From IMG/VR virus record IMGVR_UViG_3300025141_000031: 64,000 bases of DNA, one strand, 5' to 3'. The notes under the pieces are model-generated. The model ran no database searches, had not been told where the DNA came from, and saw only the letters and a list, made by a program, of their open reading frames with translations. Made by a program: the position numbers and the translations under genes. Positions 1 through 64,000 of the stretch are shown one piece after another; the first letter of the stretch is position 1; each line of letters opens with the position of its first letter. The DNA comes from a virus.

Positions 1-3000
1 CTAATGCTGAAATATCTTCTATAGATGTTGGCCAACCGTTTGTACAATAATCATACATACTTTGACAAGATGCATCCCATTCAGTTGTACAACAATAATC
101 ATCTACATCTATTACCCAAGCATAACAACCATCATTTAACCAATAAGGAACTCCTGGACCTCCATAACAACCTGCATCATATAAGCAAGCTGTAGTATCT
201 GATACATTTGCTGTTGGATTATAATTGTAAGCTGAAACATCAGTACAACCAACTATTGGAGTTATACATGAATTGTCATCATAACATGCATTAGGGTCAT
301 AATTAAGTGCTGTACTATCTGTACAACCAGCAATGTAACAACAACTATTATCTGATGTGTTTGCTAAAGGATTATAATTAAATGCTGTTGCATCATTACA
401 TCCATATATAAAAGATTCACAACTTCCATTGTCAACATTTGCTAAAGGATTATAGTTATACATTGTACTATCCATACAACCATAAATTGGTAACACACAA
501 CTATTATCATCTGTATTAGCTGTTGCATCATAATTTAACGCATTAGGATTAGTACATCCATAAATAAATGGAATACATGTTCCGTTATCAGTATTGGCTA
601 ATGGATTATAATTAAACATCGTAGAATCTGTACAGCCGTATATTGGTAGTATACAAGATAAATCATCTGTATTTGCTGAAGGATTATAATTTAATGCAAT
701 TGGATTAGTACAACCATATATTATTGAATCACAAGAGCCGTTATCAGTATTAGCTAATGGATCATAATTAAATGCTGTTGAGTCCGTACATCCGTATATG
801 AAAGGAATACAAGATCCATTATCTGTATTTGCTAATGAGTTGTAATTAAACATTGTTGGATCAGTACAACCATATACTACATCTATACAAGTACTATCAT
901 CTGTATTTGCATTAGGGTTATAGTTAAATGATGTTGGATCTGTACATCCAGATACTACTGGTATGCAAGAACCGTTATTTGTGTTAGCTAAACTATTATA
1001 ATTAAATGCTGTACTATCTGTACAACCAAATACTACTGGAATACATGAACCATCATCTGTATTTGCTGCCGCATTATAATTAAACATTGTGTCATCCATA
1101 CAACCTAATATTACTGGAATACAAGATGACTGGTCATTTGTATTTGCCGATGGATTATAATTAAATGCAGTTGAATCCATACATCCAATAATAATTGGTA
1201 CACAAGTTGAATCATCTACATTAGCTGATGGATTATAATTAAATGCTAAATTATTTGTACAACCTAAAACTATAGGAGTACATGCATCTGGCATGTTAGC
1301 TAATGGATTATAATTTAATGCGGTAGAATCCATACATCCAATTACTCCTGGTGTACAGTAATTACCACAATAAGGTACTCCATTATATCGATATGGAAAT
1401 TGTATCATTGGATCTGTCCAAGAATTTGTTCCTCCTGATAATGTAGTATCTCCTTCAGGACCTATTAAATAGAATCCACATTGATTTGCTGTTGTTGAAG
1501 CATTTCCAGGAGCAAAGAACATTGCCTCTACTGGACTCATAGAACTTAAACTAATTGTAAATGATACACTTGCTCCATCATTTGGTCCCATTGTATAAGG
1601 TCCTAATACTGTAGTATCTTGTAATAAACCTATCCAACTACCATACCAACCATCTTGAGCACCATCTGTTAATATTAATGTATAATTGCAATTTGGAATG
1701 ATTGACATTGTATTTGCTAATGAATTATAATCAGGTGAAGTTATATCTGTACAACCTAATACTACTAGAGTAGCACATGAACTATCATTTACATTTGCTT
1801 GAGGATTGTATTCTGTATATCCTGGGTCCATACAACCTGGAATTGAATTTGGTGTACAAGGTTGAACCGTATAGGTTGTGGTTGTGTCTGTTCCAAAATT
1901 AGCATTACCTGGTAATATAGCTAATATAGTATCACCGCATAAAGTTTGAACTAATACTGTTCCATCTACTCCTCCATAACATGTTCCACACATTCCATCA
2001 CCAAAGGCATCGTATAAATTAAAGTCTATAACTGTTCCATCTGTTACACATACTTCTGTTATAACTGGTACTCCTGTAATAGTATAATTAGAATCTCCTG
2101 CTAATACTGTTCCATTTGAATTAGTTATTGTCCAAGATGTTTCTCCTGGATATGTATCAGGAATTACTGTGACTACTATATTTGATTCTCCATTCGCACA
2201 ATTAGCTGGTGGCATTTGACATGAACCATCATCTATATTTGCCCATGGATTATAATTTAACGCTAATGGATCTGTACATCCAACATTACATTCTCCTGTG
2301 GTTACTATAACTGTATCTGTATAAGAAGAATCTGCTAACATTCCTAAGAAATAATAAGTTGTATTAGGTTGAGTGTTGCTCATTATAACACCTGTATTAG
2401 ACCAATTTGAAGGATATGAATACCAGGTTGAACCTAAATTATATGGATTAGTTGATTTTGAATATGATAACATTCTACAATTAGGATTGGCCATATTTGT
2501 CCAATGATAATGTAGTTTACTTACTGAACCTACACAATAGGTTTCTCCCCAAAGTGTGTCTAACCCACTGCAAGGTGGGTATATACATGAGCCATCATCA
2601 AATGAGGCTGTTGAGTCATAATTTATTGCTAGTGGATCTAGACAACCTCCCGATGGAGGTGCACATGGTAATATATTTACAGTAGTATCTCTTAAAAAGA
2701 AAGAACCTAATACTGGGTCCCAATCTATTATAAGACCTTGACAGCTATTTGACATTTTGAATGATGCTGGGCTTTGTGATATCCAACCATCTCCATAAGA
2801 ATCATTAAGCGTTATAGTATAGCTTCCTGAATTTATATTAATTGTAGTATCTAAATATTCATATGATACTGTTGGTTGGTAAAACATTACTGTGGTTCCT
2901 GTACCATTTTCTACCATAAAGAAATTAGATTCTTGTGGTGCATAGAAATCGAATTGAACCTTAAAATTTACCCAACTGTTCTGTGCAAACGATACACTTG

Positions 3001-3040
3001 AATAGAGTATCGCAATAAGTAATATAAACCTTTTGAGCAT
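1..3040 (-). CDS. Large secreted Cys-rich repeat protein (>1013 aa, 3' end outside window), probable T9SS type-A cargo
   Basis: Missing from the ORF track because it runs off the edge. Manual translation: ATG at 3040 with TAAGGAG upstream, signal peptide MLKRFILLIAILYSSVSFA|Q, ~19 GCTDxxAxNYNPxANxDDxSC repeats, last visible residues WPTSIEDISAL. Confidence 0.85.
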   Translation of the reverse strand, partial: MLKRFILLIAILYSSVSFAQNSWVNFKVQFDFYAPQESNFFMVENGTGTTVMFYQPTVSYEYLDTTININSGSYTITLNDSYGDGWISQSPASFKMSNSCQGLIIDWDPVLGSFFLRDTTVNILPCAPPSGGCLDPLAINYDSTASFDDGSCIYPPCSGLDTLWGETYCVGSVSKLHYHWTNMANPNCRMLSYSKSTNPYNLGSTWYSYPSNWSNTGVIMSNTQPNTTYYFLGMLADSSYTDTVIVTTGECNVGCTDPLALNYNPWANIDDGSCQMPPANCANGESNIVVTVIPDTYPGETSWTITNSNGTVLAGDSNYTITGVPVITEVCVTDGTVIDFNLYDAFGDGMCGTCYGGVDGTVLVQTLCGDTILAILPGNANFGTDTTTTYTVQPCTPNSIPGCMDPGYTEYNPQANVNDSSCATLVVLGCTDITSPDYNSLANTMSIIPNCNYTLILTDGAQDGWYGSWIGLLQDTTVLGPYTMGPNDGASVSFTISLSSMSPVEAMFFAPGNASTTANQCGFYLIGPEGDTTLSGGTNSWTDPMIQFPYRYNGVPYCGNYCTPGVIGCMDSTALNYNPLANMPDACTPIVLGCTNNLAFNYNPSANVDDSTCVPIIIGCMDSTAFNYNPSANTNDQSSCIPVILGCMDDTMFNYNAAANTDDGSCIPVVFGCTDSTAFNYNSLANTNNGSCIPVVSGCTDPTSFNYNPNANTDDSTCIDVVYGCTDPTMFNYNSLANTDNGSCIPFIYGCTDSTAFNYDPLANTDNGSCDSIIYGCTNPIALNYNPSANTDDLSCILPIYGCTDSTMFNYNPLANTDNGTCIPFIYGCTNPNALNYDATANTDDNSCVLPIYGCMDSTMYNYNPLANVDNGSCESFIYGCNDATAFNYNPLANTSDNSCCYIAGCTDSTALNYDPNACYDDNSCITPIVGCTDVSAYNYNPTANVSDTTACLYDAGCYGGPGVPYWLNDGCYAWVIDVDDYCCTTEWDASCQSMYDYCTNGWPTSIEDISAL
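180..1345 (-). repeat. ~15 tandem coding repeats, mostly 78 bp (26 aa GCTD-type repeat)
   Basis: acaacc/acatcc (Gly-Cys) recurs at about 245, 323, 398, 476, 554, 632, 710, 788, 866, 944, 1022, 1100, 1181, 1259 and 1334. Confidence 0.9.
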
Positions 3041-3054
3041 ATTAATTCTCCTTA

Positions 3055-3360
3055 TTATTTACAACAAGTACTTTGACCGCCCTTGCATAGTCTACAATTA
3101 CATGTTGTCCAGTAAGCCCAACCTGCGGCTGCTACTAATAGTCCTGTACCCCACATTAAACTTACACCAAATGTACATCCAGCACCAACTGCTAAAACAT
3201 ATCCGCCATAACATTTAATATAACATAATACTTTACCGATAACATCTTTGTTCTCGTTATATTCTGCTATTAATTTTTCATCTAGTTCTGTACTATCAAG
3301 TACTTTCTGTACTGCTTGTTTTACAACTTTCTTAGCTGTTTTCTTTGCTTTTTTAGCCAT
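3055..3360 (-). CDS. Small membrane protein with Lys-rich N-terminus and Cys-rich tail
   Basis: Two hydrophobic segments, C-terminal CNCRLCKGGQSTCCK, GGAG upstream. Confidence 0.7.
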   Translation of the reverse strand: MAKKAKKTAKKVVKQAVQKVLDSTELDEKLIAEYNENKDVIGKVLCYIKCYGGYVLAVGAGCTFGVSLMWGTGLLVAAAGWAYWTTCNCRLCKGGQSTCCK

Positions 3361-3380
3361 TTTGATTTCTCCGTTTTTAT

Positions 3381-3716
3381 TTAATCTTTATCTGGAGTAT
3401 GTCCCAGAGTAACTTTTTTTATTGATTTACCTTTTGATGTACCATCTGCAGTCAAATCTACCGGTACTATATTATCTGGTGTCGTGTACCAATACTGTAC
3501 CTGACATCCTTTCTTTGTATGTTTGATAATTAATCCTCTATCAGCTTCACCTTCTCCAACTTTTGCTTTAAGTACAATTTCTTCATCACCGTATTCCATA
3601 TCAATAGATCTCTTACCTGCTCTTTTTGGTGAATCGCTATCATGCCAATCTTTAGGTATTTCTATAAATCCTGATCCTTTAACTAGGTCTGCTAATTTAA
3701 TTTTCTTTTCGGCCAT
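3381..3716 (-). CDS. Hypothetical protein (IKLADLVK leader-like N-terminus)
   Basis: ORF coupled to the upstream gene. Confidence 0.65.
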   Translation of the reverse strand: MAEKKIKLADLVKGSGFIEIPKDWHDSDSPKRAGKRSIDMEYGDEEIVLKAKVGEGEADRGLIIKHTKKGCQVQYWYTTPDNIVPVDLTADGTSKGKSIKKVTLGHTPDKD

Positions 3717-4564
3717 TATATTTTCTCCAATTGATTATCTTGTTTTGTTAACATATCACCTGGCCTATATGCTTTACTTTGGTCTCCATTAGTTACTGAA
3801 TATCTAACTTCTCCTTTAGATGGCAATTCAATTACAATTCCTTTAGAGCCAAAATGTGGACAACTAGGATCTTTATCATTTACAATATCTCCTGTTCCAA
3901 ATGTATACCCACCTTCATGATCAACTCCTTCTTCAGCAACTTTCATAGATGCTTTGGCTGCTTTAATTTTATCTTTAGCAGATTTGATTGTATCTTTAAC
4001 AGCTGCTTTAGCCGCCTTCTCTTTTGATTTAGCAGCATCTATCTCTGATTTTGCTGCTTCCATTTCTGCATCTACTTCTTCAGCACTAACTTCTGATAAA
4101 GGATTATGTTTCATTTTTATCATGTTTCTTTCTGATGGTAATGTACCTAGAAAGCTTTCTTTAATTAAATCTTTTAGTTTCATATTTTTTCCTCTTGGGT
4201 TATAATGATCGGATATACTTGGTCCTTCCTCTGATTTTTCATCTTCTTCCTCTTCTACTTCTTCTTCTTCATCTTCTGGTTCTTTATCTGCTGGAGCTTC
4301 ATCTCCACTATGTAATGTTTCCATTCCTTTGTTATAAGTTGCTAAATCCACTTTATTACCTTGTATATTTAAGAATTCTACTTCTGGATATGAAAATTGA
4401 ATCATTTCTCCGTTTTCATCCATTCCGAATCCTACTGTTGGATCTTCTATATCATCTGCATCCGTAAGCGTTAAAAATCTACCAGATACATATACTTTAA
4501 CTGGGACTCCTGTTAATACAAATTGTCCTAGTATTATATTATTAAATATTTTTATTCCTGCCAT
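3716..4564 (-). CDS. Hypothetical protein with acidic linker, coiled coil and possible internal start (MKLKDLIKE at 4183)
   Basis: AAGGAG before 4564, AGAGG before in-frame ATG at 4183. Confidence 0.7.
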   Translation of the reverse strand: MAGIKIFNNIILGQFVLTGVPVKVYVSGRFLTLTDADDIEDPTVGFGMDENGEMIQFSYPEVEFLNIQGNKVDLATYNKGMETLHSGDEAPADKEPEDEEEEVEEEEDEKSEEGPSISDHYNPRGKNMKLKDLIKESFLGTLPSERNMIKMKHNPLSEVSAEEVDAEMEAAKSEIDAAKSKEKAAKAAVKDTIKSAKDKIKAAKASMKVAEEGVDHEGGYTFGTGDIVNDKDPSCPHFGSKGIVIELPSKGEVRYSVTNGDQSKAYRPGDMLTKQDNQLEKI

Positions 4565-4575
4565 ATTTATCTCCT

Positions 4576-5433
4576 TTAAAATGGATCATTCCAATTAACA
4601 ACACCTTTCTTTAATAATTGAGCTAATTTAGGCATACCTCCTGATGGTTCATCTGTTTGTGGCATAAATCCTCTTTTTGGAGCTCCTGCAGCAGGTTTTG
4701 CTGAATTTTGCATTATTTCTATTTGTTGCCAAATATAATTTGCTGCTTCTGTTGCATCTAAGTTTTTTATTTTTCTAAATTGTTTTAAGGTTCTTAAAGC
4801 TTTGACTCCTGTTGCACCTGAATTAATCATTCCTATAATATCTGATTTAACTGTGCCTTCAGAAGCTTTTAATAAATTTGTTCCACTTACATGTTTTTGT
4901 GGTATTTCGCCCATAATAGCGGCTATAGCTGTTTGAACTGCTTTAAGTCCGTGAATTGGGTCCATACCTGGAAATTGTAGATCGGCACATTTCATAGTTG
5001 CTTGAGCATTGAATGCATATACTTGGCTCCATCTATGATGTCCATCAATTACCCATTTTCCATTTAATGTAATAATTGGCGCCATAATAACAACATTTTG
5101 TCCTTTAAGATAATCTTTCAAAAGAGCTGAATCTTTTACTAGTGGCCAATTCAATGATTTACCTACATCAATTTCATTTTGAGTTGGACGTAAATCTTTA
5201 ACTGCAACTGTTACTTCTTTAATATTAATCTTATCATCATCTATATCACCATCTTGTAATCCTGCCTTTAATGCTGCTCGTACCTTTTCATCTCCTGCAT
5301 CATCACTCATAGTTGTTACAAATGCTTCATATTTTTTTCCAAGATTTTGCATAACGATTTCTTGACCAGGCGTTAATTCCGCTTCGGTCAATATTTCTTT
5401 AACTATTTTTGATAGTAATGTATGTGATTGCAT
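4576..5433 (-). CDS. ParB/Srx-like domain protein
   Basis: DLRPTQ...APIIT...VIDGHHRW motif. Confidence 0.7.
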   Translation of the reverse strand: MQSHTLLSKIVKEILTEAELTPGQEIVMQNLGKKYEAFVTTMSDDAGDEKVRAALKAGLQDGDIDDDKINIKEVTVAVKDLRPTQNEIDVGKSLNWPLVKDSALLKDYLKGQNVVIMAPIITLNGKWVIDGHHRWSQVYAFNAQATMKCADLQFPGMDPIHGLKAVQTAIAAIMGEIPQKHVSGTNLLKASEGTVKSDIIGMINSGATGVKALRTLKQFRKIKNLDATEAANYIWQQIEIMQNSAKPAAGAPKRGFMPQTDEPSGGMPKLAQLLKKGVVNWNDPF

Positions 5434-5461
5434 GTTTTATATCCTGGTTTGTTTATTTTAA

Positions 5462-5469
5462 TATAAATA
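5462..5469 (-). promoter_or_regulatory. TATTTATA motif (putative late promoter); also at 11937, 13625, 36980, 51842, 55604, 60214, 62344, 63958, with a variant at 61914
   Basis: Recurs in short intergenic gaps ahead of operon starts. Confidence 0.55.
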
Positions 5470-5481
5470 TGCAAGTTGCTA

Positions 5482-5826
5482 CTATTTCCAGAGAATTTGT
5501 ATAAGAACTAATGAACAAGCAAGTACTAATGATATTGCAGTCTTAGCATTAATACCTTCTCCCATATAATAATTAGTTAGAATAGTAAATGTTAACATTC
5601 CACAAGTAAATCCTACAAATCTTCCTGGCCATAATAGGCCATCAAAATGTTCTACTACAAACTTAGTTCCCCATATAAACCCATATGATATTGGAATTGA
5701 AAATATGATGGCCATCCAACCTGGATTATTTTTTGCCCATGGCCAAACGAATTGTCCATTAGTCTGAAACCATATTAATGCTTGACCTACTGTATATAAT
5801 AATATACCTATTAGTAATTTACTCAT
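5482..5826 (-). CDS. Small four-TM membrane protein (DMT/SMR-like size)
   Basis: Four hydrophobic helices in 114 aa. Confidence 0.6.
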   Translation of the reverse strand: MSKLLIGILLYTVGQALIWFQTNGQFVWPWAKNNPGWMAIIFSIPISYGFIWGTKFVVEHFDGLLWPGRFVGFTCGMLTFTILTNYYMGEGINAKTAISLVLACSLVLIQILWK

Positions 5827-5842
5827 AACTTTTTATTTTTCA

Positions 5843-7141
5843 TTACACATTTCTACCATTTTCAAATACATGTTTTACCGTTGGAAATCTTAAACTAATT
5901 CCACCTTCTTGGTTTTTAGTTTCTTCAAAATACTGAACGGTAATTGTTTTACCTATTAATAACTCTGGATTGGCTTCGTATTTAATTCTTTGTTCTTGGT
6001 TCCAACCTGAACCAACTGCAACCTCATGTCCTTTATGAGTAATATAAGCTTGAGCTAACATTGGTATTACAACTTCTTTTCCATCTCTGATAATTCTATG
6101 ATCATCAAAGTCAACACTATTAACTACATATTCAGCATCATGGAATTTTTTACATTTTAATAAGTTTTTAGTTCTCTTACCCTCATACCCAACATCTTTT
6201 CTTAACATAATTCCTTCATAACCTTTACGTTGAGCTTCTTCAATTTGATAACCAAGGTTGGTTTCATCTTGAACAATGTTTTGTTCTAATACACTTAATG
6301 TATTATCAACTCCCCAACAATTTGTAATTGCCTTTTTAATTCTATCTGATAATTTTGTATCACTTACTTTGTTATCAAACTCTTCCAATGTTAAATAATC
6401 AAATACAATATAGTTTGGATTGGCAATAGTATGATCTTTTCTTTTGATTTGTTTCATTATACCTTGGAAATCTTCATTACCATCTTTATCCATTAAACAA
6501 ATTTCACCATCTAGAACAAAATTACCTGGCATCTTTGCTACATCATCTAATACCTTTTGTAAGGTTGTAAATTCATTTCCTTGTCTTGAATAAGCAATTA
6601 CTGAATCTTCTTCTTTTCTAATGATACATCTTACACCGTCTAATTTTCTAGATGATAACCATGTTTCATTTTTAAAGTCACAAAATTTAGGTTCATATTT
6701 AGTTGCTAAAGCTACATCAAATGTTGGAATTAAATTTGGAATAACTTTATTAATAACTGATTCAGAAGCTCTAATTTCTAGATTTCTATCTATAATAGAA
6801 AGAATTAAATTTTTGAATTGCATATGATTTGTAATAAAACCATTTACTAATGCAATTGCATCATGACCTGTATAATCTCTATTTACTAATGCATCTAATA
6901 AATCCCATAAATTAGTATAAGGTTGATCTAGATCACAAATTTGTATATTCTTTTCAATTGATTTAGAAGTAACATAATATTTTAGATATGGATTATATGT
7001 ATAATATAATGCATTTTCTATATAATCATTACCTTTATATGATTTAATTATTTCTTTCTTTGCGATTAGAGAACTTGTATTCTTCATTTCTTGAACAAAT
7101 AATTGAAGTTCTTCTAGGTGTAATTTCTGGTTCTTTTTCAT
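5843..7141 (-). CDS. lig: ATP-dependent DNA ligase
   Basis: Motif I KLDGVRC, LDGEI, VFD, EGIMLR, LKCK, and OB-fold end SLRFP. Confidence 0.95.
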   Translation of the reverse strand: MKKNQKLHLEELQLFVQEMKNTSSLIAKKEIIKSYKGNDYIENALYYTYNPYLKYYVTSKSIEKNIQICDLDQPYTNLWDLLDALVNRDYTGHDAIALVNGFITNHMQFKNLILSIIDRNLEIRASESVINKVIPNLIPTFDVALATKYEPKFCDFKNETWLSSRKLDGVRCIIRKEEDSVIAYSRQGNEFTTLQKVLDDVAKMPGNFVLDGEICLMDKDGNEDFQGIMKQIKRKDHTIANPNYIVFDYLTLEEFDNKVSDTKLSDRIKKAITNCWGVDNTLSVLEQNIVQDETNLGYQIEEAQRKGYEGIMLRKDVGYEGKRTKNLLKCKKFHDAEYVVNSVDFDDHRIIRDGKEVVIPMLAQAYITHKGHEVAVGSGWNQEQRIKYEANPELLIGKTITVQYFEETKNQEGGISLRFPTVKHVFENGRNV

Positions 7142-7168
7142 CTTTTATATCTAATTTTTAATTATATA

Positions 7169-7200
7169 TAAAGATAAGAAAAAAATCTCATATATCCTAA
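7169..7200 (-). promoter_or_regulatory. Bacteroidota-type -33/-7 promoter (TTAG-N20-TATCTTTA)
   Basis: Spacing matches TTTG-N19-21-TAnnTTTG; near-identical copies at 53134-53165 and 53230-53261. Confidence 0.75.
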
Positions 7201-7228
7201 TTTTTTGGCAGCTTTTTTTCAGAAAAGT

Positions 7229-8443
7229 TTATCTTGTTCCCCAAGTTGGAAGTGCTGTACCTTCTGTTCCAAATGTTCCATGATTCCCATTTCCTGATAA
7301 ATCTTCAGCAGTAGTTCCACTACCCTCATCTAATTTCCAATATCCTACAAGATTACTATTACCTGTATGGTCATAACTAGTTCCGCCATTATATACTTCA
7401 TTTGCAAAAGTACCATCTTCATCTTTTTCTTCCTTATAAATAGCTACTTCGCTAAGACTACAAGCCCAACCTTGAGAGTATGGACTATCAGGGAGTCCAT
7501 TAAAATCAGTACGAGATCCGAAGTAAACATTACTTGTATCATTAACAGTATCAGTCCAACTTGGTTGCCAATTTGCAGTTCCCATACCATTCTCATTTCC
7601 AGTACCACTATCGGCTCCATCTTTATAGATTTCTTTTCCATTTATCCATATCCGAACATGCCTATCACCACCAATGGATGAATGGTCATCACCACCATAT
7701 GTATATAACATATGATACCAATTACCTGCTTCCATTCCGTGACCAGTTTCAACACCATCATTATGTGTGTTACCATCCTTTCCTGCTGCTCCTACACCCA
7801 CATGTACTTTAGTAGCAGATTTAATACCAAAATGAAATCTACCATTAGTTTCCGACCTTCTACCTAAAGCTTGTTGAAATCCACCAATTTCATTTGGTTT
7901 AATCCAATAAGAAACAGTAAATCCGTGATTAAGTCCAGTTCCTGTACCATCATAATTATCAGGATTAAATGTAGTTGCTACATAATCGTCTGGACCGCCA
8001 TCACCAGCAAATGTTAATACATACTTAACTGCTGCAGCTGTGCCAACACCTCCTCCTTGTTGATTTATTCTATCAACTTGTCTTGATTGTGCTAATTTGT
8101 ATAATCGCACTTTTTCTGACATTGGTAAATTAATAATCTTCTCATGGTTAGAAAATGCTTGCCATGTAAATGATTGTTTATAAATAATTCTTGTATCAAT
8201 TGGTTTAGATGGTATTTGTGCTTCTTGTTCTCTTAAAAGTTGTTGTTGTAACCGTAGTTCATATTCTTGCGCTTCACGTTGAGCTATTTCATCTTGTTGT
8301 TCTTGTAATCGCTGCTGTTCTAATTCTCGCTCATGATGCCAGTCTTCCCATTTACGAGCTTCAAGAGCTTTTTCTTCGGCAAGTAATCTTTCAGCTTCTA
8401 GTCGATCGGCCTTTTCTTTAGCTTTTTGTTTAAATGATTTCAT
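7229..8443 (-). CDS. Coiled-coil + LamG/ConA-like jelly-roll protein
   Basis: FTVSYWIKP, WYHMLYTY, IWING, LSEVAIY, LVGYWKLDEGSGTTAEDLSGNGNHG. Confidence 0.85.
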   Translation of the reverse strand: MKSFKQKAKEKADRLEAERLLAEEKALEARKWEDWHHERELEQQRLQEQQDEIAQREAQEYELRLQQQLLREQEAQIPSKPIDTRIIYKQSFTWQAFSNHEKIINLPMSEKVRLYKLAQSRQVDRINQQGGGVGTAAAVKYVLTFAGDGGPDDYVATTFNPDNYDGTGTGLNHGFTVSYWIKPNEIGGFQQALGRRSETNGRFHFGIKSATKVHVGVGAAGKDGNTHNDGVETGHGMEAGNWYHMLYTYGGDDHSSIGGDRHVRIWINGKEIYKDGADSGTGNENGMGTANWQPSWTDTVNDTSNVYFGSRTDFNGLPDSPYSQGWACSLSEVAIYKEEKDEDGTFANEVYNGGTSYDHTGNSNLVGYWKLDEGSGTTAEDLSGNGNHGTFGTEGTALPTWGTR

Positions 8444-8446
8444 AAC

Positions 8447-8953
8447 TTATAGAAATGTTTGTATTTTATTGATGATTGGAGGTGGTATTTTTTGATCATG
8501 TTTACCTATTTCCATTCTCTGATCTGGTAATACGTCTTCTGTGGGAGCTTCTCCAAGTACAAGTTCTTTATATTCTTCTGGTCCTAAATCACCATAAGTA
8601 TCTTTAACAGTTAGTCCTGACATATCCCAAGGTCCCCAATGTCCTATATCAGTCATCTTTTTTGCAGCTTCTTCTGGAGTATAATAATGACATTCGTTAG
8701 GATCTATTCTACCTAATAAATAATAAATATCTTTTGGTAATTCTTGTTTCCTATCATTTGAGTGATCTAAAACTTTATCTTTATGTTCTACCCAACAATG
8801 CCCAAATCTATTTCCTTCTAATGCACCTTGTCCTGAAACCATACCATGTACTAATTTAACATTCTTTTCACCAAAGAAATTAAAAATAAGCCTGCCGCCT
8901 GCTTGATAGCAATCACCTTTTCCTTCTGTTAATAATTGTTTTAGTTTTATCAT
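8447..8953 (-). CDS. MIKLKQLLTE-leader protein with papain/transglutaminase-like Cys-His-Asp domain
   Basis: GDCYQ...GHCWVE...VLD. Confidence 0.6.
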   Translation of the reverse strand: MIKLKQLLTEGKGDCYQAGGRLIFNFFGEKNVKLVHGMVSGQGALEGNRFGHCWVEHKDKVLDHSNDRKQELPKDIYYLLGRIDPNECHYYTPEEAAKKMTDIGHWGPWDMSGLTVKDTYGDLGPEEYKELVLGEAPTEDVLPDQRMEIGKHDQKIPPPIINKIQTFL

Positions 8954-9309
8954 ACCTTATCAATTACCTTTAATTTATTAGCTGGTATTGGTTTATTAGT
9001 ATAAAAAGCTGAATCTTCTACTTCTAAATCTGATCCTGGATGTAATCCCATATCCTTTTTAAGATCAATACCTTTCAAATCAACTTGTAAAATATAAAAT
9101 GGTTCATACTTATCATAATGTGCCACATGTACTGCATATGAATGTGCTTCTGTTTTATCTCTAAAGAAATATATTTCATCACTAGAATAGTATTTAGATA
9201 ATTTAGGATTCAATCCGTGTTTATTAATAGAACCCATTATCCTACCTGGTGCTGCATGATATCCTATATCAAATCTTGCTTCTGTTAATAATTGTTTTAG
9301 TTTAATCAT
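8950..9309 (-). CDS. MIKLKQLLTE-leader protein with ADP-ribosyltransferase-fold (Tpt1/KptA-like) domain
   Basis: GYHA...I.KHGL.P...IYFF...A..YA...ILQVDL...KPIP pattern. Confidence 0.55.
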   Translation of the reverse strand: MIKLKQLLTEARFDIGYHAAPGRIMGSINKHGLNPKLSKYYSSDEIYFFRDKTEAHSYAVHVAHYDKYEPFYILQVDLKGIDLKKDMGLHPGSDLEVEDSAFYTNKPIPANKLKVIDKV

Positions 9310-9313
9310 GATC

Positions 9314-9541
9314 TTAATATCCAGTCCAATTATTCTTTTTCATCATATCATTAAACTTTTTATGATACTTTTTGTCTATCCTATCTTCTACATAAGATAT
9401 TAGTTTATTGTAGTTAGGCCATTTGAATATAGTCACTTCGGTTTTATTATTTGGTACAATTTTTTTAATTTCTGCATCGATCTGATCTAACTCTAATGCT
9501 GGTACAATACCCTCGTTTAATATTTGTTTTAATTTAATCAT
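9314..9541 (-). CDS. MIKLKQILNE-leader small protein
   Basis: Shared leader, ATGA coupling. Confidence 0.7.
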   Translation of the reverse strand: MIKLKQILNEGIVPALELDQIDAEIKKIVPNNKTEVTIFKWPNYNKLISYVEDRIDKKYHKKFNDMMKKNNWTGY

Positions 9542-10092
9542 AAATCCAGCTCCTCTATTTCTGGGTCTTCTTCAACGTATCGGTCTGAGTCTAAATCCTT
9601 TGCATATTTTCTATCTACAAATTGTTCTTGTCCTACTGGATCATATATATTACCTTTTTTATCTACTAACCAATAATGTGGAATATATTTCCAAGCTTCT
9701 GAATACTTACTATTTTCAATCCAGGACTCTCTTTCTTTAGCATTATTCCAATTACCACCATCATCTAGAAATTCTATTTTCATTTCTTGAGTAAAATCTT
9801 TTTTACCTGATACTACTTTATCTGCTCTAAAATATCCTTGTTCTTTGTTTGGAAATGGACTTTTTAATTCTATACCATATTTGTTTTTTGCAAAAGACAT
9901 AATATCTAATGCAGCTGGACCACAACCGTCTCGTCTACAATAATATTTGTACATTTCTTGTCCAAACTTTGGATTCCCAATATGATCTAGATTATAGCTC
10001 GAGCCTCCTTTTTTTGTATGTTCTTTCCAAGCATCTATTACCTCTTCAGGTTTTGGAGTTATTGATTCTAATATTTGTTTTAGTTTAATCAT
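9538..10092 (-). CDS. MIKLKQILE-leader protein with papain/transglutaminase-like domain
   Basis: Start moved to 10092 (leader, ATGA overlap); DGCGPAA...HYWLVD...IYDP. Confidence 0.6.
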   Translation of the reverse strand: MIKLKQILESITPKPEEVIDAWKEHTKKGGSSYNLDHIGNPKFGQEMYKYYCRRDGCGPAALDIMSFAKNKYGIELKSPFPNKEQGYFRADKVVSGKKDFTQEMKIEFLDDGGNWNNAKERESWIENSKYSEAWKYIPHYWLVDKKGNIYDPVGQEQFVDRKYAKDLDSDRYVEEDPEIEELDL

Positions 10093-11267
10093 ATATACTT
10101 CTTCCAATTCTTTTCTGCTCTTTCAGCTTCTATTTCATACGGATTATTTTCATATCCATGTTCACCGTGTTTTTTACGTTTCTTTGGATCTTGTAATGAA
10201 TGTGTATATTCATGTAGTAGAGATCGAATAATATGTTCTTCATTATTCATATTAGGATAATAAATAAATATCTTATTTTCTTCATCATCGTATTGTGCTA
10301 TTGAAGACTCACTTTCTTCTCCTGTTGAACCTGGGATTCCACTTAGTCTAGCATATATGTCTTTATGTAATTCTACTATTGGTGCTGCAATTTGATACTT
10401 ACTCTTACCTAAATCATTTACTATTTGAGGATATACTCTATCTACTATATCTTGTATTATATTTTTAGACATGCCTTCTAATAATATAGCTCTTATTTTA
10501 GGACTTTTAATATCTTGTAAAATTGTTTTTACTACTGTAAAGTCTGGTATATGTCCTTTTCCAAATATATGATCAGCTTCTGGAAATTGTAATTGAGTAT
10601 AATCTCCTCCTTCAAACCATGGCTCAGGTTTTCCAGCTAATTTACCTAAATGTCTTTTCTTCCCACCACGGATAAATCCTGTATCAGGTTCTCCTGCATC
10701 TGCTCCATATGTCGATGATGAACTTCCTTCTTTAATTAATTTCGTAATAGATTTAACAGCTGGATATCGATTTAACATATTATTTACAGCAGCAATATTT
10801 TTATTACTATCGTCCATAAAATAAACTGTATCATATCCTTTCTTAATTTGTTGTTCTATCCAATCAGCTTTTAATTGTGGATTTGCACTACCTAATGGAA
10901 CTACATATGCATCTATACCTACTGTCTTTAAGAAACTAGAAACAGGTGCACCAAGTCTTCTCGCAGTTAATATAGTTACCTTTCTGGTTCCTCTTGCTGC
11001 TTTTTGTGCTTTATCTAACTGTTTCCTTAATAAATCAGCATTTTGTTTTATTAATCTCGGATTTCTAATTTTCCTATCAAAATCTTTAAAATCAAAATCT
11101 TCACCTGGTCTAGGTTTGTAAACTGCAAATTGGGCAGGGTCTAATTTTTTTACTACTCTTCCTGCTCGTGTAACATACACCCATGCATCTGACTTTGCTA
11201 TTGTATCATCAAAATCAAATACACTTAATACTTTTCTTTCTTGTATTAAAGGCGTTAGTCTTAGCAT
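10089..11267 (-). CDS. HAD phosphatase + zincin metallopeptidase fusion (MLRLTPLIQE leader)
   Basis: FDFDDT, ILTAR, K and MDDS HAD motifs; HEYTH...NPYEIEA zincin motif. Confidence 0.75.
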   Translation of the reverse strand: MLRLTPLIQERKVLSVFDFDDTIAKSDAWVYVTRAGRVVKKLDPAQFAVYKPRPGEDFDFKDFDRKIRNPRLIKQNADLLRKQLDKAQKAARGTRKVTILTARRLGAPVSSFLKTVGIDAYVVPLGSANPQLKADWIEQQIKKGYDTVYFMDDSNKNIAAVNNMLNRYPAVKSITKLIKEGSSSSTYGADAGEPDTGFIRGGKKRHLGKLAGKPEPWFEGGDYTQLQFPEADHIFGKGHIPDFTVVKTILQDIKSPKIRAILLEGMSKNIIQDIVDRVYPQIVNDLGKSKYQIAAPIVELHKDIYARLSGIPGSTGEESESSIAQYDDEENKIFIYYPNMNNEEHIIRSLLHEYTHSLQDPKKRKKHGEHGYENNPYEIEAERAEKNWKKYI

Positions 11268-11905
11268 CCTACTTCATCCTCTGGTAATTCTTGTATATCA
11301 TTAGATTCTAGTAAAGTATATGAAAACGAATTACCATGTATTTCTCTTGCTGATTGACAAATATCTAAAAATTCATGCCAATCATCATTATCTGCAATTA
11401 CTTGACATCCTGCTGAATATTTACCAACTCTTATAGATTTTCCACCTGCTTTTGCTGTGGCTCTATGTATATTGATTCCGAATAAACCTGTGTCACAAGT
11501 TGATTCATCTAAATCATAATTGTTGTCACGGTCATTATCTCTATAAACTGTAACATTTTCTTTTTGTCCTAATGCTAAATACTTACCTCCATGTAATCTA
11601 AGTTTATGAGATCTTCTGTATTGTCCAGGTTTTAGGATAGCACATCCCTTTTCTTTTATCCACGGATTCTCCATCCATGCAGTTCCTGGATCAGTTGTAC
11701 AATCATAACATCCGTAATGCCATTCGCCATCTACTTTATATGAAATTGTAATTTTATCATCAAATGCATTTGTAACTCTACCTTTTGTTGCATTGTTTCT
11801 AACACCTACAATGTTTACATCGTAGCCTTTATTGTTAGAGTCTTCGAACCATTTGTAGCCTTTGGCTTTTACAGCTGATTCAATTTGTTCTCTTATGTAA
11901 GACAT
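11261..11905 (-). CDS. L,D-transpeptidase (YkuD)-like murein enzyme
   Basis: TTDPG...GINIHRA...YSAGCQV His/Cys motif; TAAGGAG RBS. Confidence 0.7.
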   Translation of the reverse strand: MSYIREQIESAVKAKGYKWFEDSNNKGYDVNIVGVRNNATKGRVTNAFDDKITISYKVDGEWHYGCYDCTTDPGTAWMENPWIKEKGCAILKPGQYRRSHKLRLHGGKYLALGQKENVTVYRDNDRDNNYDLDESTCDTGLFGINIHRATAKAGGKSIRVGKYSAGCQVIADNDDWHEFLDICQSAREIHGNSFSYTLLESNDIQELPEDEVGC

Positions 11906-11945
11906 ATTTTTCTCCTTAATTGTTTATTATTCTATATATAAATAT

Positions 11946-12509
11946 CTAGTAATGATTAATTGGTGGCGTAATTGGTAACACAATTTGCACTACTCCATTG
12001 TATATATTATATGCTGGGTCATTACAACAAGCTCCATTATTCCACCCTCCTGTAAGACAATCTCCTATTACATTCATACTAATTGATAAATTATCTGGAG
12101 TACATGTTGGGCCTACAGTTACTCTAAATCTCATAGTAAATGGTCCAGTTGATGCCGTTCCCCAATCTGGATTGAATCCTGTATTTACAAATCTCCATCC
12201 AGGTCCAAAATTTAACCCACTTGGATATGTATTTTGTAAATCCCATAACCAATATCCTGTTGAACCACCTGGATTACCTGGAGCTATGATAGGTTGTAGG
12301 TTAGTCCACCCTGCTCCTAAGTTAATTTGAAAAGCAATTATCCAATTTATATTTAATTGAGTAAATGTACCTAATGTATAATTAACTGTGACAACTTGTC
12401 CTGGTGTATAAGGTCCTACCGGGTTTATCCAAAATGATTGATTAGATACGCATTGTGAATTAGCATTTAAACTAAATAATAAACATAATATGAATAATAA
12501 CTTTTTCAT
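11946..12509 (-). CDS. Secreted beta-rich protein ending PITPPINHY
   Basis: Signal peptide MKKLLFILCLLFSLNANS|Q. Confidence 0.75.
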   Translation of the reverse strand: MKKLLFILCLLFSLNANSQCVSNQSFWINPVGPYTPGQVVTVNYTLGTFTQLNINWIIAFQINLGAGWTNLQPIIAPGNPGGSTGYWLWDLQNTYPSGLNFGPGWRFVNTGFNPDWGTASTGPFTMRFRVTVGPTCTPDNLSISMNVIGDCLTGGWNNGACCNDPAYNIYNGVVQIVLPITPPINHY

Positions 12510-13036
12510 CTTATTAAACTAACTTGTCCTGTATAATGTTGATTATGTGTTCGTACTGAATAAGTATATATTCCTATCTGGCAGTTCTTACCATCCCATG
12601 GTTCATTACTTGTAGTTTCATATACTTTCTCTCCCCACCTATTATATATGATTAGTAATTTTATTTCATTTCCATCTGCGCCATGTACATAAAATGTTTC
12701 ATTATGATTATCACCATTTGGAGTAAATGAATTAGGTATAAAGATCTGCAGATATGGACAATCTTTTATTATAACTTCATGATAAGAAGTATCTCCTTCA
12801 CAACCAAACCTAGTAGTATAAACTGATATAATATATGTGCCTATAGAATCTGGCCATTGTACTGTAATAGAATTTCCTTGATTATATATGATATCACCGT
12901 CTGAAATGTCCCAATAATATACTTTATCAGCATCATAACTTACTTGATAATTTTGTGGTATGATATCACCACAATTGGTATAAGTTTCCTGCGCTAATAA
13001 ATGAAAGGGTAGTAATATGAATACCCACCATCTCAT
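12506..13036 (-). CDS. PKD-like + T9SS type-B sorting domain (gliding motility-associated CTD) protein
   Basis: Signal peptide; FIPNSFTPNGDNHNETF...IYNRWGEKVY...WDG...GIYTY...GQVSLIR. Confidence 0.9.
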   Translation of the reverse strand: MRWWVFILLPFHLLAQETYTNCGDIIPQNYQVSYDADKVYYWDISDGDIIYNQGNSITVQWPDSIGTYIISVYTTRFGCEGDTSYHEVIIKDCPYLQIFIPNSFTPNGDNHNETFYVHGADGNEIKLLIIYNRWGEKVYETTSNEPWDGKNCQIGIYTYSVRTHNQHYTGQVSLIR

Positions 13037-13608
13037 TAATAATGTTGTATTGGTCCTGTAACTGGTCCGTTATTTACTGTAACATTAATAGTTGTATTAC
13101 AGCCAGCCATTGAATAAGTTAATACGTAATTTCCTACACCAGCTGAAGATGGTTGAAATGTATTTGCTACTACACCTGTTCCAGACCAAGTACCTCCTGC
13201 AGGATTACCTACTAATGGAGTTGTTGGGTCACCAGCACAAAATGGTCCAATTGGATTACCAGATAAATCTAATACATATACATCTATTAGTACTGGAGCT
13301 CCAGGACAACCTGCTGCATTAGATTCAATAACTTCTACTGCATTTGGATAAAGACCACTAACTCCACCCCAATCTACTGTAATAGAATTTGAACCTTGTC
13401 CAGTTTGTAATGCTCCACCACCACCTGTAATTGTCCATTGATAAGTTGATGTAGGAGTATTAGTTACAAAATATTGTTCCCCTAATGCATTTACACATAC
13501 TGTATCTGGGTTAATTGTTGTTTGACCAAATGTAAATATAGTCGTTGCCATCATTATCATTGTGATAAAGAAGGTCAATAATACTTGTTTGTTTTCTTTG
13601 TAATTCAT
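13036..13608 (-). CDS. Secreted PKD-like protein ending PVTGPIQHY
   Basis: Start moved to 13608 (AGGAG RBS); signal peptide; YQWTITGG...GQGSNSITVDW; PAGGTWSGTGV...F.PS.AGVG. Confidence 0.8.
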   Translation of the reverse strand: MNYKENKQVLLTFFITMIMMATTIFTFGQTTINPDTVCVNALGEQYFVTNTPTSTYQWTITGGGGALQTGQGSNSITVDWGGVSGLYPNAVEVIESNAAGCPGAPVLIDVYVLDLSGNPIGPFCAGDPTTPLVGNPAGGTWSGTGVVANTFQPSSAGVGNYVLTYSMAGCNTTINVTVNNGPVTGPIQHY

Positions 13609-13633
13609 AACTTTTCTCCTTTTATATAAATAT

Positions 13634-13879
13634 CTAATTTTGTACTCTAACCCTAAGCTTTTTAATTTTATCAAGGAATTCTTCTACAGTATAATCCTTT
13701 CCCATATCATCTAATATAACAATATGTTCTAATACATCTGGAGCTTCTTTAATGATACGCTGTAGCCGTTCAAATCCTGTACCTGCCCAAAATACTTTAA
13801 ATGATTGTTCTCCTAATAAATAATTTTCATTCATTAGATCGTGTTGTTCATACCCTGATGGTAATATAAAGTATTGCAT
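13634..13879 (-). CDS. Hypothetical protein
   Basis: ORF in operon. Confidence 0.6.
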   Translation of the reverse strand: MQYFILPSGYEQHDLMNENYLLGEQSFKVFWAGTGFERLQRIIKEAPDVLEHIVILDDMGKDYTVEEFLDKIKKLRVRVQN

Positions 13880-14727
13880 TATACTACTGATCTACCTTCT
13901 AACTTTTCCCAATCTTTTTCTGGTCTTACGTTGCAATTGGTATTCCATACACCTTTCAATGTATGTAGATATAAACCTAAACTTTCTCCAAAGTCAATCA
14001 TAGCTAGAATATCTTTAGGAAAACAACTTCCACCAAATCCATTTTTTCCGTCTGGACCTGGTACACTTAAATGACTATGGCCAATCCTACCATCTCTTAC
14101 AAATCCATCTACTGCTACATTCCAATCTACTCCACACCTATCTGCTACTGTTCTCATTTCATTCATAAATGATACTTTAGTTGCAAAGAAACAGTTATTC
14201 ATATATTTAATCATTTCTGCAGTTTCAAAATTAGTTTCAATACACGGAACTGAGTCTCCAAATCTCCATTTATATAAATTAGCTACTACTTCTGTATTAT
14301 GTTTGCTACCACCTATTATAAATCTAGATTGGTTTATAAAATCAAATTTAGCTGATCTCTCTGTTAAAAATTCTGGGTTAAATACTAGACGTAATTTAGG
14401 AAATTCATCTTGCAAATGTTGTGTTGTTCCAGGTGTAACTGTTGAACGTATTAATATTACATTATCTTTACCATTATGTATAGAATTTATGTCTGTTAAT
14501 GCAGATTTTAATATACCTAAATGCATGCTACCATCTGGATTAGAAGGTGTTGGCACTGATATGAATATAACATCCGACTTATTAACTGTTTCTTCTAATG
14601 TATGAATACTTTTATTTGGATTCTTATCATATGACCTTAGTTCTGCATCACATCCAGTTTGTGCAGAAAATCCATATTCTACAGCTGATCCAACGAATCC
14701 TCTTCCTATTATTCCTATTTTATACAT
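13879..14727 (-). CDS. ugd: UDP-glucose/GDP-mannose dehydrogenase family, short form lacking the C-terminal domain
   Basis: GRGFVG, SVPTP, RSTVTPG, FNPEFL, GFGGSCFPKD. Confidence 0.9.
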   Translation of the reverse strand: MYKIGIIGRGFVGSAVEYGFSAQTGCDAELRSYDKNPNKSIHTLEETVNKSDVIFISVPTPSNPDGSMHLGILKSALTDINSIHNGKDNVILIRSTVTPGTTQHLQDEFPKLRLVFNPEFLTERSAKFDFINQSRFIIGGSKHNTEVVANLYKWRFGDSVPCIETNFETAEMIKYMNNCFFATKVSFMNEMRTVADRCGVDWNVAVDGFVRDGRIGHSHLSVPGPDGKNGFGGSCFPKDILAMIDFGESLGLYLHTLKGVWNTNCNVRPEKDWEKLEGRSVV

Positions 14728-15625
14728 TTATTTTCTCCATATAACCAGTAATCCATTTCTGTAAATTACCATTTGGTTTCCAATCTAAATCTAAATCTAT
14801 TTTTGATATACAAGCTAAAGTTTCAAATGGTTCTATAACTTTATTACCATAAGTCTTTACTCCACCCATCATATCAACCAATTCATTTACTGAGATGTTA
14901 TTACCATTACCTACATTATATATTTCTCCATTAAATTCCTTTAACGATTCTGCACACGTAATATTAGCTTTAACTACATCATCTACAAATGTATAATCTC
15001 TTTTTTGTTTTCCATCATTATTTATTGTACATGCTTTACCTTCTTTAATTTGAGTTGCAAAAATTGGTATGGCCAATCTATATGCTCCATCTAATGACAT
15101 CCTATCTCCGTATACATTAAAGTATCTTAAGCATACAGTATCTATATCATATAGAGTACTAAATAATTTACAATATTGTTCACCAATTAATTTATGTAAT
15201 GCATATGGTGATATTGGATTCAACTCATGAGATTCAGATGTAGGAACTTTTGCATCTCCATATACTGAACTAGATGAACTAAATACAACTCTATTAACTC
15301 CTGCATCTACAGCAGCTGCTAATAAATTATGAGTTCCATTTACATTAACATCATGATATGGAACTGGTTCTTCTATAGATGGTTGTACTCTAGCTAAAGC
15401 AGCTAGATGAAATATTGTATCTACTCCTTTCATGAACTCTGCTAAGTCCTCTATATTTACAGTTGATAAATCTTGTTTCCAACAATAAGCTGCTGGATTA
15501 ACATTTTCTACTTTACCTGTTGAAAAATCATCTATGATAGTTACTTGAACTCCCATATCAATTAACGCATCAACTACGTGAGAGCCTATAAAACCTGCTC
15601 CTCCTGTTACTATTACTTTTTGCAT
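14720..15625 (-). CDS. NAD-dependent sugar epimerase/dehydratase
   Basis: TGGAGFIG, SSSSVYG, YALHK, LRYFNVYG. Confidence 0.92.
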   Translation of the reverse strand: MQKVIVTGGAGFIGSHVVDALIDMGVQVTIIDDFSTGKVENVNPAAYCWKQDLSTVNIEDLAEFMKGVDTIFHLAALARVQPSIEEPVPYHDVNVNGTHNLLAAAVDAGVNRVVFSSSSSVYGDAKVPTSESHELNPISPYALHKLIGEQYCKLFSTLYDIDTVCLRYFNVYGDRMSLDGAYRLAIPIFATQIKEGKACTINNDGKQKRDYTFVDDVVKANITCAESLKEFNGEIYNVGNGNNISVNELVDMMGGVKTYGNKVIEPFETLACISKIDLDLDWKPNGNLQKWITGYMEKINV

Positions 15626-16851
15626 ATTATTAAATCTTTTTCGTATGTTTTTAAATGGTTTATTGTTAGTCTTAAATTACCAACTTCAAATTCTTGGCCC
15701 ATGTCTTCTTCAAGAAGTATATTTTCATGAACTTTAATTATATCTGGTAATTGTTGAATATACATAAAATCAGTATTAGAAAATGTACTGCCATCTATAT
15801 CAACTAATACATCATCATAATCTTTTTTGTCTAATTCTGTCAGTGAATGACATCGTTTATTTAAATTAAAACTAGTTTTGAGTTGTTCTAAATCAATATA
15901 TTCTTTTATATTTGCATCAGAATATATTCTATCACACCATGGTTCTAAAGTTTCTAGTAATCCTAAATTACAATTCTTAACTCTAAATGCTATATTATAT
16001 TTAGATGGAACAATTGGTTTCATATATTCATCATGTTTACAAAAATGTCCCCATTTCCTAATAAACTCTCTAGTAGATTTTTGGTTTTGAGTTAACCATT
16101 CATCTGTCTCTCTGTTCTTCATAAATACATTACCATCTGGATTTCTTTTTGCTCCTTCAGCAAACCTACTACCTCTACATGTCATATGATAAACTGCACC
16201 CATCCAAGTTTGAACAAATTTAATTCCATATAAATGAAACCTATTAAATATATCTGTATCTTCTTTTGATTGTGGAGCAAATAATTTATCATGTCCTCCT
16301 ATATTTTGGAAATCTCTTTTCCAAAATGCCCAAGGCGCAAATATTCCTTCTGTAGTTCTTCCGTTATATGTTGCTTCATAAGCTGAATTAGTTATGAATT
16401 CTAGTAAGCCTTTTTCATCAAATTCTTCTGGCTCTATTCCAAAATCTTCTAATATCTTTTCTGGGCCTGGAGGATGTAGTGGTGGTTCAATTCTAGTTAA
16501 TGAAACAATTGTTTTAGGTTTCATATATTTTTCTACTGCATCAATTGCTCCTGGACATAAGTACATATCTGCATGATATATCATACAAATATCATTTGTA
16601 GCTACTTCATTAACTAATCTATCGTATAATATTGTATGACCTAATCTTTCTGTTTTTTGGTTCCTAATTGCTTTGAAATTAGAATCGTATTTGATCATTT
16701 CTTGACACCAATTCCATGTGCCATCTGTTGATGCATCATCTGCGATGCAAATTTCTACCTCATGATGTCCTTGATTCTTTCTAATCGAATCATAAGACCA
16801 TTTAAGATATTTTAAATTGTTTCTTGAAGGTTGTATTAAACTGATTTTCAT
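15613..16851 (-). CDS. GT2 glycosyltransferase with C-terminal extension
   Basis: ISLIQP, ADDASTDGT, HAD, KEDTD. Confidence 0.85.
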   Translation of the reverse strand: MKISLIQPSRNNLKYLKWSYDSIRKNQGHHEVEICIADDASTDGTWNWCQEMIKYDSNFKAIRNQKTERLGHTILYDRLVNEVATNDICMIYHADMYLCPGAIDAVEKYMKPKTIVSLTRIEPPLHPPGPEKILEDFGIEPEEFDEKGLLEFITNSAYEATYNGRTTEGIFAPWAFWKRDFQNIGGHDKLFAPQSKEDTDIFNRFHLYGIKFVQTWMGAVYHMTCRGSRFAEGAKRNPDGNVFMKNRETDEWLTQNQKSTREFIRKWGHFCKHDEYMKPIVPSKYNIAFRVKNCNLGLLETLEPWCDRIYSDANIKEYIDLEQLKTSFNLNKRCHSLTELDKKDYDDVLVDIDGSTFSNTDFMYIQQLPDIIKVHENILLEEDMGQEFEVGNLRLTINHLKTYEKDLIICKK

Positions 16852-17731
16852 GATAATATTTTAAATAATTTTCTTTTGCTCTATTACTACAATATAAATA
16901 AAATTTGTCGTCTTTCCTAAGCTTTTTGGCTATTTGTTTTGCTGCCGGAATATCTCCAACTTCTACTGTACAGTCTGGGTGACAAATCATTTGTGTATCT
17001 AACCCTTTATACCCGATACATGGTATTCCTAAATAACCACAATTGAGTGCAAACGTTCCTGCTGCATGAGTCCTCATTAAGTGGACTCCATACTTATGAT
17101 TATTTAAAACTTTAATCCAATCTACCCATTCCATATAAGGTAAATGAGTTAAATTATCCATTTGTTCCTCACCTTTAACTCTTCTACCCATACTTGGAAT
17201 ACTCATATGTACACCAAATTCTTGTGCTACTATGTAAGAATCAAAACCACCATACCAACTACAGAAATTTCCTCCTATCATAACATCTTGTCTATTAACG
17301 TTAGGTAGATTTTTTACTGAACCTCCTATCATTAAACTTGGCATAATAATACATTCCTTTCCTGTAAGACCTGAGAAGTATTTTCTATCTAGTTCGTTAT
17401 GAACAAATAAGAAATCCATATCCATTAACAAATTATAGAATCCTACTTGTTGTTGTATAGTATAATCTTGAAAATACCAATGAGGTCCTTCTTGCATTGA
17501 AGCTACTTTGTCACACCATTTCTTTATAGAATCTAAATTAAAAACTGGATTTTTCTTTGGTACTATAATAATACCTAAATCATATCTGTCAATATATTTA
17601 GGTAACTCCTGATGAAGATTAAAATGATCTGCATTTAATGTATTCATCCAGGCCATCTCTGTTCTCATATTCGGAAAGTCTCTACTTACCTTTCCTTGCC
17701 ATTGGCCTTCTGTAAAAAATGCTATTTTCAT
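16802..17731 (-). CDS. Probable GT-B glycosyltransferase
   Basis: GTFALNCGYLGIPCIG, GT4-like C-terminal signature; cluster context. Confidence 0.6.
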   Translation of the reverse strand: MKIAFFTEGQWQGKVSRDFPNMRTEMAWMNTLNADHFNLHQELPKYIDRYDLGIIIVPKKNPVFNLDSIKKWCDKVASMQEGPHWYFQDYTIQQQVGFYNLLMDMDFLFVHNELDRKYFSGLTGKECIIMPSLMIGGSVKNLPNVNRQDVMIGGNFCSWYGGFDSYIVAQEFGVHMSIPSMGRRVKGEEQMDNLTHLPYMEWVDWIKVLNNHKYGVHLMRTHAAGTFALNCGYLGIPCIGYKGLDTQMICHPDCTVEVGDIPAAKQIAKKLRKDDKFYLYCSNRAKENYLKYYHENQFNTTFKKQFKIS

Positions 17732-18357
17732 AAGTCTCTTGATTCTATTAATTTAGTTGAATAATCTTTTTCACATATTGAATAGATTTCTGGTAATTGT
17801 GATGTGTCATTTAATAAAGCTTTTGATAAATCTTTTATGATATAAGTATTTAAGTTTATATGTTGTCTTAAACTTCCAATAGATGTTGGCCTTGTCCATA
17901 ACAAACATGCATTAATATGATAACCAACATAGTATAGATCTTCTATTGAATTCAACTTTAGAATATGAATTAATTCAGACAGGTCTTCTGTTAAATAATC
18001 TGTACTTTCTATTTGAATTTCTTTGTTCTGTCTTGACCATTTTCTCCAATTCCTTTTTGGAGCAGCTGGTTGTGAATTCGTAAGATAATCAGTATTAGGT
18101 AATTTGGGGAGTATATACTCCTCTCCATGAGGTTGAAAGTTTTTCAAATTGTTATTATGATCATAAAAATTGCTAAGGTCACTAGTTTGTGTACAGTCAG
18201 ATGGATGGTGTATTATACAATAACCTTTTGATCTCAATTTATGTATCAGTTTATTTATTTTTGAACAATTAGCATTTAGATCATTTTCACTTTCATGCCA
18301 ATGTTTATCCCAACAATCAAAAATTATAACTGCAGAATTATGTTTTTTAGTCGACAT
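17728..18357 (-). CDS. Isochorismatase/cysteine-hydrolase family protein
   Basis: IIFDCWDKHW...YVGYHINAC. Confidence 0.65.
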   Translation of the reverse strand: MSTKKHNSAVIIFDCWDKHWHESENDLNANCSKINKLIHKLRSKGYCIIHHPSDCTQTSDLSNFYDHNNNLKNFQPHGEEYILPKLPNTDYLTNSQPAAPKRNWRKWSRQNKEIQIESTDYLTEDLSELIHILKLNSIEDLYYVGYHINACLLWTRPTSIGSLRQHINLNTYIIKDLSKALLNDTSQLPEIYSICEKDYSTKLIESRDL

Positions 18358-18359
18358 AC

Positions 18360-19070
18360 TTAATCTATCATCTTTTTTAATTGTTTTAATTCATCCCAGT
18401 TAGATACATATTTTTCGTACTTTGAATTATTAACTTTCATTGTTGATGTATACATTTCATAAGGTTCTACTTCTAGGAAGTTACAAATTTTATTACTAAA
18501 TGAAGTATCTAATTTCTTAATATCAGTATCATTCGAAGTAAGTTCTTCATATGTCAGTGTTAATACATTAGTATGATCTCTTAATATATCTAATTGATCA
18601 TTTACTTGCTGATGTATATACTGCATTGATTTCATAACAAAATTAACATCAACATATATTTTATCTTTTTCGATATCTTTATGATATCTTCTATTAGCTT
18701 TTGGTACTTGTTTATCATGTTTCTCTTGATTCGTTAAATAATATAAATCTTTATTTTCAGAGAAGATATGAGCAGTTGGTGTTTTTGTTAATTCTTTATT
18801 ATCATTGATAAAATTACTTATAGCAGTATGAAATACATTTGTTCGAATTAAATGTATTATCTTATATTGATCTGCATAATCTTTTATTTTTCCTGGTTGT
18901 AAATGAGGATATTTGACGTTAATACCTTCTTTATCATTTAAGGTAGGAAGTACATTTACAGATTCTTCTGCATAACATTTTAGTTGTGGGTGAGAATTTA
19001 ACATTGTCGTTAACATTGTTGCTCCTGATCTCATATATGCGTACATTATAAATTTCATATAGCTTTCCAA
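18360..19070 (-). CDS. Sulfotransferase (Stf0-like)
   Basis: MRSGATML PAPS loop, LNSHP, IHLIR.N, LTYEEL. Confidence 0.75.
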   Translation of the reverse strand: MESYMKFIMYAYMRSGATMLTTMLNSHPQLKCYAEESVNVLPTLNDKEGINVKYPHLQPGKIKDYADQYKIIHLIRTNVFHTAISNFINDNKELTKTPTAHIFSENKDLYYLTNQEKHDKQVPKANRRYHKDIEKDKIYVDVNFVMKSMQYIHQQVNDQLDILRDHTNVLTLTYEELTSNDTDIKKLDTSFSNKICNFLEVEPYEMYTSTMKVNNSKYEKYVSNWDELKQLKKMID

Positions 19071-19513
19071 TCTCCATTAAATATTTTATAGTTAACATTA
19101 TTTCTATTTAATTCTTTAATTACATCCCAATATAAAATTGTATATGGCGGATGGGTTTCATGCTTTCTTGATAAATCATCAATAAATAAACATTCAGGTT
19201 CTGTTACGTATGATAATTTATCCATTGATCTATTTACTACTATGATAGACTTATATTCAAAATTATTTTTATCTAACCAGTCTTTTGTAATACTATATGC
19301 ATCTTCAAAAGGCCTTGCAGTTAAAAAATGAATTTCGTATTCGGTTGATAATTCTTTTAGTGCTTCTTTTGCTCCATCTAAAACACGATCTTTCATTATC
19401 TCTTCTCTAGAGAATATTTTATTCCAATCAGGAACTCCATTATCTGTAAACCTTTGGACTCTTTCCCAATGATTATTTATTGTACTGTCTATATCACAAA
19501 ATAATTTTTTCAT
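19055..19513 (-). CDS. HAD-family (5'(3')-nucleotidase-like) phosphatase
   Basis: CDIDST, FLTAR, TKDWL, FIDD. Confidence 0.8.
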   Translation of the reverse strand: MKKLFCDIDSTINNHWERVQRFTDNGVPDWNKIFSREEIMKDRVLDGAKEALKELSTEYEIHFLTARPFEDAYSITKDWLDKNNFEYKSIIVVNRSMDKLSYVTEPECLFIDDLSRKHETHPPYTILYWDVIKELNRNNVNYKIFNGDWKAI

Positions 19514-20378
19514 TTTTATAATAGTTTTTTAATTCTTGAATAAATTCGTTATAAACATTAGTAGATGTAGAATAAGTAAATATCTGATAGTATAAAGAAT
19601 CAGAATTTATACCATACAACTGAAATTTAGTTGCAATGTCGTTTGGGATAGAACTTTTATTTACTGTAATTACAGGACATGTTTTTTCTCCCACTATCTT
19701 ATCAGTTCCTAATACATTAACTAGTTTAGAAGAGTTCTGTACTATTTTACTTCGCAATGATTCTAAATCAAAATCTTGTAGAGTTTTTTTAAGATGCTTA
19801 AATAAGTGTATTGGAGCAGTAGTAGGAAGCTGATGCTTATATGAATAACTTAAATAATTAGAAAGACTCAAATATGAGAATTTAGAATCATTAGCTAATA
19901 AATCGGTATGGTCTTTATGTACTCCCACAATTGATAATCCTGGATAGGAACCTAATAGTTTGTTACTACATGTAATAAATATCTTAGTATTGTCTGGTAA
20001 ATCATAGAAAGGAAAAGAACTAATGGCATCAACAATACAACCTTCTTTAGTAAAGATGTTACTGTTAGAGGTCTCTAACTGACAAAACATTTCAATAGTT
20101 TCTGACCTTGATGATAAGTACACATCAACAAGCTCTTTCCATCTGGATTTGAACTTACCTTCATTTCCTATCAGTTCTATAATTTTACTACAAGAACGTA
20201 TAACTGCTTCTATACCAACTGTACCACTTCCTGGTATAAAGAGTATATGGTAATCATCTAAATCAAAAGTTGATTTTAACAAAGCATCTACCTCTCTATA
20301 AAGGTTGAAGAATTCTGCATCTCTATGAGAGTAATTTAGAGATAACTTAGACGTTATATGGGTATTAGGACCGAACAT
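19494..20378 (-). CDS. Class V PLP aminotransferase (PhnW/AGT-like, compact)
   Basis: MFGP, GSGTVGIEA, ETS, VDAISSF, SNKLLGSYPGL, PTT. Confidence 0.8.
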   Translation of the reverse strand: MFGPNTHITSKLSLNYSHRDAEFFNLYREVDALLKSTFDLDDYHILFIPGSGTVGIEAVIRSCSKIIELIGNEGKFKSRWKELVDVYLSSRSETIEMFCQLETSNSNIFTKEGCIVDAISSFPFYDLPDNTKIFITCSNKLLGSYPGLSIVGVHKDHTDLLANDSKFSYLSLSNYLSYSYKHQLPTTAPIHLFKHLKKTLQDFDLESLRSKIVQNSSKLVNVLGTDKIVGEKTCPVITVNKSSIPNDIATKFQLYGINSDSLYYQIFTYSTSTNVYNEFIQELKNYYKNEKIIL

Positions 20379-21459
20379 TGATATAGTCTTTTAATGTTTT
20401 ATACACGAGATCAAAGTGATTTTCTTTATCTAGCCAATTATTATAATATTTAGGTAATAATGGGCTTAATTCTTTTTTGTTTTCTAGTAAGAAATTTACT
20501 AATGTCGGATCTGAAGGGTTATAAAAGGGAGGCACGTATCCACACCATCCCACTTGCGGGTAACCAGAAGCATACGTTGGTTGTACTTCTAGGAAACATA
20601 TAGTTTCTTTATCAAAATCATATATTACATCTACTCCTTGATGGTTCAAATCCAGTACTTGAACAGCTCTTACAAGTTCATCCGAACATTCGGTCATTAT
20701 TTTTTCACAAAACCTATTATAGTAAATAAAATTATCAATGTGTTTAGAATTAAATTTACCTGCGGTGATAGCTAACCAATCATCTTGGTCTACTACTCTA
20801 CCATAACCTGATATTACTTTATCTCCAGCTACATGTATACGGAAAGATGAGTTTACTTTTCTATTAGTATCTACACAATTAATTAATTTAACACACATTT
20901 TTTTAGTGCCTATTCTACTATTAGTTGAAGTATAGGAAATAAAATCCTTATCCAATTGTTCTAAAGATGAAGCTAAATTAGATTCATTTTTTATTAAATA
21001 AGTATGTTTACCAGCTACACTATTATTTAATCTTAATAAAAACGGATATTCTATTTTATGAATATCCTGTTGGGCGTAAAAGTCTTTACTATCATCAAAT
21101 GTAAAAAAATCAGGACAGTGTATGTTATTTTCTTTCCATCTTTGAAATGTTTCTTCTTTGTTTTGAACAAACCTAAATCCTTCAACTGAGTTAGTTATGT
21201 AAGGTAATTTTCCTATTACATTATTCTGACTAACCATTCCGTCATATTCTTGTTTAGTTAATAATTCAGGATCAGGATACCATCTAATAAATTCAATACT
21301 ATCTTTGTATTTTTCATAAGCATCAAGCACGCTATGTCCATCTTCTCCATTAACATCTATTACAGGACCAAAATATTTTTCCATTGACTCACGCTCATAA
21401 ACTCTCCAATTTTTTGGAGCTCTTTGTGGTGATCTGTTTGCTGATATTACTTTATACAT
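20365..21459 (-). CDS. ATP-grasp (RimK-like) ligase
   Basis: NK..TF, YPFLLR, FRIHV, GVDVI...FLEVQ. Confidence 0.7.
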   Translation of the reverse strand: MYKVISANRSPQRAPKNWRVYERESMEKYFGPVIDVNGEDGHSVLDAYEKYKDSIEFIRWYPDPELLTKQEYDGMVSQNNVIGKLPYITNSVEGFRFVQNKEETFQRWKENNIHCPDFFTFDDSKDFYAQQDIHKIEYPFLLRLNNSVAGKHTYLIKNESNLASSLEQLDKDFISYTSTNSRIGTKKMCVKLINCVDTNRKVNSSFRIHVAGDKVISGYGRVVDQDDWLAITAGKFNSKHIDNFIYYNRFCEKIMTECSDELVRAVQVLDLNHQGVDVIYDFDKETICFLEVQPTYASGYPQVGWCGYVPPFYNPSDPTLVNFLLENKKELSPLLPKYYNNWLDKENHFDLVYKTLKDYINVRS

Positions 21460-22165
21460 ATTTTTTTACTTTATGACCAAATCCGCGTTCGTATATACGA
21501 CGTTGAATTGACTCTTCTATTGTTTTATGTGCAGCACCAGATTTGAAATGAATTATTTTGACAGAATCATCAACTTTTTCTTTTTCATAACACGACACTA
21601 CATGTTCTGGCACTATACCTATTTTTATTTTATCCTTAAATTCTAAGTATATCTTACTTAATGCAGGACTTTCTTTCCATGGTGTAGATATTGTTGGAAT
21701 TGTATCTATCCATTTATCCATAAACTCTAAACAAGGTTTATTAATCGATACATAACTTCCTAACATAGGTGTATGATGATCAGGTCTATTACATATTTGA
21801 ATATCCATATCTATATCAATTAATGATGAAATTTCTTGTAAAACTAAACAATCTGAATCAATCATTAATATTGGAGTAACATCGTATTCCTTAAGTATTG
21901 CTCTTAATCCAATTGTTTTTGCAACTACTGTTTTTGTCCAATCGGTTGATGTATTTCCATCTTTGAATGTTGTATTTACATCGCTACCTATAATATGTAC
22001 CTTTTCAAATTGATTTAACCAATTAATATCTTTTTGTTCTAGGCCTGCATCTAATATAAATAAATAGTTACAGTCATCTATGTTATGTTCGAAATAAGAT
22101 TTAATAAAAATCTTACCGAATGTCATATATGCCGAATTTAATACTGTGTATACTGAATGTTTCAT
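21452..22165 (-). CDS. GT-A nucleotide-diphospho-sugar transferase
   Basis: LMIDSD (DxD), IIHFK. Confidence 0.7.
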   Translation of the reverse strand: MKHSVYTVLNSAYMTFGKIFIKSYFEHNIDDCNYLFILDAGLEQKDINWLNQFEKVHIIGSDVNTTFKDGNTSTDWTKTVVAKTIGLRAILKEYDVTPILMIDSDCLVLQEISSLIDIDMDIQICNRPDHHTPMLGSYVSINKPCLEFMDKWIDTIPTISTPWKESPALSKIYLEFKDKIKIGIVPEHVVSCYEKEKVDDSVKIIHFKSGAAHKTIEESIQRRIYERGFGHKVKKYV

Positions 22166-22845
22166 AATAATTCGTCTAGTGTTTTAAATTCTAATCCTTG
22201 TGGTTTCAAATGATTTAATGATAATTGTAATTGATTATAATTTCTTTCGCTCCATACATTATCATTATGGTCTCCTGCAATATGAGACTGATACATTATC
22301 CTTCCGTCATGTAATGAAATATTTGTTTCATGAATGCCATCATGACCAGTAAATGTTTTACAATCCCATTTAAACCCATGATTATGTTGTTCATGAATAG
22401 CTGCATATTTAAAATTTGGTCCTAACCATTTAATTGCTGTTTCTGTTGCTAGCCAGCCTGGATTTCTCCATCCTAATGGTTTATGTCCTACTTCAGACCA
22501 TTCATCCATCATTTGCCAGATTCTTGATTTTATTTTATCTTCATTATGCATATCAGGAGATTCGGCAAATTCACATTCTCCAAAACCACCTGCATCACAT
22601 TTATGATAATGACCATGAGCAGCTAATTCAAAATATCCTTTTGATTTTAACCAATCAATCCATTCCTTATGTTCTGATATCGGAAATTTATTATGATAAT
22701 TAGATGGTATAAATAATACAAATTTAGCACCAAATTCTTTATTTAATGCGTCTAAGTATTTCATACAATCATCACCTTCTAGTCCCCATCCTTTCTCTGG
22801 ATGTATATCATCTATACATATAACTACTTCCATACGTCTTCCCAT
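22162..22845 (-). CDS. Polysaccharide deacetylase-like (DUF2334/NodB fold)
   Basis: IDDIHP, AAHGHYH, EF, GWRNPGW. Confidence 0.8.
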   Translation of the reverse strand: MGRRMEVVICIDDIHPEKGWGLEGDDCMKYLDALNKEFGAKFVLFIPSNYHNKFPISEHKEWIDWLKSKGYFELAAHGHYHKCDAGGFGECEFAESPDMHNEDKIKSRIWQMMDEWSEVGHKPLGWRNPGWLATETAIKWLGPNFKYAAIHEQHNHGFKWDCKTFTGHDGIHETNISLHDGRIMYQSHIAGDHNDNVWSERNYNQLQLSLNHLKPQGLEFKTLDELL

Positions 22846-23777
22846 GTATAAGATTTATAATTTGGATTGAATAAATTATAACAATTTTGTTCACTCATAT
22901 GATTTGCCTTTACATACCAATCATTACTTCTTCTTTTTTCATTCATAGTCCCGTCAACTCTTTCATCTTTAATATACATTCTTTTCTTCGGATGATTTCT
23001 ATTATGAACTAACAATATATTCTTTATTACATATTGTGGTATGTTTCCTAATACTCTATTTGTCATTTGCATAAATGCAGAATCTTCATGAACAAAGAAA
23101 ACAGAAGTTGGAATATTAACGCCAGCTCGAACGACCTCCGAAGAGATAACCAGTCCACACCCGTTAAACTTATGTTGTGGTAGTATCTGTACATCTAATT
23201 CTTCTGTCTTTGCATTTATAGCATTCATTTCAATTTTAGGCATTGTATATCTTAAGCTCCACCAATGTTCTGGCTTAAATTGTTCTGGTTTATCATAAAA
23301 TGGTTTATCTGTAAAATCTGGATGTTCTAATGGTAGCCAAGTATTGTCCCACATCTTACATGTACCAAAGAATGCTAAATATTTTGGATTATTATTTTGT
23401 AATGACATTTGATGTAAGTTATCTAATATAACAAACATTTGCCTTGGTAATAAGGCATCGGATTCACCCCATATAAGAACATCTACTTGATCACAGTAGT
23501 CATTGTTAAATCCTTTCCTATAGTCTGCAATTGTATGAAGATCATCCGTATAACGAACGTTTCCAAAATTACATATTGATTCAATTTTTTCAATACATTT
23601 ATTCATTTGTTCTTCTGATATACATTTTTCTAAATCTTGATTCATTACAACTGTAAAATCAACTATAACTTGTCCATCATATTCAGCCATAGCATCCTTT
23701 AAGGAATCTACATATTCCTCAATAATATCACATTCAAACCATTGAACCAAACATCCTATTGCAAATTTAGTCTTCAA
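22824..23777 (-). CDS. GT-A/GT2-like glycosyltransferase
   Basis: WGESDAL, HEDSAF, LVH. Confidence 0.6.
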   Translation of the reverse strand: MKTKFAIGCLVQWFECDIIEEYVDSLKDAMAEYDGQVIVDFTVVMNQDLEKCISEEQMNKCIEKIESICNFGNVRYTDDLHTIADYRKGFNNDYCDQVDVLIWGESDALLPRQMFVILDNLHQMSLQNNNPKYLAFFGTCKMWDNTWLPLEHPDFTDKPFYDKPEQFKPEHWWSLRYTMPKIEMNAINAKTEELDVQILPQHKFNGCGLVISSEVVRAGVNIPTSVFFVHEDSAFMQMTNRVLGNIPQYVIKNILLVHNRNHPKKRMYIKDERVDGTMNEKRRSNDWYVKANHMSEQNCYNLFNPNYKSYTWEDVWK

Positions 23778-24513
23778 GATTAAATCTTTTCTTTAATATG
23801 TTCCATGTATCTCGCATTAAATTATTTCTATGCGTCTTTTCAAATCCATTAAAATGCCATAACCATGCACAATCAATAAACATAGCCTCTTGTAATACAC
23901 CTCTTTGATGTAATTGTGTAAAATTCCATTTTTTATTTAAATGAGTAATCGGATATCCTTCTCTCCTAACTAGATAATTAATTGGAGTTTGGTCCGAACC
24001 TTTCTTTAGAGTTACATGTTGTCTATCTCTTAACTCAGCTTCATTAGCATAATAAAAATCTGTAATAGTTTTACATAATGCTTTATGTTTAGGTGACATA
24101 ACTATAAATCCATTATTCATATATGTTGTCCAATCAAATTTAGTATCTGGAAACATATCTTGGTATCCTATAATACTGTTATGTACCCATTCAACCATTA
24201 TATCGTCTTGTACTCCTGAATATTCTCCATTTGTTTCATCAAAGAAATTTGGAGCTTCTGGATGTATCATTGTATCTACATCTACTAATGCAACTTGATT
24301 ATAGTCAATGTCATTTGCTTCTAATATTTCAAACACATGCCATCTTTGCCAAGTTGGTTTCATTATCTTTTTATCTCTTAACTCATCTGATAATATAAAT
24401 AACTCTACATTATGTTTTTTACACCAGACCTGCCATGATTTAAAACACCATTCTTTATAATCTAATATATCTGGTGCTTGTTCAAAACATGTCATGAATA
24501 CTATATTTTTCAT
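23767..24513 (-). CDS. GT8/GT34-like glycosyltransferase
   Basis: VDVDT, YMNNGFI, DQTPIN, WHFNG. Confidence 0.8.
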   Translation of the reverse strand: MKNIVFMTCFEQAPDILDYKEWCFKSWQVWCKKHNVELFILSDELRDKKIMKPTWQRWHVFEILEANDIDYNQVALVDVDTMIHPEAPNFFDETNGEYSGVQDDIMVEWVHNSIIGYQDMFPDTKFDWTTYMNNGFIVMSPKHKALCKTITDFYYANEAELRDRQHVTLKKGSDQTPINYLVRREGYPITHLNKKWNFTQLHQRGVLQEAMFIDCAWLWHFNGFEKTHRNNLMRDTWNILKKRFNLED

Positions 24514-25739
24514 CTACCAATTCTAATTATATTAACACCATCTTGATCACTAATCATTCCCCATGGGTCTAATACTATAGAACCTTTTGGAAATTTATAA
24601 TCTAAAAACTTATCATGATTTGTTCCTATAAAATAACATTGTTTTATCAATTCAATATCTTCTTTATCTACCCAAGGATCATACATATCAACTTGTTCAC
24701 CTCTTTCTTCTAATAGATTTTTAAGTAGTATAGATGGGCTACCAACTGTAAGATTTGTTTCTTTCTTAAAACATTTTCCTAGTATAGTTACTGGCATGTC
24801 ACCTCTATGTTCAACAATTAAATCTGCTAACCAATCAGTCTGCTCTTCTCTACAGATCATTAAACTTTCATACCAATCATATCTCATATTTAATTTTTTG
24901 GCCATATATGATAAAGCAATGTTATCTCTAGGATGACATCCTCCACCATCTCCCATACCTCCTAAAAGATATTTTGGACTCATTAATCTTTCTGTTCCTA
25001 AAAATAATCCTTTCATAACATTATCACAATTTACATTATCTAATTTATGAGCCGCTTCCATTACCACATTTGCTAAACATATCTTCATTGTAATATATGT
25101 GTTATATGTTACTTTAATCATTTCAGCTTCTTCTATGGTACATTTATATACAGGCTTATCATGTATTGTAGTATATAATTCCTTTGCTTTATTATATGCA
25201 TCTTCATTATCCATTCCAAATAATACAAATTCAGGATTTTCAAAATCATTTCTTGTAGTACCCATTGCAATAAAGAATGGATTATAACATAACTTAACAT
25301 TATCATTAAGTAATGGTTTGATTTCATTTCTTATCGTTCCTGGTAATACTGTTGATATAATTACAACTATTTTATCTTCACCTTGTTTTGCAATTTCATC
25401 TGATAATACTTTCATACCGTTTTTAAGATATGTATAATCAAAATCTACTCTTTCTTTTGGTAATCTTGTTGTTCCTTCATATCTCTCATCATGAGGTGTT
25501 TGAATTGGAACAAATATAATTTCTGAATTTGAAACTACTTCCGATACATTAGACCATTTTATATTATGATCTTTTAAGAGATCAGGAGTTCCTGATTCTC
25601 TATATGGAATTTCTTTTGTATCTAAAATATCCTTTACTTGTGGATTAATATCATACCCGTATACATTATGACCTTTATTGTCAATTACTAATGCGCATGG
25701 TAATCCTAATTTTCCTAGTCCTATAAAACCTACATTCAT
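24510..25739 (-). CDS. ugd: UDP-glucose/GDP-mannose dehydrogenase (full length)
   Basis: GLGKLGLP, QTP, STVLPGT, YNPFFI, DGGGCHPRD. Confidence 0.9.
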   Translation of the reverse strand: MNVGFIGLGKLGLPCALVIDNKGHNVYGYDINPQVKDILDTKEIPYRESGTPDLLKDHNIKWSNVSEVVSNSEIIFVPIQTPHDERYEGTTRLPKERVDFDYTYLKNGMKVLSDEIAKQGEDKIVVIISTVLPGTIRNEIKPLLNDNVKLCYNPFFIAMGTTRNDFENPEFVLFGMDNEDAYNKAKELYTTIHDKPVYKCTIEEAEMIKVTYNTYITMKICLANVVMEAAHKLDNVNCDNVMKGLFLGTERLMSPKYLLGGMGDGGGCHPRDNIALSYMAKKLNMRYDWYESLMICREEQTDWLADLIVEHRGDMPVTILGKCFKKETNLTVGSPSILLKNLLEERGEQVDMYDPWVDKEDIELIKQCYFIGTNHDKFLDYKFPKGSIVLDPWGMISDQDGVNIIRIGR

Positions 25740-26492
25740 TTAATTTCTCCTTATCTTACAAACAGGTATTGCTTGCATTTTATGTTTATTAATTTTATTC
25801 ATCTTATTGTAAATATAATAAATCTTTTTCTGTTTTCCAAATAAATCTTCAGCTTTTCCTTGAAAATTCATTGCCCATTCAAGTTCATCATATGTTGCAC
25901 CTAACTGGTCCTCATCTGTTCTATCATCTCCCCATAATCCATCAGTTGGTGCGGCCTTAATAATTTCATCACATACTCCAACTTCTTTTGCTAACATTCT
26001 AACTTCTGATTTCATTAAATCTGCTATTGGTGAAATATCAACTCCACCATCACCATATTTTGTAAAGAATCCTACACCAAAATCTTCTACCTTATTTCCA
26101 GTTCCAACTACTAATCCATTATTAGTTTGTGCAATTTGATATAAAGTAGTCATTCTTAATCTAGCTCTCGAATTTGCTAATGCTAATTCACATGGATTAT
26201 CTGCAAATAACATTGCAAATGTATCATACACATGAGATAAATTAAATTCTGAATATTGTATATTTGGATATTTACATGCTAACCAATTCATATGTTTATG
26301 TGCTCTTGCAAGTTGTATTTTTTCTTGATATATAGGCATTGAAACTATAATTGTATTTAATCCAGTTTCTGCACATAAAGTTGATGTCAATGCAGAATCA
26401 ATACCTCCTGAGATTCCTATTACCAATGTATCTAACCCACTTGTATCAGAATAATCTTTTAACCATTTTATAATTTTTGTTTTTTTGTTCAT
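25740..26492 (-). CDS. nadE: NH3-dependent NAD+ synthetase
   Basis: GISGGIDS, RARLRM, GTGNKVE, FFTKYGDG, PTDGLW, DEDQLG, HK. Confidence 0.95.
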   Translation of the reverse strand: MNKKTKIIKWLKDYSDTSGLDTLVIGISGGIDSALTSTLCAETGLNTIIVSMPIYQEKIQLARAHKHMNWLACKYPNIQYSEFNLSHVYDTFAMLFADNPCELALANSRARLRMTTLYQIAQTNNGLVVGTGNKVEDFGVGFFTKYGDGGVDISPIADLMKSEVRMLAKEVGVCDEIIKAAPTDGLWGDDRTDEDQLGATYDELEWAMNFQGKAEDLFGKQKKIYYIYNKMNKINKHKMQAIPVCKIRRN

Positions 26493-28444
26493 TTTGATAA
26501 CCTTTTAACTTTTGTTTTATATCGTGCTACTCTTCGGCCGTACCATACTACTTGTTGGCCAAAATCATATGGTCCTTTATATGCTGGTCCATCGAATTCT
26601 AATTTATGGTCATTCTTACGAAGTACTTGTTTGTTTTCTATAACATCATGTATATTATAATTAAATGATTCTACCAATGGATATGTTTTCTTATGTGTTA
26701 TTAATCTATTATCTTGATATTTTAATATATCATTCAATAAATTATCTTCTATATTTAAGTCTAATGTTAATATAAATTGTTTCATATCAGTTAGAAACTC
26801 ATCATGATTCCTTGCGACTTTAATAGCTGTTGCCTCATCTGGTAGCCAATTAATAGGAGATATATCTTCTATAATAGTTCCCCAATATCTATTGTTATAT
26901 AATGTTTCATGTAAATCATTTTTAACCATTAAATATTCCTTACCGATAAACGTGGTTGGATTATGTATACAATAAGACATTAATTTTGTATAAAATTCTT
27001 TATATGTTATATCAAAAATATTTATTATAGATCTAGAAATAAATTGTGTACATCCTAAATAATGTCCAAATATTAATAACCATCTAAATTGATGACCTTT
27101 AATGTAATCCTCAGAAGTCATATCATTAGTTTGAATAACAAATTTTTCTGATTGGGTTGTTACTACTTCTGATCTTTTTGATATATCAACATGTGCGAAT
27201 CTCGGTTGTGTTTCTACCCATTTTATTCCATGTTCTTTTATGTATTCTGGGTCACCAAATGGAGTATTTGGTAATGCTGATAATAAGTGGCAATCTAAAT
27301 AATTATGGTATCCTAGTTCTGGAACTGTGGTCATACCTTCGATAAACGTCTTTAGGGTTTCTCCAGGTAATCCCCATATCAATTCAATATAACTAGATAT
27401 TCCTTTTGATTCATATAATTGTATCGTTTCTTCAAGTTTATCTTCAACTATATTCCTTCGTTTAATAGCTTTAAGTGCTTTTTTACTAAATGACTGTAAT
27501 GCAACTGTCATTCCTTTCTGAAGATCACCATCTTGTAATGTCTTTGCGAGATCTAATAACTTTTCAGCTTTTCCTTTTGCCCATGTCACTCTATATGCAT
27601 TTGGATATCCTGTTTCAACTTTTTTCTTCAATGCATATTTTGCAACTTTAACATCTTCATCATAAAATATTCCAAAATTAGAATTTGCATCTGTTACATA
27701 TTCAATTTCATTTTTCGAAAGCCAATCAATTTCATTAAAAAACTTTGTACCATAATTTGATTTTAGTTTTTGATAATATTTTCCCGACATTTCACAAAAT
27801 GCACAAAAATATGGACATCCTCTAGTTCCTTCTATAGTTGCATGCAACTTATAATTTGATTGTCTTTTATTTTTTTCTACTAACCAATCAAATAATCCAT
27901 CTAGATATGGACTCGGCATAGAATATAAATCCTGTATCCTTTCTCGAGGTAATGTTTTGACACGCTGCTTAGTTGTTTTATCTCGGAATGATATACCTTT
28001 AATAGATGAATAATCTATATTATCGTTCAAATTTTCTTTAAGTAATTCTGCAAATGTTATTTCACCTTCACCATGAATTAATACATCAACATATGGATAT
28101 TCTTCGAAAAAATCTTGTTGCCTATCAGGAAGTGGTTGGTGTTGTCCACCAAATACTACTAAACAATTAGGATATTTTTCCTTTATAGCTTTAGCTATTA
28201 TATTATTAAGATTCCAATTCCATAAAAAACAGGAAAATGCAAGTACATCTGGATCTTTAATTTTTGATATAATATTTTCTGGTTTATCGTTATGATAAAA
28301 ATAGTCTGCTAATTCATACTCCGAACTTAATAGTTTATCTTGTTTTACATACGACCAAACTAATCCTGATGAGTATGGTAAGTATACCTGGCCAGCTAGT
28401 ACATCTGATAATTCAAATAAGTATACTTGTTTTTTTGGTTTCAT
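26489..28444 (-). CDS. B12-binding radical SAM protein
   Basis: N-terminal cobalamin domain (FGGQ, HGEGE); TRGCPYFCAFC; GLPGET. Confidence 0.9.
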   Translation of the reverse strand: MKPKKQVYLFELSDVLAGQVYLPYSSGLVWSYVKQDKLLSSEYELADYFYHNDKPENIISKIKDPDVLAFSCFLWNWNLNNIIAKAIKEKYPNCLVVFGGQHQPLPDRQQDFFEEYPYVDVLIHGEGEITFAELLKENLNDNIDYSSIKGISFRDKTTKQRVKTLPRERIQDLYSMPSPYLDGLFDWLVEKNKRQSNYKLHATIEGTRGCPYFCAFCEMSGKYYQKLKSNYGTKFFNEIDWLSKNEIEYVTDANSNFGIFYDEDVKVAKYALKKKVETGYPNAYRVTWAKGKAEKLLDLAKTLQDGDLQKGMTVALQSFSKKALKAIKRRNIVEDKLEETIQLYESKGISSYIELIWGLPGETLKTFIEGMTTVPELGYHNYLDCHLLSALPNTPFGDPEYIKEHGIKWVETQPRFAHVDISKRSEVVTTQSEKFVIQTNDMTSEDYIKGHQFRWLLIFGHYLGCTQFISRSIINIFDITYKEFYTKLMSYCIHNPTTFIGKEYLMVKNDLHETLYNNRYWGTIIEDISPINWLPDEATAIKVARNHDEFLTDMKQFILTLDLNIEDNLLNDILKYQDNRLITHKKTYPLVESFNYNIHDVIENKQVLRKNDHKLEFDGPAYKGPYDFGQQVVWYGRRVARYKTKVKRLSK

Positions 28445-28446
28445 TT

Positions 28447-29385
28447 TTATAATCTATTTTTAGATAAGTATGTTTCAATATGATATGTTTCCATATCTAA
28501 ATTAAAATATGTTGCTGCACAAGCCAATAATGATTCATGATGAAACATTACATCACATTTAGACATTAATAAACATTCTAGTAACGCTTCTTCTCCTACT
28601 TGTGCTCGTTCATTTGGAAATATATCTGTACAAGTCATTTCCTTTACTTGATGATATGGCATTCCTTCTGGTATATAATGGTTATCGGTTCTCCTACATG
28701 GATAATAAATAACATTAGGTAAATTATCTTTCATAAAATTAATTCCTTCGGTAGTATCTGACGCTACGTATATTACAAAGTTATCATTATCTAATTCTTT
28801 AAGATATTCTTTAAGATATGCACAATAATGTTCCAATTTTACATTATTTTTTCTTTGTGTTTCTTTTGCGCCACGGCCTCCTCTTACATGTAAAGCTATT
28901 GTATGCTTTCCTTTCATGTTTGTATCAACAAATTTATCAACCTTTTCTTGAACTTGTGGTTTTATTTTTACATATTTTTGTATTATCCTATTTGCCTCTT
29001 TACGCATACGATCATCATCTTCGCGTACTGTTGGCCAATGACCTTTTTTATTTTTTAGTCCACTAGTACCATGATTTCTATACCCAAAACTTATCGGGAT
29101 TTCTTTCATTAACTGATTATCAAAACATGTTTGTATTATAGTTCCTTCTACTGTAGTTTCTGGTATGGTTTCGAAATAATATTCCCATGGGTTAGTTGAA
29201 CCATTATATGGTTCTGCACTTTCATATCCATAATCATAATTATTAGTTCCTCTACGTAGCCTGTATTGTACTATTGGTTCAATATTATTTAGATCACACC
29301 ATCTTAAATTATCCAACGTTTCTATAAAACTAGAAAAGAATCCCCATTGGTTTCCTTCAATCTTTAAATACTTATTCATCTTCAT
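28447..29385 (-). CDS. NodZ/GT23-like fucosyltransferase
   Basis: GFFS, NPWEYYFE, ALHVRG, IYVASD, LMSKCD. Confidence 0.75.
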   Translation of the reverse strand: MKMNKYLKIEGNQWGFFSSFIETLDNLRWCDLNNIEPIVQYRLRRGTNNYDYGYESAEPYNGSTNPWEYYFETIPETTVEGTIIQTCFDNQLMKEIPISFGYRNHGTSGLKNKKGHWPTVREDDDRMRKEANRIIQKYVKIKPQVQEKVDKFVDTNMKGKHTIALHVRGGRGAKETQRKNNVKLEHYCAYLKEYLKELDNDNFVIYVASDTTEGINFMKDNLPNVIYYPCRRTDNHYIPEGMPYHQVKEMTCTDIFPNERAQVGEEALLECLLMSKCDVMFHHESLLACAATYFNLDMETYHIETYLSKNRL

Positions 29386-30073
29386 TCATCTCTATATATT
29401 TTTGTAATTTTTTAATATCTTCAATACGTTCATCCTTTTTGTCAACATATATCTTCCTAACGTTATCTCGTGTACCTCTTTTAAGTCGTTCTTTATGTGT
29501 TTCATCTAAATAATGCTTACCTACAGATGGATGTAAATGTTCTGTATAAATATCTATTTTTATGAGTCTGTCTATTCCTTTTGCAACTTCTGTTAACCAG
29601 TAATCATTCATATCTGATGAAAAGTATGGTGGTAAGAAGTATCCTATAGTTTCTATCCAATTTTTATGTACAAATGGGTGAGTTGCTAGATCATCATTTC
29701 TTACACCATCATCTCCATAAACTAATACTATCTTATCTTCAAATAATTCAAAGACGTTTCTTACTTTAGCATCCCAATTATTTGTACGGAATCTTATATC
29801 ATCACCAGCTAAAAATAAAATCTCAGCTGAGGTTACTTGGTCGTAACAATCATTCCACATTACACTTAAATTTCCATCACCTCTCTTATCAATTACTGCG
29901 TGACAATTCTTACCTAATGATTTATACATTTCAATTGATTCTGTATCATCATTATCAATGTAAAATATTATCTCCAAATTTTCTTTATCTTCGGCTGTGT
30001 TGTATGCTGATTCCCATAACTCTTTCATAAAACTAGGACGTTTCCTGGTAGGGCATAATAAACTAATTTTCAT
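29372..30073 (-). CDS. GT2 glycosyltransferase
   Basis: ISLLCPTR.R, IDNDD, AGDD, EHLH. Confidence 0.85.
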   Translation of the reverse strand: MKISLLCPTRKRPSFMKELWESAYNTAEDKENLEIIFYIDNDDTESIEMYKSLGKNCHAVIDKRGDGNLSVMWNDCYDQVTSAEILFLAGDDIRFRTNNWDAKVRNVFELFEDKIVLVYGDDGVRNDDLATHPFVHKNWIETIGYFLPPYFSSDMNDYWLTEVAKGIDRLIKIDIYTEHLHPSVGKHYLDETHKERLKRGTRDNVRKIYVDKKDERIEDIKKLQKYIEMNEDE

Positions 30074-30908
30074 CTTTATCTATCCAATTTTTTAATTTAA
30101 CTTCTGGTTTCCAATTTAATTTTTTATATGTATCTCTGAAATCGATTAGACTTTCAAATCTATCACCTGGTCTTTCAGGAATTAATTCATATGACATATT
30201 AAATAATTCTGCTAGTTCAAACATATTATAACTTTCTTCACTACTTAATTGATACTCATCATTTTCATTTCTTTCGGCTGCAGCTATTATCCCATTAACA
30301 GTATCTTCTACATATGTAAAATTTCTTCTTTGAGTTCCTGGCTTAACAATAGTTAATAACTTTCCATTCTTTTTCTGTTTTTCAAATATACTAATAACCG
30401 TTTCCCATCCATCACTACATGTATCATGGTATGGTCCATAATTGTTATAAAAATAACATATTGCGTATTTTAATCCAAACCATTTGCCATAATTTTTAAT
30501 TAGTTCAGTATTCTTAGCTTTTGAAAATGCATATGGAGATTCATTTGATCCGTTAGCAGAATATTTAGTACTTGAACCAGCATATACTAATTTTATATTA
30601 TTATCTTTACAATATTCTATTACCTTTGCTGTAGAGTACATATTAGTCTCAATTATCTTTTTTGTATCTTTAAAACTTGGAGCAACTTTTGAATACTCAC
30701 CTAGGTGATATACAACTTCTGGAACTTCTGGTAATTGATTTATAAACATACAATCTGTATTTATATATTCTACACCGTCTTGATGATTTTGTTCTTTACC
30801 AGATGAATAATCATCAAGACAAATAACCTTCTTACCCATGTCTACTAATCTTTTACATAGATTAGTACCTACAAATCCTGCTCCTCCTGTAACTAATGAA
30901 TAACTCAT
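30063..30908 (-). CDS. NAD-dependent epimerase/dehydratase
   Basis: TGGAGFVG, YAFSK, FYNNYG. Confidence 0.9.
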   Translation of the reverse strand: MSYSLVTGGAGFVGTNLCKRLVDMGKKVICLDDYSSGKEQNHQDGVEYINTDCMFINQLPEVPEVVYHLGEYSKVAPSFKDTKKIIETNMYSTAKVIEYCKDNNIKLVYAGSSTKYSANGSNESPYAFSKAKNTELIKNYGKWFGLKYAICYFYNNYGPYHDTCSDGWETVISIFEKQKKNGKLLTIVKPGTQRRNFTYVEDTVNGIIAAAERNENDEYQLSSEESYNMFELAELFNMSYELIPERPGDRFESLIDFRDTYKKLNWKPEVKLKNWIDKDEN

Positions 30909-31642
30909 ATCTTTCTAATCTCAGTTATTATAGTATTAATATCTTTTTGTTGTTCAATTAATTCGATTGCCTTGTCATAACATTTATTGAATAAATCATT
31001 ATTATAATCATAATCATTTTTTAATTTATTATCTCCCAATTCCCAACCTATAAGGAACATGAATCTTAACACATCTTGATTATTTACATATAACTGAGTT
31101 ACTTCTCTATGGATATCCCATTGTCCTCTTATTCTTCGTTTAACACCTTGACTAAATGATTGTATCGGTAAAGAAAAATGTCCGTGTAATCCTGATGGTG
31201 CTAACCTATCAGATTCTAATTTTTTATAACCTTCTTCTATAACATATACTCCTGTATCAAACTGTGCTTTTGCTTTAACTTTCTCGATATTAAAACTACA
31301 ATGTTTTGTTCCAAATACCATTCCAGGAACATTTTTCCATCGAAGATAATCATGTATAGGGACAATTAAACATCCAATATCTGAATCTTTAATATTATTC
31401 CAAACTTGTATTACTTTTTGTTTATCATCAAATACCATATCAGCATCTAGTTTAACAAACATATCATAATTATCTTTTTGTTCATTCCAATGTGAATATA
31501 TTGCAACATGGGCATCTTCCATAGAAAGATTTTTAACTGTGAAAAAATCTGCTATTATACCTTCTTGATCTTTAGCTGATTGTTGAGATTCTTCAAAATC
31601 TCCTTCTCCTGAATACATTGTTAAGAATAAAACTTTTATCAT
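30905..31642 (-). CDS. GT-A-like protein
   Basis: FVKLDADM; cluster context. Confidence 0.55.
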   Translation of the reverse strand: MIKVLFLTMYSGEGDFEESQQSAKDQEGIIADFFTVKNLSMEDAHVAIYSHWNEQKDNYDMFVKLDADMVFDDKQKVIQVWNNIKDSDIGCLIVPIHDYLRWKNVPGMVFGTKHCSFNIEKVKAKAQFDTGVYVIEEGYKKLESDRLAPSGLHGHFSLPIQSFSQGVKRRIRGQWDIHREVTQLYVNNQDVLRFMFLIGWELGDNKLKNDYDYNNDLFNKCYDKAIELIEQQKDINTIITEIRKI

Positions 31643-32925
31643 ACTATTTGTTCTCCAATTTGGTTAGTTTCTGCACACCAATATTTCATCTCTAAATTCG
31701 ATAATTTTAATTTTCTTTTCATTTCAACTCTATCTTCATGAGTTTTTCCAACTTTTGCAACATGCCATTCGCCGTATAATTCATTAATATAATCCATTGA
31801 ACCATCTGCAATCATTTTATCAAATACTTCCCACTCTGCTCCTTCTATATCCATTTTTAAAATAATATAATCATCTTTATTAAAGTTGTCTAATATCCAA
31901 GTACTAAAATCTATACAATCAACTTTAATAGGAGGCCTTGCATGTATATTTCCTGTTTTCTTTTCTTTAATCAATGTTGATGATAACCAATCTCCTACAT
32001 AAAAATCAGTTTCTCCATCATGTGTCCATACAGCTTTTTCATGTAAATTTATATCTTCTTTCTTATTAAGGTCTTTTATAAATTCTGGGTTACATTCGAA
32101 TGAATGTATTTCATATATATCATCATTCCAATATTTTCTAAATAAATCTACTGACATACCATTTGCAGCTCCAGCATCTATAAATACTTTTCTGTTTGGT
32201 TCTGTTTCTTGGCATTGTTTCATTATCTTGAACATTTCTTTATCAATTAAATTTTTCTCTTTAAATTTATTAATATCTTTAGGTTCATTAGGTTTAAATG
32301 CTCCAACATATATAGGCTTATCGGCTGAATTATATCTTCTATCAAATTGAGTACAACCTACATTATATTGATTATTTAATAATGAAAACCTCGGTTGTAT
32401 ATCAGGATAATAATGATGAACCATATTTACTATATTTTCATCACCTTTGTTATCTACAGCTGGATGTGCTTTATTTTCTTTCATAAAATCAATAATTAAT
32501 TTCCATATATCAACACTACTTGGTTTTACAAATATTGACCCAGTATTCCATTGTGAATCATCAATATATTTACACATTCCTATATCGCCTGGAAATTTTG
32601 GAAACTCAAATTTTTGTAATGGCCAGTCATCAAAATCATGAAACCAAAATGGTTCTGTAATTAGACCTTTATCTAATAATTCCCATATTCCATATTGTTT
32701 ATTAAAATACTTATTAAATTTACATTCATGTTCTAATCTAATTATAGTTACGCCTTTATAACTAAATCCTAGATTTGTACATATTACAATATCTTCAGGT
32801 TTCCAACCTAAACGTAAACTGTTATCTACTTGAGCTCGAAAATATTTAAATAATTCTGCTTGTTGCCATTGATGGCCGTATGTCACATCATTAACAAAAT
32901 CTTGAAATATAACTACATTTTTCAT
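31639..32925 (-). CDS. GT-A domain fused to FkbM-family methyltransferase
   Basis: HDFDD, WNTGSIF, DE; IDAGAANG, SFEC, LKMDIEGAE. Confidence 0.8.
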   Translation of the reverse strand: MKNVVIFQDFVNDVTYGHQWQQAELFKYFRAQVDNSLRLGWKPEDIVICTNLGFSYKGVTIIRLEHECKFNKYFNKQYGIWELLDKGLITEPFWFHDFDDWPLQKFEFPKFPGDIGMCKYIDDSQWNTGSIFVKPSSVDIWKLIIDFMKENKAHPAVDNKGDENIVNMVHHYYPDIQPRFSLLNNQYNVGCTQFDRRYNSADKPIYVGAFKPNEPKDINKFKEKNLIDKEMFKIMKQCQETEPNRKVFIDAGAANGMSVDLFRKYWNDDIYEIHSFECNPEFIKDLNKKEDINLHEKAVWTHDGETDFYVGDWLSSTLIKEKKTGNIHARPPIKVDCIDFSTWILDNFNKDDYIILKMDIEGAEWEVFDKMIADGSMDYINELYGEWHVAKVGKTHEDRVEMKRKLKLSNLEMKYWCAETNQIGEQIV

Positions 32926-33548
32926 ATTGTTTCATAGAATGCATTTTGTTTTTCTTGCCTTCCAATATCTTTCGGATGATATAAACAAAACTTTTCTTCT
33001 GCTGGTAGGTTTGCAAATTTAGTATAACCTTTTAATTGTTCATGTACTGGTTTTATCCAATATATATTTTCATCATTTCTATAGACTCTCATTTGCCAAT
33101 CAGGAAAATTAACCCAACCATCATCACTAACTCTCCAACCCCATTTAGCTATATGGTCATCTGTAATTCCTGCTACTGTATTTACTCTTGGCACCCAATA
33201 TGCTTCTACATCTGAGTTTGATTCTAGAATAAATGGTAAAGCTTCTATTAAATATTCATTTGGTATTTCGTCCGCATCTATTTGGAATATCCAATTACCA
33301 TCACAATTTTTATTCAAATTATTTTTATATGCTGCAAAGTTTTTATTTAACGCACATTCAATAAGTTTATATTCATCAAATGGTTTATTTTCAAACCTTT
33401 CGCATGCACCCCATACTTCTTTAGTTGCTGCTGTGTCCATTTGGACTACAACTTGATCTTCTTTTCTTTTGTGCTCAAATAAAAATGTTAATAATTTGTC
33501 TATTTCTTTATGTTCATTACATACTGTAATTGCGTAACTTATTTTCAT
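32922..33548 (-). CDS. GT2 glycosyltransferase
   Basis: ISYAITVCNE, IDADE, PDWQMR, VHE. Confidence 0.88.
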   Translation of the reverse strand: MKISYAITVCNEHKEIDKLLTFLFEHKRKEDQVVVQMDTAATKEVWGACERFENKPFDEYKLIECALNKNFAAYKNNLNKNCDGNWIFQIDADEIPNEYLIEALPFILESNSDVEAYWVPRVNTVAGITDDHIAKWGWRVSDDGWVNFPDWQMRVYRNDENIYWIKPVHEQLKGYTKFANLPAEEKFCLYHPKDIGRQEKQNAFYETI

Positions 33549-34138
33549 ATCTGGTTATCCTTTTTAAATTTTTCTACTTCGGAATTAACTTCAGCCATGG
33601 CTGCACCCATTAATGAATAGAATTCATCAATAGCTGTCTTGAATTCATTTCTTTCAAATGTTTTTGCATTGTCAATATCTACAATATGTGTATGATATTC
33701 TTCTTTATTATCTTCACAAGGATATTTTAGTCTTTCTTCTCCTGTTAACTCTTTTACGAATGCAAGTTTCCATACATAATCATCTTTTGTAATTCCGTCT
33801 GCATATAAACATGCTACATGAGTCCTCATAGTTGATAAATACCAAACTTGATTCAATAAGGGATCTACATATTTTGTATCTTTATACAATTGCGGAATAA
33901 ATTTTTCATATTGACCTATTGCACGAGCACCAACTGTAAATCTATCTGTTGTAGTCATTCCTGATTCCATACATATACGAGATTCCATTCCGGTTTTCTC
34001 ATCTGCTTCAATTAATACACATTTGTTTCCTGTGAATGGTGATATGTCATCATATTCTAATTTAAGATTTGTCCCATTGGTCTCTCTGATTTCTACTCCT
34101 TCAGGAGATTCTACTTTTGTTGTTTTTATTTTTTTCAT
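33545..34138 (-). CDS. Hypothetical protein
   Basis: ORF in operon. Confidence 0.7.
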   Translation of the reverse strand: MKKIKTTKVESPEGVEIRETNGTNLKLEYDDISPFTGNKCVLIEADEKTGMESRICMESGMTTTDRFTVGARAIGQYEKFIPQLYKDTKYVDPLLNQVWYLSTMRTHVACLYADGITKDDYVWKLAFVKELTGEERLKYPCEDNKEEYHTHIVDIDNAKTFERNEFKTAIDEFYSLMGAAMAEVNSEVEKFKKDNQI

Positions 34139-35493
34139 ACGTTAACCTTTTTTAATTTTGGTAATTTAATTTTTGGTGGTGAATCATTTTGTCCAGAATT
34201 ATTTAATTTTGGTAGAGTTAATTCTACTCGTTCTGGCTGAGCATATTTACCTAATATCTCAGTAAACTTTTCTGTCATTTTCTCTAGACTAAAATTAGTA
34301 CGAGAATAATAACCTTGTTTTCTTGATCGTTCTAAATATTTTTTATAATGCTTAAATACATCTTTAAGTATTTTAGAAGCATATTGATATTGTACTGTAA
34401 ACCATTTTGATTCTTTCATTATAAATCTATCAGCTGCGGATGGATGTACTTGAGTTAATTGTCCTGGTAACAATGTTGTATATTCGTTATGTAAGAAATC
34501 TAAATGGCCTGACCAATTTGAAACTATTATTGGTTTACCTGTTAATGAAAATTCTAATAACGGTCTTCCAAATCCTTCACCTTTAGTAAATGATACCATT
34601 GCTTTTACTTTAGGATGATTATATAATGAATTCATTTCAGCATCTGATAAATCTCCGTGTAGTAAATATACATTTGGTGCATTATTACCGTATCCTTTTA
34701 GAATAGAAGCTATTTTAGCCATTAACATATCTCTATCTATTATACTAAAAGTCGCTCCTGAAACTTTAAGTATTAAACCTGGTCGTTTTGATGTGCCTGT
34801 ATTTTTAAATGTTTCTAGGAATGTCTTAATAGTCATTCCAATATCCTTTCTATCTTCTCCGATATCACCTTTAATCCAATGTCCTACCACTAGAAAACAA
34901 AAAGATTCTTTTAGTTGTGCCAATTCATCAACTACAGGTTTATCCAATTCATGTACTTTTTTATAAACATCTAGATCTGCACCTTCAAATAACTCTTCTA
35001 TAGGAGTAGTAATTTTTAATTCATCTTCCTTTTGTTTAGTTTGTTCATTTACTTTGTCCCATATAGTTTGTTTAATTATAGTCGATGTATGTTTAGATGT
35101 AGTAATAACTAAATCCATTCTATTACATCCTTGTATACAATCTGCAGGCATTACATTTGATTCTACACCTGCTGTAATTCCAATATTAAATTTACCTGGT
35201 CTTACTTCCGTTTTACCATCAGGAGCCATACAGAATTCGTTTGGAACTGATATTTGTATAAAAATATCTGGTTGTCGGTCAAACTTATCGTTTACAATAC
35301 AATCAATTATCGGTTTATCTTTTGGATCTAATTCATTTAATGCTGTCATTGGACAGTGTCCCCAACGCATTGAAATAATTTTTAGATCATATTTATCCAT
35401 TGCAATTAAACTTCTTGCAATATCTCTTGTATGGTTTCCATACCCAGATCTAGTTGCTACTGGTCCTTGTATTACTACTAACGGTTTTATCAT
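34135..35493 (-). CDS. GT4 glycosyltransferase
   Basis: SGYG, RKD, GEGFGRPLLE, WSGHLDF. Confidence 0.9.
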   Translation of the reverse strand: MIKPLVVIQGPVATRSGYGNHTRDIARSLIAMDKYDLKIISMRWGHCPMTALNELDPKDKPIIDCIVNDKFDRQPDIFIQISVPNEFCMAPDGKTEVRPGKFNIGITAGVESNVMPADCIQGCNRMDLVITTSKHTSTIIKQTIWDKVNEQTKQKEDELKITTPIEELFEGADLDVYKKVHELDKPVVDELAQLKESFCFLVVGHWIKGDIGEDRKDIGMTIKTFLETFKNTGTSKRPGLILKVSGATFSIIDRDMLMAKIASILKGYGNNAPNVYLLHGDLSDAEMNSLYNHPKVKAMVSFTKGEGFGRPLLEFSLTGKPIIVSNWSGHLDFLHNEYTTLLPGQLTQVHPSAADRFIMKESKWFTVQYQYASKILKDVFKHYKKYLERSRKQGYYSRTNFSLEKMTEKFTEILGKYAQPERVELTLPKLNNSGQNDSPPKIKLPKLKKVNV

Positions 35494-36947
35494 GTTATAA
35501 CTCCTGGTTGTTCTATTTTATTAGTTTTTTCCATTTTATATAATGTAAATCTTTTTCTTGGCGTCCAATTTTTAAAACAAGTATCAATTGAAGTTTCCAT
35601 TAATTTACACATCTTTTTTGCTGACATATGTGATTCATCTCCCATTACCCATTCATGTCCTTCCATACCACGTTTTTGTCTTTCTTCTATAGGCATATCA
35701 TACCAATATTTAATAGCATTTGCTACATCTCTGAAATCACATCTATCATCGAATATATAAGGTGTCATTGGAGAACCTTGTACTGATCTATTTGATGGAA
35801 ATACTGCTTTTGCCCATCTTGCATGTTTCTTATATGTACCATCATGGTTACTTGGAAATTCTGATGTAAATTCTATCCATTTACCATTTTCATCTTCAAA
35901 TCTCATTTGGTCTTGTAACCCACCAGTAGTATTATTAACAATAGGAGTTCCAATCATTAATGACTCAGCTCCTGATAATCCAAATCCTTCGTTAGATGCT
36001 ATATTTACTGTTACATCAGACATATTATAAAAATATCTTAATTGTTTTAAATCTACTCCGCCATTTGTAACATGTATTTTATAATCAGGACATAATGCCA
36101 TTTTAACTGCTCCTAAATCTGTTCCATTATCATCTCTTGCTTGTGTATTCATTAATAATATACATCTATCTGATTGTTCTTTTGGTAATGTATCACAGAA
36201 TGTTTTATATGCAAGAATTAAATCACCTGGGTTCTTCCTTCTTATATTTCTATTGTTCCAAAATATTACAAAATCAACTTCATGTCTTTTCTTAAAACTA
36301 TCCTGAAATGTATTAAATTCATTCCATTCAGATGATAATTCATTAATTGGATAAAATTCTTTTTCATTAATACCATGAGGAATCCATTGAACTGCCCAAT
36401 CTGGTTTAGGATATTTTCTTAAAACGTTTTTTACAATATTTTGAGTTTGTCTTGATATATTCATTATCAAATCACAAGATTCATAATATGGCTCATTCCA
36501 GAATGGATAAGGAAGATCATCCCAAATATTCAAATACATTAAAGGCAATGTCTGTCTTATATCATGTTCTATTGAATACAACCAACCCCAAAATCTTGGA
36601 TCTGTAAAATGTAGTATTGCATCTGGTTTTTCTATTCTTATAATTTCACGTAACTTAGATTCATTTCCATAACCACTTGAAGCATATATCTTACAATATG
36701 CATATTCTACACCTGTTTGTTTTGCAACATCTGCAGAAATGTCAAATACTTGATTCTCTTGTGGATGTTTTACAGCTGCTCCTAATTGTACCCAATCATA
36801 TTTATCCATAGTTCCGAAGACAAAGTCTCTAGAGACATTTGCAATACCCGAGTGCATTCGTAAATCATCACTTAATAGTAATATTTTTGGTTTCTTTACC
36901 CTGTTTGGGTCTATTTTTTTTAACTTTGGTAACTTTAATGGTTCCAT
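35490..36947 (-). CDS. GT4 glycosyltransferase
   Basis: SGIA, PHG, RNIRRK, EGFGLSGAES, GGLQD. Confidence 0.9.
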   Translation of the reverse strand: MEPLKLPKLKKIDPNRVKKPKILLLSDDLRMHSGIANVSRDFVFGTMDKYDWVQLGAAVKHPQENQVFDISADVAKQTGVEYAYCKIYASSGYGNESKLREIIRIEKPDAILHFTDPRFWGWLYSIEHDIRQTLPLMYLNIWDDLPYPFWNEPYYESCDLIMNISRQTQNIVKNVLRKYPKPDWAVQWIPHGINEKEFYPINELSSEWNEFNTFQDSFKKRHEVDFVIFWNNRNIRRKNPGDLILAYKTFCDTLPKEQSDRCILLMNTQARDDNGTDLGAVKMALCPDYKIHVTNGGVDLKQLRYFYNMSDVTVNIASNEGFGLSGAESLMIGTPIVNNTTGGLQDQMRFEDENGKWIEFTSEFPSNHDGTYKKHARWAKAVFPSNRSVQGSPMTPYIFDDRCDFRDVANAIKYWYDMPIEERQKRGMEGHEWVMGDESHMSAKKMCKLMETSIDTCFKNWTPRKRFTLYKMEKTNKIEQPGVIT

Positions 36948-37001
36948 ATTAATCTCCTATAACCGTTCTTTTAATTTAATATAAATATGCTTTTACCTAC
37001 T

Positions 37002-37187
37002 TTAACCTTTCATTTTCTTGAAGATAAATTTGTCGATTGGATAAAAAATTATCGCTCCTACAAATTGAAATCCAATTACTGTTGCTAAATTTGACCAACC
37101 TAATATATCTGAGAACAGATACATACATGGCCAGGATACAATTATACCTAATTGCCATTTAGCGTGATATGTTAAATACTTTTTCAT
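37002..37187 (-). CDS. Small two-TM membrane protein (GtrA-like half)
   Basis: Two hydrophobic helices. Confidence 0.55.
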   Translation of the reverse strand: MKKYLTYHAKWQLGIIVSWPCMYLFSDILGWSNLATVIGFQFVGAIIFYPIDKFIFKKMKG

Positions 37188-37585
37188 GTTATTATTGTTA
37201 CTGGTTTCTTTAACTTTTTAGCATTCTTAATTGCACTCATACTACCATTTGAATCACATCCAGTTGGAATAAATGCCATCATCACATCACAATCTCTTGC
37301 TATCAACATATTTCTATGATGAAATTGAGATACATGATATGGTTTATTGTAATAATTATCAGTCATAGCTGAATATAAGTTTTTTGTTGTATGTGCTGGA
37401 TTAAATTCTTTATAGTTAATTCCAAACTCTAATGCATATTTTCTTGCAAATTTATCTGCTCCATCTTTTGCTCCACCAGATACTATAATTAAATCATCAC
37501 CGAATTTTTGTTTTAATTGGAATAACGTATCTTTTACTTTACGAGTATTTTCATACATCCGACTACCTATTATTGCTACTTTCAT
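37184..37585 (-). CDS. SLOG family (DUF2493/YspA-like) protein
   Basis: IIGSR, VSGGAKDGAD, RN, SNGS. Confidence 0.8.
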   Translation of the reverse strand: MKVAIIGSRMYENTRKVKDTLFQLKQKFGDDLIIVSGGAKDGADKFARKYALEFGINYKEFNPAHTTKNLYSAMTDNYYNKPYHVSQFHHRNMLIARDCDVMMAFIPTGCDSNGSMSAIKNAKKLKKPVTIIT

Positions 37586-38517
37586 TCCTTAATTCTTTTA
37601 TGTGGTGGACATAAAGTTGGTTGGTCTTTAAATTCACACCATTTACAATGTTTATTATTTTTGCCTGCAGATGAAACATATTGTTTATCTATGATATATG
37701 AACCATCTGAATTAAAATTATTATCTACAAATGACTCAATTGAATTAGTTAATTTGTTTCTGGTTGGCTTACCACTTGCAGGCATGAATTCTGTAATACG
37801 TTTTTGTGGAAACATTGCTCCTTCAATTAACTTACGTTTTACAATCATATATTTGATATTAATTTTTTCTACATCAAATCCGTATTGTTCTGCAAAATAC
37901 TTTTTATATAATACTAGTTGAGATGTTTTCGTTTTATCTGCTTTTTGATATTTATTCCACCCCATTGTTGACGTCTTAATATCAATAATTGTTATCGTAC
38001 CATCTCTCTTATCCCTAACTACAACATCTAAATAACCCAACATCATTACTTTATCATTTGTTTCATTGACTGGATGATATATAGGAACTTCAATTCCTAT
38101 TAACTCTTCATTTTTAGCAGAAAAATATTGTCCTCTTTTCTTTTTGAACCAGTCAAGTATTGCAACTCCATCTGAATAAAATTCGTTCATTTCTCTTTGG
38201 GTACTAAAATGTTCGCCCATTTTTTCAACAGCTTCTTTATATAAAGAATGCATTTGATCAGCTAGATATTTATTAATATCAATTTGATTTGCCTTAGTAA
38301 CAGATTGTTCAAACATTACAGTTAAATAATTTTGTAATGTTTCATGAAATGCTGTTCCGAATATAGTATGTATTGATTGACTAAAAGTTCTTAACCCTTT
38401 AACATATGCTAATTCCCAATGTTTTGGACAGGTTGAATACATTGCAAATTGTGAGTATGATATTCTTTTATCACCTTTTGCAGGTTCTCTTTGGTTGTAT
38501 TTCAGGAACTTATTCAT
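37582..38517 (-). CDS. PD-(D/E)XK nuclease, RecB/Cas4-like with Fe-S staple
   Basis: SYSQ..CP, GTAFH, E, GYLD, IDIKT, QLVLY, CKWC...C. Confidence 0.88.
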   Translation of the reverse strand: MNKFLKYNQREPAKGDKRISYSQFAMYSTCPKHWELAYVKGLRTFSQSIHTIFGTAFHETLQNYLTVMFEQSVTKANQIDINKYLADQMHSLYKEAVEKMGEHFSTQREMNEFYSDGVAILDWFKKKRGQYFSAKNEELIGIEVPIYHPVNETNDKVMMLGYLDVVVRDKRDGTITIIDIKTSTMGWNKYQKADKTKTSQLVLYKKYFAEQYGFDVEKINIKYMIVKRKLIEGAMFPQKRITEFMPASGKPTRNKLTNSIESFVDNNFNSDGSYIIDKQYVSSAGKNNKHCKWCEFKDQPTLCPPHKRIKE

Positions 38518-38521
38518 ATTA

Positions 38522-38553
38522 TTAATATAAGTAAAAAATCTCGTAATTCCTAA
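38522..38553 (-). promoter_or_regulatory. Bacteroidota-type promoter TTAG-N20-TATATTAA
   Basis: Same architecture as the other eight copies. Confidence 0.65.
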
Positions 38554-38946
38554 TTATTTACCCCATACCTTCTTGGAAACTATCTGAGCAATAATACCAT
38601 AAACTGATAGGTCTTGGAACGTATCTTTTTCAGATTCTCCTACTTCATCTTTATGACCTAATATAATTAATTGTTTTAATCTTTGTACTTTATCATTTAT
38701 CCTAAACCATAAACCAGTTAATGATAATTTTACATCACCATCTGTTTTTAAATCAGTTCCTATTGATATGTTACCAGGTCCATAATTCTTTTGTTTCTTA
38801 CAAAATAAAACATATTGATCATTTAATATTTGTTTAAATTCTTTACATGTTTCTGGATAATTTTGTTCACAGTAATCTACTGCTGCATTTCCTGTTGATT
38901 CTGTTTCTTTGAAATCTACTCTAGGTGTATCTTTAATTGCTCTCAT
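38554..38946 (-). CDS. Nucleotide modification-associated domain 1 (DUF1599) protein
   Basis: KKQKNYG, RINDKVQRL, ESEKDTFQDLSVYGII. Confidence 0.8.
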   Translation of the reverse strand: MRAIKDTPRVDFKETESTGNAAVDYCEQNYPETCKEFKQILNDQYVLFCKKQKNYGPGNISIGTDLKTDGDVKLSLTGLWFRINDKVQRLKQLIILGHKDEVGESEKDTFQDLSVYGIIAQIVSKKVWGK

Positions 38947-39389
38947 TTTAATAACTTTTTTATTTCTTTTTCTGTTTTACCATATAACTCTAACATATTA
39001 ATAAGATTTTGTACTCCCATAGTTGTATGTTTAAACAAACTTATATATGTTTCCGCTTCGCGAGAATTAATTTCATAGTGGTCTTTTACTATCTTAACAA
39101 GTTCTTTATTATACTTATCCACCTTTTTTCCCTTAATATACTTCGCTCTAACATTAGCATTCGGTAATATCTCATAATATAATTGATATACATGTTTTTT
39201 ACTTAAAGGACCGATTGTATATTGTTGGAATAAATCAATCGTTTCAATTAAGTCAGGATGCATCGACAACCATCTATTAATAATATATGGAGTAAATGAC
39301 TTTTGATCGGTTTCTGACAATTGATTCCATTCTTTTTTCTTATGAGTCAATTGTGTTATATGATCAAATATTGTAGCTGGCTTTTTCAT
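38943..39389 (-). CDS. Clamp-loader small subunit (T4 gp62-like)
   Basis: FDHI...FTPYIINRWLS...KYIK pattern; near the gp44/gp45-like genes. Confidence 0.7.
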   Translation of the reverse strand: MKKPATIFDHITQLTHKKKEWNQLSETDQKSFTPYIINRWLSMHPDLIETIDLFQQYTIGPLSKKHVYQLYYEILPNANVRAKYIKGKKVDKYNKELVKIVKDHYEINSREAETYISLFKHTTMGVQNLINMLELYGKTEKEIKKLLK

Positions 39390-39390
39390 A

Positions 39391-39552
39391 TTATTTTAAT
39401 ATACTTTTACCTAATATTAAAGGTGATGCATCTTTATGCATCAATATATGAAAGCAATTTGATTTTTCTCTAATAATTAATTTCTTATCTTTATACGTCC
39501 GATAATTTTTATATACGTATTCCGTTACTTGTTCTATAGTTTTTTCATTCAT
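39391..39552 (-). CDS. Small hypothetical protein (53 aa, MNEKTIEQVTEYV...GKSILK)
   Basis: Manual translation; fills the gap between groEL and the next gene. Confidence 0.55.
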   Translation of the reverse strand: MNEKTIEQVTEYVYKNYRTYKDKKLIIREKSNCFHILMHKDASPLILGKSILK

Positions 39553-39553
39553 A

Positions 39554-41149
<1,596 letters not shown>

Positions 41150-41174
41150 TTATTTATTTTTAATTGTTATTAAT

Positions 41175-41423
41175 TTATTTACTTTTTACTGGTAAGAATT
41201 CTTTATTAATATGTCCACATTCATCACATCTAAATACTGGTACTGGAATGATTTGTTCCTTACCAGTAGGTGATACTAATGGTGATATCTTCTTAAATGC
41301 ACTTACTTGTCTGAAAAATTTTCCTTCGCAATTTTCACAAACAATATCTGTTAAATCATTAAGATCTAACTTTACTTTTGTTTTTGGTTGGTCTTTTCCA
41401 CCCATTCCTATAACTTTTCCCAT
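41175..41423 (-). CDS. Zinc-ribbon protein
   Basis: CENC...CDEC. Confidence 0.75.
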   Translation of the reverse strand: MGKVIGMGGKDQPKTKVKLDLNDLTDIVCENCEGKFFRQVSAFKKISPLVSPTGKEQIIPVPVFRCDECGHINKEFLPVKSK

Positions 41424-41430
41424 TTTTTCC

Positions 41431-42357
41431 CTATTTTAATTCATTAATTAGTTTGACCATAGTGGCCATGATATGTATTTCTTTATCAACTGCAAATGCA
41501 TCTTGATATTGTGATTCAGCTAATATCAATATAACACTTGCAATATGTCCTTTTGCATATTCATCTATCTCATCAAATAAAAATTTATATAATGCAGTAA
41601 AATCTCTTACCTTACTATCATTTATTAATTGACGTATACTTTGAAAACATGTTTTCTTATCTTCTTTTTGTAAGATATTTAATAATTTAGTCATATAATT
41701 TGCTTGAACTAAACTCTCTTTATCTATTTCTAATTTACCTTTTATTACTTGTCTTTGAGCTGAATTAAGAACTCTTCTAATATCTGGATACCCACTATTG
41801 ATTAGAGTTACCAGATCTTCCATTTTAAATTCTACATTCTCATCTTTTAAGATTTCAACAATCCTTTTTGCTACTTCTTTTTTATTAGGTGGAGTGATTC
41901 CAAATACTTGACATCTAGATTGTATCGGGTCTATTATCTTTTCAACATAATTACATGTTAATATAAATCTAGTTGTTTTAGAAAATGTTTCCATTAGATT
42001 TCTTAATGCAGCTTGACCATTTGGAGTCATATAATCTGCTTCATCTAATATAACAATTTTCCATCGCTTAAATCCAATTGTACTTGCAAAATTCTTTACC
42101 TTGGTTCTAACAGTATCAACATTATTCTCATCAGATGCATTTATATACATGATATCTGCGTCTACATTACCTGCAATTATCTTAGCTAATGTTGTCTTAC
42201 CAGTTCCAGCTCCTCCATAAAATAATAAATGAGGAACATCTCCATTTTCAAGATATAACTTTACTTTGCTAATAACTAATTCATTACCAACATATCCATC
42301 TAATGTACTTGGTCGAAACTTTTCAACCCATAATGTATTTTCTACGTTTCCAAACAT
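41431..42357 (-). CDS. Clamp loader AAA+ subunit (gp44/RFC-like)
   Basis: WVEKFRP, GAGTGKTT, NASD, LDEAD, SRC. Confidence 0.95.
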   Translation of the reverse strand: MFGNVENTLWVEKFRPSTLDGYVGNELVISKVKLYLENGDVPHLLFYGGAGTGKTTLAKIIAGNVDADIMYINASDENNVDTVRTKVKNFASTIGFKRWKIVILDEADYMTPNGQAALRNLMETFSKTTRFILTCNYVEKIIDPIQSRCQVFGITPPNKKEVAKRIVEILKDENVEFKMEDLVTLINSGYPDIRRVLNSAQRQVIKGKLEIDKESLVQANYMTKLLNILQKEDKKTCFQSIRQLINDSKVRDFTALYKFLFDEIDEYAKGHIASVILILAESQYQDAFAVDKEIHIMATMVKLINELK

Positions 42358-42358
42358 A

Positions 42359-43078
42359 TTAATTAGCTTGTAATTGTACTAGATAATAAGTTGATGAATA
42401 ATCTTTACTTGTAAATGATACTCTTGCAAGGCCTGCTGAAGAAACTTCTATAAATCCTTCTTCTGCATCTTTATTTGCAACTAGTATTTCTTTAAATAAA
42501 TTAGCTGAAAAACATGTTGCTTTAAGATCACTTTGCTCTCCTTCAGGAGTTGTTGGCCATGTAATTCTATTTGTATTCAAGGTTGAATAATTTAGAATCA
42601 TGTTAGTTCCTAACGCATCACTTTCAATTGCAAAATTTTCTGTTTCTGGTAATGCATTCTTTGATTTAACGAACTTATCTGCAAAATCTTTTGTTAATTT
42701 AATTTTAACATTAAAATCTGGCAATTGTTTCATTGCTGGTACTTGTCTAATTACCGATAAATCAGCTAACATAAATGTTACATTTGTTGTCTTATCTGAT
42801 AAATTAATCGAAAATGCGGTTCCATCTGCATTATTAACTCTCATTGTAACATCATTATCCAATGCAGTTAATAATTTTGTTAATTGTGAAGTTGCATATA
42901 CTCCTAATGTTACATCTTCAATATCAAAATTATCCATTGATACTGATCCTACTACGTTTTGATCGTCAGTAATAAAATTACATGACATTTTTTTATTTTC
43001 AATATCTAATCTAACAGAATTTGCATTTCCTGCTAAATGATATTTATCAATAAAACTTGTTAATTGTTTCTTTTCCAT
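42359..43078 (-). CDS. Sliding clamp (gp45/PCNA-like)
   Basis: Size, adjacency to the clamp loader, ends YYLVQLQ. Confidence 0.75.
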   Translation of the reverse strand: MEKKQLTSFIDKYHLAGNANSVRLDIENKKMSCNFITDDQNVVGSVSMDNFDIEDVTLGVYATSQLTKLLTALDNDVTMRVNNADGTAFSINLSDKTTNVTFMLADLSVIRQVPAMKQLPDFNVKIKLTKDFADKFVKSKNALPETENFAIESDALGTNMILNYSTLNTNRITWPTTPEGEQSDLKATCFSANLFKEILVANKDAEEGFIEVSSAGLARVSFTSKDYSSTYYLVQLQAN

Positions 43079-43090
43079 TGTTTACCTTTT

Positions 43091-44275
43091 TTATTCGAAA
43101 AATTGATTAAATACTTCATTGTTTACTAAATCTCTTGTACTACCACCAAACTTATCATATAATTGTCTATTCTTGTTATAGATATGAATTGCCTTGTCTG
43201 GGTCTTGGAACATTTCTTCCATGCTCATTAGTATTGCATAGAAATCCCTTGGAACTACTGTTTGTAATAATTCATTATGACATTTTACTATTTCCTCTAC
43301 TTGTCTAACAGTTTCGTTAAATACAAATAAATTATTTAATGTCATCTTCATTGTTACATCTCCTTTATAATTTGATACCTCACCAAAAGTCATTCCTTCA
43401 CAAACTGGATGTCCTAATGGATTAGGAACTAAATCATCTGCATTATACGGAAGATTTTCTCCTTTTGGAAAATATAAATCAGTAAAAGTCATTTTACTTA
43501 ATTGAGGAGAATGTAAATGAGTTCCATATACAGGATATAAACCTGGAGAACTTGAATCTGTTGATATTTGTATTCTACCTCCATGATATTTGTTTACCAT
43601 CTTTTGAAAAAAGCTTAATAAAAAGAAATCTGATATCTTTGATATACCTAATACATGTATAAATTGGTTTCTTGCTTTTTCAAATTCTCTATTCTTTATC
43701 ATTGGGACTAATGCCGACATGAACATAGTAACTCTCTTCTGAGCTCCTCCTATACACCATCCATTAAATTCAAAGTCTTTCATTTTTTGATACCATGTTT
43801 CATATTCTTCCACATTATTACCTTGAATAACATTTAAGAATTTACATTTACCAGATTGATTATCTGCAAAATACTTAAAGTTATCATAACTAATATCCAT
43901 ACATTCATGAAACTTTCCATCATATTTTGCTCTAGGTGGTATATCTAAATTAACTCCTAAATCACAATTTGCTTCTAACCAATCAAATATAGTTTTCTTA
44001 AATGATGGGTCCCATTTAATTGCTCCTGTAGCTAATTGAAACCCTCCGGAATCACCTAATACTAACACGTCATCATCTAATCCATATCTTTGTCTTGCAT
44101 CTGCCCATTTATAATGATGTCCTGCAGTAATTAGAAAATATGGATGTCTCCATCTTTCAGGAAAATCCTTATCATAAAATCTACAAGAGAGTCCTGGTTT
44201 AACTTCTTTGTTCTTTTTAAAATCTCCTGCACAACCTCCTGCAGATAATGATGGGTAATAAATTAAATCTTTCAT
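43091..44275 (-). CDS. dpdA: TGT-fold 7-deazaguanine DNA transglycosylase (DpdA-like)
   Basis: GDSGGFQ, LDIPP, VIQG, GWCIGG, HVLG, STDSSS; queDE/folE nearby. Confidence 0.8.
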   Translation of the reverse strand: MKDLIYYPSLSAGGCAGDFKKNKEVKPGLSCRFYDKDFPERWRHPYFLITAGHHYKWADARQRYGLDDDVLVLGDSGGFQLATGAIKWDPSFKKTIFDWLEANCDLGVNLDIPPRAKYDGKFHECMDISYDNFKYFADNQSGKCKFLNVIQGNNVEEYETWYQKMKDFEFNGWCIGGAQKRVTMFMSALVPMIKNREFEKARNQFIHVLGISKISDFFLLSFFQKMVNKYHGGRIQISTDSSSPGLYPVYGTHLHSPQLSKMTFTDLYFPKGENLPYNADDLVPNPLGHPVCEGMTFGEVSNYKGDVTMKMTLNNLFVFNETVRQVEEIVKCHNELLQTVVPRDFYAILMSMEEMFQDPDKAIHIYNKNRQLYDKFGGSTRDLVNNEVFNQFFE

Positions 44276-44276
44276 A

Positions 44277-45440
44277 TTATTTTTCTTGTTCTAGTAATGA
44301 TTCACATAATTCTTTTTCATGCCAAATACATAATTCATTTTCATAATCATTGGCAATAATATAACCTTCCATTTGTCTTCCTAAATCTGATCTATCAACT
44401 ATATGCGGATGAACTTTAGGTGTTTCTAATGCATCTTCAATTGTTTCTAATGCATCCTGAACATCAAATGGTTTATACATTCTATCTGCATCTATAAATT
44501 CTGGAAAACTTCTAAAATATGGAAATACTATATCAGCACCAAATGCAGTTGATTCAATAACTGTCCAGGATACATAATCTTGTAATGCAGAATTAAATTG
44601 AATTTTACAAGTTGCTAATTCTGTATAATATTCTTCTTTTGTTAATCCCGTCATTAATTTAAATCTAGGTTGTTCATCAGCTAAATCTTCTAATGCATCT
44701 ACGACGCCTGGTAACATACTTTTGAATCCTTTTCCTGATGTAGTTACGTGCCATTCATAATCTGGGTGATTAGCTAAAAATGCTTCTGCAACTTTCATCA
44801 TAAAGAAAGGGTTCTTCTCTTTATCTAATCTAGATGAATATACAATTGTATTTTTCTTTGTATATTCTCCTGTTGGTAGTTTTTCTAATGTTGCTTGTTT
44901 ATGTATTGGTAATGAAACAACATGTATTGGAGCTTCAAATCCTGCCGCTCTTAATTGTTCTTTATGAATAGAACTTCCTACAAATATACCAGTTAATCTT
45001 TTATCTAAACCTAATTCATATGGTCTCATCCAATCCTTCATAGGATATGTAAAATCATATTCATCTACTGATTGTGCATGTAGCATTGTATATACCTTTA
45101 CGTTCTTATAGCCATATAGGTCTAATGCATACCAAATGGCTTCGACTCCTGGTGTCCAAAAGTCTTGCAAGAATATTATATCACCATCTTGGACTTTGTC
45201 ATCATACAGCATTTGTAAAAAGTTTTGGCATTGAGATAAACTATATTTTCCTCTGCCGATTGCATCTAATACTGCGCCAACTTTAATCTCACAATCTGGG
45301 TCAAAGTCTCCTTCTACATCAATAAAATTTAACTTGTCTTCATACCGTTCAAATGTTTTTGGCATCCATTCTTTACATAACTGATATGTATACCTTGCTT
45401 TTAATGGCTCTAGGCCAAAATAAAATAAATTTCTTTTCAT
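44277..45440 (-). CDS. GT-B (GT4-like) glycosyltransferase adjacent to dpdA
   Basis: YSSRLDKEKNP, ALQDYVSWTVIES, YFRSFPE. Confidence 0.75.
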   Translation of the reverse strand: MKRNLFYFGLEPLKARYTYQLCKEWMPKTFERYEDKLNFIDVEGDFDPDCEIKVGAVLDAIGRGKYSLSQCQNFLQMLYDDKVQDGDIIFLQDFWTPGVEAIWYALDLYGYKNVKVYTMLHAQSVDEYDFTYPMKDWMRPYELGLDKRLTGIFVGSSIHKEQLRAAGFEAPIHVVSLPIHKQATLEKLPTGEYTKKNTIVYSSRLDKEKNPFFMMKVAEAFLANHPDYEWHVTTSGKGFKSMLPGVVDALEDLADEQPRFKLMTGLTKEEYYTELATCKIQFNSALQDYVSWTVIESTAFGADIVFPYFRSFPEFIDADRMYKPFDVQDALETIEDALETPKVHPHIVDRSDLGRQMEGYIIANDYENELCIWHEKELCESLLEQEK

Positions 45441-45446
45441 AATTTT

Positions 45447-45866
45447 TTATTCTTTAATTCTATCAAATTTATAATCATCTGGATTAATCTCCATCATATT
45501 ACATTTCGTGATTTGATGTACTCTATACCAACCTGCATCTATAGATAATGTATCTGTCTTTTTAAGTTTTGATACATGAACATCTGGTATTCTATATATA
45601 ACATGAGCTCTATTGAAAATAGACATTGGAATCTTTTCCATTGTCTTTTCATTAGCTTCTATTGTGACATATTGTTTAGTTTCTAGGATATCATGTATTT
45701 CATCCCAATTACCATGAACACATGCCATTTCAATATATTCAATTGTAAAATAGATATGTGGATACTCTTTATAGTTTTTAGGTACTTGTCCTCTAACAAA
45801 TACCGTTTCTATATCAGATAACCTACCTTCTACTTCTTTTCCATACCAATAACTTTTTCCGTACAT
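45447..45866 (-). CDS. Hypothetical protein, first gene of the GT-dpdA-clamp unit
   Basis: WYGKEVEGR...DDYKFD; has its own promoter. Confidence 0.7.
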   Translation of the reverse strand: MYGKSYWYGKEVEGRLSDIETVFVRGQVPKNYKEYPHIYFTIEYIEMACVHGNWDEIHDILETKQYVTIEANEKTMEKIPMSIFNRAHVIYRIPDVHVSKLKKTDTLSIDAGWYRVHQITKCNMMEINPDDYKFDRIKE

Positions 45867-45880
45867 ATTCTTATTTTAAT

Positions 45881-45912
45881 TTAATATAATAAATCTTTTG
45901 CAAACAACCAAA
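45881..45912 (-). promoter_or_regulatory. Bacteroidota-type promoter TTTG-N20-TATATTAA
   Basis: Canonical TTTG -33 element. Confidence 0.65.
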
Positions 45913-45937
45913 TAATTTCATCTAAAAGTTAACTAAA

Positions 45938-46270
45938 CTATTTAGTTAATCCTTTTACTAAATCCTTATTCGGATTGATTGTTTCATCCAATTTATGGAC
46001 TTCAGACCAAACGTTATCAAAACGTCTATCTGTACTGCTTTCAACTTGAACTTGATATTCATCTATTCGTCTGTTAATAGAGTTATCACCTTCTTCTCGA
46101 TCATTAATTTCTGTGTCAATTTGTCTTTCGAATTGTCTTTCAAAATCAATGAGTTCCATTCTTAATAGCTCCAGATCATTGACCCTTCTGCTCAACCTTA
46201 TCACACCCGCGACCGCATACGCTAACGCACCCACTCCAAGTGTACTTAAAACTGTTAAAATTGTTTCCAT
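45938..46270 (-). CDS. Membrane-anchored coiled-coil protein
   Basis: N-terminal TM segment followed by a charged helix. Confidence 0.65.
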   Translation of the reverse strand: METILTVLSTLGVGALAYAVAGVIRLSRRVNDLELLRMELIDFERQFERQIDTEINDREEGDNSINRRIDEYQVQVESSTDRRFDNVWSEVHKLDETINPNKDLVKGLTK

Positions 46271-46307
46271 ATTGTTTCTCTCTTATTTATCTAATTGATG
46301 GAATCAT

Positions 46308-48791
46308 TTAATTGAATGCAAAAAACTTTCCTAAATTATTATTTTCTGGGATTCTACCCCAATTCATTGCTCCATAAAAATCATTCAATTTGTTAGCAAA
46401 TGCAGATGTAAATACTTTATTATAATTTATATTATCCTGCACAAATTTTTCTATTGGAGTTGGATCTTCAAATCCTTTCATTGCTATTGTATCTAAGCCC
46501 ATATTATTAGGTATAAGATATGTCCATTTTATTTTTTCACCGTTAATGATCTCTCGAACATTTTTCACTTTATGATGTTTCAACATATCATTATAATTTA
46601 ATGCCGATTTAACATGTACTGGAGTTCCTTTCATTCTTACTGCAAACATGCCATCACCCTTTCTTTGCCATTTTTTAATATTCTTTACACCAATCGGAAA
46701 CATAATATCAATTAATGGTAATGTTTTCATATACTCTTTGAAGTTAAGAATTTTATCATCAAGTTCTTCTTTAGTAATATCATTCAAAATATCCTCTAAT
46801 ACTTCAGCCATAAATTTTCTAAAGGCTGGTGGAAATGAAGACCTAACAACATCTAATCCTTTAACATCTAATTTTGATACGGTATGTCCTTCAATATTAA
46901 TTATCCATTGTGCATACCTTTTCTTTGCTATCCATAAACCAGCCTTTGCAACATTTTCTTGTTTAATATCAAACTTATGAATATTTACATTATGAAATCT
47001 ATCAGCATATATATCATATGATCTATTAATAAAATCCTGTACTTCATCTGCTACTTCAATTGTTTTATCCGCCATCCATTTTTCATCTGTTATATCAAAC
47101 TTTGGATATCGGTGTTTTATAATTGGTAATGATGAAAAGAATGTCGAATCTGTATCAGTATAAATACAATAGTCTTTATTTTTACCTAATTCTTTTGTAT
47201 AAAATTTATTACCAATATCTGCTGTAAATTTAATTAATTGTTGTCCAGTACTTGTAATGGCTACTGCATTATCTGGGTCATTGAATCTAAAAGTTGGATT
47301 ACCTAAAACTCCATAAAATGAATTAAGAAGAATCTTTGTTACTAATTGTAATCTATCAAAATATTCTGCTTTGGCATCATCTCCTTCAGATTCATATTTC
47401 TTTCTTAAATTTTTATATTCAACTCTTTCTGCAAACCATTTTTCAAGTATAGATGATATAAAACCTTTTTGTTTAGTATCATATACAACTCCATTTGCTG
47501 CAATTGAATATTTATTTTCTGTTAAATATGATCTTAATTTTTCAGGCGATTCCCAACCGTCCTTATCCATTGAATATTCCATTGGAATATTTTTGATGTA
47601 TTTATGTCCATCAAAGTCTTCAATCTTACCTATTTTAGTTTCTGGAGAAACGTTAAGTGTCATAATGATACTAGGATATAAAGATGTTAAATCAAGATCG
47701 TATACCCATTTATATCTACCTGGATTAGGTGCTTTTACAAATGCTCCTAATAAATCTACATGTTTTATTTCATCATGCCTAGGTTTATTAGGTGCAACAA
47801 TTCCTAATCGTTTCATGTATGTTAATGCAGCTCCATCTAAATATCTAGTTGGAAATAAAAAGTCTTCATATGGAACATGTCCTTTATGACATATACCACG
47901 AGCTAAATCCATCAATTTCATTTTCTGGTCTATTTCATATACTAGATCAACATCATTCATATTATAATCAATATAACCTTGGATATCATTTTTCATCAAA
48001 TCATCCAACGTTCCTTCATATTTCATTTTACCTTTACCTAATTCTTTTTGAGATATAGCTTCTAATGAATAACTAGACTCTTCATTATAAGTAAAGTTTT
48101 TATATAATGCCATATAATCTAAACATGATACTCCAGATATTCTATATCTATTTCTATGTTTTAACCAAATAACATCTTTAATAGGAGATAATGTTCTTGC
48201 TTGAGATTCTCCTAATATATGACATATTCTATTATATAAGTAAGGAATATCAAAAAAGTCAATATTCCACCCCGTAATTAATGTAGGCATTATCTCATAA
48301 TATGTTACTAAAAATTTGGATAGTAATGTTGCTTCATCTGGACAAGATATTGTTTCGAAATTACCTTTTTTAGTTGAAGGAACTTGTCCTGCTTTATCTA
48401 ATATCCATACAAATTTTTGATCTCCTGCTTCATCATAAATTGCAATTGAAGTAACTTCATTTTGAGCCTCTTCTGGAGTAGGAAATCCATTTTCTATATC
48501 CACCTCAATATCAATAAATAAAGTTCTATGGCCTGTTGATATCTCATCTGAATCTGTATATTGATCTATTAAAGTTCTTATTTCAGGGTTAAGATCTGAT
48601 TCATATAATCCAGGAGCTTCTTGATCAGGATTCCATACTTTATCTACACGAGTTCCATCCAATGTTGTTAATGCACCAGAAGGATTCTTTGCGTATGCAT
48701 ATGGTTTATACTTTATCTTAAGGTGTCCCTTTACATCGTCCCATATATGGACTGTATTATTACGACGTTGATATGCTACTGCTTGATACAT
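46308..48791 (-). CDS. polB: Family B DNA polymerase (gp43-like)
   Basis: Exonuclease motifs DIE, GWNIDFFD, YNMND; DLTSLYPS, KILLNSFYG, YTDTDS, KKRY. Confidence 0.97.
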   Translation of the reverse strand: MYQAVAYQRRNNTVHIWDDVKGHLKIKYKPYAYAKNPSGALTTLDGTRVDKVWNPDQEAPGLYESDLNPEIRTLIDQYTDSDEISTGHRTLFIDIEVDIENGFPTPEEAQNEVTSIAIYDEAGDQKFVWILDKAGQVPSTKKGNFETISCPDEATLLSKFLVTYYEIMPTLITGWNIDFFDIPYLYNRICHILGESQARTLSPIKDVIWLKHRNRYRISGVSCLDYMALYKNFTYNEESSYSLEAISQKELGKGKMKYEGTLDDLMKNDIQGYIDYNMNDVDLVYEIDQKMKLMDLARGICHKGHVPYEDFLFPTRYLDGAALTYMKRLGIVAPNKPRHDEIKHVDLLGAFVKAPNPGRYKWVYDLDLTSLYPSIIMTLNVSPETKIGKIEDFDGHKYIKNIPMEYSMDKDGWESPEKLRSYLTENKYSIAANGVVYDTKQKGFISSILEKWFAERVEYKNLRKKYESEGDDAKAEYFDRLQLVTKILLNSFYGVLGNPTFRFNDPDNAVAITSTGQQLIKFTADIGNKFYTKELGKNKDYCIYTDTDSTFFSSLPIIKHRYPKFDITDEKWMADKTIEVADEVQDFINRSYDIYADRFHNVNIHKFDIKQENVAKAGLWIAKKRYAQWIINIEGHTVSKLDVKGLDVVRSSFPPAFRKFMAEVLEDILNDITKEELDDKILNFKEYMKTLPLIDIMFPIGVKNIKKWQRKGDGMFAVRMKGTPVHVKSALNYNDMLKHHKVKNVREIINGEKIKWTYLIPNNMGLDTIAMKGFEDPTPIEKFVQDNINYNKVFTSAFANKLNDFYGAMNWGRIPENNNLGKFFAFN

Positions 48792-48997
48792 TAAACTAAT
48801 TCTTCTATTATTCCAACCATTTCACTTAATATAAGAAAAATAACTGACATTACCAAATTAAATGGCAACAATCCATATCCTAATATTCTAATTCCTGATT
48901 TAATAAAACTTATAATCTGATGCTTTCTTGCATCTGGTAATTGTTGTTTATTATCTTTGGTCCATTTATCCGTTTTTCCGTTATAAAATCCTTGCAT
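48791..48997 (-). CDS. Small membrane protein
   Basis: Hydrophobic C-terminal half. Confidence 0.6.
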   Translation of the reverse strand: MQGFYNGKTDKWTKDNKQQLPDARKHQIISFIKSGIRILGYGLLPFNLVMSVIFLILSEMVGIIEELV

Positions 48998-49000
48998 ATT

Positions 49001-49507
49001 CTAATTTATTTTGTAAATATTTCTATAATTTCTTTTTAGTCCGTTATCATCTAAACCATAACCTACTACCCATTCTTTATCTATTTCAAAACAAAAATGA
49101 TCTACTGGTGGACTATCTTCTTTTCTTTTTAATAAGGTAACTATTTTTACTGCTGCAGGCATCATATCATTAACTCTTAATAAAATTTCTAACATTGTTT
49201 TACCTGTATCAACTATATCATCAACAATATAAACGCTCCTGCCTTTACAATGTAACTCTAGATCTTTTGTAAATTTAACTCCGCCTGAATTATCTTTTCC
49301 TTCATATGATTTAGCTCTAATAAAATCTATTGATACATCTATACCCATATCTTTAACTAAATCTGTAAAGAACATGAATCCACCATTTAATACACATATC
49401 ATTACTGGTGGTAATGAATCTCCTGAAGATTTATGTTCTTCTGATATTTTATGTGCCATTGCTCTGACACGTCTTTCTATTTTATATTCTGGTATTAATA
49501 TTTTCAT
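49001..49507 (-). CDS. hpt: Hypoxanthine/guanine phosphoribosyltransferase
   Basis: VLNGG, SY, IVDDIVDTGKT, VVGYGLD, RN. Confidence 0.92.
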   Translation of the reverse strand: MKILIPEYKIERRVRAMAHKISEEHKSSGDSLPPVMICVLNGGFMFFTDLVKDMGIDVSIDFIRAKSYEGKDNSGGVKFTKDLELHCKGRSVYIVDDIVDTGKTMLEILLRVNDMMPAAVKIVTLLKRKEDSPPVDHFCFEIDKEWVVGYGLDDNGLKRNYRNIYKIN

Positions 49508-49593
49508 TTTTTGGTTTGTCCGTCACTAAATCCTGTTTTCCATCCATACCATAATAACCCTAAGAAAAATAATCCTGTAAATAATCCGTCCAT
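49504..49593 (-). CDS. 29-aa membrane peptide MDGLFTGLFFLGLLWYGWKTGFSDGQTKK
   Basis: Manual translation; start overlaps the folE stop and stop overlaps the hpt start (ATGA). Confidence 0.55.
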   Translation of the reverse strand: MDGLFTGLFFLGLLWYGWKTGFSDGQTKK

Positions 49594-50249
49594 TAATATC
49601 CTTTTACAAATTCATAATACTCATTTCTTGTAGCAGGATCATCTTTAAATGCACCAGTTAATTTACTTGTCTTCATACTCGCACCACCATGTTTAACTCC
49701 TCTACATTGCACACAATTATGAGTTGCATCAATCATTACGGCTACACCGTTATTATCTTCGATGATAGTATCCATTGCATTATGAATTGCAACTGTTAAT
49801 TGTTCTTGTATAGCACCTCTTCTTGCAAAATGTTCTACTAATCTATTTAATTTAGATAAACCAATTACATGACTATCTTTTCCTGGAATATATGCAACAT
49901 GTACTTTACCCATAATGGTTTGATGATGGTGTGAACACATACTAGTTAATGGAATGCCACCTTCAAATACCATACCATCATATCCATCACTCGGAAAGGT
50001 TGTTATACTTGGTGGAGCTTCATATCTTCCAGACCATAAATCATTTACATATGCTTTTGCAACTCTATAAGGTGTTTTATTTGAATTTGGGTCATCTTTC
50101 CAATCCACTTTTAATGCATCTAAAAACTTTCCAAATGCAACACCTGCATCTATAATCATTTTTGATTTTTCATCTTCTGTTAAAGGTCTACCTTTTGCAA
50201 CACCATTTGCAAATCCTTCCTTTACTAATTCTAAATTTAATCTTTTCAT
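49593..50249 (-). CDS. folE: GTP cyclohydrolase I
   Basis: TPYRVAK, SMCSHH, GLSKLNR, QE, HNCVQCRG. Confidence 0.95.
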   Translation of the reverse strand: MKRLNLELVKEGFANGVAKGRPLTEDEKSKMIIDAGVAFGKFLDALKVDWKDDPNSNKTPYRVAKAYVNDLWSGRYEAPPSITTFPSDGYDGMVFEGGIPLTSMCSHHHQTIMGKVHVAYIPGKDSHVIGLSKLNRLVEHFARRGAIQEQLTVAIHNAMDTIIEDNNGVAVMIDATHNCVQCRGVKHGGASMKTSKLTGAFKDDPATRNEYYEFVKGY

Positions 50250-50545
50250 ATTGATTTCATAACTATTTCTGATTCTCTTACTAGAATATATCTTTTATCA
50301 TCTAATGTTACCTCATTACCATTTTTACCTGATAATAATCTATTAGGAACTAATACAGTATCATCTTCTTTGCATGACATTGCAATTCTATCTCCTGTTT
50401 GAGTATATATTCCTGGACCTACTGCAATAACTTTTGCATACCCATATTCGCTTTCTGAACTCTTTAAGATTAATCCTGATTTTGTTTTTTCTTGTCTTTC
50501 TTCTGCTTTTAATAAAAGCTGGTCACCCATTGGTTTCATTTTCAT
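50246..50545 (-). CDS. groES: Co-chaperonin GroES
   Basis: KPMGDQLL, KTKSGLIL, VIAVGPG, RESEI. Confidence 0.9.
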   Translation of the reverse strand: MKMKPMGDQLLLKAEERQEKTKSGLILKSSESEYGYAKVIAVGPGIYTQTGDRIAMSCKEDDTVLVPNRLLSGKNGNEVTLDDKRYILVRESEIVMKSI

Positions 50546-50562
50546 AATTTTTCTTTTTTTTA

Positions 50563-51336
50563 TTATACCATTCGTTCTGTATCATATGCTATAATATGAT
50601 CTCTACCTGTCATATTATAACCATGTTTTGCTACCATTTCAAATACTTTAGGATACATTTCAAGTAATGTTTCTCTATTATCTCCTGCAGGCATTATATA
50701 TGTTTTATCTTTAGGAGCTCCTATCAATGTTCTAAAATTTTCTATTTCTTCAAGATTTTCTTCTGTTCCATCCCATACTGGTTTGTAATGATAATCTTTA
50801 TGAAACATTATCATTTGCTTCATTGCGTCAAGATTTAATCTTTTCTTATTATGAGTATCAATAAATCTTTGATCTACCACTCTCATTCCTGGAGTCATTA
50901 TTCCTAATTTTGGACAACTATTTGCAAATTTAGGACTTAAACTAATTAAATCAATTGGATAATCTGTTTCTACAAAATGACTACCTTCAGTTTCAATTGT
51001 AATAATAATTCCTCTTTTATGTGCAAAATGTGTTAACTCATTGACCAATGCTGGATGCATTGTTGGTGATCCGCCTGTTAACATCATTTCTTTAATTTGT
51101 GGGTTTTCATCATAAATGTTAATTACATCATTAAAGGTAAGCTTTCCTTTTTCTGGATGTATTGATGTATACCAACTGTCACACCAACCTCCTTCTCCAA
51201 ACCAACATCTATGAGTACATCCTGTTGTTCTAACACAAACAGTTGGCATTCCAATCCTACTTCCTTCTGATTGTACGCACCTGTATAATTCTAATACAGG
51301 TAATACTTTATTATAATCTTTTATTCTTTTATTCAC
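50563..51336 (-). CDS. queE: 7-carboxy-7-deazaguanine synthase (radical SAM)
   Basis: VQSEG..IG.P...RTTGC, CxxxC-x7-CD, LTGG.P, IETEG, SLSPK. Confidence 0.9.
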   Translation of the reverse strand: MNKRIKDYNKVLPVLELYRCVQSEGSRIGMPTVCVRTTGCTHRCWFGEGGWCDSWYTSIHPEKGKLTFNDVINIYDENPQIKEMMLTGGSPTMHPALVNELTHFAHKRGIIITIETEGSHFVETDYPIDLISLSPKFANSCPKLGIMTPGMRVVDQRFIDTHNKKRLNLDAMKQMIMFHKDYHYKPVWDGTEENLEEIENFRTLIGAPKDKTYIMPAGDNRETLLEMYPKVFEMVAKHGYNMTGRDHIIAYDTERMV

Positions 51337-51817
51337 TATATATTGATGAATTTCTATCGGCTTCCCAACATTCTACTTTTACTACTTTTACTCTACCTCC
51401 TCCTGTTAATGCCATTCGTTCATTAAATTTATCATAAACTAATTTAGCACAAGATTCAGCTCCCATTGCATCCATAATTCTTAAATCTAAAAGACCTAAC
51501 TCTTCCATCATCTTAAATGATTCTAATTGTGGATCATCTTTTTCTATTAAACATGTATGATCAAACATATAATTCATCCAATCTTTTAGGCCATTTCCTG
51601 GAGTTGGTTCTGCATCTGTAGATTTGAATCCACCATAGTCCATAATCCAATTCATTTCATCTAATTGTTTAGATTCCATTATTTCATTAGATTCAAACCA
51701 TACTTTAAACTTTAAAGCATATCCATGTAATAACTTACAATGTGAGTGTTGAGCTTTATGCTGTCTCAGTGCTACTGAATAATTATCGAATATTTTTGTT
51801 GATTGATACTTTGCCAT
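51329..51817 (-). CDS. queD: 6-carboxy-5,6,7,8-tetrahydropterin synthase
   Basis: HCKLLHGY, MDYGG, FDH, AE, VECWE. Confidence 0.9.
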   Translation of the reverse strand: MAKYQSTKIFDNYSVALRQHKAQHSHCKLLHGYALKFKVWFESNEIMESKQLDEMNWIMDYGGFKSTDAEPTPGNGLKDWMNYMFDHTCLIEKDDPQLESFKMMEELGLLDLRIMDAMGAESCAKLVYDKFNERMALTGGGRVKVVKVECWEADRNSSIYSE

Positions 51818-51837
51818 GTATAACTCCTTTTGTTTAT

Positions 51838-51869
51838 TTAATATAAATAAAAATGTTCGTAAGTCCTAG
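51838..51869 (-). promoter_or_regulatory. Promoter CTAG-N20-TATATTAA overlapping a TATTTATA motif
   Basis: Upstream of queD. Confidence 0.55.
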
Positions 51870-51876
51870 TAAATTC

Positions 51877-52221
51877 TTAAGAATTATAACTAGGTGTATA
51901 ACTCCAAACAAACCAATACGTTCTTCCTTTTGGATGTCTATTTAATAAATGAGAACTCATATGACTTGTATGATAAAATTCTGATTCATATCTATTTCTA
52001 GCTTTTTCATCATTAAATAAAGCAAAATCGGATGCATGTGGATATGTTTGATCGAATGATCTACCAGTCTCTTTATAAGACTTTGCATTAATGGTATCAT
52101 AAATCATTGTAGATAGATATTCTTTATCAAACCATGATACACGATTCCAATCGAATCCTTTAACAATTTTTTCTACATCTTGTTTTGTCTTTTTGGTGTG
52201 CTTTGTAACTTTATAGTTCAT
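51877..52221 (-). CDS. Hypothetical protein
   Basis: Start probably MNYKV at 52221, which avoids a 46-nt overlap. Confidence 0.6.
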   Translation of the reverse strand: MNYKVTKHTKKTKQDVEKIVKGFDWNRVSWFDKEYLSTMIYDTINAKSYKETGRSFDQTYPHASDFALFNDEKARNRYESEFYHTSHMSSHLLNRHPKGRTYWFVWSYTPSYNS

Positions 52222-52223
52222 AT

Positions 52224-52475
52224 TTAATTTTTTAATGTTTTTAACGTTTTTTCTAAATTTTGTATACAAATCTTTATATCCGTATTTGCCATTCCTACGA
52301 ATGCTTCATACGCACCACATCTTTTGGCCATTTGAGTTCCAGGATCGTCATCGACTTGTTCTTCTTTAATTCTATCAATATTATTAAACTCTAATCTGTT
52401 TTTAAGAAGTTTAACTTGATACTCTAGATCTAATTTTGCACCATAAATAGTATTGATTAATTGATTCTTTGTCAT
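52224..52475 (-). CDS. Hypothetical protein
   Basis: ORF. Confidence 0.6.
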   Translation of the reverse strand: MTKNQLINTIYGAKLDLEYQVKLLKNRLEFNNIDRIKEEQVDDDPGTQMAKRCGAYEAFVGMANTDIKICIQNLEKTLKTLKN

Positions 52476-52476
52476 A

Positions 52477-53073
52477 TTATATTAATTCGTTAGTTATTTC
52501 TAAATCTAGTTCCGCGGAACATTCTACTTTTGGCTCATTCTTCATCCATCTACCAAACTCTGTATTGAAGGTATGAGTATCTTTCATTTCATTCCATCTA
52601 TCCGTATGGTATGTTTCATTATGATGATTTGGACCACTTGGACCATTAGGTCTTAAGTTATGCATTTTAGTTTTATACTTATCAATCTGCGTAGCACAAT
52701 TAATACTACCTTTATAACCTATGATTGAATCTTTATCATAACCCCTAGCATCTTTCCAATTATCTTCAACTTGCGTCCAGGTTGTTATTTTTCTAACATT
52801 ACAAATATCTTTTAAGCTATAAGAATAACATAAAGGTAAATCCGTATATTCATCTCTAGCATTAACTGATATTCCATCACATGATAATAATGAAATAAAT
52901 GATGATTCTGATATTGTTGTTTTAGAACCTTTTGCGACCATTAATTGTCCTGGTTCGTCTGATGTTGTACCTTGAGTTGCGGTTGGGTCAATATAACCAT
53001 GATGGTCAAGATATACTACTGCAAATATATCTTTGTTAAACGTAATTTCGTAACTAATTTTTTCTCTATTCAT
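52477..53073 (-). CDS. Hypothetical protein (early-type promoter and hairpin leader)
   Basis: ORF downstream of the tandem promoters. Confidence 0.65.
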   Translation of the reverse strand: MNREKISYEITFNKDIFAVVYLDHHGYIDPTATQGTTSDEPGQLMVAKGSKTTISESSFISLLSCDGISVNARDEYTDLPLCYSYSLKDICNVRKITTWTQVEDNWKDARGYDKDSIIGYKGSINCATQIDKYKTKMHNLRPNGPSGPNHHNETYHTDRWNEMKDTHTFNTEFGRWMKNEPKVECSAELDLEITNELI

Positions 53074-53093
53074 TTTTCAATTTTTAATTTTTT

Positions 53094-53113
53094 GATCTAC
53101 TTATGGCTAGATC
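53094..53113 (-). promoter_or_regulatory. Hairpin GAUCUA-GCCAUAAG-UAGAUC in 5' leader
   Basis: Perfect 6-bp stem; loop shared with 60174-60195. Confidence 0.6.
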
Positions 53114-53131
53114 TCCCTCCTTTTTATATAC

Positions 53132-53290
53132 TATAAAGATAAGAAAAAAATCTCATATATCCTAATCTTTTTGAAGCTTTTTTTAACTTTTTTTCATCTT
53201 TTATATCTAATTAACTAATTAATTATATATAAAGATAAGAAAAAAATCTCATATATCCTAATCTTTTTGAAGCTTTTTTTCAGAAAAGTT
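53132..53290 (-). repeat. Tandem 53-bp promoter repeat (53132-53184, 53228-53280), third copy at 7167-7228
   Basis: Identical tataaagataagaaaaaaatctcatatatcctaatctttttgaagcttttttt, 96 bp apart. Confidence 0.9.
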
Positions 53291-53660
53291 ACCCTAAATC
53301 TATTTCTTTTTCTAATCGTATACCTGGTAATGTTACTGACCATTTTTTTAATTCTTGATGTGTTTCACCAAATTCATCTTCATCTTGTTCTTCGCCATAA
53401 CAATCAATATATGAGTTTATATTTTCCTTAACTAATAAATCATAAATCTCTTTGGCTACCTGTCCATTTATTGTATCAATATATGGTTCGACCCAACATT
53501 CATCCATAGATATACCACAATATGTAAATTTAACTGATGATTCTTTGTTTACAAGACTTGCTATATGATTACAAAAATGTAAAAACTTTTTTACATCTTT
53601 CCATTGTTCACTCGAGGATTCTTTAATCACTCCATCTGAGGTGTATTGATCGTGTTTCAT
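53289..53660 (-). CDS. Hypothetical acidic protein
   Basis: ORF. Confidence 0.6.
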   Translation of the reverse strand: MKHDQYTSDGVIKESSSEQWKDVKKFLHFCNHIASLVNKESSVKFTYCGISMDECWVEPYIDTINGQVAKEIYDLLVKENINSYIDCYGEEQDEDEFGETHQELKKWSVTLPGIRLEKEIDLG

Positions 53661-53662
53661 TT

Positions 53663-55519
53663 TTATACTATTTCACATGCACCACCTGCACATGCTAATT
53701 CACCTTTAAGATTTGTTTCATCATCTTCTTCAATAATATCAGATAAATTAATACTTGTTAATGAACCCATCATTCTTTCATATATTTCTTCATCAATATC
53801 TTCAAATGGAGCTTGTGTATATGAACCTCCATCATATGGTAATACTGCCAATCCGTTATAATAATTTTTATTTTCCCATAACCATTCGCCAGCTGCATCC
53901 CATTCATGATCTCTTAATGATATTGTTGCAGATATATTATGAGTATTATTTCCAGATCTATGTCCTGGTTTTATCCATTCTTTAGCTACTTTTTTGACTC
54001 TATCTAAAAGTTGAAAAGGTGATTCTGTTCTCATGATAGCACCTTCTGGAGCTTTTTGTGGTATTTCAATTACTGCTGTATCATGTGGTCTGAAATATTC
54101 GTCTGCAACTAATTCTGGATGATGTTTATTTAAGTGTTGGTATATTGATTCATTCTTACCAACCCTTATTCTACGAATATAATAATCATTATGCCATGCA
54201 TGAATACCAGATGATGTTCCTAATGTTAATGATGTTGTTCCTGCTGGTTTTACTGTTGTAGTTCTTGCAGCTCTATTTATTCCAATTAGTTTTGCAACTC
54301 TAATATTTTCTTCTTTTACAATTTTTGCTGCAGCTTTCATATCATATCCTAGAACTGTACCAGAACCTATACCTGTCATTGAAACGCCTATAAGTGCTTC
54401 TTTTTCTGTTGTTCTTTGCCAAACTGGTCTTAAATAATGGAATTCTGTATAACCTGCTTGGAGTGTTCCAATAAATGCTGCTGTACTAACTCTTTCATTT
54501 AAGTCGTCTTGTGATTCTATATTTGAAACATTTACTTCACATAGATTACAAAATTGAAACGGTCTTAATGCAATTTCGCAACAAGGGTTTGTTCCCCAAT
54601 CTTTATCATTACTTAAATATATTCCTGGTTCTCCTGCTCCTGATAATTCAACTCTTTTCCATAAATCCATAAAAAAGTCTTTTGTAACTCTATGTCTCAT
54701 TAAAACTGCTGAATTATTTGCTCTACCTCTTTGTGAATTTAATTCCCACCAGTTTCCAGTTTTACATGAAATCATTTCGTCATCATCAGCACTAAATAGA
54801 CTAATTAAAGCTGCTCTTCTAATACCTCCTGCTAATACTGCATCAGCAATATAACATACAATATCATGTACTTCTAAACATGATAATTTATCTCCATCAT
54901 TCTTTTCATGTAACATTCCTTTAATTTTAACTAAACATTCTTTTAGTGGTTGAGGTCCTGGAGCTTTTCCTCCTGATGTAACAAGTCGTGCACCTTTTGG
55001 TCTAATGTCTGTAAAATCGAATTTAATAGTTGAGCCATCAAAGAAATATGATTTCATTAAAATCTTTACTGCATCAGCCCAACCTTCAATTGAATCAGCA
55101 ATTAAAAATCTACGTTTTCTGTTTGGATTTGGTTTTCTAATTTCTGGTAGTTCTTCTACATGATGTTTTTGAACTGAATAACCAACACCTGTTCCACCTA
55201 ATAATAAGAACATTGTTTCACTAAATGCGCGCCAATCATCAATTGGTAAATAAGCACAATTAAACACTCTATTAGGAGATATCTCAATAGGCTTTCCAGC
55301 AAATTGCATTGACCTCATAGATGGAAGTACTTTTTTCTTAAGTACTAATTTATACGCTTTCATAATCTCATCATGTAACTCAGGATATTTTTTTAAGTGC
55401 ATTTTTCTATTTCGTGTAACTAGTTCTGTCCAAGTTTCTCTTCTATTCTTATTTGGTAAGAATTTTGCATACTTCATATAAACTGTGATTTCTGAAAGTA
55501 TTTTTGTAGATATGTCCAT
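53663..55519 (-). CDS. nrdJ: Class II (adenosylcobalamin) ribonucleotide reductase
   Basis: PSMR, FNC, GGTGVG, RRAALI, TNPCCEI, CNL, KPAGT, C-terminal CAGGACEI. Confidence 0.92.
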   Translation of the reverse strand: MDISTKILSEITVYMKYAKFLPNKNRRETWTELVTRNRKMHLKKYPELHDEIMKAYKLVLKKKVLPSMRSMQFAGKPIEISPNRVFNCAYLPIDDWRAFSETMFLLLGGTGVGYSVQKHHVEELPEIRKPNPNRKRRFLIADSIEGWADAVKILMKSYFFDGSTIKFDFTDIRPKGARLVTSGGKAPGPQPLKECLVKIKGMLHEKNDGDKLSCLEVHDIVCYIADAVLAGGIRRAALISLFSADDDEMISCKTGNWWELNSQRGRANNSAVLMRHRVTKDFFMDLWKRVELSGAGEPGIYLSNDKDWGTNPCCEIALRPFQFCNLCEVNVSNIESQDDLNERVSTAAFIGTLQAGYTEFHYLRPVWQRTTEKEALIGVSMTGIGSGTVLGYDMKAAAKIVKEENIRVAKLIGINRAARTTTVKPAGTTSLTLGTSSGIHAWHNDYYIRRIRVGKNESIYQHLNKHHPELVADEYFRPHDTAVIEIPQKAPEGAIMRTESPFQLLDRVKKVAKEWIKPGHRSGNNTHNISATISLRDHEWDAAGEWLWENKNYYNGLAVLPYDGGSYTQAPFEDIDEEIYERMMGSLTSINLSDIIEEDDETNLKGELACAGGACEIV

Positions 55520-55663
55520 TTTATTTACCTTTTTTGTTTAATTCTTTGTTTATAACGTAAAAAAAGTTGTAACCTTAATTTTACGACTCATCCTAATTTC
55601 ATATATAAATATGAAGCGCAGATGCATTCATGAACGATTTTGACGTAAAAAGTTTAACGTTTT

Positions 55664-57019
55664 TTACTCAAAACCTTCGTTTTGTATTTCTTGGTATTTA
55701 CGTGATAATAATTTTCTCGTAAGCTCATTACCACCATCCATTTGCTTCTGTGTATCCTTTCCTCCTACAGATGTTTCTGCATATAAATGAAACTGCCCAT
55801 TTGAAGTATTCATTTTTGATGGTAACGTTATACCATCAGGTCCAAATCTATTTTTAATAACATGCCATCTTCCAGTTCCTGCTAATTTATCCGCAACCTT
55901 TCTTGATAATGATAATACAAAATCTGCAACCATTACCTTACCATATGATTCAGATATTTTACTTGCATCAATAACATCTTCTTCTAATGCCGATCTATTA
56001 GCTTGGGATGCTGTCCAAACTGGTATATCGTATTCTCCTGCCATTCCTCTTAAGTCTTCGTATATACCTTCCAACTCATGTCTTTTTTCTTGACCATGTC
56101 CTCTTAACAAATCTGCATAATCAACTATAATTACATCAGGTTTCTTATCTTGCATTATACATTTTTCAACATGAGCTCTAATTCCCATTACAGAAACTGA
56201 TTTTGTTGGATAATGTTTAATGATTAACTCGCCTGTTAATTTACTTATTTGTTCTTTTATATCTTCCTGATAATGTTTTAGATTTTGATTTGCAATTCCT
56301 GTTATAACTGAATCATATCTTAATCCAACATATGCTTCATTTAACTCTAATGTATAATGTAATACTGTTTTACCTTTTTTAACTAAATGAGCTCCGACAT
56401 TCATTAATGCCCAAGATTTACCAATACCAGCTGGAGCTACCATTACTCCTAGCTCTCCTTTACCTATTCCTCCATCTGTTAATTCATTTATAACTTCCCA
56501 TGGCGTTTCTTGTACATCTCGTACTGCTTCTGTGTACCTTTCATCTATTTGAGTCATATAATCATGACCAATATCTTTGTCTGCGCCTGCCTTTAAGGCT
56601 TCATCAACTTTAGCTTTTATTCCATCATAATCACCTTGTTTTAATAATTCTACTGATGATAATATAGCCTTTTTGATTTCTTGATTTTTACAGAAATCCA
56701 TTGCCTGATCTTTAATATATTCTAGATCTGGAGACTCTGTATATTTCCATGCATCTTTAAGATGAGATATAATTTGTTCTTTTAGTATATCATGATCAAC
56801 TTTTTCAAGCTTTACTTTCATTACTTCTAATGTCGGAGATGATTTATATTCTTTATGATATTCTAAAATTGTATCTATAATCCAACTGTTGGCATCTGAT
56901 TCAAAATATGATGATAACATAATATCTGAAATTTGCTCCAGAAAACTTTTATCTACAAGTAATGCTGTTATTACTTTAATCTGAAATGCGTAACCGTACG
57001 AACTTAATCTATCTGTCAT
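55664..57019 (-). CDS. Replicative helicase (DnaB/gp41-like)
   Basis: APAGIGKS, TLE, IVDYADL, ASQANR, KNRFG. Confidence 0.93.
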   Translation of the reverse strand: MTDRLSSYGYAFQIKVITALLVDKSFLEQISDIMLSSYFESDANSWIIDTILEYHKEYKSSPTLEVMKVKLEKVDHDILKEQIISHLKDAWKYTESPDLEYIKDQAMDFCKNQEIKKAILSSVELLKQGDYDGIKAKVDEALKAGADKDIGHDYMTQIDERYTEAVRDVQETPWEVINELTDGGIGKGELGVMVAPAGIGKSWALMNVGAHLVKKGKTVLHYTLELNEAYVGLRYDSVITGIANQNLKHYQEDIKEQISKLTGELIIKHYPTKSVSVMGIRAHVEKCIMQDKKPDVIIVDYADLLRGHGQEKRHELEGIYEDLRGMAGEYDIPVWTASQANRSALEEDVIDASKISESYGKVMVADFVLSLSRKVADKLAGTGRWHVIKNRFGPDGITLPSKMNTSNGQFHLYAETSVGGKDTQKQMDGGNELTRKLLSRKYQEIQNEGFE

Positions 57020-57022
57020 ACT

Positions 57023-57054
57023 TTAATATAATAATTTTTTTTCTAATATCCTAA
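57023..57054 (-). promoter_or_regulatory. Promoter TTAG-N20-TATATTAA
   Basis: Directly upstream of the helicase. Confidence 0.65.
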
Positions 57055-58121
57055 TCTTTTCGCATCTGAATATATGCGTTAAGAGTATTGAAGGAAGTTG
57101 CTAACCATGTATCTAAATCTTTTATAACTGTATACATTTTGTCAGCCATAAACATCTTCTTAAATTGGAATGTATTTAATTTATCTACTGGACCTGTAAC
57201 CTTGTCATGTATCATCATCTTTATAGAACCAGCAATATCAACCTCTTTGAGTTGCATAAGATTATGGTTCAAGTCTACCTGGTCCTCTGATTCTACTACG
57301 GACTTATAGATTTTGTAGCGTCCTTCATCTACTCCATCTTTTGCATGATTTATAATTTCATGTATCTTTACTTCCCTATTTTCTGTAACCATTGGAAAGA
57401 ATTTCTTAAGTGATTTCAATGCAACTCCCTTCACTCCAGGAATATTATCTGATTTATCTCCTAAGAATGTTCTATATAATAAATAGTTAGAAGCATTAAT
57501 TCCAAATTCCTCTTGCATTAATCTTGGATTATACATTTTCTTTTTAATTGGGCTCCAAACAGATATTCTATCATTTACTAATTGCAAAAAGTCTCTATCA
57601 GTAGATACAATTTGTACTTTCTGATTTGTTTCTGTATACACTTCATTTGCAATATATGCTATTGCATCATCAGCTTCAATATTATCAACTGCTAACATTG
57701 TAACTGGTAAACAATTTAGGTATTCTATTAATCTACCAAATTGTTTTCTCATAGAATCTGATTCATCTTCTTGTGAAGCAAATTCTTTATATCTGTTAAA
57801 TGCTGTTTTAACAGCTCTATTTGCTTTATAATCTGGATAAATCTTTTTTCTACGTTTTGATCCACCTTTACCATCAAAACATATAATAACTCTAGTTGGT
57901 TTTAATAATCGTATATTTGCGGCTATGGATCTTAAAAATCCTGTTACGCCTCCAATATGATCACCATCATCATTTAATGCTGGGACTGCGGAGAATACTC
58001 TAATGAAGGTATTGAGACCATCGAGTATCAATATTTTACTATTAATATCCGATGGTCTACCTTCTTGATGTTCCTTAACAACGTCTTGGAAAAATTTCTG
58101 AAGTTGTTTATGATTCTTCAC
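57051..58121 (-). CDS. 5'-3' exonuclease / RNase H (flap endonuclease)
   Basis: LDG, FD, YKANR, EADD, STDRD, GDKSDNIPGV. Confidence 0.93.
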   Translation of the reverse strand: MKNHKQLQKFFQDVVKEHQEGRPSDINSKILILDGLNTFIRVFSAVPALNDDGDHIGGVTGFLRSIAANIRLLKPTRVIICFDGKGGSKRRKKIYPDYKANRAVKTAFNRYKEFASQEDESDSMRKQFGRLIEYLNCLPVTMLAVDNIEADDAIAYIANEVYTETNQKVQIVSTDRDFLQLVNDRISVWSPIKKKMYNPRLMQEEFGINASNYLLYRTFLGDKSDNIPGVKGVALKSLKKFFPMVTENREVKIHEIINHAKDGVDEGRYKIYKSVVESEDQVDLNHNLMQLKEVDIAGSIKMMIHDKVTGPVDKLNTFQFKKMFMADKMYTVIKDLDTWLATSFNTLNAYIQMRKD

Positions 58122-59262
58122 CTACAAAATCTTCTTCAATTTCAACATCGTCAATTCCAATATTATCACCTGGTTTGTATGTTAATATATACGCGTTACA
58201 GATAGCCTTGTATATCTCATCCTTCAATTCTGGATCGGCTTCAAGTTTACCTTGAAAGTCCTTTGATAAGAATTTTACGTCTTTACCATCTGCAGTTGTA
58301 TATGTATACCATGCACCAGCTGTACTCACCAATTTATGTTGTTTCATAACATTTAACCAGCCACCAAAATTATCTATTCCACTTTCAAAGTAAATATCAT
58401 AATCGATAGTCTTTAAAGGTGGACCCATTCTATTTTTAATAACTTGGCATCTAGTTTTGATACCAACAGTTTGATCAACGCCGTCCTTCTTAACTTTGAT
58501 CTGTCCTACTGATTTCAATCGTAACCGTACTGATGAGTGAAATGGAATTGCTTTTCCACCACTTGTTGTCCAAGGATCACCAAATGCTACACCTAGTCTT
58601 GAACGGAGCTGATTAGTAAACAATAAGGCAATTCGTTGTCTACCAATTAAGTTTGTAATCTTACGCATACCTTTTGATAATATGATAGCTTTGGACGTTG
58701 CCCAACCATCTTTATCATAGTCTGCTGCTTGTTCAATCTTTGTTGAAGCTCCCATTACTGAATCTACCACAATTGTTACCAATCGATCTTTGTTAGATTT
58801 TCTAACTGATTCAATAATACTTTCAATTGCTTCAAAGATATCCTCAATAGCATCTAATGGAACGTAGAGCATTTTTTCCAGGTCTAATCCAATCGCTTGT
58901 AGAAATTCTCTACTAACTGCATTTTCTGTATCAATATAAACGGCTAACCCACCCTGCTTTTGCGTATCCGCTAAAGCATGAGCTGCCAATAATGATTTAC
59001 CTGAAGCTTCTAATCCTGTTATCTCAGTTATTCTGCCAACTGGAAACCCTCCATTTTTTCTATTTGAGATTGCTAAGTCTAGCATAGAAGAGCCTGTACC
59101 TACCCATCCACCTACTTCACTAGGTGAATCTGTATCTCCGTCTAGGAAATATGCAACTTTATAGTTAGTATTTTTAAATTTCTTATTAAGGCCTTCTCTA
59201 ATACTTTCTCCTAAAGCCGTTGCAAGCTCGTCTGCTTGTTGTGCTTTACTTTTCTTCGCCAT
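58108..59262 (-). CDS. recA: RecA/UvsX recombinase
   Basis: GRITEITGLEASGKS, IDTE, VDS, NQLR, TSGGKA..F..SVR, KN. Confidence 0.95.
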   Translation of the reverse strand: MAKKSKAQQADELATALGESIREGLNKKFKNTNYKVAYFLDGDTDSPSEVGGWVGTGSSMLDLAISNRKNGGFPVGRITEITGLEASGKSLLAAHALADTQKQGGLAVYIDTENAVSREFLQAIGLDLEKMLYVPLDAIEDIFEAIESIIESVRKSNKDRLVTIVVDSVMGASTKIEQAADYDKDGWATSKAIILSKGMRKITNLIGRQRIALLFTNQLRSRLGVAFGDPWTTSGGKAIPFHSSVRLRLKSVGQIKVKKDGVDQTVGIKTRCQVIKNRMGPPLKTIDYDIYFESGIDNFGGWLNVMKQHKLVSTAGAWYTYTTADGKDVKFLSKDFQGKLEADPELKDEIYKAICNAYILTYKPGDNIGIDDVEIEEDFVGEES

Positions 59263-59274
59263 ATATAACCTCTA

Positions 59275-60051
59275 TTATTCGTTAAACAAATCATCAAATG
59301 CCGCGCTGACATCATCGACTTTGTTTACTCCTGTTGTAACTGGTTCTTTCTTTTCTGTTGGTTCAGATGGTGTTGAAGCTGGATCTACGGTCTCTTCACC
59401 TTCTGGGTTCAACCAAGTTGCTAATGCATCTTTTAATTCATCATATGATGGCTCTTTAAATATATCGGATAAATTAGGTTGATTATCAGTAGCTGCTGTT
59501 GCAACATTACTATCTTCAGATATTGCTGATTGATTAGGTTTTACTCTAATAGTAGTCTTTGGAAACTGTCCAGCTCCTTCTGCAGGTGTAAATTCTACTA
59601 AGATATCTCTACCATTCATTGGATCTGTAATATCACCATAATCTGGATCTGCTATTACTCCTAAAAGTTCTTGATAAACTAATTTACCAAATCCCCAAAA
59701 TTTAACACCTTCTGATTCCTTACCTCTTACTATAACAGGAGCATAAGTTCTCATTTTAGGTTCCATCTTCTTACCTAATTTCCATTCATCTGAATTACCA
59801 GAAGATTTTAATTTTTCAGAAAATTCTACTACTGGATCAGGACGACCATGAGTCACCGGTGAAAGATAGTTTCTTTTACCTAAGTCATAATGAAAGTACA
59901 ATTCATTGAATGGATTGTCTTTGTTGTGCTGATAAGGTACGATTCTGATTATTTGTTTGCCTGGTTCAGGCTTCCATAAGTTTGACGTTCTGTTGTTCGT
60001 CGTTTGTAATTGATTAAGCTTTGCCTTAATCGCGTCTAAGTTAATTGCCAT
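59275..60051 (-). CDS. Single-stranded DNA-binding protein (gp32-like)
   Basis: WKP...IRIVP, DITDP..GRD, acidic tail AFDDLF. Confidence 0.85.
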   Translation of the reverse strand: MAINLDAIKAKLNQLQTTNNRTSNLWKPEPGKQIIRIVPYQHNKDNPFNELYFHYDLGKRNYLSPVTHGRPDPVVEFSEKLKSSGNSDEWKLGKKMEPKMRTYAPVIVRGKESEGVKFWGFGKLVYQELLGVIADPDYGDITDPMNGRDILVEFTPAEGAGQFPKTTIRVKPNQSAISEDSNVATAATDNQPNLSDIFKEPSYDELKDALATWLNPEGEETVDPASTPSEPTEKKEPVTTGVNKVDDVSAAFDDLFNE

Positions 60052-60089
60052 TTTTTTATTCCTTTTTTTTAATGGTTAATAATTAATAA

Positions 60090-60121
60090 TTAATATAACA
60101 ACTTTATTTCATTTATCCTAA
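60090..60121 (-). promoter_or_regulatory. Promoter TTAG-N20-TATATTAA (ssb)
   Basis: Same architecture as the other copies. Confidence 0.65.
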
Positions 60122-60173
60122 GGTTTATCGAAAAAAGTTGTAAAAAAGTTTTTATTTGTTATTTTTTAATTTT

Positions 60174-60195
60174 GAGTTTAATTATGGCTAAACTC
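60174..60195 (-). ncRNA. Hairpin GAGUUUA-GCCAUAAU-UAAACUC in an ORF-less transcribed unit (candidate sRNA or leader)
   Basis: 7-bp stem, same loop as 53094-53113, downstream of promoter 60216-60247. Confidence 0.45.
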
Positions 60196-60215
60196 TAATC
60201 CTTTTTATTTATATA

Positions 60216-60247
60216 TAAATATAATGAATATATTTCATATATCCTAA
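60216..60247 (-). promoter_or_regulatory. Promoter TTAG-N20-TATATTTA
   Basis: Same architecture as the other copies. Confidence 0.65.
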
Positions 60248-60259
60248 TTTATTTCAATT

Positions 60260-60859
60260 TTATCTTAATAAATCTAATAATGCTTTTGCGGCTTCATACT
60301 GTTCATCATTAGTTCCATCTATTGTAGATCTTAAATCATCATATGCATCTATAAGTTTCTCATTATTTGGATTATTATATATATCATCATAATAATCACC
60401 TAATTCATCTGTAATATCATCAGTCATATTTGTGTTGTCATCGCCTGCACCTGAATATATTGTAGCTACTACATCATAAAATTCTTCATCCGTTTCAAGA
60501 TTTCTAGCTCCTGTTGATGAAGATCTGTCATAATTAGCTTCACTGTCATTTGCATTAAACTGGATGAAAACATTATGGATATCTTTATCGAAATCAAAAT
60601 CCATTCCTACTCCTGCTGATCTTACTTCATCAGGTATTATTTTATCAAAGACAGTTATGTCATCTAAATATTTATTAAATGTCATTTTAAGTTGTTTGTC
60701 AGACGTTATTTCCACATTAGTCATCCCTAATTGTTTTAGTTTAGCATCTGCTTGTACTATTGGTAAATATGTTTCTGCATCATTTTCTGTTAATAATGTA
60801 AAATCATTGCTTCTAGTTTTACCTTCAAACAATTGTTTATATTTTTTTCCTAAATTCAT
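60260..60859 (-). CDS. Acidic protein with 25-aa MNLGKKYKQLFEGK...LLTE leader
   Basis: Shared leader. Confidence 0.75.
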   Translation of the reverse strand: MNLGKKYKQLFEGKTRSNDFTLLTENDAETYLPIVQADAKLKQLGMTNVEITSDKQLKMTFNKYLDDITVFDKIIPDEVRSAGVGMDFDFDKDIHNVFIQFNANDSEANYDRSSSTGARNLETDEEFYDVVATIYSGAGDDNTNMTDDITDELGDYYDDIYNNPNNEKLIDAYDDLRSTIDGTNDEQYEAAKALLDLLR

Positions 60860-61563
60860 TTTGTTCCCTCTTCAAATCTATACATAATACTTGTTGGTTG
60901 TTCTTCTGAGAATTTTTTCATTACAGCAATTGTAGCATTATATTGATCTTTTGGTACTCCATCAAAACCTGAATCTTTTAATTCTTCCATTTCTTTAGAT
61001 GAAGCTACCTTGTTGCCTTTTCTAATTGCCGGAAATGCAAATATATTTATTCTGTTAATCTCATCGACCATATCTTTACCAGCCTTTGCTCCGTGAGCTA
61101 TTATAGCAAGTTGTTTTTTGAATTTTTCATCAGCCTCAGAAGAGCCTGAACTAGTTGGTTTATAATTTTCCAATTCTCCTTCAGCCCATCCTTCAAGTTC
61201 TGCTGCTACTTGTTCAGCTCCTCCATATACGCCAGATGCATCTAATGCGGCTGCTGAATCTTTATCAAATTCAAATGTAATATAATCTGGTTCTGATTTA
61301 TCTATTTTAGCTACTAAGAATTCTGGAAGTCCTTCTCCTGCCACTTCAGTATCTTTTCTATATCCTCCACCAACTTCTCCTTGGGATGTTGGAATCTGAA
61401 CTTCTGTTCCATCTTCTGCAGCAAATAAAGTTTCAAAATCAAGTGCATCTAAATCTATTACATCTTCCCAATCCATTTCATATTGAAATTCTTTAAGTAA
61501 CTTTGCATCATTTGATCTAACTTTACCTTCAAATAATTGTTTATATTTTTTACCTAAGTTCAT
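60856..61563 (-). CDS. Acidic protein with the same leader (...LLKE)
   Basis: Start moved to 61563 by leader identity. Confidence 0.75.
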   Translation of the reverse strand: MNLGKKYKQLFEGKVRSNDAKLLKEFQYEMDWEDVIDLDALDFETLFAAEDGTEVQIPTSQGEVGGGYRKDTEVAGEGLPEFLVAKIDKSEPDYITFEFDKDSAAALDASGVYGGAEQVAAELEGWAEGELENYKPTSSGSSEADEKFKKQLAIIAHGAKAGKDMVDEINRINIFAFPAIRKGNKVASSKEMEELKDSGFDGVPKDQYNATIAVMKKFSEEQPTSIMYRFEEGTK

Positions 61564-61565
61564 TT

Positions 61566-61868
61566 TTATCCTCTTTCTACTGTCCATTTAATAGCACCAT
61601 CAGGATTAATCTTTGCACCTGTTGCAATTAAATCAGCATTAGCTTGTCCAAGCTGTTTATTAATCCATCCTAATGTATATGCAGTCCAAGCTGGTGAATT
61701 ATCTGGATGTCTTGTATCATCAAGAAATCCAAAAAACTCTTCTTGGTCTAATTGAGCTACTTTCATTATGAAAGAATCATCTACTACTTTACCTTCTTTA
61801 AGTAACTTTGAATCATTGCTTCTAGTTTTACCTTCAAACAATTGTTTATATTTTTTTCCTAAATTCAT
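61566..61868 (-). CDS. Small protein with the same leader (...LLKE)
   Basis: Start moved to 61868 by leader identity. Confidence 0.75.
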   Translation of the reverse strand: MNLGKKYKQLFEGKTRSNDSKLLKEGKVVDDSFIMKVAQLDQEEFFGFLDDTRHPDNSPAWTAYTLGWINKQLGQANADLIATGAKINPDGAIKWTVERG

Positions 61869-61924
61869 TTTTACTTCTTTTTTTTTATAATATTCGCTAT
61901 ATCCCATATCATTAATAAATATGT

Positions 61925-62317
61925 TTATACATCAAATCTTTTATATAATTCTAATACAATTCTACGGTATCCATCATTATTAGTTAACAATAAACTATTA
62001 CTATAATTTTCCCATGTAATAATAAATGTTTTATCTAATACTCCATTATTAACTTTTTTAATAATTTCATTTAATGCATTTACCGTATATAAAGTATTTG
62101 TATCTTTCTTTCTATGTATTAGTATTGTATTTGGCGTTTTTTTATAATCTTCAGTAGGGTCTACATTATATGTAACATAAACATCATTTGGTTTGTCTGC
62201 ATCATTAAATACAAAAATCTTTTTTTCTACTATATTATAGCTTTGTTTAACATAATCTATAATAAGATTTAAGTCTTTTCTATGTGCGAATGTACATAAT
62301 AAGTTAGTTCTTGCCAA
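61925..62317 (-). CDS. Hypothetical phage protein (TTG start)
   Basis: LLCTF...TYN...NTILIHRKKDTNTLYTVNALN. Confidence 0.7.
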   Translation of the reverse strand: MARTNLLCTFAHRKDLNLIIDYVKQSYNIVEKKIFVFNDADKPNDVYVTYNVDPTEDYKKTPNTILIHRKKDTNTLYTVNALNEIIKKVNNGVLDKTFIITWENYSNSLLLTNNDGYRRIVLELYKRFDV

Positions 62318-62375
62318 AATTTTCCTTCTCGTTTTATTCTTATTATAAATATCAACTTTTACGCTGAAACCGTAA

Positions 62376-63953
62376 CTATTCTATAGTTCCTTTTGGTGAA
62401 CTTCCTGGAACACTTGCTCCGAAATATGTTTCAAAATATTCATAGAATGTTGGTGCTTTTCCTTTTTGTCCATAATCAGATGTCCATTGTCCATTTGTAA
62501 ACCTTAAAAATATTGGTATTGTAATTAACTTTTCACCATCTCCATATAATACAAGATCTCGTTGATAATCACCTAACGCTTCACCAGTCCTTTTTGTTTT
62601 CATTTTACCTAGCTTTGCTTCAAAATTACCCTTTTCTATTGCATTTTTTATTATGTCTCTTGATGGTAATGCATGTATTTTCTCACCTCCTTTTGCAACA
62701 TATAAATAAGTTTTCTTATCAGATTCTTCATCTGCTCTTAAAAGATATGTTATGATATCTGTTAAGTCTTCTACTCGTCCTTTAGATTCTAAATCTGTAA
62801 AAAGTACTTCTAGGGGTGGATGAAGATTAGATGCTCTATTCGCAATAATTTTCTTTTTAATATCATTTGGCATTTCTGAATATATTTTTCTATACATATA
62901 TGGTATAGTTCCTGAACCTCTTCCTAAATCATTCCATTCTGGTTCCCAGGATATATCTGATGATTGGTTATCCCATTTTGGATCAGATAGTATATCTTGT
63001 ACTTCTTTTGGCATATCGCCATTTTTTAATCTATCTTTTATCCAACCATTTATTTGTCCTACATAGTATTGTAATCCTGCATCAATAGCTTTTTTAGCTC
63101 CAGCTTGAGTCTTATACATATAATTTAATACACCATCATAATTTGAATCAGCTATTTCTGTATCAAATCCATATAACATTTTCAATATTTTTCCTACTGA
63201 TAAACTTCCGAATTGTCCTGCACCATATTTTAATGATATCCAAACATCTTCTTTTTCACCATTTACTAATATTTGTACGACATCATCTGACACACCTAAA
63301 TCAATTCCTGATGCAACTCTATAAGATTTTACATATGATGTTGGTTGATATAATTGATCTATTTTATTTTTAGTCATATGTGCTGCATCAAATGCATCTT
63401 CCCATTGTGCATAAAATGTTTTTGTGAACTTACCATCTTTAAGATAAACTGTATCTCCTTTTTTCTGGCCTTGTTTCTTTGCTACATCATCTGATGTATG
63501 TTTTGCGCCCACTAAATGATTAATTGCATTATCTGTGGTTACATCTGCATCTTTTAAGGTTCCGGCTGCTCCTTGTCCTATAAGTTCAAAATCTTCTATA
63601 GTTTCTATTTCTGGAGTAGATATTTGTACATTTTGTGTATAATCTTCTCCTGGTGTTATTTTAACTGGAGGTGCAAGCTCTATAATATATGCCAATGCTA
63701 AAGCATAAAATGTTTCATGTAAATTTGTAGTTGCAACTGATGGAGTAGTTTCTACTTCTTCTGGTTCATGTGGTATATAATCAACTGGAGCTTCATTACG
63801 TAAGCTTCGTATAATAGGTTTAGGGTCTATATTATTTTCTGTTAGAATTCTAGATAAAACCTGTAGTTCCATTTTATTATACGGCTGTATCGCATAACCA
63901 TTAGGTAGTCTATAGAACCACTCTCTTAATATATCTGTTACGTTTCTTTGCAT
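62376..63953 (-). CDS. Large hypothetical protein, possible PD-(D/E)XK-type domain
   Basis: LHE, then SDDV...WISLK; TATTTATA motif just upstream. Confidence 0.6.
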   Translation of the reverse strand: MQRNVTDILREWFYRLPNGYAIQPYNKMELQVLSRILTENNIDPKPIIRSLRNEAPVDYIPHEPEEVETTPSVATTNLHETFYALALAYIIELAPPVKITPGEDYTQNVQISTPEIETIEDFELIGQGAAGTLKDADVTTDNAINHLVGAKHTSDDVAKKQGQKKGDTVYLKDGKFTKTFYAQWEDAFDAAHMTKNKIDQLYQPTSYVKSYRVASGIDLGVSDDVVQILVNGEKEDVWISLKYGAGQFGSLSVGKILKMLYGFDTEIADSNYDGVLNYMYKTQAGAKKAIDAGLQYYVGQINGWIKDRLKNGDMPKEVQDILSDPKWDNQSSDISWEPEWNDLGRGSGTIPYMYRKIYSEMPNDIKKKIIANRASNLHPPLEVLFTDLESKGRVEDLTDIITYLLRADEESDKKTYLYVAKGGEKIHALPSRDIIKNAIEKGNFEAKLGKMKTKRTGEALGDYQRDLVLYGDGEKLITIPIFLRFTNGQWTSDYGQKGKAPTFYEYFETYFGASVPGSSPKGTIE

Positions 63954-64000
63954 TTATTATAAATATGTACTAACCGACTTTACTAGTCATATTTTGCATA

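Follow-up and report, generated by a model that had tools for sequence, protein, structure and literature searches.

The proteins that phage T4 injects into its host include the anti-restriction protein IPI and Alt, a modifier of the host RNA polymerase. IPI, IPII, IPIII and Alt carry a capsid-targeting sequence (CTS), which is removed by the prohead protease gp21 (PMC9026906, PMC3012670), and within this sequence the mapped determinants are residues 4 and 7 for targeting and residues 8 and 10 for processing (PMC9026906). The ADP-ribosyltransferase Alt is packaged and injected by T4, IPIII plays a part in head morphogenesis, and no post-ejection role is known for IPII and IPIII (PMC9026906). 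Both ipII and ipIII of T4 start with MKTYQEFIAE/A (here and below, a slash marks the boundary after the glutamate). An E10D exchange in the T4 tag abolishes processing while targeting still works. The giant phages phiKZ and SPN3US reportedly have head proteins that are processed by a prohead protease, many of which are ejected into the host. The diverged gp21 homologue of giant phages cuts many head-internal proteins after a Glu in a short motif (PMC9026906).

A leader-bearing gene array

The DNA analyzed here, hereafter the window, is a stretch of 64,000 nt from a virus (IMG/VR record IMGVR_UViG_3300025141_000031). Five consecutive minus-strand genes at positions 8447-11267 each open with a ten-residue leader, and an endolysin-like gene (phrog_3000, E 2.3e-32; phrog_33083 'endolysin', E 1.4e-11) stands first in this closely packed string of genes, with a 7-nt overlap with the first leader gene:

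11261..11905, minus strand, endolysin-like gene
10089..11267, minus strand, 392-aa cargo gene, leader MLRLTPLIQE (divergent), residues 1-10
9538..10092, minus strand, 184-aa cargo gene (length from ATG), leader MIKLKQILE
9314..9541, minus strand, 75-aa cargo gene, leader MIKLKQILNE
8950..9309, minus strand, 119-aa cargo gene, leader MIKLKQLLTE
8447..8953, minus strand, 168-aa cargo gene, leader MIKLKQLLTE

The first-pass annotation had described five consecutive, mostly ATGA-coupled leader genes, two of them with nearly identical 30-nt starts, followed by unrelated bodies, and all of these points were borne out. ATGA overlaps are found at three of the four internal junctions (10092/10089, 9541/9538 and 8953/8950), the remaining one, between the 119-aa and 75-aa genes, being a 4-nt gap. 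The leader DNAs at 8924-8953 and 9280-9309 are identical at 29 of 30 nt, other MIKLK leader pairs at 24-25 of 30 nt, and the MLRL leader matches the rest at 17-21 of 30 nt. The five cargo bodies are mutually unrelated: the best pairwise BLASTP E-value was 0.19, and the hhalign alignment of the 168-aa and 184-aa family profiles was limited to 12 leader columns. When a leader PSSM was scored on the 1735 Met positions of the window (six frames), four leaders came out on top with 34.2, 34.2, 27.9 and 19.7 bits, whereas the next best score was 10.4 bits, and this gap excludes a chance origin of the shared starts. The fifth leader, MLRLTPLIQE, is degenerate and scores below 8 bits; it occupies the position of the MIKLKDILHE or MGINLKNIFKE of relatives, upstream of the same HAD domain, and retains L4, L7, I8 and E10.

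The likeness to the T4 CTS, also claimed in the first-pass annotation, holds in length and in the functional positions mapped in T4. As in the T4 CTS, the tag comprises ten N-terminal residues with hydrophobic residues at positions 4 and 7, I or L at position 8 and Glu at position 10, a small residue comes right after Glu10, and the tag is borne by proteins with unrelated mature parts. As in T4, where e is followed by ipIII and ipII, the array lies directly downstream of an endolysin-type gene, a gene order (endolysin-like gene, then leader genes) that is also found in the relative L001. In addition, one array cargo is, like Alt, a predicted ART-fold protein, and, as read in relatives, the phage lineage has an S77 protease as T4 does. 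The array differs from T4 in its consensus, MIKLKxILxE as compared with MKTYQEFIAE, in that most of its cargos look like enzymes, unlike the small basic internal proteins of T4, and in that one of its genes strings three modules together via cleavage-like motifs. Unlike that of T4, the host is probably a Bacteroidota-type bacterium, because a CHU_C T9SS domain (Pfam) is encoded beside the array, and the uncultured phage itself resembles T4 only distantly, its PolB sharing at most 44% identity with that of any cultured phage (43.7% with the nearest). In contrast to the T4 system, the array is known from sequence and models alone. The proposed cutting after Glu of head-internal proteins is a feature in common with phiKZ and SPN3US, which lie outside the T4-like lineage of the array phage; their propeptides, however, are longer, share no ten-residue tag and have a different motif.

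The array is surrounded in the window by replication and glycan genes, not by a head module, and blastn of window positions 8000-12000 against cultured phages gave no match. An exact 39-mer of the window was likewise without a counterpart in a metagenome contig collection. The T4 late-promoter motif TATAAATA was seen 21 times versus 23.5 expected, i.e., without enrichment, and it does not mark the array. In a scan of positions 7000-12600, sigma-70-type promoters were at chance level only and no terminators were found. A Shine-Dalgarno 5-mer core was present at three of the six genes of the string versus 12 of 70 elsewhere, a contrast too weak to mark the leader genes as a late or virion class.

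Conservation and spread of the tag

Six residues of the tag (M1, K3, L4, K5, L8 and E10) show a conservation of at least 90% in 50 homologues, with I or L occupying position 7, and across hundreds of homologues the leader is a discrete unit with its end at Glu10. The homologues of the 184-aa cargo start with MIKLK[DNQK]IL[LIMS]E (P0118-P0124 and P0127) or, in a divergent subgroup, with MIKLKDLLIE (P0126 and P0129) and MISFKEFLIE (P0130). Among 118 distinct IMG/VR instances, residues 11-12 after the tag showed no preference, up to six synonymous codons were used for the fixed tag residues, and G/C-containing codons were used freely at Leu4 and Leu8. Since synonymous codons vary so heavily, the tag is kept at the protein level, not at the DNA level. 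Orthologues of the same cargos also occur with other leaders that have the same T4-like end (MRHIKIYEEFVNE/A, MILSFSDFLNE/A and MKHLKAYELYE[KR]).

The scan with a leader model that the first-pass annotation had proposed picked out the four leaders of the window, and the tag proved to be widespread outside it. In the 120 IMG/VR loci listed there are at least 134 MIKLKxILxE ORFs, 126 of which are at least 60 aa long and fall into at least 74 unrelated body clusters; the tag-bearing contigs number more than 100. In a complete relative of 159.6 kb the tagged genes are spread over 12-140 kb, and cargo content varies freely from relative to relative. In the literature, MIKLK came up only in unrelated papers on epitopes.

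A P-loop cargo of the relative G001 starts with MIKLVDILTE/GVYDPG, and the corresponding starts in two cultured marine T4-like phages, in gp129 of Pelagibacter phage HTVC008M and in gp118 of Methylophilales phage Melnitz, both annotated as hypothetical proteins, are MIPFILKE/GLYDPG and MKTFAELQE/GVYDPN. Both phages share with the G001 leader the boundary and the [IL]xE/G end, but their leaders are 8-9 residues long and of other sequence.

The families seen among tagged cargos are ART-fold, Cys-His-Asp, HAD/PNK-like and zincin, and Nudix-, exonuclease- and kinase-like tagged cargos were judged by eye.

The cargo proteins and the joints of the three-module protein

The 392-aa protein is organized as follows:

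residues 11-180, minus strand, HAD-type module, ends KLIKE180/G
residues 181-264, minus strand, module B, ends AILLE264/G
residues 265-392, minus strand, zincin-type module, HEYTH at 352-356
10725..10742, minus strand, joint KLIKE/G (residues 176-181) between HAD module and module B, resembles a prohead-protease site
10473..10490, minus strand, joint AILLE/G (residues 260-265) between module B and zincin module, aligned with the L001 leader end

In the HAD module we found the motifs FDFDDT at 17-22 (DxDxT at 18-22) and the motif IV acidic pair in FMDDS at 150-154; PHROG 415 (polynucleotide kinase) matched residues 9-164 with an E-value of 1.3e-4, and none of the Pfam HAD models reached E 0.1 against the 392-aa protein. 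The HEYTH of the zincin module (HExxH) is conserved in L001 and in another relative, L003. The C-terminal part of the protein matched phrog_16532 (E 4.5e-5) and, below the Pfam cut-off, DUF3920 (E 1.1e-3), and the Atlas match of the zincin module to IrrE/M78-like clusters scored only 0.85. Of the earlier assignment of this protein as HAD plus zincin, the HAD motifs and the HExxH motif were both found, the zincin part being putative.

The modules of this fusion align with separate leader-bearing genes in L001 and L003. The KLIKE/G joint aligns exactly with the leader end MISLKQILE/G of a separate gene of L003 (10001-10693), and the AILLE/G joint aligns exactly with the leader end MIKLKDILLE/G of the stand-alone zincin gene of L001 (11843-12262). 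Modules are fused or split between relatives at leader-like [IL][ILV]xE/G joints, and the comparison of cassette content across relatives, which had been suggested beforehand, showed this content to vary. The 29/30 nt identity of two leaders and the rearrangements at the joints make the cassette swapping via shared 5′ DNA that had been put forward for this locus plausible.

The earlier call of an ART fold for the 119-aa cargo agrees with its AlphaFold model (pLDDT 79.5), in which the leader is disordered. The best Foldseek match was TkoKptA (9ldi; E 2.8e-5, TM 0.59 over 114 columns), and the 13 PDB matches at E ≤ 1e-3 were all Tpt1/KptA, with TreX, cholera toxin, pertussis toxin and PARPs further down the list. 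As modeled, the body of this cargo is an ADP-ribosyltransferase-superfamily fold of the Tpt1/KptA type. The protein has only about 109 residues beyond the leader and does not have the N-terminal lobe of Tpt1; candidate residues for a catalytic signature of the superfamily (H-Y-E, R-S-E or the R-H-R-R tetrad of Tpt1) are those invariant in its family, H18, Y40/Y41, F48/F49, E54, E69 and D77.

The two cargos previously called papain-like fared differently. The AlphaFold model of the 168-aa cargo (pLDDT 76.6) gave VIA-align matches to 3c9q (Z 5.8), LapG (5.0), SseI (4.4), SpvD (4.3) and protein-glutaminase (4.1), as well as to the C39 domain of ComA, all of them with Z below 8; nearly all of the top matches were Cys-His-Asp folds. 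Foldseek gave no match at E ≤ 0.001 with this model (best E 0.11). All of the 50 family sequences compared have C15, H52 and D63, and there is moderate support from the model for a papain/transglutaminase-like Cys-His-Asp fold. The gp61 of mycobacteriophage Barnyard is a leaderless homologue of this cargo, and therefore the tag is an add-on. For the 184-aa cargo the call comes down to three residues: C57 (in RDxCGPAA) and D151 are invariant and H139 nearly invariant in the family, and because of their conservation the protein is a candidate Cys-His-Asp hydrolase. The 75-aa cargo is an orphan, with one close cluster only among 1.84 billion representatives. Pfam gave no match for four of the five cargos, nor for the whole 184-aa family, and PDB sequence searches with the 119-, 168-, 184- and 392-aa proteins and with the 184-aa family profile gave chance-level matches only. 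In the models of the 119-aa and 168-aa cargos the leader is either disordered or predicted, weakly, as a helix. Leader removal might also activate the enzymes, because in three cargos a putative catalytic Cys, His or Asp lies 5-10 residues beyond the predicted cut.

Proposed head loading and its alternatives

The first-pass annotation had anticipated a gp21-type protease. Among relatives, Peptidase_S77 is present in all four leader-bearing records with a completeness of at least 79% (G001, G004, G005 and G006) and in three of 12 leader-bearing fragments, versus 3.8 predicted by summed completeness. The protease of G001 (gene at 19364-20026) shares 35% sequence identity with T4 gp21 (E 3e-25) and has kept the His and Ser motifs. 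The gp23-like capsid protein and the scaffold of G001 have LLNE/A, LLE/N, LIDE/N and LLKE/A near their N-termini. In the capsid protein, LLE52/N and LIDE62/N lie 30 and 20 residues before a VRR motif aligned with T4 gp23, whose own cut, LTE65/A, lies 33 residues before the same motif; this is a motif match only. The [IL]xE motif is short and common in AT-rich, Lys/Glu-rich proteomes.

We consider it likely that the leader is this lineage's version of the T4 capsid-targeting sequence; packing of the enzymes, their trimming and their injection with the DNA are probable because the tag closely resembles the head-loading tag of T4. The leader would bind the scaffolding core during prohead assembly, so that the tagged proteins are enclosed, and a T4 gp21-type (S77) prohead protease would cut behind the glutamate that closes the [IL]-[IL]-x-E end. 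The same protease would also cut KLIKE/G and AILLE/G within the 392-aa protein. These cuts would release enzymes of the HAD, zincin, Cys-His-Asp and ADP-ribosyltransferase types within the head, and the released enzymes would pass into the host together with the DNA and be active ahead of all phage gene expression. The system extends the known T4 CTS/internal-protein kind, and the overall interpretation of the first-pass annotation, an address tag with interchangeable delivered enzymes, is partly supported.

The leader could also be a cleavable capsid-targeting propeptide on cargos that serve the head itself, in core assembly, DNA condensation or head-internal chemistry, and are not injected effectors. 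The role of T4 IPIII in head morphogenesis (PMC9026906) and the basic nature of two mature cargos (392-aa and 75-aa, pI 9.2 each) are in line with such a service. However, two other mature cargos are acidic (pI 5.1 and 5.5), four of the five look like enzymes (HAD, zincin, Cys-His-Asp and ART), cargo content shifts freely between relatives, which is unexpected for assembly parts, and T4 Alt and IPI provide a precedent for ejected effectors, so that we regard a purely head-internal role as unlikely. It is more doubtful still that the tag is read by other machinery, as the recognition peptide of a modifying enzyme or as a degradation or localization signal, or that it acts on translation, as an A/T-rich 5′ initiation ramp where ribosomes do not rely on Shine-Dalgarno sites. 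The MIKLK codons are indeed A/T-rich and the host is probably of the Bacteroidota type, but a ramp does not fit the G/C-containing Leu4 and Leu8 codons and the conservation at the amino-acid level. A cleavage site, not a ramp, would account for the invariant Glu10 and for the abrupt end of conservation behind it, and the same [IL][IL]xE/G motif is found at internal module joints, where initiation plays no part. Against recognition by other machinery, the alternative leaders keep the T4-like end only. A radical-SAM recognition tag was rejected, since the sole radical-SAM-like gene of the window (50563-51249; judged by its N-terminal motif) lies about 40 kb from the array.

That the shared start lacks a function of its own and was simply left behind by local duplication, or by gene conversion among neighbouring genes, is very improbable. 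Two neighbouring leaders share 29 of their 30 nt, in line with this origin, but the tag is found on more than 100 different IMG/VR contigs, in front of at least 74 unrelated body clusters, and over 12-140 kb of the complete 159.6-kb relative. This spread and the heavy synonymous variation of the tag already strongly disfavour such an origin. A Sec/Tat signal peptide was rejected as well, the tag being too short and too charged.

Beyond the head loading of these five cargos, we advance only tentatively that MIKLKxILxE could serve as a capsid address code throughout the lineage, so that the injected set, spanning dozens of unrelated families, could be read from sequence, with modules moving between single genes and polyproteins at the cutting motif of the protease. 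How such arsenals may be rearranged can be seen from modules that are fused or split at cleavage-like joints, and the leaders are possible alternative tags for T4-style protein-packaging technology. If the tag loads the capsid, it marks proteins that are delivered by uncultured phages at the first moment of infection, and its shortness, sharp boundary and very wide distribution (at least 74 cargo clusters) make it a possible handle in searches for new enzymes of host takeover and anti-defence. If the address code is true, the proteins that thousands of uncultured aquatic T4-like phages pre-load could be read directly off their sequences.

Tandem genes with a common leader

Each of five neighbouring minus-strand genes opens with a leader of about ten residues, and ATGA overlaps are found at three of the four internal junctions.

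Genes of the leader array
10089-11267, minus strand, 392-aa gene, leader MLRLTPLIQE
9538-10092, minus strand, 184-aa gene, leader MIKLKQILE
9314-9541, minus strand, 75-aa gene, leader MIKLKQILNE
8950-9309, minus strand, 119-aa gene, leader MIKLKQLLTE
8447-8953, minus strand, 168-aa gene, leader MIKLKQLLTE

The phage is AT-rich (about 30% GC), and the window is a single long minus-strand gene string whose replication genes are of T4 type and comprise a family-B DNA polymerase, a UvsX-like recombinase, a DnaB-like helicase, ribonucleotide reductase, an ATP-dependent ligase and GroEL. By polymerase, its nearest cultured phage is Microcystis phage Mel-JY01, with only 43.7% identity. The two MIKLKQLLTE leaders are identical at 29 of 30 nt. 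Of the window's 1735 six-frame Met positions, a position-specific score made from the leaders of homologues singled out four, at 19.7-34.2 bits (the runner-up scored 10.4). The array bodies were unrelated to each other by BLASTP (best E 0.19), and the profile-profile alignment of two cargo families (cargo being the protein body behind the leader) covered 12 leader columns only. These results confirmed the first-pass annotation of tandem genes with a common leader on unrelated bodies.

The enzymatic assignments made there were examined cargo by cargo. The model of the 119-aa protein (pLDDT 79.5) matched Tpt1/KptA NAD-dependent 2'-phosphotransferases (Foldseek E 2.8e-5, TM 0.59), with other ADP-ribosyltransferases ranking below, and the proposed ART domain thus appears to hold at the level of the predicted fold. 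Two cargos had been called papain-like. In the case of the 168-aa protein (model pLDDT 76.6) the structural scores were weak (Z up to 5.8), nearly all top neighbours were papain/transglutaminase-like Cys-His-Asp proteins, and C15, H52 and D63 are invariant in the family, so that such a fold is predicted with moderate confidence; the 184-aa protein is a candidate on its conserved residues (C57 and D151 invariant, H139 nearly so). As for the HAD plus zincin reading of the 392-aa protein, the HAD motifs and an HExxH module are present, and the family matches, to a polynucleotide-kinase PHROG and to DUF3920/M78 respectively, are weak. The 75-aa protein is an orphan.

An endolysin-like gene (11261-11905, minus strand; phrog_3000/phrog_33083) immediately precedes the array, as it does in L001, a leader-bearing relative. 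In T4, ipIII and ipII likewise lie directly after the lysozyme gene e (NC_000866 65416-66997), and this arrangement may reflect a conserved locus order or coincidence. The three genes immediately upstream of the endolysin-like gene (11946-13674, minus strand) have N-terminal hydrophobic stretches, signal-peptide-like by eye; a CHU_C type IX secretion domain was found at 12506-13036 (minus strand, E 4.5e-14) and a PKD-like domain in the gene at 13036-13674 (minus strand). Such a putative T9SS substrate, encoded by the phage, suggests that the host belongs to the Bacteroidota. Immediately after the array, and kept there in L001, is a 404-aa gene (7229-8443, minus strand) whose product has a Glu/Lys/Gln-rich N-terminal stretch, coiled-coil-like by eye, a Laminin_G_3/ConA-like domain (E 1.8e-10) and LLAE at residues 20-23, and lacks the MIKLK leader.

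One tag on many proteins

The leader is a discrete unit, defined at the protein level. Database searches gave over 100 homologues of the 168-aa cargo; nearly all of them start MIKLK[QDNT][IL]L.E, as do those of the 119- and 184-aa cargos, and a 50-sequence alignment shows conservation of 90% or more at M1, K3, L4, K5, L8 and E10. A search of IMG/VR with a degenerate DNA pattern for MIKLKxILxE, a consensus for which the searchable literature gave no match, returned at least 134 ORFs, on 120 loci among the matches listed, and nearly all of them start at most a few codons from an upstream stop. With the leader removed, BLASTP sorted the 126 ORFs that are 60 aa or longer into at least 74 body clusters among the matches listed (54 singletons); hence, one tag is carried by many unrelated proteins. 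The only match to the 168-aa cargo in 50,697 deposited phage records was gp61 of the unrelated Mycobacterium phage Barnyard (43310-43654; 36.6% identity, tblastn E 1e-18), and this homologue starts MSIPEATGDCY, without the tag; hence, the tag was appended to a domain that existed already. Both structure models show the leader apart from the domain, either disordered or as a helix of low confidence.

Other leader-like starts were noted in the window (arrows mark the presumed cut point after Glu). Three tandem genes at 60260-61907 (minus strand) open with MNLGKKYKQLFEGK[TV]RSND..LL[TK]E, a 25-residue leader likewise ending L-L-x-E, and then diverge wholly. A 285-aa protein (4576-5433, minus strand) starts MQSHTLLSKIVKEILTE↓A and may carry a longer leader ending L-T-E; its residues 64-171 match phrog_2859, a family without known function, and a ParB-like motif, KDLRPTQNEI, was seen by eye.

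Module joints of the 392-aa protein

The most telling comparison of the analysis is that the joints of the 392-aa protein are leader ends.

Modules of the 392-aa protein
residues 1-10, leader
residues 11-180, HAD-type module, ending KLIKE180↓G
residues 181-264, module B, ending AILLE264↓G
residues 265-392, HExxH module (module C)

In L001 (80% identical) the HExxH module is a gene of its own, and its leader, MIKLKDILLE↓G, falls exactly on the AILLE↓G joint in the alignment of the three counterparts. In L003, another relative (62% identical), the HAD module and modules B+C form a pair of separate genes in reversed order, with the leaders MIKLKDILHE↓G and MISLKQILE↓G, respectively, and the latter aligns on the KLIKE↓G joint. 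The final leader residues therefore double as inter-module joints. Gene fusion and splitting occur precisely at these leader-like joints, as would be expected if the motif were a protease site that renders fusion harmless.

A C-terminal piece of the L001 HAD protein (9995-11086; …DYHSKLSRGHKPDYYQLGTSEFKPF…) reappears N-terminally in the database protein P0125, a homologue of the 184-aa cargo, which is further evidence for module shuffling among leader genes. An embedded MKLKDLIKE↓S (4157-4183, minus strand; residues 128-136 of the 282-aa protein of ORF 3716-4564), directly behind a long acidic linker, looks like a leader gene, once separate, that has been joined in frame to the module upstream of it.

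Capsid targeting and the prohead protease

Both ipII and ipIII of T4 start MKTYQEFIAE↓A, and these ten residues, the capsid-targeting sequence (CTS), are all that T4 encapsidation needs; targeting acts mainly through residues 4 and 7, and residues 8 and 10 govern processing by the prohead protease gp21 (PMC9026906). The leader is of equal length, with Leu4, Ile/Leu7, Leu8 and Glu10. Some orthologues of array cargos bear different leaders that keep only the CTS-like architecture, among them MRHIKIYEEFVNE↓A, near the T4 sequence itself, MILSFSDFLNE↓A and MKHLKAYELYE[KR]. A P-loop cargo starts MIKLVDILTE↓GVYDPG in the relative G001, MIPFILKE↓GLYDPG in HTVC008M and MKTFAELQE↓GVYDPN in Melnitz, both cultured marine T4-like phages. 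Neighbours of this cargo in Pelagibacter phage HTVC008M (103767-109412) also open with short stretches ending hydrophobic-x-E, including MLSFTGYSNLSE↓A and MYNDLLVE↓D, and this cultured pelagiphage may possess a tagged-protein set of its own.

The protease was sought in leader-bearing IMG/VR relatives grouped by completeness. Peptidase_S77, the gp21 family, was present in all four records at least 79% complete (G001, G004, G005 and G006) and in 3 of 12 fragments, where summed completeness predicted 3.8. The G001 enzyme is 35% identical to gp21 (E 3e-25), retains the ELxHP and SSRGLGS motifs, and lies within a T4-like head module (portal, protease, scaffold, gp23-like capsid protein). Close to the N-termini of this module's capsid and scaffold proteins stand LLNE↓A, LLE↓N, LIDE↓N and LLKE↓A. 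In G006, a complete 159.6-kb relative, at least 10 leader-bearing genes are spread over 12-140 kb, so that placement away from the head module, which the window also shows, is normal for the lineage.

We consider it probable that a T4-type capsid-targeting, protease-cleaved leader marks a variable enzyme set for delivery with the DNA: the leader would bind the scaffold and be cut off by the protease, and the tagged enzymes would be packed into the head and then ejected, reaching the host along with the DNA. That they are packaged and serve the head itself seems rather unlikely. Recognition of the tag by other machinery, or an action on translation, is improbable; up to six synonymous codons are used at fixed leader residues in 118 distinct IMG/VR instances, and conservation ends sharply past Glu10, positions 11 and 12 showing no residue preference, which speaks against a signal at the nucleotide level and against a simple translation ramp rich in A/T. 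That the tag is a leftover of duplication is hardly credible.

Among the internal proteins of T-even phages, which are diverse, only the CTS is shared, and the CTS has been viewed as a possibly general route by which T4-like phages load varied proteins (PMC3012670, PMC9026906). The concept of a packaging leader is thus already in print; specific to the present case are the MIKLKxILxE consensus, its very widespread occurrence among uncultured aquatic phages, the predicted cargo rich in enzymes, and the clear cases of gene fusion and fission at joints that resemble cleavage sites.
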